The notes below the pieces were generated by a model, which worked only from the letters and a program-made list of their open reading frames with translations, had not been told where the DNA came from and did no database searches. From Squalus acanthias (taxonomy: Eukaryota): a DNA stretch of 64,000 nt. Positions 1 through 64,000 of this stretch are shown here, in pieces. The stretch lies in NCBI GenBank assembly GCA_030390025.1, contig CM059432.1, positions 78,494,001 through 78,558,000 on the forward strand. The letters are read 5' to 3'. Positions within the stretch are counted from its first letter, which is position 1, and every line of letters begins with the position of its first letter. The translations under genes were made by a program, and so were the position numbers.

Positions 1-187
1 AGTCATTGAATATATTCAAGGCTGAGATAGACAGATATTTGAGCTACAGGGGAGTCAAGGGTTATGGGGAGCGGGCGGGAGAGTGGTGTTGAGGCCAAGA
101 TAAGATCAACCATGATCTTATTGAATGGTGGAGCAGGCTCGAGGGGCCAAATGGCCTACTCCTGCTCCTATTTCTTATGTTCTTATG
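1..187 (+). mobile_element. CR1 LINE 3' end (truncated by window start)
   Basis: End of RT ORF (..GVKGYGERAGEW), 3' UTR hairpin GGAGCAGGCTCGAGGGGCCAAATGGCCTACTCCTGCTCC and (TTCTTATG)n tail, as in other CR1 copies here. Confidence 0.85.
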
Positions 188-194
188 CAACAAT

Positions 195-605
195 CAGGAA
201 AGGTTGAGGAGGCTGAGGCTCTTTTCTCTGGGAAAGAGATGACTGAGGAGATGTGAAAGAGTTCTTTAAATAGTAATAGGGTGGATGTGGAGAAATAGCT
301 TCCAGTTGTGGAAGAGTTCTGAACAAGGGAGCATGAATATTAGATAGCCACTAAAATAAAGAATTTAGGAGGAATTTCTTTACACAGAGAGTGGTGAGAA
401 TGTGGAACTTGCTGCCACATGGAGTGGTTGTAGCAAGTAGCAATGATACATTTAAGGAGAAGCTTACTCGTACATGAAGGAGAAGGGAATAGAGAGAAAT
501 AAGGGTCAGGGTGGGATGAGGAAATTAGAGCGGGAGGAGGCTGGTGTGGACTATAAACACTGGGGCCGAATGGCCTGTTTCTGTGCTGTTATTTCCATGT
601 AATAT
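195..605 (+). mobile_element. Degenerate CR1 LINE 3' fragment
   Basis: Decayed match to CR1 3' end (TTCTTTACACAGAGAGTGGTGAGAATGTGGAAC; GGGCCGAATGGCCTGTTTCTGTGCTG), similar to 4600-4865. Confidence 0.7.
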
Positions 606-1496
606 GAGAAGCATGTGGAGTGGGGGAGGTAAGTGTTTAAAGTGCTGGGGGAGGGAGGGCAATGCTGAGAAATAGAGATAGGAAGACCTCATGCTCACCC
701 TTGCTATCTAGTTCAGGCCATTAAAGCGCTTGCAGCACTGAACCCATGTCCAGGGGGTGACATTGCCGCCTCCGTCCAGGCCCATCTGTTTTGGCAGCTG
801 CCTGCTATCTGAGGGGAACAGGATGTGCCTGTGTGCCTTCACCTGCTCCACAAGTGCCTTAATTGCTGTACCAGAGAAGCGAGATGCTGTTGCCTGATAC
901 GTATTGCTCCCCAGAAACCTCCCAGCAGCTGCACAGAATTGAATGACATCTTACTTTAAGACATGCATTCACTCTTAAATGGGCAGCAGGTCCGCAAGAA
1001 ATCATGGCCTCCAAGTGGGGCGGCATCCTGTCACCGCTGGAAATGTCTGGGTAGCCCGTCAATGAAATATAAATGGGGCTCAACCATCAGAATGATCCGG
1101 GCCTCAGACTGATGACATCAGGCAGGCAGCCCGATCGCCCTGTTCACTTCATTTCTCTGGTCTTTCTGCCCATCTTCCACCAAAATGACAGCAGACGATT
1201 GGATGAACCCCCATGGAAATTACTGGCAATTGTGTCATAGCTGTGGGTCCTCCCTGCTGCCTTAGTTTCCAAATTTGGTTGTGCTGTTGTGAGGACTACA
1301 GAGCAAGAGACTATGATTTGCAGAGTTTAACGCCATCTCACTGTAAGAGGTGCATTCACTCTTTCAATGATCAAGGAACCCCCAAAGGAATTCTACCCCA
1401 ATAAGTTGCTGTTCTAATTCATTCTGCCACTCCATTTCTTATCTGTGATTTAATTTAAAAAATATATGTAATAGACGTAGAAATATTGGAGATATT

Positions 1497-2127
1497 GGGC
1501 TAGAAATTCGGTGCATTTGTGTCTCTCGTTAGCGACCCCGGGGGGCGCTAATGGGGCGCAAACAACTTTTCGCCCAGGCGCGGCGCCGCTAACAACTCCC
1601 GCTAAGTTCAGCGGGAGTTTAGTGGCGGTGGTAACCGGTAGCGCCCCACGCCGCTGCAGAGGCGATGACGATGTCATCAGCGTGCGCTGCGCCCTGTTTT
1701 CGTCCCGCCTGCAAAATTGGCCCGCGCCCCCGAATCTACGCCAGGCGATGACAGCGACCGATTCAGGGGGCGGGAACGGAGCGGCAGGAGGCTCGCGGGA
1801 CGCTAACTAAAGTGGAGGTGGCAGGCGGGGAAAAACAAATCGTCCAACTTACTTGTCACGGCCCATTGTGTCTTTGAATGCGGGGTCCATGCCGTGATCT
1901 GGCAGCCCGGCACTCCTCTTGAGTGCCAGGCTGCTGGCACAGCACCCCGCTCCCCAGTGGTCCAGGTAGGGCCCCGCAGAGATGTGGGCTTGGGTCCTCC
2001 CCTTTAATGAGGGGAAGAGCCCTTCCATGCGGCAGCGCTACGTGGCCCAGTGCGTATCGCTGCAGAACGCACTGCCCCAATACTCGGGGTTAGCGTTCTA
2101 AGATGGTCGCTAACGAATTTTCCCCCC
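1497..2127. mobile_element. PIF/Harbinger-type MITE
   Basis: TIRs GGGCTAGAAATTCG / CGAATTTTCCCCCC, 3-bp TSD ATT at both sides, CpG-rich, non-coding. Confidence 0.8.
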
Positions 2128-2589
2128 ATTGTATTAGAACTCAAGGGGGTTAATTTTGACTTTTTGCAGTGGTATAAAAAAGGAGATAACAAATCGACAG
2201 CCCATTTTACGATAAAATTTCTGTACTCACCAGCGATATCCTCATACCCACATTTACAGACACAAGCTGTATCTAGTTGGCAACGCTGCGGTTTACGTCA
2301 GCAATCAGATTTTGAACTCCCTTTCGTCCTCTTCCTACTTGCTTACTTCTCTGAGTTACAAAACCTTGTGCCATTGAGACTGTCAGGCAAGGAGTAACTA
2401 GGCAATAGCCAAGCAAAGCCTTAGCTGGGGAAACGAAAGCTGGAAGTGCAAATGCTAGAGTAAGTTAACCTTGGCTATCAGGCTGAGTTAGAAACTGATC
2501 ACTGGAAGTAGAATTAATTATTCAGGCAGCTGAATCAGATCCTCTGAGGAATGAACCAGAGAAGATAAAAGAAGTAAAAGTAGGGGAAC

Positions 2590-4865
2590 ATCTAGGCAAT
2601 AGTGACCGTAATATAATATGCTTTAAGATAATAATTGAGAAGGACATAAGTATGATGAAGACCAGGGTAATAGATTGGAGAAAAGCTGATTTTGAGGGAC
2701 TGAGAATAGAACTTGGGAAAATAAAGTGGACAACAATATTGGCAAACAATGATGTAGAACAACAATGGGAAATATTTAAAATGCTGTTTCAACAGAGTCC
2801 AGGAAAAATATATTCCACTAAAAAACAAGAACAAGATAAACACTAATGAGACACCATGGATGAATAAAGACATAAGGGAAAAATTGAGGGTAAGGAAAGA
2901 GGCATACACGAAGTACATGGACAGCAGGGGAGAGCATGACAAGGAAGAATATGAAGGGAGTAGGGGGGCGAAATTGGGTGCAGTTGCGCCTCCTGTTAGT
3001 ACCCTGGGGGCACTAATGGGGCGCAAATGGGAATGCAACCGGGCGCAGCGCTGACATCGACTCCCGCCATATTCGGAAAGTCGGGATGGGAATCGGGCCA
3101 CAAAGGGATAAAATCACAGGCAGTGATAGCAAAATGGCAGAAATATTAAATAATTACTTTGCTTCAGTATTTACCAGGGAGACAGATCAGGTGGACATGA
3201 CATTGGATGATGAAATTAGAAATGTTACAACTGCATTTAAAATAAAAAGAGGAGAAATATTAAATAAACTAATCAAACTCAAAGAGGATAAAATCCCTGG
3301 TCCGGACGGATTATATCCACACATTTTAAAAGAATCTAGGGAAGAGATAGCAGAGGCACTACTACACATATTTAATAATTTGTTAGAGAAAGGTGTAGTG
3401 CCAGAGGACTGGCAAATAGCTAACATAATACCTATATTTAAGAAAGGAGATGGAACATGTCCAGGAACTAAGACCAGTCAGCTTAACTTTGGTGGCAGGA
3501 AAAATAATGGAACCCCTACTAAAGGAGAAAATAGAAGAACATCTAGAAACCAAAAATATAACAATGAATAGTCAGCATAGATTTCAAAAGGGCAAGTCTT
3601 GCTTGACCAACCTCATTGAATTTTTTGAAGCAATAACAGAGAGAGTAGACAAGGGTAATGTAGTAGATGTAATTTATCTAGATTTTCAAAAGGCCTACGA
3701 TAAGGTACCGCATAATAGACTAATGAATAAGGTCAAAGAATGTGGAGTCAGGGGACAAGTAGCAGAATGGATAGCTAACTGGCTTCAAGACAGAAAGCAG
3801 CGAGTAGGGGTAAAGTAGCTATTCATAGTAGCAGAAGGTGGGAAGTGGTGTTCCACAAGGATCAGTGCCGGGACCAATGTTGTTCACAACTTATATTAAC
3901 GATTTAGACTTTGGCATCATGAACACAATTTCTAAATTTGCAGATGACACTAAATTGGGGGGATAGTTAATACTGAGGATGACTGCAACAAATTACAAGA
4001 AGACATTAATAAACTTGCAGAATGGGCATATAATTGGCAAATGAATTTCAACACAGATAAATGTGAGGTATAACATTTTGGTAAGAATAATAAGGAGGTC
4101 ACATATTACTTGGAAAATAAGAATCTAAATGGGGTAGAAGAGCAAAGGGATCTCGGAGTACAAATACACAAATCACTAAAAGTAGTGATGCAAGTCAATA
4201 AGGCCATAAAAAAAAGCAAACCAAGCACTAGGATTTATTTCTAGAGGGATAGAATTGAAAAGTAGTGAAGTTATGCTAAACTTGTATTGAACCTTGGTTA
4301 GACCACACTTAGAGTACTGCGTGCAGTTCTGGTCGCCATATTATAAAAAGGATACAGAGGCACTGGAGAGGGTGCAAAAAAGATTTACAAGGATGATACC
4401 AGAAATGCGAGGGTATACCTATCAGGAAAGGATGAACAGGCTGGGTCTCTTTCCTCTTGAAAAGAGAAGGCAGTGGGGTGACCTAATTGAGGTCTTTAAA
4501 ATTATGAAAGGTTTTGATAGAGTAGTCACAGAGTGAGTGTTTCCACTCGTGGGAAAGAGCAAAACTAGAGACCATCAATATAAGATAGTCACCAAGAAAT
4601 CAAATAGGGAATTCAGAAGAAACTTCTTTACTCAGAGTGGTGAGAATGTGGAACTTGCTACCACAGGGAGTGGTTGAAGTGAATAGTATAGATGCATTTA
4701 AGGGGAGGCTAGACAAGCATATGAGGGAGAAGGAAATAGAGGGTTATGCTGATAGAGTTAGATGAGGAAAGAGGGAGGAGGCTTGAGTGGAGCATAAATG
4801 CCGGCATGGACTGGTTGGGCCGAATGGCCTGTTTCTGCGCTGTATATCCTAAGTAATGCTATGTA
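2590..4865 (+). mobile_element. CR1 LINE, 5'-truncated, frameshifted ORF2 (RT)
   Basis: ORF fragments KIPGPDGLYP, YLDFQKAYDKVPH, VRPHLEYCVQFWSP and a CR1 3' UTR. Confidence 0.9.
2963..3095 (+). mobile_element. Harbinger MITE left-end fragment inside CR1
   Basis: GGGGGGCGAAATTGGGTGCA...GGGGCACTAATGGGGCGCAAA resembles 1497-1562 and interrupts the CR1 ORF. Confidence 0.6.
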
Positions 4866-5025
4866 TTCCAGTAATTCAGTTATTCCAAACTTTGTTTATC
4901 TCAGTCAGACAATTAATTGTTTCTTAAATGTAATTCATTATTTACTTTGTTCAGTTATTGATTTATTCAAGTCAAATGATTATTGATTTATTTCTGTCAG
5001 TGAATTTAATACTTAATTCAGGAAT

Positions 5026-5112
5026 GGTAGCATAGTGGCTATGTTACTGGACTAGTAATCCAGAGGCCTGGACTAATGATCCAGAAACGTGAGTTCAAAT
5101 CCCACCACGGCA
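5026..5112 (+). promoter_or_regulatory. tRNA-derived internal Pol III promoter (A/B box) SINE-type head
   Basis: A box TAGCATAGTGG (5028-5038), B box GAGTTCAAATCCC (5091-5103), anticodon-like hairpin CTGGA-CTAGTAA-TCCAG. Confidence 0.75.
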
Positions 5113-5867
5113 GCTGGGGAATTTAAATTCAGTTAATCAAATAAATCTGGAATAAAAAGCTAGTATCAGTAATGGTGACCTTGAAACTATGGGATTGTCG
5201 TAGAAAAATATCTGGTTCACTAATGTCCTTTAGGGAAGGAAATCTGCCGTCCTTACCTGGTCTGGCCTATATGTGACTCCAGACCCACAGCAATGTGGTT
5301 GACTCTTAACTGCCCTCTGAAATGGCCTAGCAAGCCACTCAGTTGTAACAAACCGCTACGATAAACAATAATAAGAATAAAACCGGACGGACCACCTCGG
5401 CCTCGGCACCGGCTTCGGACACAACAACCGCACACCCAACCAAGTCGACCCTGCAAAGTCCTCCTCACTAACATCTGGGGACTTGTGCCAAAATTGGGAG
5501 TGCTGTCCCACAGACTAGTCAAGCAACTGCCTGACATAGTCATACTAACAGAATCATACCTTTCAGCCAATGTCCCAGACTCCTTCATCACCATCCCTGG
5601 GTATGTCCTGTTCCACCGGCAGGACAAACCCACCAGAGGTGGCGGCACAGTGGTATACAGTTGGAGGGAGGGGCCCTGGGAGTCCTCAACATTGACTGCG
5701 GACCCCATGAAATCATATGGCATCAGTTCAAACATGGGCAAGTAAACCTACTGATTACCACCTACCGCCCTCCCTCAGCTGATGAATCAGTACTCTTCCA
5801 TGTTGAACAGCACTTGGAAGAAGGGCACAGAATGTACTCTGGGTGGGGGACTTCAATGTCCATCACT

Positions 5868-7447
5868 CTTCTTCTTAGGCAGTCCCTCGGAACCGAGGAT
5901 GACTTGCTTCCACACTAAAAATGAGTTCTCAGGTGACTGATGAGTCCAATGCGGGACCTACAGTCTCTGTCACAGGTGGGGCAGACGGTGGTTGAAGGGG
6001 TGGTTGGGTGGGGTGCTTGGGTTGACGTGCGCTCCTTCCGCTGTTTGCGCTTGGCTTCCGCTTGCTCTCGGCGAAGAGACTCGAGGTGTTCAGCGCCTTC
6101 CCGGATGCTTCTCCTCCACTTTGTGCGGTCTTGGGCCAGGGATTCCCAGGTGTCGGTGGGGATATTGCACTTTTTCAAGGAGGCTTTGAGGGTGTCCTTG
6201 AAGCGTTTCCTCTGCCCACCTGGGGCTCTCTTGCCGTGTCAGAGCTCCGAGTAGAGTGCTTGTTTTGGGAGTCTCGTATCGGGCATGCGGACGATGTGGC
6301 CCGTCCATCGGAGCTGATCGAGCGTGGTCAAAGGTTCGATGCTGGGGATGTTGGCCTGAGCGAGAACACTAACGTTGGTGCGCCTATCCTGCCAATGGAT
6401 TTGCAGGATCTTGCGGAGGCAGCATTGGTGGTACCTCTCCAGTGCTTTGAGGTGCCTGCTGTACATGGTCCACGTCTCTGAAGCATACAGGAGGGCAGGT
6501 ATCACTACTGATCTGTAGACCATGAACTTGGTGCTGGGTTTGAGGTCCTGGTCTTCAAACACTCTCTTCCTCAGGTGACCGAAGGCTGCACTGGCACACT
6601 GAAGGCGGTGTTGGACTTCGTCATCGATGTCTGCCCTTGTTGACAGTAGGCTCCCGAGGTATGGAAAGTGGTCCACGTTGTCCAAGGCCTCATCATGGAT
6701 TTTAATAATCGGGGAGCAGTACTGTGTGGCGGGGGCAGGTTGGTAGAGGACTTTTGTCTTACGGATGTTTAGTGTAAGGCCTATGCTCTCATACGCTTCG
6801 GTGAAGGTGTTGACGATGGTTTGGAGTTCGACCTCAGAGTGTGCGCAGACGGAAGCATCGTCTGCATACTGTAATTCGATGACAGAGGATGGGACGACCA
6901 TGGTTGACGGCGTCGAAGGCCTTTGTGAGGTCAAAGAAGGCCATGTACAGTGGTTGGTGCTGTTCCCAGCATTTCTCTTGTAGTTGACGCGATGTGAAGA
7001 TCATGTCCATTGTGCCCCTTAGTGGGCAGGCTTTCCGCATTGCGACTCTGGGAGGAGCTCTTCAGCCACTGGGAGAAGGCGATTGAGGAGGATTCTTGCG
7101 ATGACTTTCCCTGTGGCAGACAGCAGGGAGACTCCTCTGTAATTACCGCAATCGGACGTGTCACCTTTCTTGAAGATGGTCACGATTACGGTATCTCTGA
7201 GGTCCCCTGGCATGCTCTCCTCCTTCCAAATAAGAGAAATGAGTTCATGCATTCGCACCAATAGTGCTTCTCTGCCATGTTTTGGCACCTCGGTGGGGAT
7301 TCCATCTGCTCCTGAGGCCTTCTTGTTCTTCAGTTGTCAGATGGCCTTTTCAACCTCATGCCGGGCTGGGGTTGTGCTGAGGTGGTGGCGGGTAGCATGC
7401 TGCGGGATGGAGTTGAGGACACTCGCGTCGAAGACAGAGTCTCGGTT
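5868..7447 (-). mobile_element. RTE-clade (BovB-like) LINE, 5'-truncated, internally deleted
   Basis: IVTIFKKGD.SDCGNYRGVSLLS, FFDLTKAFD, LQYADD, LRWTGHIVRMPDTRLPKQ, C-terminal CPTC..SRIGLISHLRTH, (AAG)n tail. Confidence 0.92.
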
Positions 7448-7910
7448 AAGAGTGGCTCAGCAGCACCACTACAGACCGAACTGGCCGAATCTTGAAGGAT
7501 ATAGCTGCCAGACTGGTCCTGCAACAGGTGGTGAGAGAACCAACACAAGGGAAAGACGAAGTCCCATCTTCACACTGAGGGCACCCTCCACCGTGTTGTG
7601 TGGCACTACCACTGTGGTAAATGGGATAGATTCAGAACCCACAACCAACGGATCAGCTCAAAGCTCTGCAGTCCTGCCACATCCAGTTGTGAATGGTGGT
7701 GGACCATTAAACAACTGACAGAAGGAGGAGGCACCATGAACAGCCCCATCCTCAATGATGGCAGAGCCCAGTTTGCGAGTGCAAAAGACAAGGCTGAAGC
7801 GTTTGCAACCATCTTCAGCCAGAAGTGCCAACTGGATGATCCATCTCAGTCTCCTACTGAGATCCCCACCATTACAGAAGCCAGTCTTCAGCCAATTCAA
7901 TTCACTCCAT

Positions 7911-8217
7911 GTGGCATAGTGGTTAGCACTGTTGCCTCACAGCGCCAGGGACCCGGGTTCGAATTCGGCCTCGGGTGACTGTCTGTGTGGAGTTTGCACA
8001 TTCTCCCCGTGTCTGCGTGGGTTTCCTCCGGGTGCTCCGGTTTCCTCCCACAGTCCAAAGATATGCGGGTTAGGTTGATTTGGCTATGATAAATTGACCC
8101 TTAGTGTTAGGGGGGATTAAATACGTGGGGTTACGGGGATAGGGTGGGATATGTGTCGGTGCAGGCTCGATGGGCCGAAATGGCCTCTATCTGCACTGTG
8201 GGGATTCTGTGATTCTG
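7911..8217 (+). mobile_element. HE1-like V-SINE (tRNA head, CR1-type tail)
   Basis: GTGGTTAGCACTGTTGCCTCACAGCGCCAGGGACCCGGGTTCGAAT head, V-domain GTGGAGTTTGCACATTCTCCCCGTGTCTGCGTGGGTTTCCTCCGGG, (GATTCTGT)n tail. Confidence 0.9.
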
Positions 8218-10327
8218 TGATATCAAGAAATGGCTGAGCGCACTGCATACTGCAAAGGCTGTGAGCCCCGATAATATCCCGGCTGTCATGCTGAAGACTT
8301 GTGTTCCAGACCTAGCCGCATCTCTAGCCAAGCTGTTCCAGTACAGCTACAACACTGGCATCTACTTGGCAATGTGGAAAACTGCCCAGGTGTGTCCTGT
8401 CCTCAAAAAACAGTCTACTCTCAATAATAAGCAAAGTGATGGAAGGTGTTGTCGACAGTGCAATCAAGTGGCACTTACTCACCAATAATCTGCTCACTGA
8501 TGCTCAGTTTGGGTTTCGCCAAGACCACTCGGCTCCAGACCTCATTACAGCCTTGGTCCAAACATGGACAAAAGAGCTGAATTCCAGAGGTGAGGTGAGA
8601 GTGACTGCCCTTGACATCAAGGCAGCATTTGACCGAGTGTGGCATCAAGGAGCCCTAGTAAAACTGAAGTCAATGGGAATCGGGGGGAAAACTCTCCACT
8701 GGCTGGAGTCATACCTAGCACAAAGGAAGATGGTTGTGCTGGTTGGAGGTCAATCATCTCAGCCCCAGGACATCGCTGCAGGAGTTCGTCAGGGCAGTGT
8801 CCTAGGCCCAACCATCTTCAGCTGCTTCATCAATGACCTTCCCTCCAACATGAGGTCAGAAATGGGGATGTTCGCTGATGACTGCACAGTGTGCCATTCG
8901 CAACTCCTCAGATAATGAAGCAATCTATGCCGCATGCAACAAGACCTGGATGATATTCAGGCTTGGGCTGATAAGTGGCAGGTAACATTCACGCCACACA
9001 ATGATTATCTCCAACAAGCGAGAGTCTAACCACCGACCCTTGACATTCAATGGCATTACCATCGCTGAATCCCCCACCATCAATATCCTGGGGGTCACCA
9101 TTGACCAGAAACTTAACTGGACCAGCCACATAAATACTGTGGCAACAAGAGCAGGTCAGAGGCTAGGTATTCTGTGGCGAGTGTCTCACCTCCTGATTCC
9201 CCAAAGCCTTTCCACCATCTACAAGGCACAAGTAAGGAGTGTGATGGAATACTCTCCACTTGCCTGGATGAGTGCAGTTCCAACAACACTCAAGAAGCTC
9301 GACACCATCCAGGACAAAGCAGCCCGCTTGATTGGCACCCCATCCACCACCTTAAACATTCACTCCCTCCACCACCGGCGTACCGTGGCTGCAGTGTGCA
9401 CCATCTACAAGATAAACTGCAGCAACTCGCCAAGGCTTCTTCAGCAGCACCTCCCAAACCTGCGATCTCTTCCACCTAGAAAGACAAGGGCAGCAGTCGC
9501 ATGGGAACACCACCACCTCCAAGTTCCACTCCAAGTCACACACCATCCTGACTTAGAAGTATATCGCCGATCCTTCATCGTCGCTGGGTCAAAATCCTGG
9601 GACTCCCTACCTAACAGCACTGTGGGAGTACCTTCACCACACGGATTGCAGCGGTTCAAGGCGGCGGCTCACCACCACCTTCTCAAGGGCAATTAGGGAT
9701 GGGCAATAAATGCTGGCCTTGCCAGCGACGCCCACATCCCATAAACAAATAAAAAATAGCTCTAGAGCTTTTAGAAGACAGCACAGTTTAGATGAATTGT
9801 ATTGCTTGTATCTGGAATGAAAGGTGAAGTGCATTTTTGTCTTTACTGCTGCGTGTATTCACATATTTTTGGCTTATGTAGCACTGCAAATGTATCCTTA
9901 AGATTTTCTATTTCCAGTCTACCTATGCACAATTGCTCCTTCTGTCATCCCGAGTTGATTTTGACTCTTTTGTGAAAAAGCTGTGTGCATAGATAAAACT
10001 TGCTTCATTCTAGTCTTATCCATGACAATGGGGATTATATAAAATAAAATTGTTCAATTCTGGCAGCAAACTTAGCAGTAGTTCAGACAGGGAGCAGCTG
10101 TTACCAATTACTCAAAATTGGGAGTAATGACAACTAATTGGGGCAAACTGCCCAGTATTTCTGCAGCTGAACCTTGGCATAAAGTATGTTTCAAGGTATA
10201 CAAATCTCATGTACATCATTCAGCACATTAACTTACAGGTCTGCAGTACCTGACATAAAAGTTATGTTTTTGCTCATAAATTTTAATAACATTTTTGATT
10301 TAGTTATCTGCATCTTTGCTTCCACAG

Positions 10328-10392
10328 GAGCGCTTGCAAACATGAAGGTTTGACTTCAAATATCTTGCTAAGTGGCTTCTTACTCAACAAAG
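10328..10392 (+). CDS. Candidate coding exon of unidentified host gene (SACKHEGLTSNILLSGFLLNK)
   Basis: Acceptor catctttgcttccacag, donor AAG|gtaatg, single open frame, unique sequence. Confidence 0.4.
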
Positions 10393-10574
10393 GTAATGCA
10401 GTGAAAATTATTCAGACCTTCTGTGCCATCATAAAGGCTGCGGAGTGAGATGGATGTAATATCTGCTCCTGACCCCATTAGAGTATCAGAATTCAGATCA
10501 TTTAAACATTTTGGGCTATTCAAGAGTCTCAAAGCGTGGATCTCAGAAGTAGTTTGTTCCTCAGAAAAATAGAG

Positions 10575-10835
10575 TTGCATTTAGATAGCACCTTTCACCT
10601 CCTCAAACATCCCAAAACTCTTCACAGCCAATATTGTTAAGTAGGCAAATACAGCAGCCAATTTGCACACAAACAGCAATGAGCTGAATAATGACCAGTT
10701 AATTAGTTTTGATGGCATTGGTTGGGATATGAATGGTGGTTAGGACAGCCTGCTCTTTTTTGGAAAAAGTGCCATGGGATCTTCTACATTCTTCTGAACA
10801 GTAGATGGGGTTTTGGTTTAATGTCACAAGGAAAG
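10575..10835 (-). mobile_element. Degenerate DeuSINE copy
   Basis: Reverse complement resembles 57960-58260 (AGATCCCATGGCACT, AAATTGGCTG). Confidence 0.65.
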
Positions 10836-10892
10836 AGGGCCCGGTAACTTCAGCAGTTCGGCAGAAACCTTGTTTGCATGTATAAATGGGGT

Positions 10893-12150
10893 TACATAGA
10901 ATGGTTACAGCACAGAAGGAGGCCAGTTGGCCCATCGGCCCATGCTGGCTCTCTGCAAGAGCACTTCAGCTAATCCCACTCTCCTGCCCTTTCCCTGTAG
11001 TCCTGCAAATTTTTTTCCTTCAGGTACTTATCCAATTCCCTTTTGAAAGCCACGAGTGAATCTGGCTCCACCACCCTTTCAGGCAGTGAATTCCAGATCA
11101 TAACCACTCGCTCCGTAAAAAAGATTTTCCTCATGTCGTCTTTGGTCCTTCTGCCAATCACCTTAAATTTGTGTCCTCTGGTTCTCGACCCTTCCGTCAA
11201 TAGGAACAGTTTCTCTCTATCTAGACCCCTCATGATTTTGAACACCTCTATCAAATCTCCTCTCAATCTTCTGTGCTCTAAGGAGAACAACCCCAGCTTC
11301 TCCAGTCTATCCAAGTAACTGAAGTCCCTCATCCCTGGAACCATTGTTGTAAATCTTTTCTGCACCCTCTCTAAGACCTTCATATCCCTCCTAAAGTGCG
11401 GTGCCCAGAATTGGACACAATACTCCAGTTAAGGCCGAACCAGTGTTTTATACAGGTTCATCATAACTTCCTTGCTTTTGTACTCTATGCCTCTATTTAT
11501 GAAGCCCAGGATCCCGTTTCCTTTTTTAACCGCTTTCTCAACCTGCCCTGCCACCTTCAACGATTTGTGCACATATACCCCTAGGTCTCTATGTTCATGC
11601 ACCCCTTTTAGAATTGTACCCTTTAGTTTATATTTCCTCTCTTCATTCTTCCTACCAAAATGTATCACTTCGCACTTTTCTGCATTAAATTTCATCTGCC
11701 ACGTGTCCGCCCATTCCACCAGCTTGTCTATGTTCTCTTGAAGTCTATCACTCTCCTTCTCACTGTTCACTATACTTCCAAGTTTCGTCACATCTGTAAA
11801 TTTTGAAATTGTACCCTGTACACCCAAGGCCAAGTCATTAATATATATCAAGAAAAGCAGTGGTCCTAGTACCGACCCCTGGGGACCACCACTGTGTACC
11901 TTCCTCCAGTCCGAAAAACAACCGTTCACCACTTCTGATGAAAGGTCATCGACCTGAAACGTCAACTCTCTTTCTCTCTCCACGGATGCTGCCTGGCCTG
12001 CTGAGTTTTTCCAGCGTTTTCTGTTGTTATTTCGTTCACCACTACTCTCTGTTTCCTGTCACTTAGCCAATTTCGTATCCGTGCTGCCACCCTCACTTTT
12101 ATTCCATGGGCTTCAACTTTGCTGGTAAGCCTATTATGTGGCACTTTATC
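10893..12150 (-). mobile_element. CR1 LINE, 5'-truncated
   Basis: QGSVLGPLLFLIYINDL, WQMKFNAEKCEVIHFG, ERVQKRFT and a CR1 3' UTR. Confidence 0.9.
11934..12032 (+). mobile_element. 99-bp Penelope-tail insertion with hammerhead ribozyme motif
   Basis: CTGATGA-AAGGTC-ATC-GACCT-GAAA-CGTC; 11-bp TSD CGTTCACCACT at 11923-11933 and 12033-12043, inside a CR1. Confidence 0.85.
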
Positions 12151-12364
12151 TTCCAAACTTCTGCCAAAGTTACAGTGGCAGAGCGGGAGCAGCCCCAAGG
12201 ATCTTCGTCCCAAAGCATTTTAGTTCTGTAGGGTTGATATTACTATACTCGAGCTACTCCTAACATTCAAGTAGTTTTTTTGCTGTACTCTTATTATTTG
12301 CTTTACTGGTACATGCATGAGTTCAAAATTTGCAAAACCATCTACCCAGGCAGTAATTTCTCTG

Positions 12365-12818
12365 AAATAAAAACAGAAAGTGCTGGAAATACTCAGCAGG
12401 TCAGGCAGCATCTGTGGAGAGAGAAACAAAGTTAACGTTTCAGGTCGATGACCTTGCATTAGAACTGGAAATGTAACAGTTTATAAGCAAGTACAGAGGC
12501 AGGAAAAGGGAGGAGGGGAGGAAAGAACAAAAGGGAAGGTCTGTGATAGGGTGGAAGGCAGGAGAGATTAAATGACAAAAGGGATGACGGTGCAAGGCAA
12601 AAGGGAGTGGTAATGGGACAAGTAAAGAAACAAAATATGGGTCTAGAGGAGGTGTAAATGGGAAGAACAGAACCATTACCAATAATGGGAGCGTGGGTTA
12701 TGATCTGAAATTGTTGAACTCAATGTTGAGTCCAGAAGGCTGTAAAGTACCTAATCGAAAGATGAGGTGCCGTTCCTCGAGCTTATGCTGAGCTTCATTG
12801 GAACAGTGTAGGAGGCCA
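12365..12818 (-). mobile_element. Penelope-like element 3' fragment (GIY-YIG end + pLTR)
   Basis: Reverse complement encodes HLIFRLGTLQPSGLNIEFNNFRS and carries the same tail as 21270-21666. Confidence 0.85.
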
Positions 12819-12819
12819 G

Positions 12820-14906
12820 TTTTGTTGGAAAAATGGTGGCCGCCTCATTCTGCCCACTTCTGGCACGGGACACGTTTTGGAGAGGTCAGCAGCACTGTCG
12901 ATGCCTGCGCTCGCCTCTTCCATGTAAATATGCAGATCGTGACATCAATCAGCGTGCAACACCTGAATTGAAGCACAACTGTGATTTTGAACGTCGCCGC
13001 ACTCCATACTGCCCTCTCCTAACCATGCTCGGAAGAACATATGTGCAGCAGTTGTAAAGAGACGCTGTCAGCGCTTCTTAAAGGGACATACACATCTTTC
13101 AGGTAAGTTTTGATTTCAGGTTTTGGAGTGTTTTTTTAATATTTTATTGGAGTAGTGGCTTGGTACAATACAATTAAAAAGTTGTTAAAGTGTGCAGTGA
13201 GTGCTGCTGGACACTTGCACGGCTTTGGACGTTAAAGGAAGGCCTCTGAGACAACCATTTGCTCACATTCCTGGGGGCTCTATTTGTCCCCCTTGGGCTG
13301 CAACATCACATGGAGATGAAGCAGAGGCAGCAAAGGGGACAAGCTGTTTGCAGAGGGAAGAGGAAGAAGCAGAAGGAAGGAGGCAACCCATACAGTCCCT
13401 TTCTGGCCGGGATATCCGGGATCAAATCATCCGCCTGCGGTACCAGTGAACACACTCCAATTTACCTTCCAACATTGGTCCCACACCTTACCTTCCAACA
13501 TTGGTCACACACCTTACCTTCCAACATTTTCCCACACCTTACCTTCCCTCTGTTACTGACCATCACTGTGTCCTCTTGGCCACAATGCTGAAATAAAAGC
13601 CACCACAAAGAAAACTTTCCAACCCAACTTTATCCATATATGCATCTAATATTACATCAAAAAAATCAACTGATTACCCTTGTGCATATCCTTAGTGACT
13701 GTCTTGCATGTGTCTTTGCCTATCCTGGTGATGTCACGCAGTGCTAACCCAGTGGCTGCAGCATAGCTGGTGGAAGGCTGCTGACTTTCAGTGGGGGACA
13801 CTGCAAATGGCCTTGCAGGACGACCTCAAGGAGCTGGTGGCTGGGAGTGTCAAATCGAGTGACGGTGTTTCTTCTTCTTCACTCTCCGCACTCTCTTCTT
13901 GTTGACCCACTGGTTATGCAGGCTGGATTTCTTGGGTGTCTGAAATGAGGAAGGCACAAGGGTAGAGTTGTGGTGAGGGGAGGGTGGGAAAGCAAGAGGT
14001 GCATGCTTATACTATGTGCAGCTTGTACATCAGAAGATATTGTGGGATGAGGATGAAGTGGGATGTGAGAAGGAGGATAACGTATGAGGATACTGGCATC
14101 TTGTATTCTTTCAGCCCCGCTGCTGGCCAAGTGTTCAGCCATGCCCCTGCCAAGAATGGCCAGCACCGTCTCCTCAAAGGGGGTGAGGTGAAGCTAGGAA
14201 TGCGAGGTGTGCCTCGTGTTTGGTAGAGATTGTTGGTAGGTGAGTGATGAGGGGGTCTGGCATTGAGAAGTGTGTGATGCTGGTGGTGCAGTTGGTAGGA
14301 GATGGCTTTTGATAGACCTTGACCACTGGTCTAAGGTCATGACATTTCTTTCGGTACTGGAGCCAGGTCCTAGGGGTGACACTGCTGGCAGTGACAGCCT
14401 CTGTGATCTGGTCCCACGTCCTTCTTTCTGGAGGGCCTCTGACTCCCTTTGGATAGAGCACCTCCCTTCCAGTGTTGACCCCTGCACAAAGCTGGACTGC
14501 TGCATGCAAGACCCTGGGTGCCCCTTCCCTGGCCTGTTGTGCCATTTGTGTTAGTGCTGAAGCACTTTACCATTTTTAACGTGCAGAAGGCAGTTGAGCT
14601 TTAAGAGCTGCAGACTGCCTAACTTGGAATCTTTTTAAATTTCTTTTTCAGAAGGCAGTTGAGCTTTAAGGGCTCGAGACTGCTTTCAAAAATGACAGCC
14701 TTGCTTTAAAAGAATACAGACATTGGGCCTTCTGCTGAGCGCACAGCCTGAAGCAACGCGTTCATCGCCGGGCTGTGCGCTAAAATCATTCAAATCAGCA
14801 GGCAGCACCAAATTAACGTGCTGCCTGCACTTTCTAAACAGGCGCGAGCAAATTTCACCCCGCGGTGCCACCGCCTGTTTTCGGGCCGAATCGAATTTCA
14901 CCCCCC
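12820..14906. mobile_element. Non-autonomous Harbinger derivative (transposase deleted, Myb/SANT remnant on - strand)
   Basis: MAQQAREGAPR...W..I...V...RTWLQYRKKCHDL at 14174-14545; right TIR CGAATTTCACCCCCC; colinear with 26365-28629. Confidence 0.8.
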
Positions 14907-15976
14907 ATGTCACTGAAATTACTTGGCCATTCCAATGGACTCCTGTGTAACTCCGGCACAAGTTCACTAGAACTCGGAGTGAATGGCCACAAACTCCCTC
15001 TCATCCCAGAAACACCACGTCCTGGACTGGTGTGGGAGAGATCAGTGACCTTGCTTGGGAGCAGAGCCTCTGCCCACAACAAACCAGGCCACAGACTCCT
15101 TATGCTGGGAGTAAGTTTGGAGACATTACGGCCAGTCAGATGGAGCATACTCACTTGCTGAAGGGCATAAGTTCCCCACGGGAGGAAGGAGCAAACAAGC
15201 CAAGGAAGCAGCTTGGTTTTCCAAAGGCAAGGTAAGTAATTTATTGGTATTCTTACACAAAATCATCTTTCTGGGGTGGAGAGAGGGATTACCAACAAGC
15301 GTCAAAGTTTCCAGGTAGACCCATCGTTTCAGCCTGTTCTTGCCCCACGGAACTTATCTCTTCCTATCTCGACTCTATTTTTTCTCCCCTTGTCCAGTCT
15401 CTTCCCACCTACATCCGCGACTCCTCTGACGCCCTCCGCCACTTTAACAGTTTCCAGTTTCCTGGCCCCAACCGCCTCCTTTTCACTATGGATGTACAAT
15501 CCCTCTACACCTCCATCCCCCACCAGGATGGCCTGAGGGCGCTCCGCTTCTTCCTTGAACAGAGGCCCAGCAGTCCCCATCCACCACCACCCTCCTCCGC
15601 CTGGCTGAACTTGTTCTCACATTGAACAACTTCTCCTTTGACTCCACTCATTTCCTCCAAATCAAAGGTGTTGCTATGGGTACCCGCATGGGTCCTAGCT
15701 ATGCCTGCCTTTTCGTGGGCTATGTGGAACACTCTTTGTTCCAGTCCTACTCGGGTCCCCTCCCTCACCTCTTTTTCCGGTACATTGATGACTGTATCGG
15801 TGCCGTTTCCTGCTCTCGTCCTAAACTAGACAATTTAATTCACTTTGCCTCCAATTTCCACCCTTCCCTCACCTTCACATAGATACATAGATACATAGAA
15901 GATAGGAGCAGGAGTAGGCCATCCGGCCCTTCGAGCCTGCTCCGCCATTTAATGAGATCATGGCTGATCCTCCAAT

Positions 15977-18843
15977 TCAGTATCCCGTCCCCGCCTTCTC
16001 TCCGTAACCCTTAACCCCTTTTGCCTGTAGAAATATATCTAATTCCCTCTTAAATATATTTAATGAGCTGGCGTACACTGCCCTCTGTGGCAATGAGTTC
16101 CACAGGTTCACTACCCTCTGAGTGAAGAAATTCTCCCTCATTTCTGTCCTAAATGGTTTAGCCCTTATCCTTAAATTATGTCCTCTAGTTCTGTTCTCAC
16201 CCGCCAAGGGAAACATTCCTTCTGCATCTAGTCTGTCTAGACCTGTCAGAATTTTATACACTTCTATGAGGTCCCCTCTCAATCTTCTAAACTCCAGTGT
16301 GTACATCCCTAAACTACATAGTCTCTCCTCATAGGTCAATCCCGCCATTCCTGGTATCAGCCTGGTGAATCGCCGCTGCACCCCCTCCATGGCAAGAACA
16401 TCTTTCCTCAGATGAGGCGACCAAAACTGTACACAGTACTCGAGGTGTGGTCTCACCAGTGCCCTGTACAGCTGCAGCAAGGTATCCCTGTTCCTGTATT
16501 CCAACCCTTTTGCTATGAATGCCAGCATACCGTTTGCCTTCTTGACCGCCTGTTGCACCTGCATGCTCGCCTTCAGTGACTGGTGTACAAGAACACCCAG
16601 GTCTCTCTGTACTTCCCCCTCTCCCAATTTATTGCCATTTAAATAATAATTTGCCCTCCCGTTCCTGCACCCAAGGTGGATAACTTCGCACTTGTCCACA
16701 TTATAGTGCATCTGCCATTTATCCGCCCAATCCCCAGTCTGTCCAAATCGCTCTGGAGCTTCCTGGTCTCCTCCTCTGAGCCCACCCCCCCTCCTAGTTT
16801 AGTGTCGTCTGCAAATTTGGAAATGCTGCATCCGACTCCCTGATCCAGGTCATTAATGTAAATTGTGAACAGCTGGGGACCCAGGACAGATCCCTGTGGT
16901 ACCCCACTTGTTACTGCCTGCCATTCAGAAAATGAGCCGTTTATTCCAACTCTCTGTTTTCTATCTGACAGCCAGTTCTCTATCCACGTCAATACTTTCC
17001 CCTTTATCCCATGAGCTTCAATTTTCCATGCTAATCTTTTATGTGGGACCTTGTCGAAGGCCTTTTGGAAGTCCAGGTACACCACATCTACTGGCTCTCC
17101 CCCATCTATTTTACCAGTTACTCCCTCAAAAAATTCCAATAGATTAGTCAAGCACGATTTACCCTTTGTAAATCCATGTTGACTCTGTCCTATCCTGTCC
17201 CCATTTGCTAAGTGCTCCGCTATTTCATCCTTAATGATGGACTCCAGCATTTTGCCCACAACTGATGTAAGGCTTACAGGTCTGTAATTACCTGCTTTTT
17301 CCCTACCCCCCTTTTTGAATAGTGGGGTAACGTTAGCTACCCTCCAATCCATGGGCACTGTTCCCGAGTCTAATGAATTCTGAAAAATCATACTTAGTGC
17401 ATCCGCTATCTCTAGGGCCACCTCCTTCAGTACCCTAGGATGCATGTTATCAGGCCCTGGGGATTTATCCGCCTTCAATCCCTTTAGCTTCCTTAACACC
17501 ATATCCTTAGAGATATTGATTTGCGTCAGTTCCTCCTTTGCCAATGTCCCTATTTTTCCCGATATCCCAGGGAGGTTTTTTGTGTCTTCCTTCGTAAAGA
17601 CTGACCCAAAGTATGCATTTAGTTGGTCTGCCATTTCCTTATTTCCCGTTATATATTCCCCCGTATCTGACTGCAATGGACCAACTTTGGTTTTCACCAG
17701 TCTTTTCCTCTTGATATACTTATAAAAGCTTTTGGAGTTAGTTTTTATATTTTCCGCCAGCTTACTTTCATAAGCTATTTTGCCCCTCTTGATTAAGCCC
17801 TTTGTCCTCCTTTGCTCTATCTTAAACTGTTCCCAATCTTCCGCTCTGGTGCTTTTTTTGGCTATTTTATACGCCCTATCTTTGGATTTTATGCTGTCTC
17901 TAATTTCCCCTGTTATCCACGGTTGAGTCACCTTTTTAGATTTCCTTTTATGCCAGATTGGTATAAACAATTTTTGCAATTTTGTCATTCTATCTTTAAA
18001 TGCTTGCCATTGTTTATCTACCTCCAGTCCTCCCAGGAACGTTGTCCAATCAGACCTACTCAGTTCCCGTCTAATGGCATCATAATTCCCCTTGTTTAAA
18101 TTCAGGACCTTAGTCTCTGAGTCAATTTCTTCGCTCTCCATTTCGAGTGAGAAATCGATCATGTTATGATCGCTCTGACCCAAGGGTCCCCGTACAACAA
18201 GATTACTAATTAGTCCCTTCTCATTGCACAGTACCCAGTCCAATATAGCCTGTTCCCGAGTTGGTTCCTCGACATATTGATCCAGATAACCATCCCTTAA
18301 ACACTCAAGGAATTCCTCCTCCTCATTATTTTTACTGATTAGGCTAGCCCAATCTATATGTAAGTTAAAGTCACCTATGATGACAGCTGTGCTCTTATTG
18401 CACGCTTCTCTAATTTCCCTCGTGATGCCCTCCCCAACCTCTATTTTACTATTTGGAGGCCTATATACCACTCCTATTAATGTTTTTCGCCCCTTGCTAT
18501 TTCTTAGCTCCACCCATATAGATTCTGTATTAACTGAGTTAATATCCTTCCTTTCAATTGCATTTATCCCCTCTTTTACCAGCAATGCTACCCCTCCTCC
18601 CTTTCTTTTTTGTCGATCCTTCCTAAATACTGAATACCCCTGTATGTTAAGCTCCCAGCCCTGCTCACCCTGCAACCATGTTTCCGTAATCCCAATTAGA
18701 TCATAATTATTAACCTCTATTTCCACAGCTAATTCATCTACCTTGTTCCTGATGCTTCTCGCATTAAGGTATAAAACCCTCAGGCTTTTTTTATGCTCAC
18801 ATTTTTTATGAATTAGTTTGGCCCTTTGTTTTTTGTTCCTCAC
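15977..18843 (-). pseudogene. CR1 ORF2 (AP endonuclease + RT) with one frameshift near 16720
   Basis: LNARSIRNK, GITETWL, GDFN, SDH, YLDFQKAFDKVPH, FADD; C-terminal part in ORF 15977-16711. Confidence 0.93.
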
Positions 18844-18917
18844 CCTTTTACCATTTATTTCTGTCTGCCTTTCACTTTCCTCTATTTCACTACATAGGTT
18901 TCTAGCCCCCTGCCATA

Positions 18918-19865
18918 CTAGTTTAAATGCTCCCGAACTGCTTTATCAAAAATTACCCCGAGAACATCAGTTCCATCTTTGCACAGGTGTAGACCGTCCC
19001 TTTTGTATAGGTCACACCTACCACAAAACTGGTTCCAATGCCTCAAAAATTTAAAACCCTCCCTCTTACACCACTGCTCAAGCCACGTATTTAGCCTAAC
19101 TATCCTGTTCTCTGTACTCTTACTAGCACGTGGCACTGGTAGTAATCCAGAGATTACTACCTTCGAGGTCCTACTTTTTAGCTTGGCTCCTAACTCCCTA
19201 AATTCTACTTGTAGGACCTCTTCCCTTTTTTTAGCTACGTCGTTGGTACCAACATGTATCACGACAACTGGCTGTTCCCCCTCCCCTTCCAGAATGTTCT
19301 GCACCCGCGCCGAGACATCCTTGACCCTTGCACCAGGGAGGCAACATACCATCCTGGAGTCTCGGTCGCGACCACAGAAACCCCTATCTATTCCCCTTAC
19401 AATCGAATCCCCTATTACTATAGCCCTGCCACTCTTTTTCCCTCCCTTCTTTGCAACAGAGCCAGTCATGGTGCCATGAGCCTGGCTGCTGGTGCCTTCC
19501 CCCGATGAGTCATCCCCCCCGACAACAGCACCTAAGGCGGTGAACCTGTTGCTAAGGGAGACAACCCCAGGGGATTTCTGCACTACCTTCCTGCCCTTGC
19601 TCTGCCTTTTGGTCACCCATGTACTATCTACGCTGGCCTTAACCTGCGGTGTGACCAACTCACTAAATGTGTTATCCACAACCCTCTCAGAATCGTGGAT
19701 GCTCCAAAGTGAGTCCATCCGCAGCTCAAGGGCCGTCATGCGGTCCCACATGAGCTGCAGCTGGACACACTTCCCGCACACATGGTTGTCAGGGACACAG
19801 GAAGCGTCCCTGATTTCCCACATGTTACAGGAGGAGCATGACACAGGTCCGAGCTCTACTGCCAT
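18918..19865 (-). CDS. CR1 ORF1 protein (Cys-rich zinc finger/leucine zipper + SGNH/GDSL esterase domain)
   Basis: CSSCNMW...CGKC, IVIGDSIVRG, CLPGA, HVGTND, DGLHL; open 315 aa. Confidence 0.92.
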   Translation of the reverse strand: MAVELGPVSCSSCNMWEIRDASCVPDNHVCGKCVQLQLMWDRMTALELRMDSLWSIHDSERVVDNTFSELVTPQVKASVDSTWVTKRQSKGRKVVQKSPGVVSLSNRFTALGAVVGGDDSSGEGTSSQAHGTMTGSVAKKGGKKSGRAIVIGDSIVRGIDRGFCGRDRDSRMVCCLPGARVKDVSARVQNILEGEGEQPVVVIHVGTNDVAKKREEVLQVEFRELGAKLKSRTSKVVISGLLPVPRASKSTENRIVRLNTWLEQWCKREGFKFLRHWNQFCGRCDLYKRDGLHLCKDGTDVLGVIFDKAVREHLN

Positions 19866-20290
19866 GACTTAACCCTTATATTACTTTTTAATTTTCTAGT
19901 TTTAGTTTATTTATTGACTTTTGTTTTCCCGAAGCTTACTTAGACCAATGTATACTGTACTCCTCTTATTCCTTTTTAAACTAACCAAATACCACTAGTT
20001 TTAGTTTTACTTTCTAGGAAGGTTTGTGTAAGTACTTACCAGTTAGTATTACCTCCCTGGTCTTTCGCTGACTTCCCGGTCTTGTGTCCCCTTGGTCCTA
20101 CGCCGACTTCCCGCTCCTCCCGGTTCCTGCCCTGCTGAAAAGAAACTGAGAACAAAAAATTTGTGACCTCTGTTTTTAGACTGCTAAAAGACTAGTAGGT
20201 TAGAGGATGAGGGCGGGTGGGGGTTCCTACTCTGTAGGAACTCGGGTTTAAGCCACCACCCTCCTTAAATGCCGTTCACCTGGGTGCTTC

Positions 20291-21267
20291 CCACCTGGTC
20301 CATCTCCGACTCTTCCCTTCCCTTCCTCGACTTCTCCGTCTCCATCTCTGGGGATAGGTTATTGACCAACATTCACTACAAGCCCACTAACTCCCACAGC
20401 TACCTGGAGTACACTTCCTCCCACCCCGCCTCCTGTAAGGACTCTATTCCCTTCTCCCAGTTTCTCCGTCTCCGCCGCATCTGCTCCGACGATGCCACCT
20501 TCCATACCAGTGCTTCCAACATGTCTTCCTTTTTCCTCAATCGAGGATTCCCCTCTACCGTGGTCGACACGGCCCTCGACCGTGTCCGTTCTATCTCCCG
20601 CACTTCTGCCCTCACCCCGGCCCCTCCCTCCCGGAACCACGATAGAGTTCCCCTTGTCCTCACCTTTCACCCCACCAGCCTCCACATTCAACAGATCATA
20701 CTCCGCCATTTCCGCCACCTCCAACGTGATCCCACCACCAAACGTATCTTCCCCTCACCTCCCCTTTCAGCATTCCGTAGGGACCGCTCCCTCCGAGACA
20801 CCCTAGTCCACTCCTCTATCACCCCCAGCACCCCTTCCCCCTCGCCCGGCACCTTCCCGTGCAAGCGCAGGAGATGCAACACCTGCCCTTATACATCCCC
20901 CCTTCTCACTCTCCAGGGCCCCAAACACCCCTTCCAGGTGAAACAGCGATTTACTTGTACTTCTTGCAATCTCGTATACTGTATTCGCTGCTCACGATGT
21001 GGTCTCCTCTACATTGGGGAGACCAAACGCAGATTGGGTGACCGCTTTGCGGAACACCTCCGTTCAGTCCGTAAGGGTGACCCCGAGCTTCCGGTTGCTT
21101 GTCATTTTAATTCTCCGCTCCACTCCCACTCTGACCTCACCGTCCTCGGCCTCTTGCATTGTTCCACGGAAGCTCATCGTAAGCTCGAGGAACAACACCT
21201 CATCTTCCGATTAGGCACTTTACAGCCTTCCGGACTCAATATCGAGTTCAACAATTTCAGATCATAA
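20291..21267 (+). CDS. Penelope RT C-terminus + GIY-YIG endonuclease
   Basis: LPFLDF, CKRRRCNTC, LVYCIRCSRCGLLYIGETKR, HFN; 3' part of interrupted ORF. Confidence 0.9.
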
Positions 21268-21565
21268 CCTCGGCCCCTACTATATATATATATATATATA
21301 TATATAGTTTTTATCCACCCTTTTGGTTTGTGCCTTTTCCCTTTTTTTCTCTCTCTCCCCCACTGCAGCTGTCTTTCATTCTGCCAGCATTTCACACTTC
21401 ACACTTCTGAGCCATCTTTTGTTTCTTAACCTGTCCTATTACCATCTCTTGCCTTGAGCATCTCTTAATGTCTCTACTTACCATAGACCACCCCTTTTGT
21501 TCTTTTATTCCTCCTCCCAACCTCCCACTTGCTTTTTTATCTGTTTCATTTCCTGCTTTTTTCTC

Positions 21566-21602
21566 AGTTCTGACGAAGGGTCTTCGACCTGAAACGTTAA
21601 CT
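21566..21602 (+). ncRNA. Minimal hammerhead ribozyme motif in PLE pLTR
   Basis: AGTT-CTGACGA-AGGGTC-TTC-GACCT-GAAA-CGTT-AACT: conserved core, helix II, helix I AGTT/AACT, palindromic ACGT in place of helix III. Confidence 0.78.
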
Positions 21603-22193
21603 CTGTTTCTCTCTCCATGGACGTTGCCTGGCCTGCTGAGTTTTTCCAGCGTTTTCTGTTGTTGTATCAAAGTTTCCAGCCTGTGTCAGCAAGCGCTTGC
21701 CTGAGATGTTTCCATAGTGGTGTGGGCCCCTGCCTGCCCATACTAATTAAGTGCCCTCCCCCAACCGCACATACTCCAGCAGGGTTAGCACTGGAGGGCT
21801 CCGGTGGGCATCACGGGATCCCAGCAGAGCTGCCTGCAGTGCGTCCATGGTCAATTTTGGAGCCTATATTTTTTGCATCTGACATAACAAGCTAACAGAT
21901 TGAAATGACATTAGTTATTATCCAGCCTTTTGCTGCTACCCCACATGCAATGTGCTTCAGAAAATTTCCACAGCAGCACCCCAAATTCTTGTTTATCTCT
22001 CAGTTTCCAGTTCTGATGAAGGGTTACACCTGAAGGATTAGAAGCAATTTTTCCAGTGCAGAGCACCCAATTTTCAGGCACTATTTGGGCGAAACTATCT
22101 TTTCATTTTACAGACGCTGAAGAACCTGATGTGTATTTCCAACGTTTGCAGGTTTTTTTTTTCTTATTTATTAGCACCTCGTTTTTCTTTCAG

Positions 22194-22302
22194 CACTCTC
22201 AGATGTATTCAATCTGCGGCTAGTGCTTCATGGACTCCAGTTTCTTAATAACTGGTCCATTGCTGACAGCTATTTACACCATGGATTCAGATGTATCCAT
22301 CA
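22194..22302 (+). CDS. Candidate coding exon (LSDVFNLRLVLHGLQFLNNWSIADSYLHHGFR); 3' boundary uncertain
   Basis: Strong pyrimidine tract + tttcag acceptor, open frame phase-compatible with 10328-10392; donor only weak (gtatcc). Confidence 0.3.
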
Positions 22303-22464
22303 CTTTAGTTACCTACTTGGGAATACTGGAAGTGTCTGGAGTACTTTTTTCTTTTCACAGAAGTTTAATGTATAAATTGCTGGTAGTATTTCCAAGCAGT
22401 TTATTAAAATAGAGTTAGGCTGATAATATGCCAGAACTTTCCACAATGACAAGACACACATAGC

Positions 22465-22760
22465 ATAACACTCCAAGGCACGTCACAAGAGGAAATCAAA
22501 CACCAAGCAGCAATGAGGGGAAGAGGTAGGGGGAGGTGACCTATGAGTTGATCAAAGCAGTGAGTTTTGAGTATGTTGTGGAGAGATGTAGATATGTGGA
22601 AAATTTTATGGAAAGAATTTCGGAGTACAGGAGTTGCATGGCTGAAGTTCTGCCACCGATGAAGTGGTGGCATGTGATGGGCAATTTTTCTGGATTTGGC
22701 ATCCAAATAGTGCCTGAAAAATTGGTGGTCTGCACAGGAAGAATGAGCACTTAACCATTT
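22465..22760 (-). mobile_element. Old L2-like LINE 3' remnant
   Basis: Reverse frame ILKTHCFDQLIGH resembles the L2 C-terminus (LKTxLFxxAF). Confidence 0.4.
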
Positions 22761-23257
22761 GTCCCTGTTTTCCACCTGAACGGCACTGCCTCTGAATGTC
22801 TTGCATGTCTTTTCAGGTGGTTCCATCTGACTGCTACTGAAGAGAGTCCACCAACATAAATTGTGTCCTCAGGTTTCCTGCTCTACCACGGGGTGCAGTA
22901 CTGGGGCAAACTGTTCCCCTGAAAAAACTGGTACTGCAGCTTCCCGTATTGCTGTTTCAGTGCTACGTGTCATAAGGGGCAGGCTGGCATTGCCAAGAAA
23001 GGTCTTGATTTTTGGCTTTTTGAATTAAAAATGGATTTTCAGCTCCAGAGATTGCTGCAGAACGCTGTAACTCTTTTCAATCACTGATGGACGCCAAGTT
23101 TGGTAGTTATTCCCACAATTTTTTTGAGATATGGGCCTAGGAATTGGTCCACTTACTGCCACCCATTTGCGCCGCCATCCGGTCTAAAAATGGCGGCCGC
23201 CACTCTAGCGCCCATCTGTGGCGCGGGACTTGGCAGCCGCCATCTTGATGAGGGCCT

Positions 23258-26200
23258 TAAGAACATAAGAACATAAGAAATAGGAGCAGGAATAAAAACA
23301 GAAAATGCTGGAAATACTCAGCAGGTCAGGCAGCATCTGTGGAGAGAGAAACCGAGTTAATGTTTCAGGTCAATGACCCTTCGTCAGAACTGGAAAAAGC
23401 TGGAGATGGAACAGGTTTTTAAGCAAGTGCAGGGGCAGGGAAAGCGGGGAGGGGAGGAAAGAACAAAAGGGAAGGTCTGTGATAGGATGGAAGGCAGGAG
23501 AGATTAAGAGACATTAAGAGAGATTAAGAGATGGTGCAAGGCAAAAGGAGATGGTAATGGGACAAGTTAAGAAACAAAAGATGGCTCTAGATGAAGTGTA
23601 AATGGCACTGGCAGAATGAAAGACAGCTGCCATATGGGAGAGAAAAAAAGAAATAAAATAAATGGGGAAAAAAAAGGGATGGGGCAGAGGTTATGGTCTG
23701 AAATTGTTGAACTCTATGTTGAGTCCAGAAGGCTGTAAAGTGCCTAATTGAAAGATGAGGTGCTGTTCCTTGAGCTTACATTGAGCTTCATTGGAACAGT
23801 GTAAGAGGCCGAGGACAGTGCGGTCTGAGTGGGAGTGGAGCGGAGAATTAAAGTGACAGGCGACCGGAAGCTCGGGGTTACCCTTACGGACTGAACGGAG
23901 GTGTTCCACAAAGCGGTCACCCAATCTGCATTTGGTCTCCCGAATGTAGAGGAGACCGCATCATGAGCAGCGAATACAGTATACTAAATTGCAAGAAGTA
24001 TAAGTGAATCACTGTTTCACCTGTAAGGGTGACCCCGAGCTTCCGGTCGCCTGTCACTTTAATTCTCCGCTCCACTCCCACTCAGACCTCACCGTCCTCG
24101 GCCTCTTACACTGTTCCAATGACACTCAACGTAAGCTCGAGGAACAGCACCTCATCTTTCGATTAGGCACTTTACAGCCTTCTGGACTCAACATAGAGTT
24201 CAACAATTTCAGACTATAACCCCTGCCCCATCCCTTTTTTTCCCCCTTTTTTTTTTCTCTCTCCCACATGGCAGCTGACTTTCATTCTGCCAGTGCCATT
24301 TACACTTCATCTAGAGCCATCTTTTGTTTCTTAACTTGTCCCATTACCATCTCCTTTTGCCTTGCATCATCTCTTAATCTCTCTTAATGTCTCTTAATCT
24401 CTCCTGCCTTCCTTCCCTTTTGTTCTTTCCTCCCCTTCTCCCTTTCCCTGCCCCTGCATTTGCTTAAAAACCTGTTCCATCTCCAGCTTTTTCCAGTTCT
24501 GACGAAGGGCCATCGACCTGAAACATTAACTCTGTTTCTCTCTCCACAGATGCTGCCTGACCTGCTGAGTATTTCCAGCATTTTCTGTTTTTATTTCAGA
24601 TTTCCAGCATCCACAGTATTTTGCTTTTGTAGGAGCAGGAGTAGGCCATTTGGTCCCTTGAGCCTGCTCCGCCATCCAATAAGATCATGGCTGATCTGAT
24701 CTTGGGCTCAGCTCCATTTCCCTGCCCACTCCCCATAACCCTTCACTCCCTTATTGTTCAAAAATCTGTCTATCTCCACCTTAAATGTATTTAATGACCC
24801 AGCCTCCGCAGCTCTCTGGGGCAGAGAATTCCACAGATTTACGACCCTCTGAGAGAAGAAATAGCTTTTCATCTCAGTTTTAAATGGGCGACCCCTTATT
24901 CTGAAACTATGCCGCCTAGTTCTAGATTCCCCTATGAGGGGAAACATCTTCACTGCATCTAACTTGTCGAGCCCCCTCAGTACCTTATATGTTTCAATAA
25001 GATCACCTCTCATTCTTCTAAACTCCAATGAGTATCGGCCCAACCTGCTCAACCTTTCTTCATAAGTCAACCCCTTCATCTCCGGAATGAACCTCGTGAA
25101 CCTTCTCTGAACTGCCTCCAATGCAAGTATATCCCGCCTTAAATAAGGAGTCCAAAACTCTACGCAGTACTCCAGGTGTGGTCTCACCAATACCCTGTAC
25201 AGTTGTAGCAGGACTTCCCTGCTTTTATACTCCAACCCCCTTGCAATAAAGGCCAACATTCCATTTGCCTTCCTGATTACTTGCTGTACCTGCATGCTAA
25301 CTTTTTGTGTTTCATGCACAAGGACCCCTAGGTCCCTCTGTACTGCAGCATTTTGTAATCTTTCTCCATTTAAATAATAATTTGCTTTTTTATTTTTCTT
25401 ACCAAAGTGGATAACCTCACATTTTCCCACATTATACTCCATCTGCCAAATGTTTGCCCACTCACTTAGCCTGTCTATATCCCTTTGCAGATTCTTTGTG
25501 TCCTCTTCACAACTTGCTTTCCCACCTATCTTTGTATCATCAGCAAATTTGGCTACATTACACTCGGTCCCTTCATCCAAGTCATTAATATAGATTGTAA
25601 ATAGTTGAGGCCCCAGCACTGATCCCTCTGGCACCCCACTAGTTACCATTTGCCAACCGGAAAATGACCCATTTAACCCCACTCTCTGTTTTCTGTTAGT
25701 TAGCCAATCCTCTATCCATGCTAATATATTACCCCCAACCCCGTGAGCTCTTATCTTGTGCAGTAACCTTTTATGTGGCACCTTATTGAATGCCTTCTAG
25801 AAATCCAAATACACCACATCCACTGGTTCCCCTTTATCCACCCTGCTCGTTACATCCTCAAAGAACTCCAGCAAATTTGTCAAACATGATTTCCCTTTCA
25901 TAAAACCATGCTGACTCTGCTTGATTGTATTATGATTTTCTAAATGTCCTGCTACTGCTTCCTTAATAATGGACTCCAGCATTTTCCCAATGACAGATGT
26001 TAGGCTAACTGGTCTATAGTTTCCTGCTTTCTGTCTCCCTCCCTTCTTAAATAGGGGCGTTACATTTGCGGTTTTCCAATCCGCTGGGACCTCTCCAGAA
26101 TCCAGGGAATTTTGGTAGATTACAACCAATGCATCCACTATCTCTGCAGCCACTTCTTTTAAGACCCTAGGATGCAGGCGATCAGGTCCAGGGGACTTGT

Positions 26201-26365
26201 CCCCCTTTAGTCCCATTATTTTACCGAGTACTTTTTCTTTAGTGATAGTGATTGTTTTAAGTTCCCCCCTCCCTATAGCCCCTTGATTATGTATTATTGG
26301 AATGGTTTTAATGTCTTCTACTGTGAAGACTGATACAAAATATTTGTTCTAAGTTTCTGCCATTC
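23258..26365 (-). mobile_element. CR1 LINE, 5'-truncated, with PLE inserted in its 3' UTR
   Basis: RT ORFs 24708-25781 and 25797-26216; (TTCTTATG)n tail at 23258-23280. Confidence 0.92.
23292..24629. mobile_element. Inverted (tails-out) Penelope duplication
   Basis: - strand GIY-YIG end + pLTR (23292-~24020) joined to a + strand copy (~24021-24629); 11-bp TSD TAGGAGCAGGA; HHR motifs at 23355-23391 (-) and 24495-24531 (+). Confidence 0.9.
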
Positions 26366-26729
26366 AATGCTGCCAATAGCAGTGCTAGCCCTGGAGATGT
26401 AAATTAAGAGAGGGTGACGTCAGTTGTCGGGCAACACCGACTTAACATCACCTCAGCGAACTTGGACCTTTGCGCTGAGTTTTGTGCTGGGTCTTAAGCT
26501 CGCTCTGAAATCCCAGCGTGCAGCAGACTTACAGAGGTGCTGTCAGCACTTCTTAAAGTGACTCACACATCTTTCAGGTAAGTTTGCATTTAAGCTTTTG
26601 GACTGGATTTTTTAAAATTTTATTAAAGTAGTGGCTTGGTGCAATACATGTTAAAAGTTTTTAAAGTGTGCAGGGAGTGCTGCTGGACACTTGCAAGGCT
26701 TCAGATGGTAAAGAAAGGCCCCTGAGAAG

Positions 26730-26862
26730 ACAGAAAATGCTGGAAATACTCAGCAGGTCAGGCAACATCTGTGAAGTCAGAAACAGAGTTCACATCTGAG
26801 GTCAAGATGTTGCCTGAACTGCTGAGTATTTCCAGCATTTTATGCTTTTACTTCAGATTTAC
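26730..26862. repeat. Short Penelope-tail inverted repeat inside Harbinger derivative
   Basis: AAAATGCTGGAAATACTCAGCAGGTCAGGCAACATCT ... AGATGTTGCCTGAACTGCTGAGTATTTCCAGCATTTT. Confidence 0.85.
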
Positions 26863-27249
26863 ATCATCCGCTTGCAGAGGGAAGAGGAAGTAGAAGTAGT
26901 GGAGGAAGTAGAAGAGGAGGAAGCAGACGAATGGATGCAACCCAGACTGCCCCTTTCTGGCCGGGATATTCACGATGGAATCATCTGCCTGTGGTACCTG
27001 TGAATGCAACCTCAATTCCCCTTTCAACATTTGTCCCACACCTTACCTTCTCTCTGTTACTGTCCATCACAGCATCCTCTTGGCTTCAATGCTGAAGTTA
27101 AAGCCACCGCAAAGCAAACTTTCTAATCCAACTTTATACATCTATCCATCCAATATGACATCAAGAAATCAACTCATCACCCTTATGCATTCCCTTAGTG
27201 ACTGTCTTGTGTGTGCCTTTGCCTATCCGACTGATGTCACACAGTACTT

Positions 27250-27386
27250 CAGGAAGTACCTTCACCACACGGACTGCACAGCTGTTCAAGAAGCCGGCTC
27301 ACCAGCACCTTTTCAAGGGCAACTAGGGATGGGCATAAATGCTGGCCTTGCCAGCGACGCCCACATCCCATGAACGAATAAAAAAA
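27250..27386 (+). mobile_element. 3' tail fragment of the 5026-9757 LINE family
   Basis: Matches 9625-9757. Confidence 0.8.
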
Positions 27387-28762
27387 TCTACCCCAGTGGC
27401 TACAGCATGGCTGGTGGAAGGTTGCTGACTTTCAGTGGGGGACACTGCAAATGGCCTTGCTGGTCAACCTTGAGGAGCTGGTGGCTGAGAGTGTCAAAGT
27501 GAGTGACAGTGTTTCTTCTTATTATTATTCTTCACTCTCCTCTCCCTCTTCTTGGTCACCCACTGGCTGGGCATGCTGGATTTCTTGGGTGTGAAATGAG
27601 GAAGGCACAAGGGTGGAGTTGTGGTGAAGGGATAGCGGGAAAGCAAGAGGTGCATGTGAGAAGGAGAATAACGTATGAGGATACCAGCATCTTGTATCCT
27701 TTCAGCCTCGCCGCTGGCCAAGGGCTCAGCCATGCACCTGCCAAGAATGGTCTGCACCGTTTCCTCCAAGGGAGGTGAGGTGAAGCTAGGAATGGGAGGT
27801 ATGCCTCGTGTTTGGTACAGATTGTTGGGAGGTGAGTGATTGGTCAGGGGGTAGGGAGTCATGCATTGAGAAGTGTGTGAGGCTAGTGATGTAGTTGGTA
27901 GGAGACGGCTTTTGAAGATGCATTCACTGACCTGGACCAATGGTCTGAGGTCATGAAGCTTCTTTGGGCACTGGAGCCAGGTCGTGGGGGCGACACTGCT
28001 GGCAGTGACAGCCTCGGTAATCTGGTCCCACATCATTCTTTCTGGAGGGCCTCCTGCAGGCCCCTGTGGGTATAAGATCACTCTTGCAGTGTTGACCCTC
28101 TGCACAAAGCTGGAGTGCTGTGTCAAGACCCTGGATGCCCCTTCCCTGGCTTGCTGAGCCATTTGTGTTAGTGCTGAAGCACTTTTCCCATTTCTTTAGG
28201 TGCGGAAGAGAATTCAGCTTTATGAGCTGAAGACTCCCATTTGGGAATTCTTTTTACTGTTAATTTTTTTTTCAGAAGGCAGTTGAGCTGTAAGGGCTTT
28301 TTTAATTTTATCATTTCAGAAGGCATTGCCCTTTGAAGAAAACGACAATGCATTGTCCTTTTAAGATCCCACAATGCTTAGCGAAATCACAGCCTCACTT
28401 TCAGAGGCTGTTCGAAGCTGCAACGCTGCTTGTGAACACCACATTGGGGCCTGATGACGGGACGAACGCCACCAGGAGGGCGTTACACTGTGAGTTTAGC
28501 GCTGGGCTAATAATCGTTAGTCCCCAGTGCCAATTTTTCAGTCCTACCAGGGCCACCATTTTCAGCAGCCGTTAACCCGTGGCTGCGGTGGCACCGGCAG
28601 CTGTCGTGTCGCACTCGAATTTTTAGCCCATGGATTATTTGAAGTCAGACAAATAGCCACCAACTGCACCACAAGCCTCACACACCAGCTAGAAGCTGAT
28701 TAAGCAGTTGTCGATTGTTTGACTCTCAAAAGGTATACATTAGGCACTAGTTTGCAAAAGCA

Positions 28763-28958
28763 CAGAGCTTGGAGACCAGAGCTTGGAGACCAGAGCTTGG
28801 AGACCAGAGCTTGGAGACCAGAGCTTGGAGACCAGAGCTTGGAGACCAGAGCTTGGAGACCAGAGCTTGGAGACCAGAGCTTGGAGACCAGAGCTTGGAG
28901 ACCAGAGCTTGGAGACCAGAGCTTGGAGACCAGAGCTTGGAGACCAGAGCTTGGAGAC
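28763..28958 (+). repeat. Perfect tandem repeat (CAGAGCTTGGAGAC)x14
   Basis: 14-bp unit, 14 identical copies. Confidence 0.97.
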
Positions 28959-30797
28959 ATCTGGTGAGCGCAGGAATCGGTGGGGAGGGAGGCGGGTGAG
29001 AGGTCTAACTGAAAAGGAGGAGTGGAGCCACAGAACCCAAGATCTCTAAGTTAATAGACAGGAGAGCAGACCTGCGGGAGAGTGAGAAGAGTGGCTGCAG
29101 ATAAAGGTAGGCCCGAGAGCCCAGAGCCCTGAGGGAGCGCGAGTGTCAGGGAGCAAGGTAAGTGATGTCAGCACAAGGGAAGGAACTGATTGGTGAGTAG
29201 CTGGTGATTGTTTTTTTTAAGTCTTAATTTTATTTCTGTTAAGTTACTTAATAGTCTATTAAGTAGAGGCATAACTGGGCACCTTGGTCCCGTGGAATGC
29301 ACATCTTGTGCCATGTGGGAACTCCAGGATGCTTCCCATGTCCTGGACAACCACGTGTGCAGGAGGTGTCATCAGCTTGAGGAGCTCAAGCTCCAGGTTT
29401 CGGAACTGGAGCACCAGCTGGCGTCACTGCGGTGCATCCGTGAGGCTGAGAGCTTCGTGGATAGCACATTTCAGGAGGTGGTCACCCCGTAAGAGTGTGC
29501 AGGCAGAGAGGGAATGGGTGACCGTCAGACAGACAAGGAGGACTGGACAGGTAGTGCAGGAGTCCCCTGAATGCAAGGGGGGGGGGGGGGAGGAAGATTG
29601 GGAAAGCAATAGTGATTGGAGATTCGATAGCTAGGCGTTTCTGCGGCCGCAGACATGATTCCAGGATGGTATGTTGCCTCCCTGTTGCCAGGGTCAAGGA
29701 TGTCACTGAGCGGCTGCAGAACACTCAGAAGGAGGAGGGTGAAAACAGCCAGAGGTCGTGGTCCATATCGGTATCAACAACATAGGAAGAAAGAGGGATG
29801 AGGTCCTGCAGGCAGATTTCAGGGAGCTCGGAAAGAAATTAAAAAGCAGGACCTCAAAGGTAGTAATCTCCGGATTACTCCCGATGCCATGAGCTAGTGA
29901 GTATAGAAATAGGAGGATAGAGCAGATGAATGTGTGGCTGGAGAGATGGTGCAGGAGGGAGGGCTTTGGATTCCTGGGGCATTGGGACCAGTTCTGGGGG
30001 AGGTGGGACCTGTACAGGCCAGACAGGTTGCATCTCAACAGAGCTGGGACCAATATCCTTGCGGGAAGGTTTGCTAGTGCTGTTGGGGAGGGTTTAAATT
30101 AATTTGGCATGGGGATGGGCACCAGGATGTAACATTAGAAAGGAGAAACAAGGTGCACAAAGGATGGGAGAGACAGATAGCACTAGAGTAAGAAATAGTA
30201 TGGTATTAGGTGGGGTCAGACTAAGAGAGAACACAGGATGGTCTAAGATAGGTTTACAGTTCATGTGTGTGAATGCACAAAGTGTGGTAAATAAGGTTGG
30301 TGAGCTGCAGGCGCAAATAGACACATGGGAATATGATGTCGTGGCGATAATGGAGACCTGGCTCAAAAAAGGGCAGGATTGGGTACTAAATATTCCTGGA
30401 TATAAGGTGTTCAGGAAAGTTAGGGAAACTAAAGAAAGGAGGTGGGGTGGCAGTATTGATTAAGAACAATATTACAGTGCTGGAGAGAGAGAATGTCCTG
30501 GAGGGGTCAAAGACAGAATCTATTTGGTTAGAGTTGAGAAACAATAGAGGTGCCATTACACTACTAGGTGTATTCTATAGGCCGCCAACTAGTGGGAAGG
30601 ATATAAAAGAGAAAATTTGCAGGGAGTTACAGAGAGGTGCAAGAACTATAGAGTAGTGATAATGGAGGATTTCAACTATCCTAATATAGACTGGGATAGT
30701 AATAGTGTAAAGCGCAGGGAGGGGGTAGAATTTCTGAAGTGTGTTCAGGAGAACTTTCTTGATCAGTACGTTTCCGGCCCAACGAGGAAGGAGGCAT

Positions 30798-31637
30798 ACC
30801 AACAGAAAGCGCTGGAAAAACTCAGCAGGCCAGGCAACATCCATGGAGAGAGAAACAGAGTTAATGTTTCAGGTCGAAGACCCTTCGTCAGAACTGAGAA
30901 AAAAGCAGGAAATGAAACAGATGAAAAAGCAAGTTGGAGGCTGGGGGAGGGAATGAAAGAACAAAAGGGGAGGTCTGTGAGAAGTAGAGACATTAAGAGA
31001 TGCTCAAGGCGAGACGAGATGGTAATAGGACAGGTTAAGAAACAAAAGATGGCTCAGAAGTGTGAATGGCGCTGGCAGGATGAAAGCGTAAGCTCGAGGA
31101 ACAGCACCTCATCTTCCGATTAGGCACTTTACAGCCTTCCGGGCTCAATATCGAGTTCAACAATTTCAGATCATAACCTCGGCCCCTACTATATATATAT
31201 ATATATATAGTAGGGGCCGAGGTTATGATCTGAAATGGTTGAACTCGATATTGAGTCCGGAAGGCTGTAAAGTGCCTAATCGGAAGATGAGGTGCTGTTC
31301 CTCGAGCTTACGCTTTCATCCTGCCAGCGCCATTCACACTTCTGAGCCATCTTTTGTTTCTTAACCTGTCCTATTACCATCTCGTCTCGCCTTGAGCATC
31401 TCTTAATGTCTCTACTTCTCACAGACCTCCCCTTTTGTTCTTTCATTCCCTCCCCCAGCCTCCAACTTGCTTTTTCATCTGTTTCATTTCCTGCTTTTTT
31501 CTCAGTTCTGACGAAGGGTCTTCGACCTGAAACATTAACTCTGTTTCTCTCTCCACGGATGTTGCCTGGCCTGCTGAGTTTTTCCAGCGCTTTCTGTTGG
31601 TATTTCAGTTTTCCAGCATCCGCAGTATTTTGCTATT
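30798..31637. mobile_element. Near-perfect ~800-bp Penelope-derived palindrome centred on (TA)n
   Basis: Arms 30798-31190 and 31210-31601; 14-bp TSD GAGGAAGGAGGCAT (30784-30797, 31638-31651); HHR motifs at 30859-30895 (-) and 31504-31540 (+). Confidence 0.92.
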
Positions 31638-32309
31638 GAGGAAGGAGGCATTGCTGGATCTGGTTCTGGGGAATGAAGTAGGGCAAATGTCAGTAGGGGA
31701 ACATTTAGGGAACAGTGATCACAGTATCATAAGGTTTAGATAAGCTACGGAAAAGGACTGGAGGCAATCTAGAGTAAAAATACTTAATTGGAGGAAGACC
31801 AATTTCAGTGGGTTGAGAATGGATCTGGCCCGGGTAAACTGGAATCAAAGATTTTCAGGCAAAACTGTAATCGAACAATGGGCTGCCTTTAAAGATGAAA
31901 TGGTTTGGGTACAGTTGAGGTACATTCCCACGAGGGGGAAAGGTAGGCAATCAAAGCCAGATCTCCCTGGATGACAAAAGAGATAGAGAGTAAGATGAAG
32001 CAGAAAAAGGGGGTCTAGACAGAGTAGATAGAAAGAAACTGTTCCCATTGGCGGAAGGGTCGAGAACGAGAGGACACAGATTTAAGGTGATTGGCAGAAG
32101 AACCAAAGGCGACATGAGGGAAAACTTTTTTACGCAGCGAGTGGTTTTGATCTGGAATGCACTGCCTGAAAGGGTGGTGGAGGCAGATTCAATCGTGACT
32201 TTCAAAAGGGAATTGTTTAAGTACCTGAAGGAAAAAAATTTGCAGGGCTATGGAGAAAGGGCGGAGGAGTGGGACTAGCTGAAGCGAGTCCTCTCAGTTA
32301 AACCTGCAT

Positions 32310-33454
32310 TCATAGAATCATAGAATGTTACAGCACAGAAGGAGTCCATTCAGCCCATCATGCCTGTGCCGTATCTTTGAAAGAGCTATCCAATTAGTCC
32401 CACTCCCCAGCTCTATCTCCATAGTCCTACAAATTTTTCCCTACAAGTATTTATCCAATTCCCCTTTGAAAGTTATTATTGAATCTGCTTCCACCACCCT
32501 ATTAGGCAGTGCATTCCAGATCATAACAGCTTGCTGTGTAAAAAAAACATTTTCCTCATGTCACCTCTGGTTCTTTTACCAATTACCTTAAATCTGTGTC
32601 CTCTGCTTACCAACCCTTCTGCCACTGGAAACAGTTTCTCCTTATTTAGTCTATCAAAACCCTTCATGATTTTGAACACCTGTATCAAATCTCCCCTTAA
32701 CCTTCTCTGCTCTAAGGAGAACAACCCCAGTTTCTCTAGTCTCTCCTCATAACTGAAGTCCTTTATTCCTGGTACCAGTCTTGTAAATCACCTCTGCACC
32801 TTCTCTAAGGCCTTGACATCCTTCCTAAAGTGGGGTGCCCAGAATTGGCCACAATACTCCAGTTGGGGCCTAACCAGTGTTTTATAAAGGTTTAGCATAA
32901 CTGCCTTGCTTTTGTACTCTATGACTCTATTTATAAAGCCAAGGATCCCGCATGCCTTTTTAACAGCCTTCTCAACTTGTCTTGCCACCTTCAAAGACTT
33001 GTGTACATATACCCCCAGATCTCTCTGTTCCTGCACCCCCTTTAAAACTGTACCATTTAGTTTATATTGCCTCTCCACATTCTTCCTATCAAAATGAATC
33101 ACTTCACACTTCTGTGTTAAATTTTATCTGCCATGTGTCTGCCCATTCCACCAGTCTGTCTATGTCTTTTTGAAGTCTGTTACTATCCTCCTTATTGTTT
33201 ACTACATTTCCAAGCTTTGTGTCATTTGCAAACTTTGAAATTATGTCCTGTATGCCAAGTCCAGGTCATTAATATAAAAAAGAGCAGTGGTCCCAACACC
33301 CACCCCTGGAGAACACCACTGTATACCTCACTTCTGTTTGAAAAACAACCATTCACCACTAGTCTCTGCTTTCTGTCCCTTAGCCAATTTTGTATCCATG
33401 CTGCCACTGTCCCTTTAATCCCATGGGCTTTAATTTTGCTAACAAGTCTATTAT
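32310..33454 (-). mobile_element. CR1 LINE 3' part (continues at ~41642-41720)
   Basis: RT fragments; sequence resumes as TATTATGTGGTACTTTGTCAAACGCC after the nested block. Confidence 0.85.
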
Positions 33455-33892
33455 CGGAGTGACTGCTGCCAACGAACCGGAAGCATTCTGCGCATAAATA
33501 TCAGGTCCCAAATATGAAAAACTAATGTTCACCACAACATACAGAGGAGCTGATGCAATAAACACACTCGGCGAGAGTACAATAAAACTCTCACAATCTG
33601 ACAACATCCTACTCTCACCGTCAAGTCATATTTCCTATTTAAACTGTACTGGAAGTTTCAGTAGTTCATTCCGATGAATTAATCACACCACTGCCACTCT
33701 CTCTCTTCTCGTGTTCCTTCTCCGCCCTCCCTCTTGTTTTCCTCCCCAGTCTCTTTGTATAGCGCTTCTCACTCTATGGGCTCGATTTTGCCAGGCCCGA
33801 GGAGGCGGGATTGGAGACGTGAGATGTTAAAATCGCAAAAAATGGCGGGCGGATCCGACCCCGCCTCTAGCCCGCCTCTGAGCAATTTTCCC

Positions 33893-36800
33893 AGAAACAT
33901 AGAAACATAGAAACATAGAAAATAGGTACAGGAGTAGACCATTCGGTCCTTCGAGCCTGCACCGCCATTCAATGCGTTCATGGCTGAACATGCTACCTCA
34001 GTACCCCATTCCTGCTTTCTCGCCATACCCCTTGATCCCCTTAGTTGTGAGTGTTATATCTAACTCCCTTTTGAATATATTTAGCGAACTGGCATCAACA
34101 ACCTTCTGTGGAAGAGAATTCCATAGATTCACCACTCTCTGGGTGAAGAAGTTCCTCCTCAGCTCAGTCCTAAATGGCTTCCCCTTAATCCTTAGACTGT
34201 GACCCCTGGTTCTAGTTTTCCCTACCATTGGGAACATTCTGCCCGCATCTAATTTGTCTAAACCAGTCAGGATTTTAAATGTCTCTATAAGATCCCCCCT
34301 CATTCTTCTGAACTCCAGAGGATACAAGTTCAGTTGACCCAATCTTTCTTGATATGTCAGTCCGGCCATCCCAGGAATCAATCTAGTGAACCTTCGCTGC
34401 ACTCCCTCAATAGCAAGAATGTCCTTCCTTAAGTTAGGAGACCAAAACTGCGCACAATACTCCAGGTGTGGCCTCACCAAGGCCCTGTACAACTGTAGCA
34501 TCACCTCCCTACTCCTGTACTCAAATCCCCTTGCTATGAAGGCCATCATTCCGTTTGCTTTCTTGACTGCCTGCTGCACTTGCATTCCCACCTTCAGTGA
34601 CTGATGTACCATGACGCCCAGGTCTCGTTGCACGTCCCCTTTCCCTAATCTGCCACCATTCAGGTAATAGTCCGCCTCTCTATTTTTACCACCAAAGTGG
34701 ATAACCTCACATTTATCCACATTGTACTTCATCTGCCATACATTTGCCCATTCACCCAACCTGTCCAAGTCACTCTGTAGCCTCCTAGCATCCTCCTCAT
34801 TGTTCACACTGCCTCCCAATTTAGTGTCATCCGCAAATTTGGAGATATTACATTTAATCCCTTCGTCCAAATCATTAATATATAATGTAAACAGCTGGGG
34901 TCCCAGCACCGAACCCTGCGGTACCCCGCTGGTCACTGCCTGCCATTCTGAAAAGTACCCATTTACTCCTACTCTTTGTTTCCTGTGTGCCAACCAGTTC
35001 TCAATCCACGTCAACACATTACCCCCAATCCCATGTGCTTTAACTTTGCTCACCAATCTCTTGTGTGGGACCTTGTCGAAGGCCTTCTGAAAGTCCAAAT
35101 ATACCACATCTACTGGTTCCCCCCTGTCCACCCTATTGGAAACATCCTCAAAAAATTCCAGAAGATTTGTCAAGCATGATTTCCCTTTCACAAATCCATG
35201 CTGACTTGGACCTATCATGTCGCCACTTTCCAAATGGTCTGTTATGACATCTTTAATAATTGCTTCCATCATTTTACCCACGACCGATGTCAGGCTGACC
35301 GGTCTATAATTCCCTGCTTTCTCCCTCCCTCCTTTTTTAAAAAGAGGGGTTACATTGGCCACCCTCCACTCCATCGGAACTGATCCAGAGTCTAAGGAAT
35401 GTTGGAAAATGATCGTCAATGCATCCACTATTTCCAAGGCCACCTCCTTAAGTACTCTGGGATGCAGACCATCAGGCCCCGGGGATTTTTCAGCCTTCAG
35501 TCCCATCAATTTCCCCAATACCTTTTCCCGACTAATAAGGATTTCCCTCAGCTCCTCCCTCTTACCAGATCCTCTGACCCCTTTTATTTCCGGCAGGTTG
35601 TGTGTGTCCTCCACAGTAAACACCGAACCAAAGTACTTGTTCAATTGATCTGCCATTTCCTTGTTCCCCATTACGACTTCCCCTGTTTCCGACTGCAGGG
35701 GACCTACGTTTGTTTTTACTAACCTCTTTCTTTTTACATATTTATAGAAGCTTTTGCAGTCCATTTTAATGTTCTCTGCAAGCTTCCTTTCATATTTTAT
35801 TTTCCCTGCCCTAATCAAACCCTTCGTCCTCCTCTGCTGAGTTTTGAAGTTCTCCCAGTCCCCGGGTTTGCTGCTACTTCTGGCCAATTTGTATGCAACT
35901 TCCTTGGTTTTAATACTATCCCTGATTTCCCTTGTTAGCCATGGTTGAGCCACCTTCCCTTTTTTATTTTTATGCCAGACTGGGATGTACAATTGTTGTA
36001 GTTCATCCATGCGATCTCTAAATGTCTGCCATTGCCCTTCCACTGATATCCCCTTAAATATCGCTTGCCAATTTAACCTCGCCAATTCACGCCTCATACC
36101 CTCAAAGTTGCCCTTATTTAAGTTCTGGACCATGGTCTCTGACTTAACTGTTTCCTTCTCCATCCTAATGTAGAACTCCACCATACTATGGTCACTCTTC
36201 CCCAGGGGGCCTCGTACCACAAGATTGCTGATTAGTCCCTCCTCATTACACAACACCTAGTCCAGGATGGTCTCCCCTCGAGTTGGTTCCTCAACATATT
36301 GGTTTAGGAAACCATCCCTTAAACACTCCAGGAAATCCTCCTCCACCGTATTGCTTCCAGTTTGAGTAGCCCAATCTATATGCATATTAAAGTCACCCAT
36401 GATAACTGCCGTGCCTTTTCTGCACGCACCTCTGATTTCCTGTTTCATACCCTCCCCCACCTCACTACTGCTGTTTGGAGGTCTGTACACAACTCCCACT
36501 AACGTTTTCTGCCCTTTGGTGTTCTGCAGCTCAACCCATATTGATTCCACATCCTCCAAGCTGATGTCCTTCCTAGCTATTGCATTAATCTCCTCTTTAA
36601 CCAGCAATGCTACCCCACCCCCTTTTCCTTTTATTCTATCCTTTCTGAATGTTGAATACCCCTGGATGTTCAGTTCCCAGCCTTGATTGTTCTGGAGCCA
36701 CGTCTCTGTAATCCCAATCACATCGTATCCGTTAACATCTATTTGCACAGTCAATTCATCCACCTTATTACGGATACTCCTTGCATTAAGACACAGAGCC

Positions 36801-37028
36801 TTTAGGCTTGTTTTATTAACATCCTTTGTCCTTTTAGACTTATGATTTAGTATGGCCCTTTGTGTTTCTTGCCTTTGTTTACTCGGCCTTCCCCTATTGT
36901 TTCTCACCCTTCTAACATTTGTTTCTGACTGCATATTACTTCCCCCTGTTTCGCTACATAGGTTCCCATTCCCCTGCCATATTAGTTTAAATCCTCCCGA
37001 ACTGCTTTAGCAAATATTACCCCGAGGG
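33893..37028 (-). mobile_element. Young CR1 LINE with complete ORF2 broken by one in-frame stop (36257-36259)
   Basis: EN ORF 36257-36934 in frame with RT ORF 33998-36256 (ILD*VLCNEEG, versus ILDWVLCNEKG in the 15977 copy); (TTTCTATG)n tail. Confidence 0.94.
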
Positions 37029-37311
37029 TTTCAGATCCCGTTTCCATTCCCCTGTGCTACACGTCTCCTCTGGAACATGCCAGTTAATCCTAGCGGGCTC
37101 ACAAGTGGATGGCTTACTAACAGCTGCAGCTCCACCATTAAATAGGAGTTTTCAGCAATCATCATTTGCAGGTGGCAGAACTTTGTTGTCTCAGGCCTAC
37201 TCATTGTTGTGGAAGTTTGGAGCCCGAGACCCATCTCCAGTGTGACCTCCTGGGAAACCCCTCTCCCAACCTTGACTGAGCGCTTCCTCAACTGAGGTAT
37301 ATACCAGAAGC

Positions 37312-38560
37312 ATGGGAACCATTTATTTCCTCTCCTCCTGGACATCAGATTCAGACGAAGACCAGCCGCAGCAGCAGCAGAACCCGGAACAACAGCAGCA
37401 CCAACAGCAGGAGCAACAACAGGAGCGCCAAGCTGCTGCTCATCCACCTGAAGCTGCACAGGCCAGAAGGCGCCAGCGCATGGAAGCACGTCGCTGCAGG
37501 AGATACCCCCAAAACAGGGTTTACAGACAGAGGATGAGCTACCTCAACATGACTGAGCAGCAGTGCCAAAGGAGGCTCAGACTTTCGCGAGAGGTAGTGG
37601 GTGACATCTGCGCAATGCTGCAACAAGACCTGGAGCCCAGAGGAGCGGGTGGACACCCCTTACCAGTGGCCATCAAAGTCACCACCGCACTCAACATTTT
37701 TTGCTTCAGGCTCATTCCAGTGATCAGCAGCAGACATCAGCGGCGTCTCCCAGGCGGCCGCACACACTTGTATCATGCAGGTAACTGATACCCTCTTTGC
37801 CATCGTGCACAATTACATGAACTTCTCCAGGAATCAAGCAAGTGTAACCGCGCATGCTGTTGGATTTGCTAATCTGGCAGGCTTTCCAAGGGTGCAGGGC
37901 GTCATTGACTGCACACATGTGGCCCTTAAGGCACCCCATCACAATCCAGGTATTTTTGTCAACCGCAAGGGCTTCCACTCCCTCAACGTGCAGCTGGTGT
38001 GTGACCACCAGAAGGAAATTTTGCATGTTTGCGCCAAGTACCCTGGCAATTGCCATGACTCCTTCATCCTGCGCCAGTCTAGTGTGCCTCCGCTCTTCAG
38101 TCCGCCAGACCAACTTTTTGGATGGCTACTTGGAGACAAGGGCTATCCCCTGAAGACGTGGCTAATGACGCCATTGAGGAGCCCATCCAACGAAGCTGAG
38201 GAGCGCTACAACTCCAGCCACATTTCCACCAGATCCATAATCGAGCAAACCATCACCTTGCTGAAGATGCGATTCAGATGCCTTGATAGATCAGGTGGAG
38301 CCCTGCAGTACTCAGCAGTCAGGGTCTCCAGAATCGTCGTGGTCTGCTGTGCACTTCACAACATGGCACAGCATTGTGGCTTGCAGCTGGCTGAGGTCCA
38401 AGTGGTTCATCACATAGCCTCCTCAGATGAGGAGGAGGAGGAGGAGGAGGAGAGCGACAACGAACAGCTTGCAGAGGCGCATCAACCAGCGGCAGCAGCA
38501 CGCAAGCACATTGCTGCCTGGGATGCAAGGGAAACAGTCATCTTGGCCGGATTTGCTTAG
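37312..38560 (+). pseudogene. Harbinger DDE transposase (HARBI1-like), frameshift and stop near 37700-37725
   Basis: [61 protein letters not shown]. Confidence 0.93.
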
Positions 38561-38592
38561 CCTGCCCAATCAAACACTTTTGCCATGCACCT

Positions 38593-38876
38593 TAGAAACA
38601 TAGAAACATAGAATCTAGGAGCAGGAGTAGGCCATTCGGCCCGTCGAGCCTGCTCCACCATTCAATACGATCATGGCTGATCATCCAAGTCCAGTACCCT
38701 GTCCCTGCTTTAATCCCCACAGTACACATATCCCACCCTACCCCCGTAACCCCACGTATTTAATTCCCCCTAACATATCCCATCCTATCCCCATAACCCC
38801 ACATATTTAATCCCCCCCTAACACTAAGGGTCAGTTTATCATAGCCAAATCAACCTAACCCGCACATTTTTGGACA
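38593..38876 (-). mobile_element. HE1-like SINE 3' half plus CR1 3' tail
   Basis: Reverse complement of 38720-38876 matches 8053-8155; 38593-38712 is a CR1 3' UTR with (TTTCTATG)n. Confidence 0.75.
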
Positions 38877-39089
38877 TCGACAATGACCATGAACCTGCAG
38901 ATTCCTATCACTCTGACCACCATACTGACAATTGCAAGTCGCCCTAAGCTCTCAAAGTGGAAGTCCCATTTGCGAAATGACACAGGCCACAACTTCAACA
39001 GTTTGCCATCATAATTTTTTATCACAACAATCAAGGGATGGCATTTCAAAAATAAGCACAACAGAACACCCAAGTGACTACCCATGTGA

Positions 39090-41010
39090 CTACTTGTGCT
39101 TTATCTTCCTCTTACGCGTGCTCCTACATGGTGCTTCCCCTGTGGCTTCAGCAGATGTGGAGGCCCCTTGCTCACTTTCTTGCTGCTCCTGCCTCGACAC
39201 CTTTGGCGGGCATCCTCTGGGGTTGCGAGCCTGTGAGGGCTCAGCAACAGTCTGCTGCTCCTGCGGCTGTGCAGGGGCTGAGACGCCGATATCAGTTGGG
39301 TGAGGACTCTGGTGGAGCTCTGATCGAGGGCTCTGTAGTGGCATGGGTCATGTGAACGCTTGGAGAGGAGCCCCCACTTCCTTGTTCTCTGCCACCAAAA
39401 TCCCTCTCATGGGTCAGCCCCATTTCGGAGCTAGCAAGTGGCTTGACAGCACCTTGCTGCACTTCAGGGGGTCCAGGAGGACCCGTTTCTGCACAGGAAG
39501 TCCTACTCCAGAGGACTTCCATGAAGGTCTGGTTTCTCAGCTCAATTGCTGACCATTGCTCCTCAAGAGATGTCAGTCTATTCTGAACAATGACCATGTT
39601 TTCAACACTCTGGCAACTTAGCTCCTCCATGGCCGTAGCCATCCTTTCCACGGAGGTTGCCATCCTTTCTATGGTGATGCGTTCATGCGCCAACGTCTCC
39701 ACAAAGGCTCTGCTCATGTTAGCGATGGACTCCTCCATTCGCTCCACACTCGCAGCGACCCTGGAGACAAAACCTGCCAAAAACTCCTGCACCTGTTCCT
39801 GGAGTTCCAGCACCGCTCTCCTTCTGGATGGACCCGGAGGCACAGGGTCGACATGCAGCGGAGCCGAGCTGGGAGAGTCCTGCGCCCTCCGACGAGGACT
39901 CTCTACTGCTGTCCCTGTCTCCACCATCTGCTGATGCTCACTTGTGAGCTGTGATACACCAGGTGACAACTCTACTCTATCTCCCGAAGGTCCCACCGAG
40001 GTGTGAGTGTCTACGCTGGTGCTGGGTGCGCTTAATTCTGCTGACGCTGCGCCCTCAGAGGTTGCAGCTTCCTCTGAGGAGTCTGGAGGTTCAGGCTGTT
40101 CCTCCTGGACAGTGGGGAGGGGGTCTGTCAATGGTCCTGTGGGGGAGTAAAGGAAAGAGTTAGACATGTGAGATAAACGTTGCATGCACATTGATCAGAT
40201 GATCATAAGTCAATCTATTAGAGCATCAGAATCAATATCAGTCAATGAGAGAGATGCAAAACTATTCTGTCACCAGCTTGCTCTGATGCGCCAGTCTGTC
40301 CGTCCCCCACTTGCGCATCCTCCTCCACTCCCACGATCTCCAGGGCCGCCTCCTCCGCAGTGGTGAGCTGGGCTATTGAGGGTGGCCCTCCTCCTGTCCT
40401 CTCCCTCTTATTATGGGCTCTCTTTTCCTGCAATGAGGGACACAAGTGGAGTTTGAGTGGGAATGAAGGAGTGAGTGTAGAGAATCCATAGCATAGATGC
40501 TTAGAAGGACACAAAGATAGAGTGAGGTGCCAAGACCAAGGGCCCTCCCTGTGTGTTGTTAGTTGTTGTCATAGCATCACAGTGATAGGGAGTGTGAGGG
40601 CTGCATAGTCGAATATTTAAGTGAATGTGAACAGACAGAGAGAGGGAATGGTTAAGGGTGCAGGGATGTAAGGGTGAAGTGGGATGTGGAGGAGGAGGTT
40701 GACAAAGCAGAGTGCTGTTGATGAGAGGCGATGGGGATCAGATTGAGGGTCATGGGGATGGAATACTCACTTTTCCTGTGCGGAGAAGGTCATGAAACCT
40801 CTTTCTGCACTGCAGCCAGGTTCTGCTGCATACTGAAATGGCATTCACCTCCTGTGCCACTTGCAGCCACACAGCTTTGGTCTGTTGTGGAGGCTTTTTC
40901 CTCCCTGAGGAAGGAAAGAGCACTTCCTTGTTTGCTCTTGTTCCCTCCACCAGAGCTTGGAGGGAGGCCTCATCGAATCTGGGTGCACACTTTGGCCTGG
41001 TGCTGGACAT
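39090..41010 (-). CDS. Harbinger Myb/SANT-like DNA-binding protein, spliced (exons 41010-40771, 40427-40274, 40136-39292; probable 3' frameshift)
   Basis: APRFDEASLQALVE...WLQVAQEV...RTWLQCRKRFHDL; GT-AG sites give an in-frame join to EKRAHNKRERTGGGPP and GPLTDPLP; coiled-coil-like C-terminus. Confidence 0.82.
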
Positions 41011-41789
41011 AGTAGCAGTAGGAATCCCGCAGAAGTATGTTGATAAAGTTGTAAGACTGAAAAAGAATCAAGGCTGCTTGCAGGCCTTAAATCCAGCTGC
41101 ATAGATGACGTCATCGGAGGCGAGTTTCAGTATCAAAAGACTCATTGGGCCAGGGGTTCCCACACACTGGAAATCAATTGTCCAATAAGGGCAAAATCGC
41201 ACTTTTGTCCCGCCTCACATCGGAGGCGGGGTCCTGACACGCCGACCACCTGACATGCCCCCAGCCCGCCCCCAATGACAAAATCCAGCCCTATCTCTCT
41301 GCACTGTCGCTATTCTCTTTCTCGATGATCCTTTTCCCAGCCGATTAAATCCTAACATCCTGTGCCTGCATTTTGTTCACCAGCTGTGTGTTCAAACCAC
41401 AACAGACAGAGGAGCTGATAGCGATAAACACACTCTGTGAGAGTACAATACAACTCTCACATGCTGACAACATCCTAATATCACCTTCAAGTTACATTAC
41501 AGACCTCACAATACCTGAAATTTCCACTCCTCACCTTTCCCTCTCACTAATCTGTGGGAAGTCTGGGGAGAACAAACAAAAAAACCACTGGAACTGCGCA
41601 TGCGCAACTACTTTGTGTCGTTGGCAGCAGTTGCATCCTTTTATTATGTGGTACTTTGTCAAACGCCTTTTGAAAGTCCCATTACAGAACATTCATTGAA
41701 GTCATGGAAAGTAAAATTGGTTAGAGTGTTAAACGGGCAGCCAATCCTATCTTGTCAGTTCATACCGGGTGGGTTAGACTGAAATTACT

Positions 41790-42065
41790 CCCAAGGATTT
41801 TGAAATCTATGCAGTCAGGGGCCCTATGAAGGGTGAAGACAGAGGTGACAGATGAACAAGAATTCGTACAATATAGGATACAGAGACAGAGCTCTTGATG
41901 AGTTTGTGCAGAGTGGATCTTGGGAGACTGTCAAGGAGACTATTGGAACAGTCAAACCTGAAGCTGATGGCTTCATGGATGAGGGTTTCAACAGAGATCG
42001 GCAATGTTGTGCGGGTGGAAATAGATGGATTGAAGCTCAGCTCAGGGCCAAACTGAACACTGGAG
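41790..42065 (-). mobile_element. L2 LINE RT remnant
   Basis: ETLIHEAISFRFDCSNSLLDSLPRSTLHKL resembles the L2 motif ETLIHAFxxSRLDYxNxLLxGLP. Confidence 0.6.
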
Positions 42066-43013
42066 AGGTGTACTATTGATCTTTGCTGTATAATTGACCG
42101 CCACTATTATCTCACATTGGTATGTGTTCTTTAGTATTTGCTACTCTGTGAAGATACCCAAAAAATCTCTCTTCATTTTCCTCAGTGATCATTGATTTGC
42201 TTTTTCACTTTCCTTTTTACTGCTGTTTAACTTTTTACCATCTTTTAGACTTTTTCCAGTCTTTCTGCTTCTATGTTTCCTTTGAAAGTCTTCTGTTGTT
42301 CACTCTTCCCACACTGCATTGATGTACAATTCCCTGTTACTTCTCAACTGAATGATAAGGGCTCTGGCGCATTTTCTCCTATTAAACCACCAGGGATCAG
42401 CTGCTCTCACTAAGCTGCCTGAGAATCTTCCTCTACCCCCCATTTCTACACACACACAAAAAACAAATTAATATGGAAATCTCTGGTACTTTAGCTGATG
42501 CTGCAGATGGCAGACACCATGTCAACAGGAAAATAAACCGAAGATTTAGATAAATGGTCATCCTAATAGTCAGCGTGCCAGTGTCTATCAATGAAAGGGG
42601 CAAATGCATCCAAATCCAAAGTGGTGTGAATTGAGCAAGATTCCAATATTCAGAAATAAATCTGAAATATCTCTGTTCAGAACACTTCAGGTTATCTATC
42701 ACTGCAATGCTCATTCCTAATCTTGTTGCTGAATACAGACATATTTCTGAAGCACACTAAGGCTTTATTTTATTTTCCCTGTTGTGATTCTTTTCTCTAA
42801 CTCCAACCAAATATGAAATAAGGCACACAGTTCTATTTTTCAAAATAATTACAGATTGCTAGTTTAGTCCTTTCACTTTTAATTACTACAATTGATATGT
42901 TTTCAAGTTACTAAAACCAACAAAGAAAAAGCTGTGAAAATAATATAGTTTAAATTGTTAAAGGACATTGTATTGGGAATAACTTGTAACAATTTTACTG
43001 TTTTTCTATGCAG

Positions 43014-43103
43014 TCAGTTTTGTTGCTGCGATCACACATTGAACTTCATTAAAATTTTGAATAATGGCCTATGGGCCTTGCTGGGGCTTGTGACAAATTG
43101 TAG
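43014..43103 (+). CDS. Candidate 90-bp coding exon (QFCCCDHTLNFIKILNNGLWALLGLVTNC)
   Basis: Acceptor ttttactgtttttctatgcag, donor AG|gtgagg, symmetric open frame in unique AT-rich DNA. Confidence 0.5.
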
Positions 43104-43330
43104 GTGAGGAGTAATTAACGTGAAGAAATTCTTATTAGATTGCTGTCTTATGGAATCACCCAATGCCCAGTGCATCTAATACAGACTCAGTTGAGGCTTT
43201 CAAAAGAGTCCTAGTTCACTCGTGAGTAGAGGAATATGTGTTTCATGTGAGAAGATGAAAAATACTTCCATCAGTTCCTGAAACAGGAGCTCAATGACAA
43301 AACAAGCTTGATTGCCTGACTATCCTTTGC

Positions 43331-44933
43331 ATTGAACAACTTCTCCTTTGACTCCACTCATTTCCTCCAAATCAAAGGTGTTGCTATGGGTACCCGCATG
43401 GGTCCTAGCTATGCCTGCCTTTTCGTGGGATATGTGGAACACTCTTTGTTCGGGTCCCCTCCCTCACCTCTTTTTCCGGTACATTGATGACTGTATCGGT
43501 GCCGTTTCCTGCTCTCGCCCTGAACTAGACAATTTCATTCACTTTGCCTCCAATTTCCACCCTTCCCTCACCTTCACATGGTCCATCTCCGACTCTTCCC
43601 TCCCCTTCCTCGACTTCTCCATCTCCTTCTCTGGGGATAGGTTATTGACCAACATTCACTACAAGCCCACTGACTCCCACAGCTACCTGGACTACACTTC
43701 CTCCCACCCCGCCTCCTGTAAGGACTCTATTCCCTTCTGCCAGTTTCTCCGTCTCCGCCGCATCTGCTCCGACGATGCCACCTTCCATACCAGTGCTTCC
43801 GACATGTCTTCCTTTTTCCTCAACCGAGGATTCCCCTCTACCGTGGTCGATACGGCCCTCGACCGTGTCCGTTCTATCTCCCGCACTTCTGCCCTCACCC
43901 CGGCCCCTCCCTCCCGGAACCACGATAGAGTTCCCCTTGTCCTCACCTTTCACCCCACCAGCCTCCACTTTCAACGGATCATCCTCCGCCATTTCCGCCA
44001 CCTCCAACGTGATCCCACCACCAAACGTATCTTCCCCTCACCTCCCCTTTCAGCATTCCGTAGGGACCGCTCCCTCCGAGACACCCTAGTCCACTCCTCT
44101 ATCACCCCCAGCACCCCTTCCCCTTCGCCCGGCACCTTCCCGTGCAAGCGCAGGAGATGCAACACCTGCCCTTATACATCCCCCCTTCCCACTCTCCAGG
44201 GCCCCAAACACCCCTTCCAGGTGAAACAGCGATTTACTTGTACTTCTTGCAATCTAGTATACTGTATTCGCTGCTCACGATGTGGTCTCCTCTACATTGG
44301 GGAGACCAAACGCAGATTGGGTGACCGCTTTGCGGAACACCTCTGTTCAGTCCGTAAGGGTGACCCTGAGCTTCCGGTCGCTTGTCATTTTAATTCACCC
44401 CTCCACGCCCACTCAGACCTCACTGTCCTTGGCCTCGTGCATTGTTCCACGGAAGCTCAGCGTAAGCTCGAGGAACAGCACCTCATCTTTCGTTTAGGCT
44501 CTTTACAGCCTTCCGGACTCAATATCGAGTTCAACAATTTCAGATCATAACCTCGACCCCTACCACACATATATACATTTTATCCACCCTTTTGGTCCGT
44601 GCCTTTTTCCTTTTTCCTTTTTTTTTTCTCTCTCTCCCCCTACGGCAGCTGTCTCTCATTCTGCCAGCATTTCACACCTCACCTTTTGTTTCTTAACCTG
44701 TCCCATTACCATCTCGTCTTGCCTTGAGCATCTCTTAATGTCTCTACTTACCATAGACCACCCCTTTTGTTCTTTTATTCCTCCCCCCAGCCTCCCCCTT
44801 GCATTTTTATCTGTTTCATTTCCTGCTTTTTTCTCAGTTCCGACAAAGGGTTTCGACCTGAAACGTTAACTCTGTTTCTCTCTCCACGGATGTTGCCTGG
44901 CCTGCTGAGTTTTTCCAGCGTTTTCTGTTGTTA
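43331..44933 (+). mobile_element. Penelope-like element, 5'-truncated (RT + GIY-YIG + pLTR)
   Basis: RYIDD, YIGETKR; 10-bp TSD TATCCTTTGC (43321-43330, 44934-44943); HHR motif with mutated core at 44836-44871. Confidence 0.93.
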
Positions 44934-45827
44934 TATCCTTTGCTTGACCCTGCATTCTTACCTTGTGAATGTCAAGCTCTTTCTAATTTTAAACCTGATG
45001 GTAAACCCACAGTCCATTGTCACTAAATCTTTGCTCTCGCTAAGCTGCCTGCTATAGGAAAATGTACAGGTTAATTAAACATGTATCCAAAGTGACACAC
45101 CAATAATTTCTTCTACGCTTCCTTAGTATAAGCAGTTCATACATTCTCAGACTTCCTGATAGAAATAGGAAGGTTGCTATGGTTGATATACAAGTGTGGT
45201 AACTTAAAAAAAAACAGACATACTGTCGCATTATTTGATCCTATTTTTTCCAATGATTTTCTACATTCAGAAATAACAGGAAGTGTTTACTGAGGTGTCA
45301 TTATGTTTGTGGTTAATAGCATGTGATTAAGTGTGACAGAGCAAAGTTAACCAATTATATCAAAGTATGAGGAAATTGTGGATAAGGTTAACTACTTTAA
45401 TTATAGTCAGAGTAGAATAGTACCCTAACTGTCAGACAAAAATAAATTAAATTAATTTACTAAATGAGAGCACAATTACTGTATATACCACAGGTCAAAG
45501 GTTCATTATTCCATTCAGATCAGTAATGTTACTTAAAATGTTAAGCACAGTGAACAGAGGTCTATCACATCTGATTCTTGAGATACACAGGGCTCCTTCA
45601 GTTCTGAATGACTTTTTCTATCTAATTCTATAATCAAAATGTATTTTCATTTGATCTTGACAGATCACAAAGATCTTTAAGTCACATATACCATATATCT
45701 TGTAAACAATGTGAAGCTTCAGCATTGCATAATTGCAAAGTTTGCAGTATATCCTGTGGGCACAGTCCCTGAACTGATGGTGCTTAGCATTTTAACAAGC
45801 AGCAGGAGACCACTTTTAGAAAAAATA

Positions 45828-46620
45828 GGCCCTGATTTACTTTGCGTTTTTGGTAGGTTGCTGGCATAAATCAGAGTACCAGCAATTATGTGGGTGGATT
45901 CTAGGGCAGGATTTGTTTCTGTCCTGTAATGGCTATGCGATAGTTCTCAACCTGATCTGAGGCCTTCCATGCGTATGCTCACCAATGCTGCGAGGACCTC
46001 ATTAGCATATATTAAAATCAGCAGCAACAGCGTTGGAGCCTTGAAATCCCATGACCTGCTCTCCCATTGCATATTAAGGTGTACCTGTTGCCAGCATCAG
46101 CTGGTATTGGTGGAACTGCTTTACTTTGGAGCCTACAGCCTGGAGATACTTTCAAGAGAAATTGCTAAAATTACAGAAAGGCTTTTAAGGCATTGTTTTG
46201 TTTTGCTTTGTACCTGGATTGAACTGGACTTGCTTCTGGCAGCCTGAGGGCCCCTGAGACCACCAGAAAATGCTTGCCCCCACTCACAATAAGAGGTTCT
46301 GTGTGCCAACTATGGGATTCCCAATGGGCATTCCCTTCTCTGCAATTATGATGGAGGAGGAGCAGTATAGGATGGAGGAAAGGAGAGTGAGGCAGTGCTT
46401 GAGAAGACATTACAAGATTTGACCCCTTCCCAAAGAATTTACAGACCACGCAGATCCTATGAAGACTTGAGTTAGGAGTGCCGTGTTAGAAGAGTTCACC
46501 AAAGAAGCAATAGGGGAGCTGTACCTGCTCCTACATGAAGACCTGTGCCCACGATCACCTGCTCTGACAGCTCTGCCTGTGGCTGTGGCAGTGACGCCCA
46601 TTCAACCCTTCTTCCACAGG
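45828..46620 (+). mobile_element. Old Harbinger remnant
   Basis: 46420-46600 resembles the transposase N-terminus (FTKEAIGEL..LL..DL.P....TALPVAVAVT). Confidence 0.5.
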
Positions 46621-47606
46621 CTCATGCATCTGGGAGCAACTGACTCCCAGATAGACTGAGTGATCTATCATTTTGTCCATAGAAGATCTCAGATTTTGTA
46701 TTGAATTTAATGGTGGGCTTTAGATTTCCGAATGAATGGGGCTGAATTTTCAAGAATTGCTTTGCCAGCTGCATAACTTCTTTGCCACCCTTTATCTATG
46801 ATCAGTATTATTTCTTTGCCAAACCACTTTTATTTGCTTGTATTGATTCGATCTCTAAATATAGAAAAAATCATTACCCAGTCCCAATATATAAGGGAAA
46901 TCTGTTATATATGATATATAAAAAGTTGCTTGTAATTAAACTTGCATAGAACAGGGCAGCCATACAGTGGCATAAAGATGAGTAAAGACCTGTGATTGGC
47001 CACCAATCAGCAATTTAGGAGTGATGCTGTGCTGATAGCCTTACTAGTCAGGTTAACAGGAGGTGGAAAGGATGACAACTGAAATCAATTTTAGTGGTTT
47101 CAGGCTCATCAGCAGCATGCTGCATATATAAACACATAGCTCATGTCACAATTAATTAGGTTATTAAAGGGCTCTGTTGAATTCATGATGAATGTAAATG
47201 TCATAGGATACAGTGCAGGGCACTGTTCTGAGAAGTGAAATCAAACCTGTATTATCAGTGTGACAGAATACTTGGTAATGACTAATTTCTTCAGGCTAGT
47301 TCTACTTATATTAAAATTGAGTCCCCAAAAATCTATCTTTCTTAGAGGAAAAGCAGCACCAATGAAATACTTAAGAGCGAAGAGTATGAAGCAGGCTTAA
47401 GTGATACTAAAAGCTACTTGTCAATGGCACTAAATACAGCTGATCTATAAGCACATAATGTGGGCACTAACTGCACAAAGGAGAAAACTCCTTTTGTCAA
47501 CTCTCACTGTGAGCATAACAACAGTAGTGATAATATAAAAACATAAAAAGCAGAGCAAATAGTTAAATCGGTTTTATTAAACAACTTTGAAAAATCTAGA
47601 AACTCA

Positions 47607-50600
47607 GGTCTAGAAATTCGGGGGTTTAGTGCCGGCCGTTAAGGCCCGTTTTGAAGGAAAAATGGCGGCCACCTCACTTCTGCCCGCTTCCGGCGGGTCC
47701 CACAGTGGCCGCCATTTTGGGGAGGTCGACAACGTTGCTGTTGACTGCGCTTGCTGCCAAAATAGTATTCAGGCAGATCGTGACATCAATGAGTGTGCAA
47801 TGCTCACTTGACGCACGATCTGCCATTACCGCCCTCTCTTAATCACGACCAGCTCACCAAGTGTTCAGCAGAAGGACGGAGCCTCCAGCAGCATTATTTA
47901 AAGGGATCATCAGCAACAACTTGCTGACATGGTTTCTCAGTTTGACTGGCTCTGTGAAATTTTCTGCAACTCTGTACTGCTACAAGTGGAGAACACCTTC
48001 ATTCTGATTTAATGGCTTCTGCTCACACCACTTGCTCACAGTCATGGGGGCTCTACTTGCAGTCCCCCTCATGCTCGAGTATCCTTGGCAGAGGGAGAGG
48101 AGGCAGTGAAGAAGAGAAGATGCGAGCAGAGGGACGAGGAGGAGGGCCAGGAGCGGTCTCAACAGGAGACCTTACCACCTAGGGTCTTCCAAGAGCACTT
48201 CTCTTACCTCCACTTAAGGGAGGAGCAGTCTATTAGGAGACACCACTTCACCAAGGAGGTGGTCACAGAACTCAACCACCTCCTGCAACCAGACCTGCAG
48301 CCTGAGAGCAGGGTGACCACAGCTCTCTGAGTGGCCCTCAAGGTCACCGTGGCCCTCAATTTAATTGCCAGCGGATCCTTCCAGTCTATAACAGGAGACA
48401 TAGCTAACATCTCTCAGTTCGCTGTCAATCGCTGCATTCGGAAGGCCACAGAGGCTCTGTACTCCAGGAGAAGGAACTATGTTGTCTTCTCTCTGAACAG
48501 TGAGAAGCAGGAGGAGCGCGCATGTGGCTTTGGTAGGATAGTTGGTTTCACATGGTGCAGGGAGCCATCGACTGCAACCACGTGGCTTTGCGGGCACCGC
48601 ATACCAATCCTGAGATGTTCCGTAACCACAAAGGCTACCACTCACTGTTGTTGTTGTGTGACCACGCCCATCGCATCCTGATGGTCAATGCCCGTTATCC
48701 TGGCAGCAGTCATAATGCCTTCATCCTGCGCCAGTCTGGTGTGCCAGCAGTCTTCCAGCCACCAATTTAAACCCAAGGGTGGCTGTTTGGAGACAAGGGC
48801 TATCCGCTCTGCACCTGGCTCATGACTCCCCTCCTCAACCACACCACTCCTGCCCAGCACTCATATAACGAGAGCCATGCTGCCACCAGGAACATCAACG
48901 AGCAGACCATCGGAGTGCTCAAGCAACAGTTCTGCTGCCTTGACCGCTTGGGAGGAGTCCTCCAATACTCGCCGGAGTGGTTGTCCCATTTCGTGGTGGT
49001 CTGCTGCATGCTTCACAACTTGGCCATTATGAGGGCGCAGCCCTTGCCACCAGGGATTGCGGGACCACCTCAGGAGGAGGATGAGGAGGAGGGAGAGGAG
49101 GAAGAAGAAGAGGATGAGGACGAGGAGGGAAGAAGCTGTCCGTGAAGGCCGCATCAGACTCCGATTCTAGTGAATAAAACCCCAGATCCCTGTTGCTCAC
49201 AATCATACCATCCCTCTGTCATTGAACATCACAGTGTCCTCTTGGGCACAAAGCTGAAATGAGAGCCATCACAAAACACTCATTCCAATGAAAAATCATA
49301 AAGTTATCAGAATCCAATCAACATTACAATATCAACTAATCACCGTTGTGCGATCCCTTCATGCCTGTCATTACTGGGCCTTTTCCTACTCTGGTGGCCT
49401 GCGCAGTGCTCCACCAGTGGCTGCAGCATGGCTGGTGGAGGACTGCTGACTTTCAGTGGGGTAGACTACAGATGGCCTTGCAGGACGACCTCAACCAACT
49501 ATGGGCCTAGAAGGCCCAGCTGTAGACTACACCACCTCGGCATGGGCAGCAGCAGGCTGGCTGGCTGATAGGCAGCAGCAAGGGCAATGGCCGAGTGGCA
49601 GTGGTGGGAGTAGGAATGCTGAGGCCCCGCCTCGGGGGAGTAGCAGTGGGTCTGTGGATCAAGAACCTGCTGTCCTCTTTCAGGATGACAGCATTCCTAG
49701 CAATCTGTTGGAGTGCAGACTGCTGGACTGCTGTGATACCCTACAAGCCCCTTTCGACACTCAAATCCAATGATGATGGCAGCAGTCTGAGCTTGCGTGG
49801 CAGCAAGCTGAGCCTGCAGGAGAGCAGTCTGCACTTCCACTGCAGCACTGAGACGTTGGGTCGCTTCCGCCAGTGCTGCAATGGAGGCCGCGACATCGCC
49901 CATCACGCACAGCATCATGGCTGGGTCCACAAGTTCTCTTCTGGAGTTGTCCATCATTTTCCATCCTGGAAATCATGGGCTTCAAGCTCTGCACAAAGCC
50001 CCATTCAATGTTGGAGCCAGACTCCTCCATGCTCCTTGACATTGACAAGAGGCTCTCTGGCAGGCTTGCATTTCGGTGTGCATGCCCATCACCCTTCTTC
50101 TGAAGGCTGCCCCATCGAGGTCATCATCTGAGTCCTGTGCAGCAGAAGTCATGCTTGAACTCGCCCGCCCCCGAGTTACCCTTTCCCCTGGCCTTGCTGC
50201 AGTCCACTCGTGCCTGGTGCCTCACCATGTGCAGATCCCGCCTCTATACTGCCCTCTACACTCCGCGCAGTGCCATTTTCTGAGCTGGTGTCTGCGAGTG
50301 TCAGATGCAGTGACGGTGTGTTTTTTTCACCTACATCACTCTCCTCCACAACATCAGGGACAGGCTGGCTTGCTGGCACTTCTTGGGTATCTGAAAGCAG
50401 AAATGCACAAGGGTCAGGTTGTGGTGAGGGGAGGGGGTGAAGCAAGATATCCATGCATACACCATCGGCAGTAAGTGAGAAGAGATTGTGGGATGAAAGT
50501 GAAGTGGGATGTGAGAAGAAGGATTAGGAATGACCATACCGTCATTATCATCAAGGGCTTCAACTTCTCCAGTTGCCATGACCTCGGTCACTGCCCCTCC

Positions 50601-50915
50601 AATGATGTCGAGCACAGCTTCCTCAAGGTCGCTGAGGTTCTGTATAGCGGCTTGGCCACCTCCCATCTGCAGCTGCTCCCTCCTGTTCTGTGCCACCTTT
50701 GCCTGCAAGAGAAAGGGAAGTGTGTCAGTGAGTGTAGTGCAATGTGTTTGTGTGATGTACCTGCCATAGTTGAATAGCTGTCAGTGTGTGCAAGGTGTGA
50801 GATGTGGGTGTGAGTGTTGCAGCAGTGGTAAGGTTGTGAGGGTGAAGTGAAGCCATAATTGTGAGGTATGTCTGGTGTTAGGTAGAAATTGTTGATAGGT
50901 AGATGTTGCTGATCC
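47607..50915. mobile_element. Harbinger transposon, right end lost
   Basis: Left TIR GGTCTAGAAATTCG, transposase on +, Myb-partner exons on - (49600-50710). Confidence 0.85.
48044..49171 (+). pseudogene. Harbinger transposase pseudogene
   Basis: [32 protein letters not shown]; multiple stops and frameshifts. Confidence 0.88.
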
Positions 50916-51008
50916 CTTGCCCAGCCCCGGGGCTGAAGGGATACAAGATGCTGGTATCCTCATACGTTATCCTCCTTCTCACATCCCACTTCCACCTCAT
51001 CCCACAAT

Positions 51009-51770
51009 GGCCCGAAAATTAGACCTAATACGCGAGAGTACGCACTGTGTACTCTCGCGTATTAGGTCCCGAATTGCCGGTTTCCTGCATGCACTGCGCA
51101 TGCGCGGGAAACCGGCACTTCGTGTATTGCAAAGGGGGCGGTTCCTAAGTGAACCGCGTGCGCACTACAGGTTGTGCGCACGCAGTGCACTTAGTTTTTT
51201 TTCAGGTTTGAACGCGCAGGTAAGTGGTGAAGATTTTACACACAAAGAAAGCAGGCGTAGGACCCCCTTTTAACAAGGTAAGTAGTTAATTAAGTGTTAT
51301 TTTAAATTTTTTTCAACAGGTTTATCTTTTTTAGAGACTTTAAAGAAAGGTAAGTTTATTTTTATAACTTCTAAAAAGATTTAAAAATTTTTCAAAAATT
51401 TAATTTTTTGTTTAAAGTGGTTAATTTATTTAACTATAGTTATTTTATTAATGTGATGGCTTTTTTTAAATTTAGTTGAGGTTTAGCTGTTCTTTTGGGG
51501 GCTTGTAGTATTCATAGCTTTGACAGCCCTTGCTGTCAAAACTATGAATGAAAGATGGTGTGCTGCCATTGGCTCTAACTGAATCACGTGATCCCAGAGC
51601 TCGCACGAACTAATTGCGCCTCTGGGACACGCAAGCACTGCACGCTGGCAACAGGGAGAGGCCCTGAAACTGAAGTTCGTGTGGGCCCAAAACAAAAAGG
51701 TAGGCGCGGAGTGCGATATCGCGGGGAATCCTTACCCCCGCGGGAACCATCGATGTTTAATTTCTGGGCC
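51009..51770. mobile_element. Harbinger-type MITE with internal hairpins
   Basis: TIRs GGCCCGAAAATTA / TAATTTCTGGGCC, TSD AAT. Confidence 0.85.
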
Positions 51771-52165
51771 AATCTCTTCTGATTTATAAGGTGCGCATGG
51801 TGTAAGCATGCACTGCATATATGGATAAAGTTGGATTGGAAAGTTTGCTTTGTGGTTGCTTTTATTTCAGCATTGTGGCCAAGAGGATGATGCAGTAACA
51901 GAGGGGAAGGTAAGGTGTGGGACAAATGTTAAAAGGGGAATTGGGGTTGTGCTCACTGGTACCACAGGCAGATGATTCCATCCCGGATATCCTGGCCAGA
52001 AAGGGGCAGTCTGGGTTGAATCCTTCCTTCTGCTTCCTCCTCTTTTGCTTCTTCACCTTCTGCTTCTTCCTCTCCCCTCTGTGAACGGATGCTGTAAATC
52101 TAAAATAAAAGCAGAACATGCTGGAAATACTCAGCAAGTCAGGCAGCATCTTGACCTGAGACATT

Positions 52166-53010
52166 GGGCAGAATCTTACCTGGAAGGCTGAGTTCGAGGC
52201 GGGACTGCTGGTTTTCGGGTTCCAGTCCCACCCCCAGCGACGTCTGACGAACTGACGCTATTTAGCCCTGATTGGCCTTGTTAAGCCCACCCTGTGGGCT
52301 TGCTGGCCAATTAAGGGAAAGCCGGTGTCAGATGACCTCAGTTGATGCCGCTTCATCTGCCGGTTTTCTTAAAGGCATATGCACCACACTTGTTTGACAG
52401 ATGATTTGACAGCATTGAGGTGCTGTCAAACACTGGCAATCACTGTCCAAAGGTGAGCCCTTGCACCCTGGCTATCCAATTACTCTCTCCTTAGGATAAA
52501 ACAGATGGCAGCTGCAGCTGAGATTGCAGAAGCCATCTGTCACTTCTCCCGATGAGATGAGCCTAAACAAACACTTCACAGCTTGTCACCTGCAGAAACA
52601 TCTAACCACATTAAAAATTACTTTCACAACTTTTCCTTACCTCTGTTACTAACCTATGTCCCATTGCATCCTTCACACCACTTCTGCAGCTGTCATCCAA
52701 ACACCAACATAACAACAGACCCACAGCACACCTCACTTCCCCTGGCGGGGTTCCCCGACGTCGGGAAGCCCGCAGCAGCAGTCAAAAAATTGGAAAAAGC
52801 CTCTTAACTGCTTGTTAACAGGCAGTTTAATGGCTATAATCCTCTTCCCGCCGCTAGGAGTCGGGTCCCTGCTCAAATCGGGGACCCGACTCCCAGGAAG
52901 ATTGGTTGGAGGCAGGTTGGGAGTGGGTTTGGGACCCGCTCCCATTTTTGGGGATTTTCCCAGCAGTCCCGCCTCCAGACCCACCTCCTCAGGGCTGGTA
53001 AAATCCAGCC
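52166..53010. mobile_element. Harbinger-type MITE
   Basis: TIRs GGGCAGAATCTTACC / GGTAAAATCCAGCC; splits a PLE-tail hairpin; TSD not clean. Confidence 0.7.
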
Positions 53011-53967
53011 AAAAAACTCTGTTTCTCTCTCCACGGATGCTGCCTGACCTGCTGAGTATTTCCAGCATTTTCTTTTTTTTTCGTTCCTGGGATGTGGGCC
53101 AATATTTATTCAATTTTGCTTACAAGTCGATTATGTAGTATTTTGTCAAACGCCTTTTAAAAGTCCATATACACAACATCAACTGCACTACCCTCATCAA
53201 CCCTTTCTGTTATTTCATCAAAGAACTCAATCAAGTTCGTTAAACATGGCATGCCTTTAAAAAATAACAGCTGACTTTCATTCATTAGCCCATCATTTTC
53301 CAAGTATCAATTAATTTTGTCCCAGATTATTGTTTCTAAAAGTTTCCCCACCCCCGATGTTAGGCTGACTGGCCTGTCATTGTGAGTTTATCCCTCTCCA
53401 CCTTTTTGAAGAGGGGTATAACATTTGCAATCCTCCTGTCCTCTGGCACCACCCCATAACTAGGAGGATTAGAAGATTGTGGCCAGAACCACCACAATTT
53501 CCACTCTTACATCCCTCAGTAACCTCTGATGCATCCCATCAGGACCGGTGACTTTTCTACTTTGAGCGCTGCCAACCTTTTAAGTGTCTCCTCTTTTTCT
53601 ATTTTTATCCTATCCAATATCATTGCTACATCCTCCTTTACTGCTACATTGGCAGCATCTTCTTCTTTAGTGAAGAAAGATGCAAAGTACTCATTTAGTA
53701 CCTCAGCCTCCACAAGAAGATCTCCTCTTTGGTCCTGAATCGACTCCACCCTTCCTTTGACTACCCTTTTACTAATTATATGTTTATAGAAGACTTTTGG
53801 GTTCCCTTTTGTGTTAGCCACTAATCTATTCTCATACTCTCTCTTTGTCCCTCTTATTCCTTTTTTAGATCTCCTCTGTACTTTCCCTGTTCAGCTTGGT
53901 TCTCTATTGTATTATAAACCATACATTTGTCATAAGCCTCCTTTTTCTGTTTTATTTTAATCTCTGT

Positions 53968-56320
53968 GGGGGCTAAATTCAATAACCCCCAAAAACCGGC
54001 ACAGGTATCGCGATGCACAATTAGCCCGCGCCTGTTGAGTCTGATGCAGGCAGCACACAAACTTTGTGCTGCCTGCTAATTTAAATTATTTTAGCGTGCA
54101 GCCCAGCGCTAAATGCGCTGTTGAGTGGCTGCACGCCTGAGCAGGGGTCCAATTTTGTGACAGGTTGGCACCAGTTAAAGCCAACCTGCATCTCTTAAAT
54201 GGGAGGTGCATTCTGGCTGGAGCAGGTGCTGGAAGTGGCTGCGAAAAAGAGTCTGCCCTGCAAGAACACTGACTAATGGCACAACAGGGGAGAGAGTGTG
54301 CTCCAAGGTTTTCAGACGCTGGACTAGAGGCCTAGGTGGAGGAGGTAGACAGGAGGAGAGGGGTCCTCTATACACAGAGGGCCAGGATGCCTCCAGACAA
54401 ACTCTGCGAAGGCAGTGGGAGCAGGTAGCCATGGCGGTCAATGCCAGAAGTTAAGCCCTGAGGGCCTGGATGCAGTGCCACAAAATGTTCAATGACCTCA
54501 CACAAGTGGTCATGGTCAGCGAATTCATCCTCAACTGGCATATCTCACCAACTGCACCACTAGCCTCACACACTGCTCAATGCACCACACCCCCATCACT
54601 CACCTACCAACAATCTCTAGCAATCACCACTCATACCTCACATTCATAGCTCCATTCACCCTCACACATTTTCCATTGCTGCAAGCCTCACACCACATCT
54701 CACAGCTTGAAAACATTGTCAGCTATTCAACCATGACAGGCACATCACCCAAACACATTGCACCACATTCACTGACACACTTCCCTCTCTCTTGTAGGAC
54801 CAGTAAGCACATAACTGATGGCAGCAGGAGTTATCCAGTAGGGGACAGGCACACCTTATCCGATGGAGGAGACAGTGGTCAACATCATTGGAGCGGCCAT
54901 TACTGAGCCTGTGGCCAGTGGCAGGGCTGAACAATTGAATATGACAGTATCCTCCTACATAATCGTCCTTCTCACAACCCACTTCCCCCTCATCCCACAA
55001 TCTCTTCTGATTTACAAGCTACAGAGAATGTAAGCATGCACCTCTTGCTTTCCCCCCTCCCCTCAACACAGCTCTACCCTTGTGCCTTTCTCCTTTCAGA
55101 TACCCAAGAACTAAAACCTAGCCAGGCAGCGGTGGAGGAGCAGGAACTGAAAGAGGAAGAAGGCAGTGATGCTGAAGACACAGCACTGTCACTCAATTTC
55201 ACACTCGCAGCCAGCAGCTCGGATACTGACACGCCGTGTACTTTAGAGGATAGCTTAGAAGCGGGACCTGCATGTGGTGAGACACCGGGCATGAGTGGCC
55301 TGCAGTGCAGTCAATGGTATCCTGCACCATGAGAAGCCTACAATCCTTGCAAAGCTATGTGCTCACTCCGCCTGCTGTTCTCTGGCCGAGAGATAGAAAT
55401 GTATTTAGCTCTCTTCGAATACAGAGCCTCAGTTACCTCCCTTATGCAACAGTGGACAGCAAACTGGGAGATGTTGCAAATATCTCCTGCTTCAGCCTGA
55501 AAGGAGTTGACATATAAAGTCCATGGCCACCATGACGTTTACAACCACTGGCAATCCGGTCCTCACCCTGCTCTGAGGCTGCAGTTGTGGCTGCAGCAGG
55601 TGGCAGATTTCAGTGAAGATGTCCTTGGTGAAGCACAGACGTCTTACACACTGTTCCTCGCTGAGGTTCAGGTAGGAGAATTCCTCCCTGAACACCCTGG
55701 GTGGATATGGCCTACTGCTGAGAGCCCTTCTCCCCCTCCTCCCTCTTCCAGCAGCTTGTCCTGTTCCGTATCCCCTCTGCTCATTCTCCCTGTCATGCTG
55801 CAGGCCAAGTGGAATGCCTACTAGTGCACCCACGTCTTGGAGCAAGTGGTCTGTGCAGATTCCTTGAAGTCAGACAAAGTCCTTCAGCACCTGCCACACC
55901 ACTCTCTGTAGACTTTAGCAACTTGAAATAACTGTACAAACCACCAAACACTTCTACAAACTCAGCAACAGCTAGTAGGAATCAAACAGCAACTAACCTG
56001 CAAGTAGTTGATGATCCCTTTAAATAGTGCTGGTGGGGTGGTCCTTCCTGCTGCTGAACGCGTCTTCAGCTGTGTGACCTTAAGAGAGGGTGTTAGCTGG
56101 AGTGTTGAGCTCCGAAATGGCTGCGCTGGCGTCAAATCAGCATTGTAAGCTGATTGACCTCACAATCTGCCTACTCTGCATACTTCCGGCGGACACTCCC
56201 TGCTAATGATCTGACCAAGATGGCGTCCGGTGCGGCCCACACCAGAAGCGTGTGCACGCATCATTTTGGAACACTTGTAGTGCCCAAACAACGGGAGCTA
56301 CTGAGCCGAATTTTGCAGCC
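53968..56320. mobile_element. Internally deleted Harbinger (Myb remnant +, transposase N-terminus -)
   Basis: TIRs GGGGGCTAAATTC / GAATTTTGCAGCC, flanks TGT/TAT; RQWEQVAMAVNARS; YPPRVFREEFSYLNLSEEQCVRRL. Confidence 0.82.
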
Positions 56321-56419
56321 TATATCTTTAGTCATCCAGAGAGCTCTAGCTTTGGATGCCCTTCCTTTCCCCCTTGTGGGAATGTGTCTACTCTGTACCC
56401 GAATTATCTCCTTTTTGTT

Positions 56420-56477
56420 ATTATTCGTTCCTGGGATGTGGGCGTCGCTGGCAAGGCCAGCATTTATTGCCCATCCC
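56420..56477 (-). mobile_element. Short tail fragment of the 5026-9757 LINE/SINE family
   Basis: Reverse complement of GGGATGGGCAATAAATGCTGGCCTTGCCAGCGACGCCCACATCCC. Confidence 0.75.
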
Positions 56478-57809
56478 TTTGAAGGCCTCCCATTGTTCAA
56501 TTGCTGTTTTGCCTACCAATTTTTGAGTCCAATCCACCTGGACTGGATCCCCAACTTATTGAAATTAGCCCTCTCCAGTTAAGTATTTTAATGTTTCATT
56601 GTTCCTTGTCCTTTTCCATTACTATTCTAAACCTGATGATATCATGATCACTGTTCCCAAATGCTGCCTAACTGAAACATGCTCCACTTTCCCCACTTCA
56701 TTCCCCAGAACTAGATCCAACACTACTTCATTCTTCGTTAAGCTGGAAATACGCTGATCAAGAAAGTTCTCTTGTACACATTTTGGGCATTCCTCCCCCT
56801 CTTTCCCCTTTACACTGTTACTATCCCAGTCTATATTAGGATAATTGAAGTCCCCATTATCACTACTCTATAGTATATACCCAGTAGTGTAATAGCTCCT
56901 CTATTGTTCCTGAATTCTAACCAAATAGATTCTGTCTTTGACCCCTCAACTACATCATTCCTTTCCAGTGCTAGAAGAGTTTTTTTGATCAATACTGCCA
57001 CCCCTCCTCCTCTTATTTCTTCCCTATCTTTCCTGAATACCTTGTAGCCAGGAATATTAAGTTCCTAATCCTCCCCTTCTTTGAGCCAGGTCTCTGTAAT
57101 TGCCACTATAGCATAGTCCCATGTGGCGACTTGTGCCTGCATCTCCCCAGCCTTATTTACCATGCTACATACATTTACGCACATGCACTCCAAACCCATC
57201 TTAGACCGTCTCATATTTGGCCCCCGTCTGATCCCTCCTATTTCTGAACTATTCTTTATTCTAGTGTTATTTGCCTCTCCCAGTCTTCTGTGGACCTTGT
57301 TTCTCCTCTCAAATCTTTCATCCTGGTCCCCAGCCCCCTGCCAAATTAGTTTAATTCCTCCCCCACAGCACTAGTTAAACTCCCCATGAGGACATCGGTC
57401 CTAGCCCTGTTGAGATGCAACCCATAGATCTTGAACAGGTCCCTCCTGCCCCAGAACTGGTCCCCAAGCCCCAGGAATCTGAAGGGCTCCCTCCTAAACC
57501 ATTTCTCCAGCCACATGTTAACCTACTATTCCTATACTCACTAGCGTATGGCACTGTGAGTAATCCAGAGATTCCTACCTTTAAATCCTGTTTCCTCTCT
57601 AGCTCCTGAAACTCTGACTGCAGGACCTCAACCCTTTTCCTTCCTATGTCATTGGTTCCCACAGGACCACAACTTCTGGCTGTTCCCCTTCCCCCCTCAA
57701 AATGTTCTTCACCCTCTCAGTGATGTCCTTTACCCTGGCACCAGGGAGGTAACACACCATGCAAGACTCATGTCAACAGTTGCAGAAACACCTATCTGTC
57801 CCCCTGACT

Positions 57810-58272
57810 TCCCACTGTGGCTCAGTTGGTAGTACTCTCGCCTCTGAGTCAGAAGGTTGTGGGCTCAAGTCCCACTCCGGAGACTTGAGCACAAAAATTT
57901 AGGCTGACACTCCAATGCAGTACTGAGGGAGTACTGCATCATTGAAGGTGCTGTCTTTTGGATGAGACATTAAACCAATCTGCCCTCTCAGGTGGATGTA
58001 AAAGATCCAATGGCACTATTTCGAAGAAAAGCAGGGGAGTTATCCTCGGTGTCCTGGCCAATAATTATCTCTCAATCAACATCACGGTAACAGATTGTCT
58101 GGTCATTATCACATTGCTGTTTGTGGGAGCTTCCTGTGTGCAAGTTGGCTGCCATGTTTCCTACTTTACAACAGTGACTACACTTCAAAAAGTATTTCAT
58201 TGGTTGTAAAGCGCTTTGGGACGTCCGGTGGTCGTGAATGACACTATATAAATACAAGTCTTTCTTTCTTCT
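57810..58272 (+). mobile_element. DeuSINE (SacSINE1/AmnSINE-like), full length
   Basis: tRNA head TGGCTCAGTTGGTAG...CAAGTCCC, Deu domain GGATGAGACATTAAACC...CAGGTGGATGTAAAAGATCC, L2-type tail TATATAAATACAAGTC(TTTC)n. Confidence 0.85.
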
Positions 58273-59446
58273 TGACTATTGAATCACCTATAACCACTGT
58301 ATTCCTACACTTTGTTGTGCCCCCCTGTGCAGTCCTTTGCCCCACAGTGCTATGCTCCAGACTGCAATCCTTCAAGGTGTCATCACCCTCACCGGTATTC
58401 AAAACTAAAAATTGGTTAGTGCGCCATACTCCTGGAGGATTCCTGCACTGCCTGCTTCTTCCTACCCTCCCGGATGGGCACCCACTTGAGCTATCCGTGA
58501 CTGTGGGGTGACCACCTCCTGGAACGTACGAGCCAGGAAATGTTCAGCCTCCTGTCTGCCCTGCAGTGAATCTAGCCGCTCTTCAAGCTCAGAAACCCTG
58601 AGCTCGAGCTCGAACAGCTGAAGGCACTTCCTGCATGCGTGGTTATCTGGGAGACCTGAAGCGTCCTGGAGTTCCCACTTGGCACAGGAATTGCAGGCAA
58701 CGGTCTCAACTGTCCCTCCATTTTATTTAGAGTTTACTTCACACCTCTTATTTTATATATATATATATATATGTTTTATCTTAGGACTCCTTTAACTCTT
58801 ATTTATTAATTTAATATTTATGTATACCAGATTCTTATTTAATACAATTTTGGATCCTTTTAGTGTTAGTAGTTTAGTTCACATTAATTCCTTCAGCTTT
58901 AAATGCATCCAGACAAGAGAAAGCTGCTTAATAATATAATTATAGTGACATTTATAAACAATGTACTAAATTGACTGTAACATTTTATGAGCAGTTAAGT
59001 GCAGTGACCTTTACAGCACAGTGACCTCATCTAAAAATGGCAAAATACCATCAGTGTGACAGGTGTGTACTCATAGGTTACATCAAAGAACAAGATCAGT
59101 CTGAATGAAAAGCCTGCTTGAAACACCAGTTCAAGTCCTCTATCTGAATCTTTCAAATTATAATTAAAGGGAGACATTACTGTTTTTGTTTTTAGATAAC
59201 GTTAAATTTCATGTCTTGCCTAAATGTGAGGAGAATCTGATGTGTAGTTTTCCTCTGCTATTCCACCAAGACCTGCTGTTTCAAATTTGAAATTCAGTAC
59301 AGAGCTGCTCAGCAGATATCAGCAGTGGATCTGTCACTAAGTGGTTCTTATAATGTTAGTGCTGCATGGGATTCTAAATCCAAGATGCCAATCAGGAAAT
59401 ATCAGTGTTTGTGAAATTCATTACCAGCTGAATATTACTGTAGTAA

Positions 59447-61885
59447 GAACATAAGAACATAAGAAATAGGAGCAGGAGTAGGCCAATCGGCCCCTCGAGC
59501 CTGCTCCGCCATTCAATAAGATCATGGCTGATCTGATCCTAACCGCCAATCTACTATCTATCACAGAACCATCTCCTGCATCTAACAGAATTGCACACAC
59601 GAAATAGGAGCAGAATCAGGCTACACAGTCCCTGGGCCCGCTCCACTACCCACAGGGCCATGACCGATCCGAACCTAGACTCATGTCCAAATTCCTGCCC
59701 GCTCCCCGTAACCCTTAATGCCCTTTACTTCTAGGAAACTGTCTATTTCTGTTTTAAATTTAATTAATGTTGTAGCTTCTACAGCTTTTTGTGGCAGCAT
59801 ATTCCATGGACCTACCACCCTCTGAGTGAAGTAGTTCCTCCTCATCTCAGTTTTGAAAGAGCAGCCCCTTATTCTAAGACTATGTCCCCTAGTTCTCATC
59901 TCACCCATCATCGGGAACATCCTCCCCGCATCCACCCGATCCAACCCCTTCACAATCTTATATGTTTCAATAAGATCGCCTCTCATTCTTCTGAACTCCA
60001 ATGAGTAGAGTCCCAATCTACCCAACCTCTCCTCATATGACCACCCCCTCATCCCCGGGATTAACCGAGTGAACCTTTTTTGCACTGCCTCGAGAGCAAG
60101 GATGTCTTTCCTTAAGTAAGGACACCAAAACTGTATGCAGTATTCCAGGTGCGGTCTCACCAATACCTTGTACAACTGAAGCAATACCTCCCTATTTTTA
60201 TATTCTATCCACCTAGCAATGAAAGCCAACATTCCATTTGCCTTCTTAATCACTTGCTGCACCTGCATACTAACCTTTTGAGTTTCGTGCACCAGGACCC
60301 CCAGATCCCTTTGCACTTCAGTACTCTCCAGTTTCTTGCCATTAAATAATAAATTGCTCTAGGATTTTTCCTGCCAAAGTGCATCACCTCACACTTTCCA
60401 GTGTTGTATTCCATCTGCCAAATCTCTGCCCACTTACTTAGCCTGTCTATGTCCCCTTGCAGGTTTTTTATGTCCTCCTCACTCACTACTTTCCCTCCCA
60501 TCTTTGTATCATCTGCAAATTTTGATATGTTACACTTGGTCCCTTCCTCCAAATCGTTAATATAATTGTGAAGAGTTGGGGACCCAGCACTGACCCCTGT
60601 GGAACACCACTAGTTACTGATTGCCAGTCTGAGAATGAACCATTTATCCCAACTCTTTGCTTTCTGTTAGATAGCCAATCCTCTATCCATGCCAGAATAT
60701 TACCCCCAATCCCGTGATTTTTTACCTTAAGCAATAATCTTTTGTGTGGCACCTTGTCAAATGCCTTTTGGAAGTCTAAATACACTACGTCCACTGGTTC
60801 CCCTTTATCCACTCTATATGTTACTTCCTCAAAGAACTCCAGCAAATTTGTCAAACATGACTTCCCCTTCGTAAAACCATGCTGACTTTGTCCTATTAAA
60901 TTATGATTATCCAAATGTCCTGTTACTGTTTCCTTAATAATGGACTCCAAAATTTTACCTACCACAGATGTTAGGCTAACCGGTCTATAGTTACCAGCCT
61001 TCTGTCTACTGCCCTTTTTAAATAAGGGTGTTACATTAGCAGTTTTCCAGTCTGCCGGGACCTTAGCGGAATCCAGGGAGTTTTGAAAAATTATTACCAA
61101 TGCATCTACAATCCCTACCGCCACTTCCTTCAAGACTCTAGGATGTAAGCCATCAGGTCCAGGTGATTTATCCGCCTTGAGTCCCATTATTTTACCGAGT
61201 ACCACTTCCTTAGTGATTTTGATCGTGTTTAGCTCCTCTCCCCCTATAGCCCCCTGTTTGTCCAGTGTTGGGATATTCTTAGTGTCCTCTACTGTAAAGA
61301 CTGATACAAAATATTCATTCAGTGTTTTTGCCATCTCCATATTTCCCACCATTAATTTCCCGGTCTCATCCTCTAAGGGACCAACATTTACTTTAGCCAC
61401 CCTTTTTCTTTTTATATAACTATAAAAACTCTTACTATCTGTTTTTATATTTTTTGCTAATTTACTTTCATAATCTATCTTCCCTTTCTTAATCAATCTT
61501 TTTGTTATTTTTTGCTGCCTTTTAAAGTTTTCCCAATCCTCTGTCCTCCCACTAGAATTCGCTACCTTATATGCCCTTGTTTTTAGTCGAATACTATCCT
61601 TAATTTCTTTACTTAGCCACGGATGACTGCCCTTTCTTTTACACCCTTTTCTTTTGAGTGGAATATATTTTTTTTGGAAGTTGTAAAATAACTCTTTGAA
61701 TGTACACCACTGATCATGTGTCGTCTTACCCTTTAATCTATTTTCCCAATCCACTCTACTCAATTCCGCTCGCATACCTTCATAGTCTCCTTTATTCAAG
61801 CTTAGCACGCTTGTTTGAGATCCAACCTTCTCACCCTCTAATTGAATATGGAATTCAACCATGTTATGGTCACTCATTCCAAGTA
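59447..61885 (-). mobile_element. CR1 LINE, 5'-truncated, frameshifted RT
   Basis: ORFs 60486-61907, 60250-60552, 59681-60316; (TTCTTATG)n tail. Confidence 0.93.
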
Positions 61886-61949
61886 GTGCTCTCAGCAAGG
61901 AGCTCACATAATGTCACAAACAAATAAGTGAAGTTAATGTGGTTTATAG

Positions 61950-62042
61950 AGCACACTGAAACCTGAAATCAGACTACTGCCTTGCAATTGTTGCCATGTT
62001 GTCTTTGATAATACTAATGGATCTCCCTTGATGTTGCTCACA
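61950..62042 (+). CDS. Candidate coding exon (STLKPEIRLLPCNCCHVVFDNTNGSPLMLLT)
   Basis: Consensus donor CA|gtaagt, 93-nt open frame, moderate acceptor. Confidence 0.35.
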
Positions 62043-62174
62043 GTAAGTCGGATGATATATTGTTTTATAAGGACAGGAGTGTTATATCATTTAATGCACA
62101 ATGTATTATCCTGAAGCTAAGATGTTGCTTTAAGGCTACAATGTCTAATTATTGTTAAGTAAACACTGCTTTAG

Positions 62175-62248
62175 GTTAATCAGAGCTTAATTGCATTTTG
62201 TAATGGGACCATGGAGATTGGAAAATGCTCATCAGTTTCAGATTCCAG
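62175..62248 (+). CDS. Candidate coding exon (VNQSLIAFCNGTMEIGKCSSVSDS)
   Basis: Acceptor ctgctttag, donor CAG|gtcaga, in phase with 61950-62042. Confidence 0.28.
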
Positions 62249-62571
62249 GTCAGAAGCACCCAGCTTCAAATGACTGCCTTTCTTTCTTTTTAAAAGATTG
62301 TTTTGCATTTGTAAGAAAGTGTGACAGAGAAAATGTGTGCGCATACAATGTAACTAATGAATCCTGCACAGGACAATTAAGAGGTTGCAAACGTCCTGAC
62401 AGTGATAGTTTATGTTCTTCGAGAGTTTGTTTCTTTGTACTTTACTTTTTGGTGTGATACAGTGTTAGTGTGACACTGAAGCCTAACAGAGGAATGTGAA
62501 GGATAAAAGATGCTTGCTAGCTATAGCTTTTTTATAATATTGCTAGCTAATTTCCCATGTTGCTACTCACT

Positions 62572-62916
62572 GGGCTGGATTTTCATTGACCCGTGGAGGC
62601 GGGTTTGGAGGCGTGTGGGGGGTTAAAGTTGTGAAAACTGGCGGGCGGGCACAAGCCCGCCTCCATCCCGCCTCCACGCAATTTTCATGAAATCGTGTCT
62701 GCTTGTCCCACCTCCGTCCCGCCTCTAAGAGACGGGATAGGCTGTTAAGGCCCTTAACAAGCACTAAATTGGATCTATAATGCCATTTTGAAAGGCCTTT
62801 GTGATTTTAACCCTTGTTCTACGTGAAGCACGCCTGTTCTGAACCATGATTACGAAACCTGGCGGGAGCACATTTGGCTGGCTGGGAGACATATCTGGAT
62901 GGATGGATGAGGAGGA

Positions 62917-62947
<31 letters not shown>

Positions 62948-63260
62948 CTCTCTCTCTCTCTCTCTCAAAAAATATCTGGGAGCAGACTTAGGACTGCTGC
63001 TGCTCATTTTGCATCCAGGTCCTCTCACAGCAAAGGCCAGGCAGTCTCTGAAGACCTTCAATGCAGCAGCAATGATGACATCATCAGAGGCGACTTTCAG
63101 ACTGAAAACACTAATTGGTTCATGGGTTCCCACATACTGGAACTCAATTGCCCAATTAGGTGAAAATTGCATCAATCTCCCACATCCATTTGCAGTCGGG
63201 TGGATAACACGAAAAGTGGATAACACGACCCCAACCCGCCCCAGTATCAAAATCCAGCCC
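62572..63260. mobile_element. Harbinger-type MITE containing a (CT)n microsatellite
   Basis: TIRs GGGCTGGATTTT / AAAATCCAGCCC, TSD ACT. Confidence 0.87.
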
Positions 63261-63425
63261 ACTGTGTCCGTTGTGTTTAAGCATGGAAACATGAAGCACA
63301 ATAGTCTTCTTCTACTAAAGTGCAGGTTTGGGGCTCGGGGCGCTAACGGGAAGCGCAAAGCAACCAAATTTTTTCCCCATAGTGTCTCTGTCCTTCATTT
63401 GTTATACCTACATATATTACATTTT

Positions 63426-63443
63426 TGGCGACGAAAATGGGAT
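63426..63443 (+). promoter_or_regulatory. Primer-binding site, probably tRNA-Ser
   Basis: TGGCGACGAAAATGGGAT just after the LTR end; resembles the complement of a vertebrate tRNA-Ser(GCT) 3' end (recalled, not searched). Confidence 0.65.
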
Positions 63444-63556
63444 CCCAAAGCCATTTTTAAGGGTCATGGAAGGACACATTGTTCAACCTTCCAGTGGAAA
63501 AGTTTAAGGTACACAGGTAGCGTGCTGAGTCACTGTTTGACAGGATTGGGACAATC

Positions 63557-64000
63557 ATGGCTGCGCCTACGGGATTCATCAGAAGCCTCGGCATGTATGA
63601 CTGCGCTCACGAACCATTCAGTTCTTACATTGCGCGGATGGAGATGTTTTTTAAGGCCAGTAACATTATTGAGACTGAAGGAGCAGATGAGAATGTTCAA
63701 GCTCAAAATAAAGTAATTCATGAACGGAAAAAAGCAATTTTTCTAACTGAGATCGGGCCAGATGTCTACGGAACATTGACAAACCTACTCGCACCAGGGA
63801 AAGCGAAGGATGTGTCGTTTGAAGATATTGTCAAGAAACTCGAGGTTCATTTCGATCCAAAGCCGTTAGAAATAGCAGAGAGCTATAAGTTTGGTACCAG
63901 AAACCAAAAATGAAGTGAAATCATGTGTGAGTACGTTGTAGCTCTTAAGAACCTGTCTTTGCATTGTAACTGCGGCACATTTTTCGATTGTGCGTTGCGA
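63557..64000 (+). pseudogene. Gypsy Gag with in-frame stop at 63911-63913
   Basis: SYIARMEMFF, KKAIFLTEIG..Y..L..L..P, HF.P, F..RNQK*, then EYVVALK.L...C. Confidence 0.8.

Follow-up and report, generated by a model that had tools for sequence, protein, structure and literature searches.

A tRNA-like head at the 5' end of elasmobranch Zenon LINEs, seen in a decayed Squalus acanthias copy, and its possible bearing on transcription and SINE birth

A decayed Zenon-type LINE

The window, that is, the whole 64,000-nt stretch of Squalus acanthias DNA analysed here, contains a broken copy of an elasmobranch Zenon-type LINE of the CR1 group (Table 1). A sequence-only reading had described positions 5026-9757 as one contiguous LINE; its 5' end has been moved to about 5021, and the copy turns out to be interrupted by an antisense reverse transcriptase (RT) element, a tRNA SINE and deletions. 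In all, 2,849 nt of LINE sequence remain, and about 465 nt are absent when compared with a 3,314-character consensus. The nested RT element, for which no target site duplication (TSD) was found, is presumably RTE-like, and the nested SINE is one that we take to be V-type (HE1-like). No TSD enclosing the whole unit, a feature that the sequence-only reading had proposed to look for, was found at this locus.

Table 1. Parts of the element and of the sequences nested in it (positions in the window)
Feature	Positions	Strand	Remarks
tRNA-like head	5021..5106	+	Rfam tRNA model match; acceptor stem not formed (read from sequence)
SINE-like body acting as LINE 5' UTR	5107..5359	+	Shared by 7/7 elasmobranch Zenon consensuses; not a Deu domain
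A-rich linker, predicted unpaired	5360..5397	+	By-eye comparison with consensuses
Arg-rich extension and N-terminal part of AP-endonuclease	5398..5866	+	Frameshifts near 5660 and 5740, small deletion near 5820
Nested 5'-truncated RT element, C-terminal C2H2 zinc finger, (AAG)n tail	5867..7447	-	Foreign to the LINE
LINE resumes (WLSSTTTDRTG): endonuclease end and linker	7448..7913	+	Internal deletions
Nested tRNA SINE, (ATTCTGTG)n tail	7914..8219	+	TGTG at both junctions; foreign to the LINE
Reverse transcriptase and C-terminal region to TAG stop	8220..9696	+	Frameshifted
Short 3' UTR hairpin and A-rich tail	9697..9756	+	Fold z -2.68 for 9640-9757

The assignment rests on the published elasmobranch Zenon consensuses (SquAca_Zenon-1, -2 and -3, CarCar, RhiTyp, ScyCan and HypSab_Zenon-1; PMC13343379), which were extended automatically from RT seeds and inspected afterwards, and of which the first 400 nt were compared with the window. 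Positions 5020-5359 are identical to SquAca_Zenon-1 at 324 of 340 nt (95%) in an ungapped by-eye alignment. The copy shares with this family a single APE-RT ORF, the lack of ORF1, an A-rich tail and a length of about 3.3 kb, and differs from the consensuses in its two insertions, deletions and frameshifts. The RT (Pfam RVT_1, E 1e-25) and the 3' tail named in the earlier reading are both present. A Pfam search of the endonuclease pieces gave no match, and these pieces align with the Pfam-annotated endonuclease-RT proteins P0216 and P0217. ORF1 is indeed absent, as had been noted: about 340 nt precede the linker, and the longest ATG-initiated ORF in them has 34 codons. Published work gives this absence as common to all Zenon elements (PMC13343379). 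The tail, a hairpin followed by A6 at 9751-9756, is poly-A and not a microsatellite, and the two further tail copies in the window (27252-27385 on the plus strand and 56418-56478 on the minus strand), both 5'-truncated, also end A-rich. A 33-row RT tree, whose rows include no labelled Zenon reference and from which two candidate rows were omitted as too short, separates the element from the four canonical CR1 pieces of the window and places it close to cyprinid relatives (89/88 support, unstarred).

The tRNA-like head is a family feature

Both Pol III promoter boxes are exact matches, the A box TAGCATAGTGG at 5028-5038 and the B box GTTCAAATC at 5093-5101, and when the 5' region was shuffled 5,000 times, an A and a B box at such spacing arose once. 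Between them lies the anticodon-like hairpin (5047-5063, loop CTAGTAA) with an 89% duplicate at 5068-5085; boxes, hairpin and imperfect duplicate are all present, as had been described. The Rfam tRNA model matches 5027-5106 with 23.8 bits, short of its gathering score (29), with E 0.01 in one search and 0.13 in another; this sub-threshold match was the only one in an Rfam search of the element, and ARAGORN called no tRNA on the head. The D, anticodon and T arms can pair, and the acceptor stem is unable to form: the bases past the T arm do not complement those at 5021-5027, and the Rfam match begins at model position 7. The 5' end of the element corresponds approximately to tRNA position +1, with the A box at +8.

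The head opens all seven elasmobranch Zenon consensuses, which come from five species including a ray, and is almost certainly a family-level feature (by eye). The A-box pattern is kept in 7/7 consensuses and the B box in 6/7, one consensus missing the B-box C, while the spacer between the boxes varies; the A box starts 6-11 nt from the consensus 5' ends (by eye in each case). The proposed 'Thr-AGT-like' identity of the anticodon loop does not hold up equally well, its centre being AGT in 5/7 consensuses and ATT in one, with the arm gapped in the remaining one (by eye). This head lies unremarked inside published consensus sequences; the main text of that publication has no occurrence of 'tRNA' or 'pol III' (PMC13343379).

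Beyond the elasmobranch consensuses, 152 related loci came from an RT-based metagenome scan, and 80 of them, with identities mostly of 24-39%, were retained. No head-like sequence is present in any of the 80, few of them being close relatives with 5' ends, and ARAGORN found no tRNA at the 45 loci scanned, a weak result since the program misses the head of the window copy too. The body pattern had no match in viral and metagenome contigs.

The head-endonuclease junction and the start codon

As the earlier reading had it, the body of about 250 bp passes into the AP-endonuclease frame without an A-tail. The fusion of head and endonuclease is a property of the family and extends beyond this one locus. 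All seven consensuses have the head and then the same linker; P0037 and P0040, among 243 proteins compared, match the translated body, and P0036, P0037 and P0040, all whale-shark gene models, join the translated body to the endonuclease. The sequence-only reading had named two findings that would overturn it, a junction unique to this locus and full-length copies with a conventional 5' UTR or ORF1 upstream of the endonuclease; instead, the junction is shared by the seven consensuses and three gene models, and every one of the consensuses starts with the head. Sampled words of 5026-5860 were 51-59% present in DNA runs of five organisms, a figure that is not evidence for the junction itself.

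The same reading had pointed to a frame open from 5365 without an ATG. Such a frame is present in the window copy, although it is a hybrid that arose as an accident of this copy. An ATA at 5377-5379 replaces the family ATG, which is kept in 6/7 consensuses (by eye), and a 5-nt deletion after the ATA in the window copy fuses the ATG frame with the endonuclease frame (by eye). The suggested inspection of the consensuses for an initiation codon gives a divided answer: an ATG is there in six of seven, but in five of these six it is out of the endonuclease frame, SquAca_Zenon-2 being the one in which it is in frame. The translation problem raised earlier is real, in that no conserved in-frame ATG stands ahead of the first endonuclease motif. 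The body contains several short upstream ORFs, including ATG-GCC-TAG at 5322-5330, and none of the nine upstream ATGs of the window copy yields an endonuclease protein. Read-through from ATG-GCC-TAG (5322) into the endonuclease was considered and rejected: it is in frame in 3/7 consensuses, and a second stop, TAA at 5346, blocks it in the window copy and in all three consensuses from SquAca. By eye, the overlap shows no standard slippery heptamer, and the 5' 379 nt fold no better than shuffled sequences (z -1.32).

Scarcity of T-runs on the sense strand

The sense strand of the window copy, which the sequence-only reading had proposed to examine for T4+ Pol III terminators, has no TTTT in its 2,849 nt. 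By comparison, six canonical CR1 pieces of the same window have 32 in 12,471 nt, and 18 LINE-type ORFs that are unrelated but similar in T content have 74 in 45.8 kb, none of the 18 being free of TTTT. The observed/expected ratio of TTT (0.33) lies under that of each of the 41 control ORFs, of which the lowest has 0.35. Of the 80 metagenome loci, the two most closely related have 2 and 4 TTTT in 1.7 and 2.0 kb, respectively, and the hagfish and coelacanth Zenon consensuses (3/3, first 400 nt) have TTTT and no head. How unusual the deficit is depends on the control: P is 0.008 under base shuffling, 0.108 under dinucleotide shuffling, 0.061 under synonymous shuffling and about 0.08 when averaged across the rates of 17 control ORFs. 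Part of it is explained by a general bias toward C-ending codons, the TTT:TTC ratio of Phe codons (5:12) being the same as that of other T/C-ending codon pairs (30:74). With 1 TTTT in 1,583 nt, the antisense RT element nested in the LINE is likewise poor in T-runs.

Origin and expression of the chimera

Judged from sequence, a role for Pol III as the main polymerase of elasmobranch Zenon is evenly poised, and so is a combined model of SINE capture, Pol III transcription, non-standard translation and SINE formation by deletion. The exact promoter boxes and the TTTT-free sense strand speak for Pol III indirectly. An ancestor would have taken the 5' part of a tRNA SINE through template switching in reverse transcription, and the chimera would have become the master lineage prior to the split of sharks and rays. 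This direction of transfer, from SINE to LINE, is the one we somewhat favor. Pol III would initiate near 5021, transcribe about 3.3 kb, which a strand without T-runs may allow, and terminate in the flanking sequence, like source copies of SINEs. Because the conserved AUG is out of the endonuclease frame, the uncapped RNA would be translated inefficiently from a non-standard internal start within or close to the linker, a mechanism that we hold to be less likely than not; a low protein yield could be enough, provided that the protein acts on the RNA that encodes it. Loss of the coding middle would then leave a ready-made head and tail SINE. The strongest form of the proposal, an autonomous 3.3-kb coding lineage, maintained in both sharks and rays, transcribed by Pol III from a tRNA-type internal promoter, its coding strand purged of terminators, with an uncapped RNA lacking an in-frame AUG and producing its own SINE by a single internal deletion, is possible but doubtful.

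The head could be fixed in the family while Pol II makes the RNA, starting at a promoter inside the body or reading through from host promoters, in which case the head would be a relic of capture or an insulator or enhancer bound by TFIIIC. We consider this less likely than not. It agrees with the view of LINEs as Pol II transcripts (Kojima, 2024), with the AATAAA-like words carried by the tail and with a T-run deficit for which the dinucleotide, codon and rate-matched controls give no better than P 0.06-0.11, and a cap would make translation easier; however, the nine upstream ATGs would impede cap-dependent scanning, the boxes have been kept while the spacer between them changed, and the consensus 5' ends lie ahead of the A box at a SINE-like distance. 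The order of events may also be the reverse, from LINE to SINE as in the sequence-only reading: a tRNA or pseudogene would first have supplied the LINE with its head, and any SINE with such a head and tail would be an internal-deletion derivative of the LINE, which fits either polymerase. This is a plausible reading, a little short of even, and the capture of a SINE 5' module by a LINE is at least as likely. The body is unlike both the Deu SINEs and the nested SINE, which leaves no independent SINE source identified in the window, and deletion derivatives are known from butterfly Zenon (PMC6740152). Against this, no head and tail copy was seen in the 64-kb window, in which both extra tail copies are 5'-truncated, the non-elasmobranch Zenons are headless in their first 400 nt, and module exchange by template switching is the usual published route (PMC5499810, PMC4824008).

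The two remaining explanations carry far less weight. Cleavage of a host read-through RNA by RNase P at the 5' end of the head, which would make the head a processing signal like the self-cleaving ribozymes of R2 and RTE, would suit the position of the 5' end near tRNA +1 with the A box at +8, the pairable D, anticodon and T arms, and the 5' ribozymes known in six LINE clades (PMC5786205). The head cannot form an acceptor stem, which makes this quite improbable. RNase P requires an acceptor stem. A chance fusion of a SINE with a truncated LINE at one locus, or an artefact of extending consensuses automatically, is the least probable of all and already largely refuted: the lack of a TSD around the unit and the automatic extension from RT seeds speak for it, but the junction recurs in the consensuses of five species, in three whale-shark gene models and in the raw window copy.

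Reviews assign LINEs, and non-LTR retrotransposons in general, to Pol II and SINEs to Pol III, the processivity of Pol III limiting length (Kojima, 2024). Retention of a tRNA-type promoter by a LINE lineage throughout sharks and rays would, if transcription runs as proposed, break this division; long coding transcripts made by Pol III, and translation that needs neither a cap nor an AUG, could then be tested in a natural system. A coding element that carries head, body and tail would also provide a direct route to SINE birth and bear on the origin of SINE bodies. Even under Pol II, repeat libraries will mis-split such copies into a SINE and a truncated LINE.

Comparison with known SINEs and other retroelements

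Identity of the body with the Deu domain of SacSINE1 was considered and rejected, the Deu motifs of the window lying at 10768-10783 and 57948-58017 and being absent from the element. Against the two Deu SINE copies of the window, the body scores 23 and 18, at or under the shuffle mean, and the tail scores 22 and 19, at shuffle level. Head, body and tail likewise gave shuffle-level scores against the nested SINE, and V-SINE (HE1) membership was not found. LF-SINE was also considered for the body, its sequence probably being different. Published DeuSINEs (SacSINE1 and LmeSINE1; PMC5499810, PMC3747384) are shark SINEs, about 460 bp long, that start with a tRNA head and end in a LINE-type tail; in contrast to them, the element lacks Deu motifs, which the two other SINE copies of the window carry, and its body and tail are not alignable with those copies. 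With tRNA-derived SINEs (SINE2) in general it shares a tRNA-like head at the 5' end, A and B boxes included, but it is neither short nor non-coding, holding 2,849 nt of LINE sequence with endonuclease and RT.

Full-text literature searches with motifs of the element returned no relevant paper. A partial precedent for a tRNA-bearing LINE is RTE-1_DAn, which with its relatives is said to hold a tRNA-like sequence matching SINE2 elements, that publication being the only one found to couple the name with 'tRNA' (Kojima, 2018; PMC5786205); these LINEs are of the RTE clade, and the one-sentence mention does not state the position or function of the tRNA-like part. As to SINE middles, only RTE and Vingi were found to contribute (PMC5786205). 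The bipartite LINE-derived SINEs Bov-tA, SINE2_Gav and CoeSINE4 combine a tRNA head with 5' and 3' LINE parts (PMC5786205), but they have the head on the SINE only, whereas in elasmobranch Zenon it is on the coding LINE. TRIMp3 elements (Cassandra, Helenus and Ajax) are also non-SINE retroelements with a Pol III promoter derived from a small RNA, although they are non-autonomous, non-coding, of LTR type and at most about 1.3 kb long (PMC10886601). Finally, the butterfly Persaeus SIDE is likewise coupled to a Zenon LINE as a derivative that joins its 5' and 3' parts after internal deletion, but this derivative has no homology to tRNA, 5S or 7SL and no Pol III promoter (PMC6740152).

Structure of the window copy

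The decayed Zenon copy (CR1 group) begins at about 5021 with a tRNA-like head, in which exact A-box and B-box patterns stand at a spacing that both reach in 1 of 5,000 shuffles of the element's 5' region. The Rfam tRNA model spans 5027-5106 at 23.8 bits, below the family threshold of 29, and ARAGORN called no tRNA at the head. A body of about 250 nt and an A-rich linker run without a tail into the AP-endonuclease frame. Two nested elements interrupt the LINE, of which 2,849 nt are LINE-only sequence, and alignment with full-length relatives places internal deletions between 7550 and 7700 and reveals several frameshifts. The RT and C-terminal region finish at 9696, after which a hairpin (z -2.68) and A6 reach 9756. 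A search for TSDs at this copy found none. The head occurs once in the 64-kb window, which also holds two 5'-truncated tail copies (27252 and 56418). The nested antisense RT element shows no TSD, its sequence is discontinuous near 6905-7020, and it may have undergone rearrangement of its own.

Features of the Zenon copy and other repeats in the window
Feature	Position	Strand	Remark
A box	5028-5038	+	exact pattern match
Anticodon-like hairpin	5047-5063		
Duplicate of the hairpin	5068-5085		89% identity
B box	5093-5101	+	exact pattern match
Antisense RT element with C2H2 finger	5867-7447	-	interrupts LINE; presumably RTE-like
Second tRNA SINE	7914-8219	+	interrupts LINE; taken by us to be V-type/HE1
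Second Deu-domain SINE copy	about 10560-10830	-	contains Deu motifs at 10768-10783
Tandem array	28763-28958		perfect; 14-nt unit, 14 copies
Long inverted duplication	30796-31606		centre near 31200, inside a repeat
Deu SINE copy	57813-58272	+	complete-looking, ~460 bp; tRNA head, Deu motifs (57948-58017), TCTT-type tail

The head as a family trait

The copy was compared with ten vertebrate Zenon consensuses, using the first 400 nt of each (PMC13343379 supplement). By eye, SquAca_Zenon-1 is identical to window positions 5020-5359 at 324 of 340 sites without a gap. Within these 400 nt, head and body open all seven elasmobranch consensuses (CarCar, HypSab, RhiTyp, ScyCan and SquAca-1, -2 and -3, from five species, one a ray) and are followed by the same linker; by eye, the A-box pattern is present in all seven and the B-box pattern in six, with a variable stretch in between. 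No such head is found in the first 400 nt of the three non-elasmobranch consensuses (two hagfish, one coelacanth). Independently of the consensuses, three whale-shark gene models (P0036, P0037, P0040) fuse the translated body to the endonuclease; since these models are possibly spliced, they support the adjacency of the two parts and not the exact junctions. The head-endonuclease junction first noticed at this locus is thus a family trait, and a one-off SINE/LINE fusion here is nearly excluded. PMC13343379 gives denominators of 294 to 2,313 copies for four elasmobranch Zenon families, and of 59 and 396 for another two; in the copy cell of SquAca_Zenon-1 stands a date-mangled number, which we infer to be 6/3750. 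The same source describes all Zenon elements as lacking ORF1 and carrying poly-A tails, so that the missing ORF1 is borne out as an already published trait.

In an RT tree of 33 rows, none of them a labelled Zenon, the element stands apart from the window's canonical CR1 copies. The terms 'tRNA' and 'pol III' have zero occurrences in the main text of PMC13343379, and full-text literature searches, with most matches judged by their listing, brought up neither a tRNA-headed Zenon nor a Pol III-transcribed coding LINE. The head-LINE architecture is real and extends across this published LINE family, where it seems to have gone without comment.

By eye, the arms of the second hairpin (5068-5085) read CTGG/CCAG in the window and the SquAca consensuses and CCAG/CTGG in CarCar, RhiTyp and ScyCan, so that two pairs are altered on both sides and one is disrupted; in HypSab most of the arm is missing. 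There are hints here of a conserved RNA structure.

Translation of the endonuclease frame

The frame reported as open from 5365 proves to be an accident of the window copy, which has ATA at 5377 where six of the seven consensuses show ATG, and a 5-nt deletion that fuses the ATG frame with the endonuclease frame. As judged by eye in the first 400 nt, the conserved ATG is shifted by one base relative to the endonuclease frame; this can be read directly in HypSab and follows from the register in CarCar, RhiTyp, ScyCan and SquAca-1. The ORF that begins there is short, about 45 codons, and overlaps the beginning of the endonuclease. SquAca-2, whose consensus has apparent gaps, has the ATG in frame, and SquAca-3 has lost it. 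Upstream, the endonuclease frame reads as an Arg-rich extension resembling the one in P0183, a full-length relative that begins with Met. Gene models P0035, P0036, P0038 and P0041 change frame at differing points, as expected of decayed copies chosen by a gene finder. Since most consensuses have this ATG out of frame and none of the nine ATGs upstream of the linker in the window copy yields the protein, the translation puzzle holds at the family level, with one consensus (SquAca-2) speaking against it.

An ATG-GCC-TAG mini-ORF (5322-5330) is kept in six of the seven consensuses over the same 400 nt and is in frame with the endonuclease in three, with CAA after the stop. The related LINE proteins P0217 and P0225 carry a GD(I/V)xxNPGP motif, which we take to be 2A-like, directly before the endonuclease; it is absent from the shark element. 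A cyprinid fish family (P0195, P0198, P0204, P0207) groups near the element's RT, and its predicted proteins begin inside the endonuclease, so that this family, too, may be without an upstream ATG.

Transcription and origin of the head

The terminator check raised by the sequence-only reading was run on the window copy. The element's sense strand has no TTTT and 12 AAAA runs in 2,849 nt, against 32 TTTT runs in 12,471 nt of the window's six canonical CR1 pieces, which are mutually related; these favour T-ending codons and the element C-ending ones, so that the contrast is partly one of codon bias. Controls were drawn from 80 metagenome loci (of 152 related), 41 of which have an ORF of at least 400 aa. 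Two of the 41 ORFs, each with a T content below 0.18, lack TTTT; the 18 that resemble the element in T content hold 74 runs in 45.8 kb, none being run-free. The probability of zero TTTT is 0.008 under base shuffling, 0.108 under dinucleotide shuffling, 0.061 under synonymous shuffling (1,980 coding nt) and 0.083 as the mean over 17 control rates (one of the 18 lying outside the unrounded T range). Two observations count against a specific cause: the Phe TTT:TTC ratio of 5:12 equals the element's overall third-position T:C ratio (30:74), and the nested antisense element has one TTTT run in 1,583 nt. The first TTTT downstream is at 9769, in the flank. The absence of TTTT thus stands for the window copy, but the deficit weakens under dinucleotide, codon and rate controls; as a Pol III signal it is suggestive, modest after codon-bias control and not decisive.

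We hold it an even call that the head acts as the element's promoter by recruiting Pol III, in which case uncapped RNA would be translated by non-standard initiation near the linker, a stretch that fold prediction leaves unpaired. The main rival, tentative and well short of even, is that Pol II makes the RNA and the head is a relic or a TFIIIC site. RNase P processing at the head is unlikely because no acceptor stem forms. As to the direction of exchange, we lean towards the LINE having captured a SINE's 5' module through template switching, which fits both the headless first 400 nt of the non-elasmobranch Zenons and the module exchange published in PMC5499810 and PMC4824008. The reverse, LINE-to-SINE deletion as originally proposed, is somewhat less probable, and both may have occurred in turn. 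No SINE combining this head with the tail was seen in the sequences covered.

Relation to other repeats and host genes

A Deu-domain identity of the body was rejected, the published Deu alignment (PMC7245038 supplement) having no match to it. Deu motifs occur elsewhere in the window, in two SINE copies that score 171 against each other (shuffle maximum 46); the described size of SacSINE1 fits the complete-looking one. The element's body and tail reach shuffle-level scores against both Deu copies and the nested SINE, and its head is marginally alike (score 28, equalled in 6 of 300 shuffles). Body positions 5225-5298 weakly resemble the 3' end of the element's own ORF (9545-9625; local score 39, maximum 30 in 300 shuffles, ten pairs having been compared in all). 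Either an older related LINE may have left a relic of its tail in the body, or the resemblance may be due to chance. Pieces of the LINE's C-terminal frame are contained in annotated shark host-gene isoforms (P0010, P0011, P0012, P0020, P0031, P0033), through either exonisation or annotation error.
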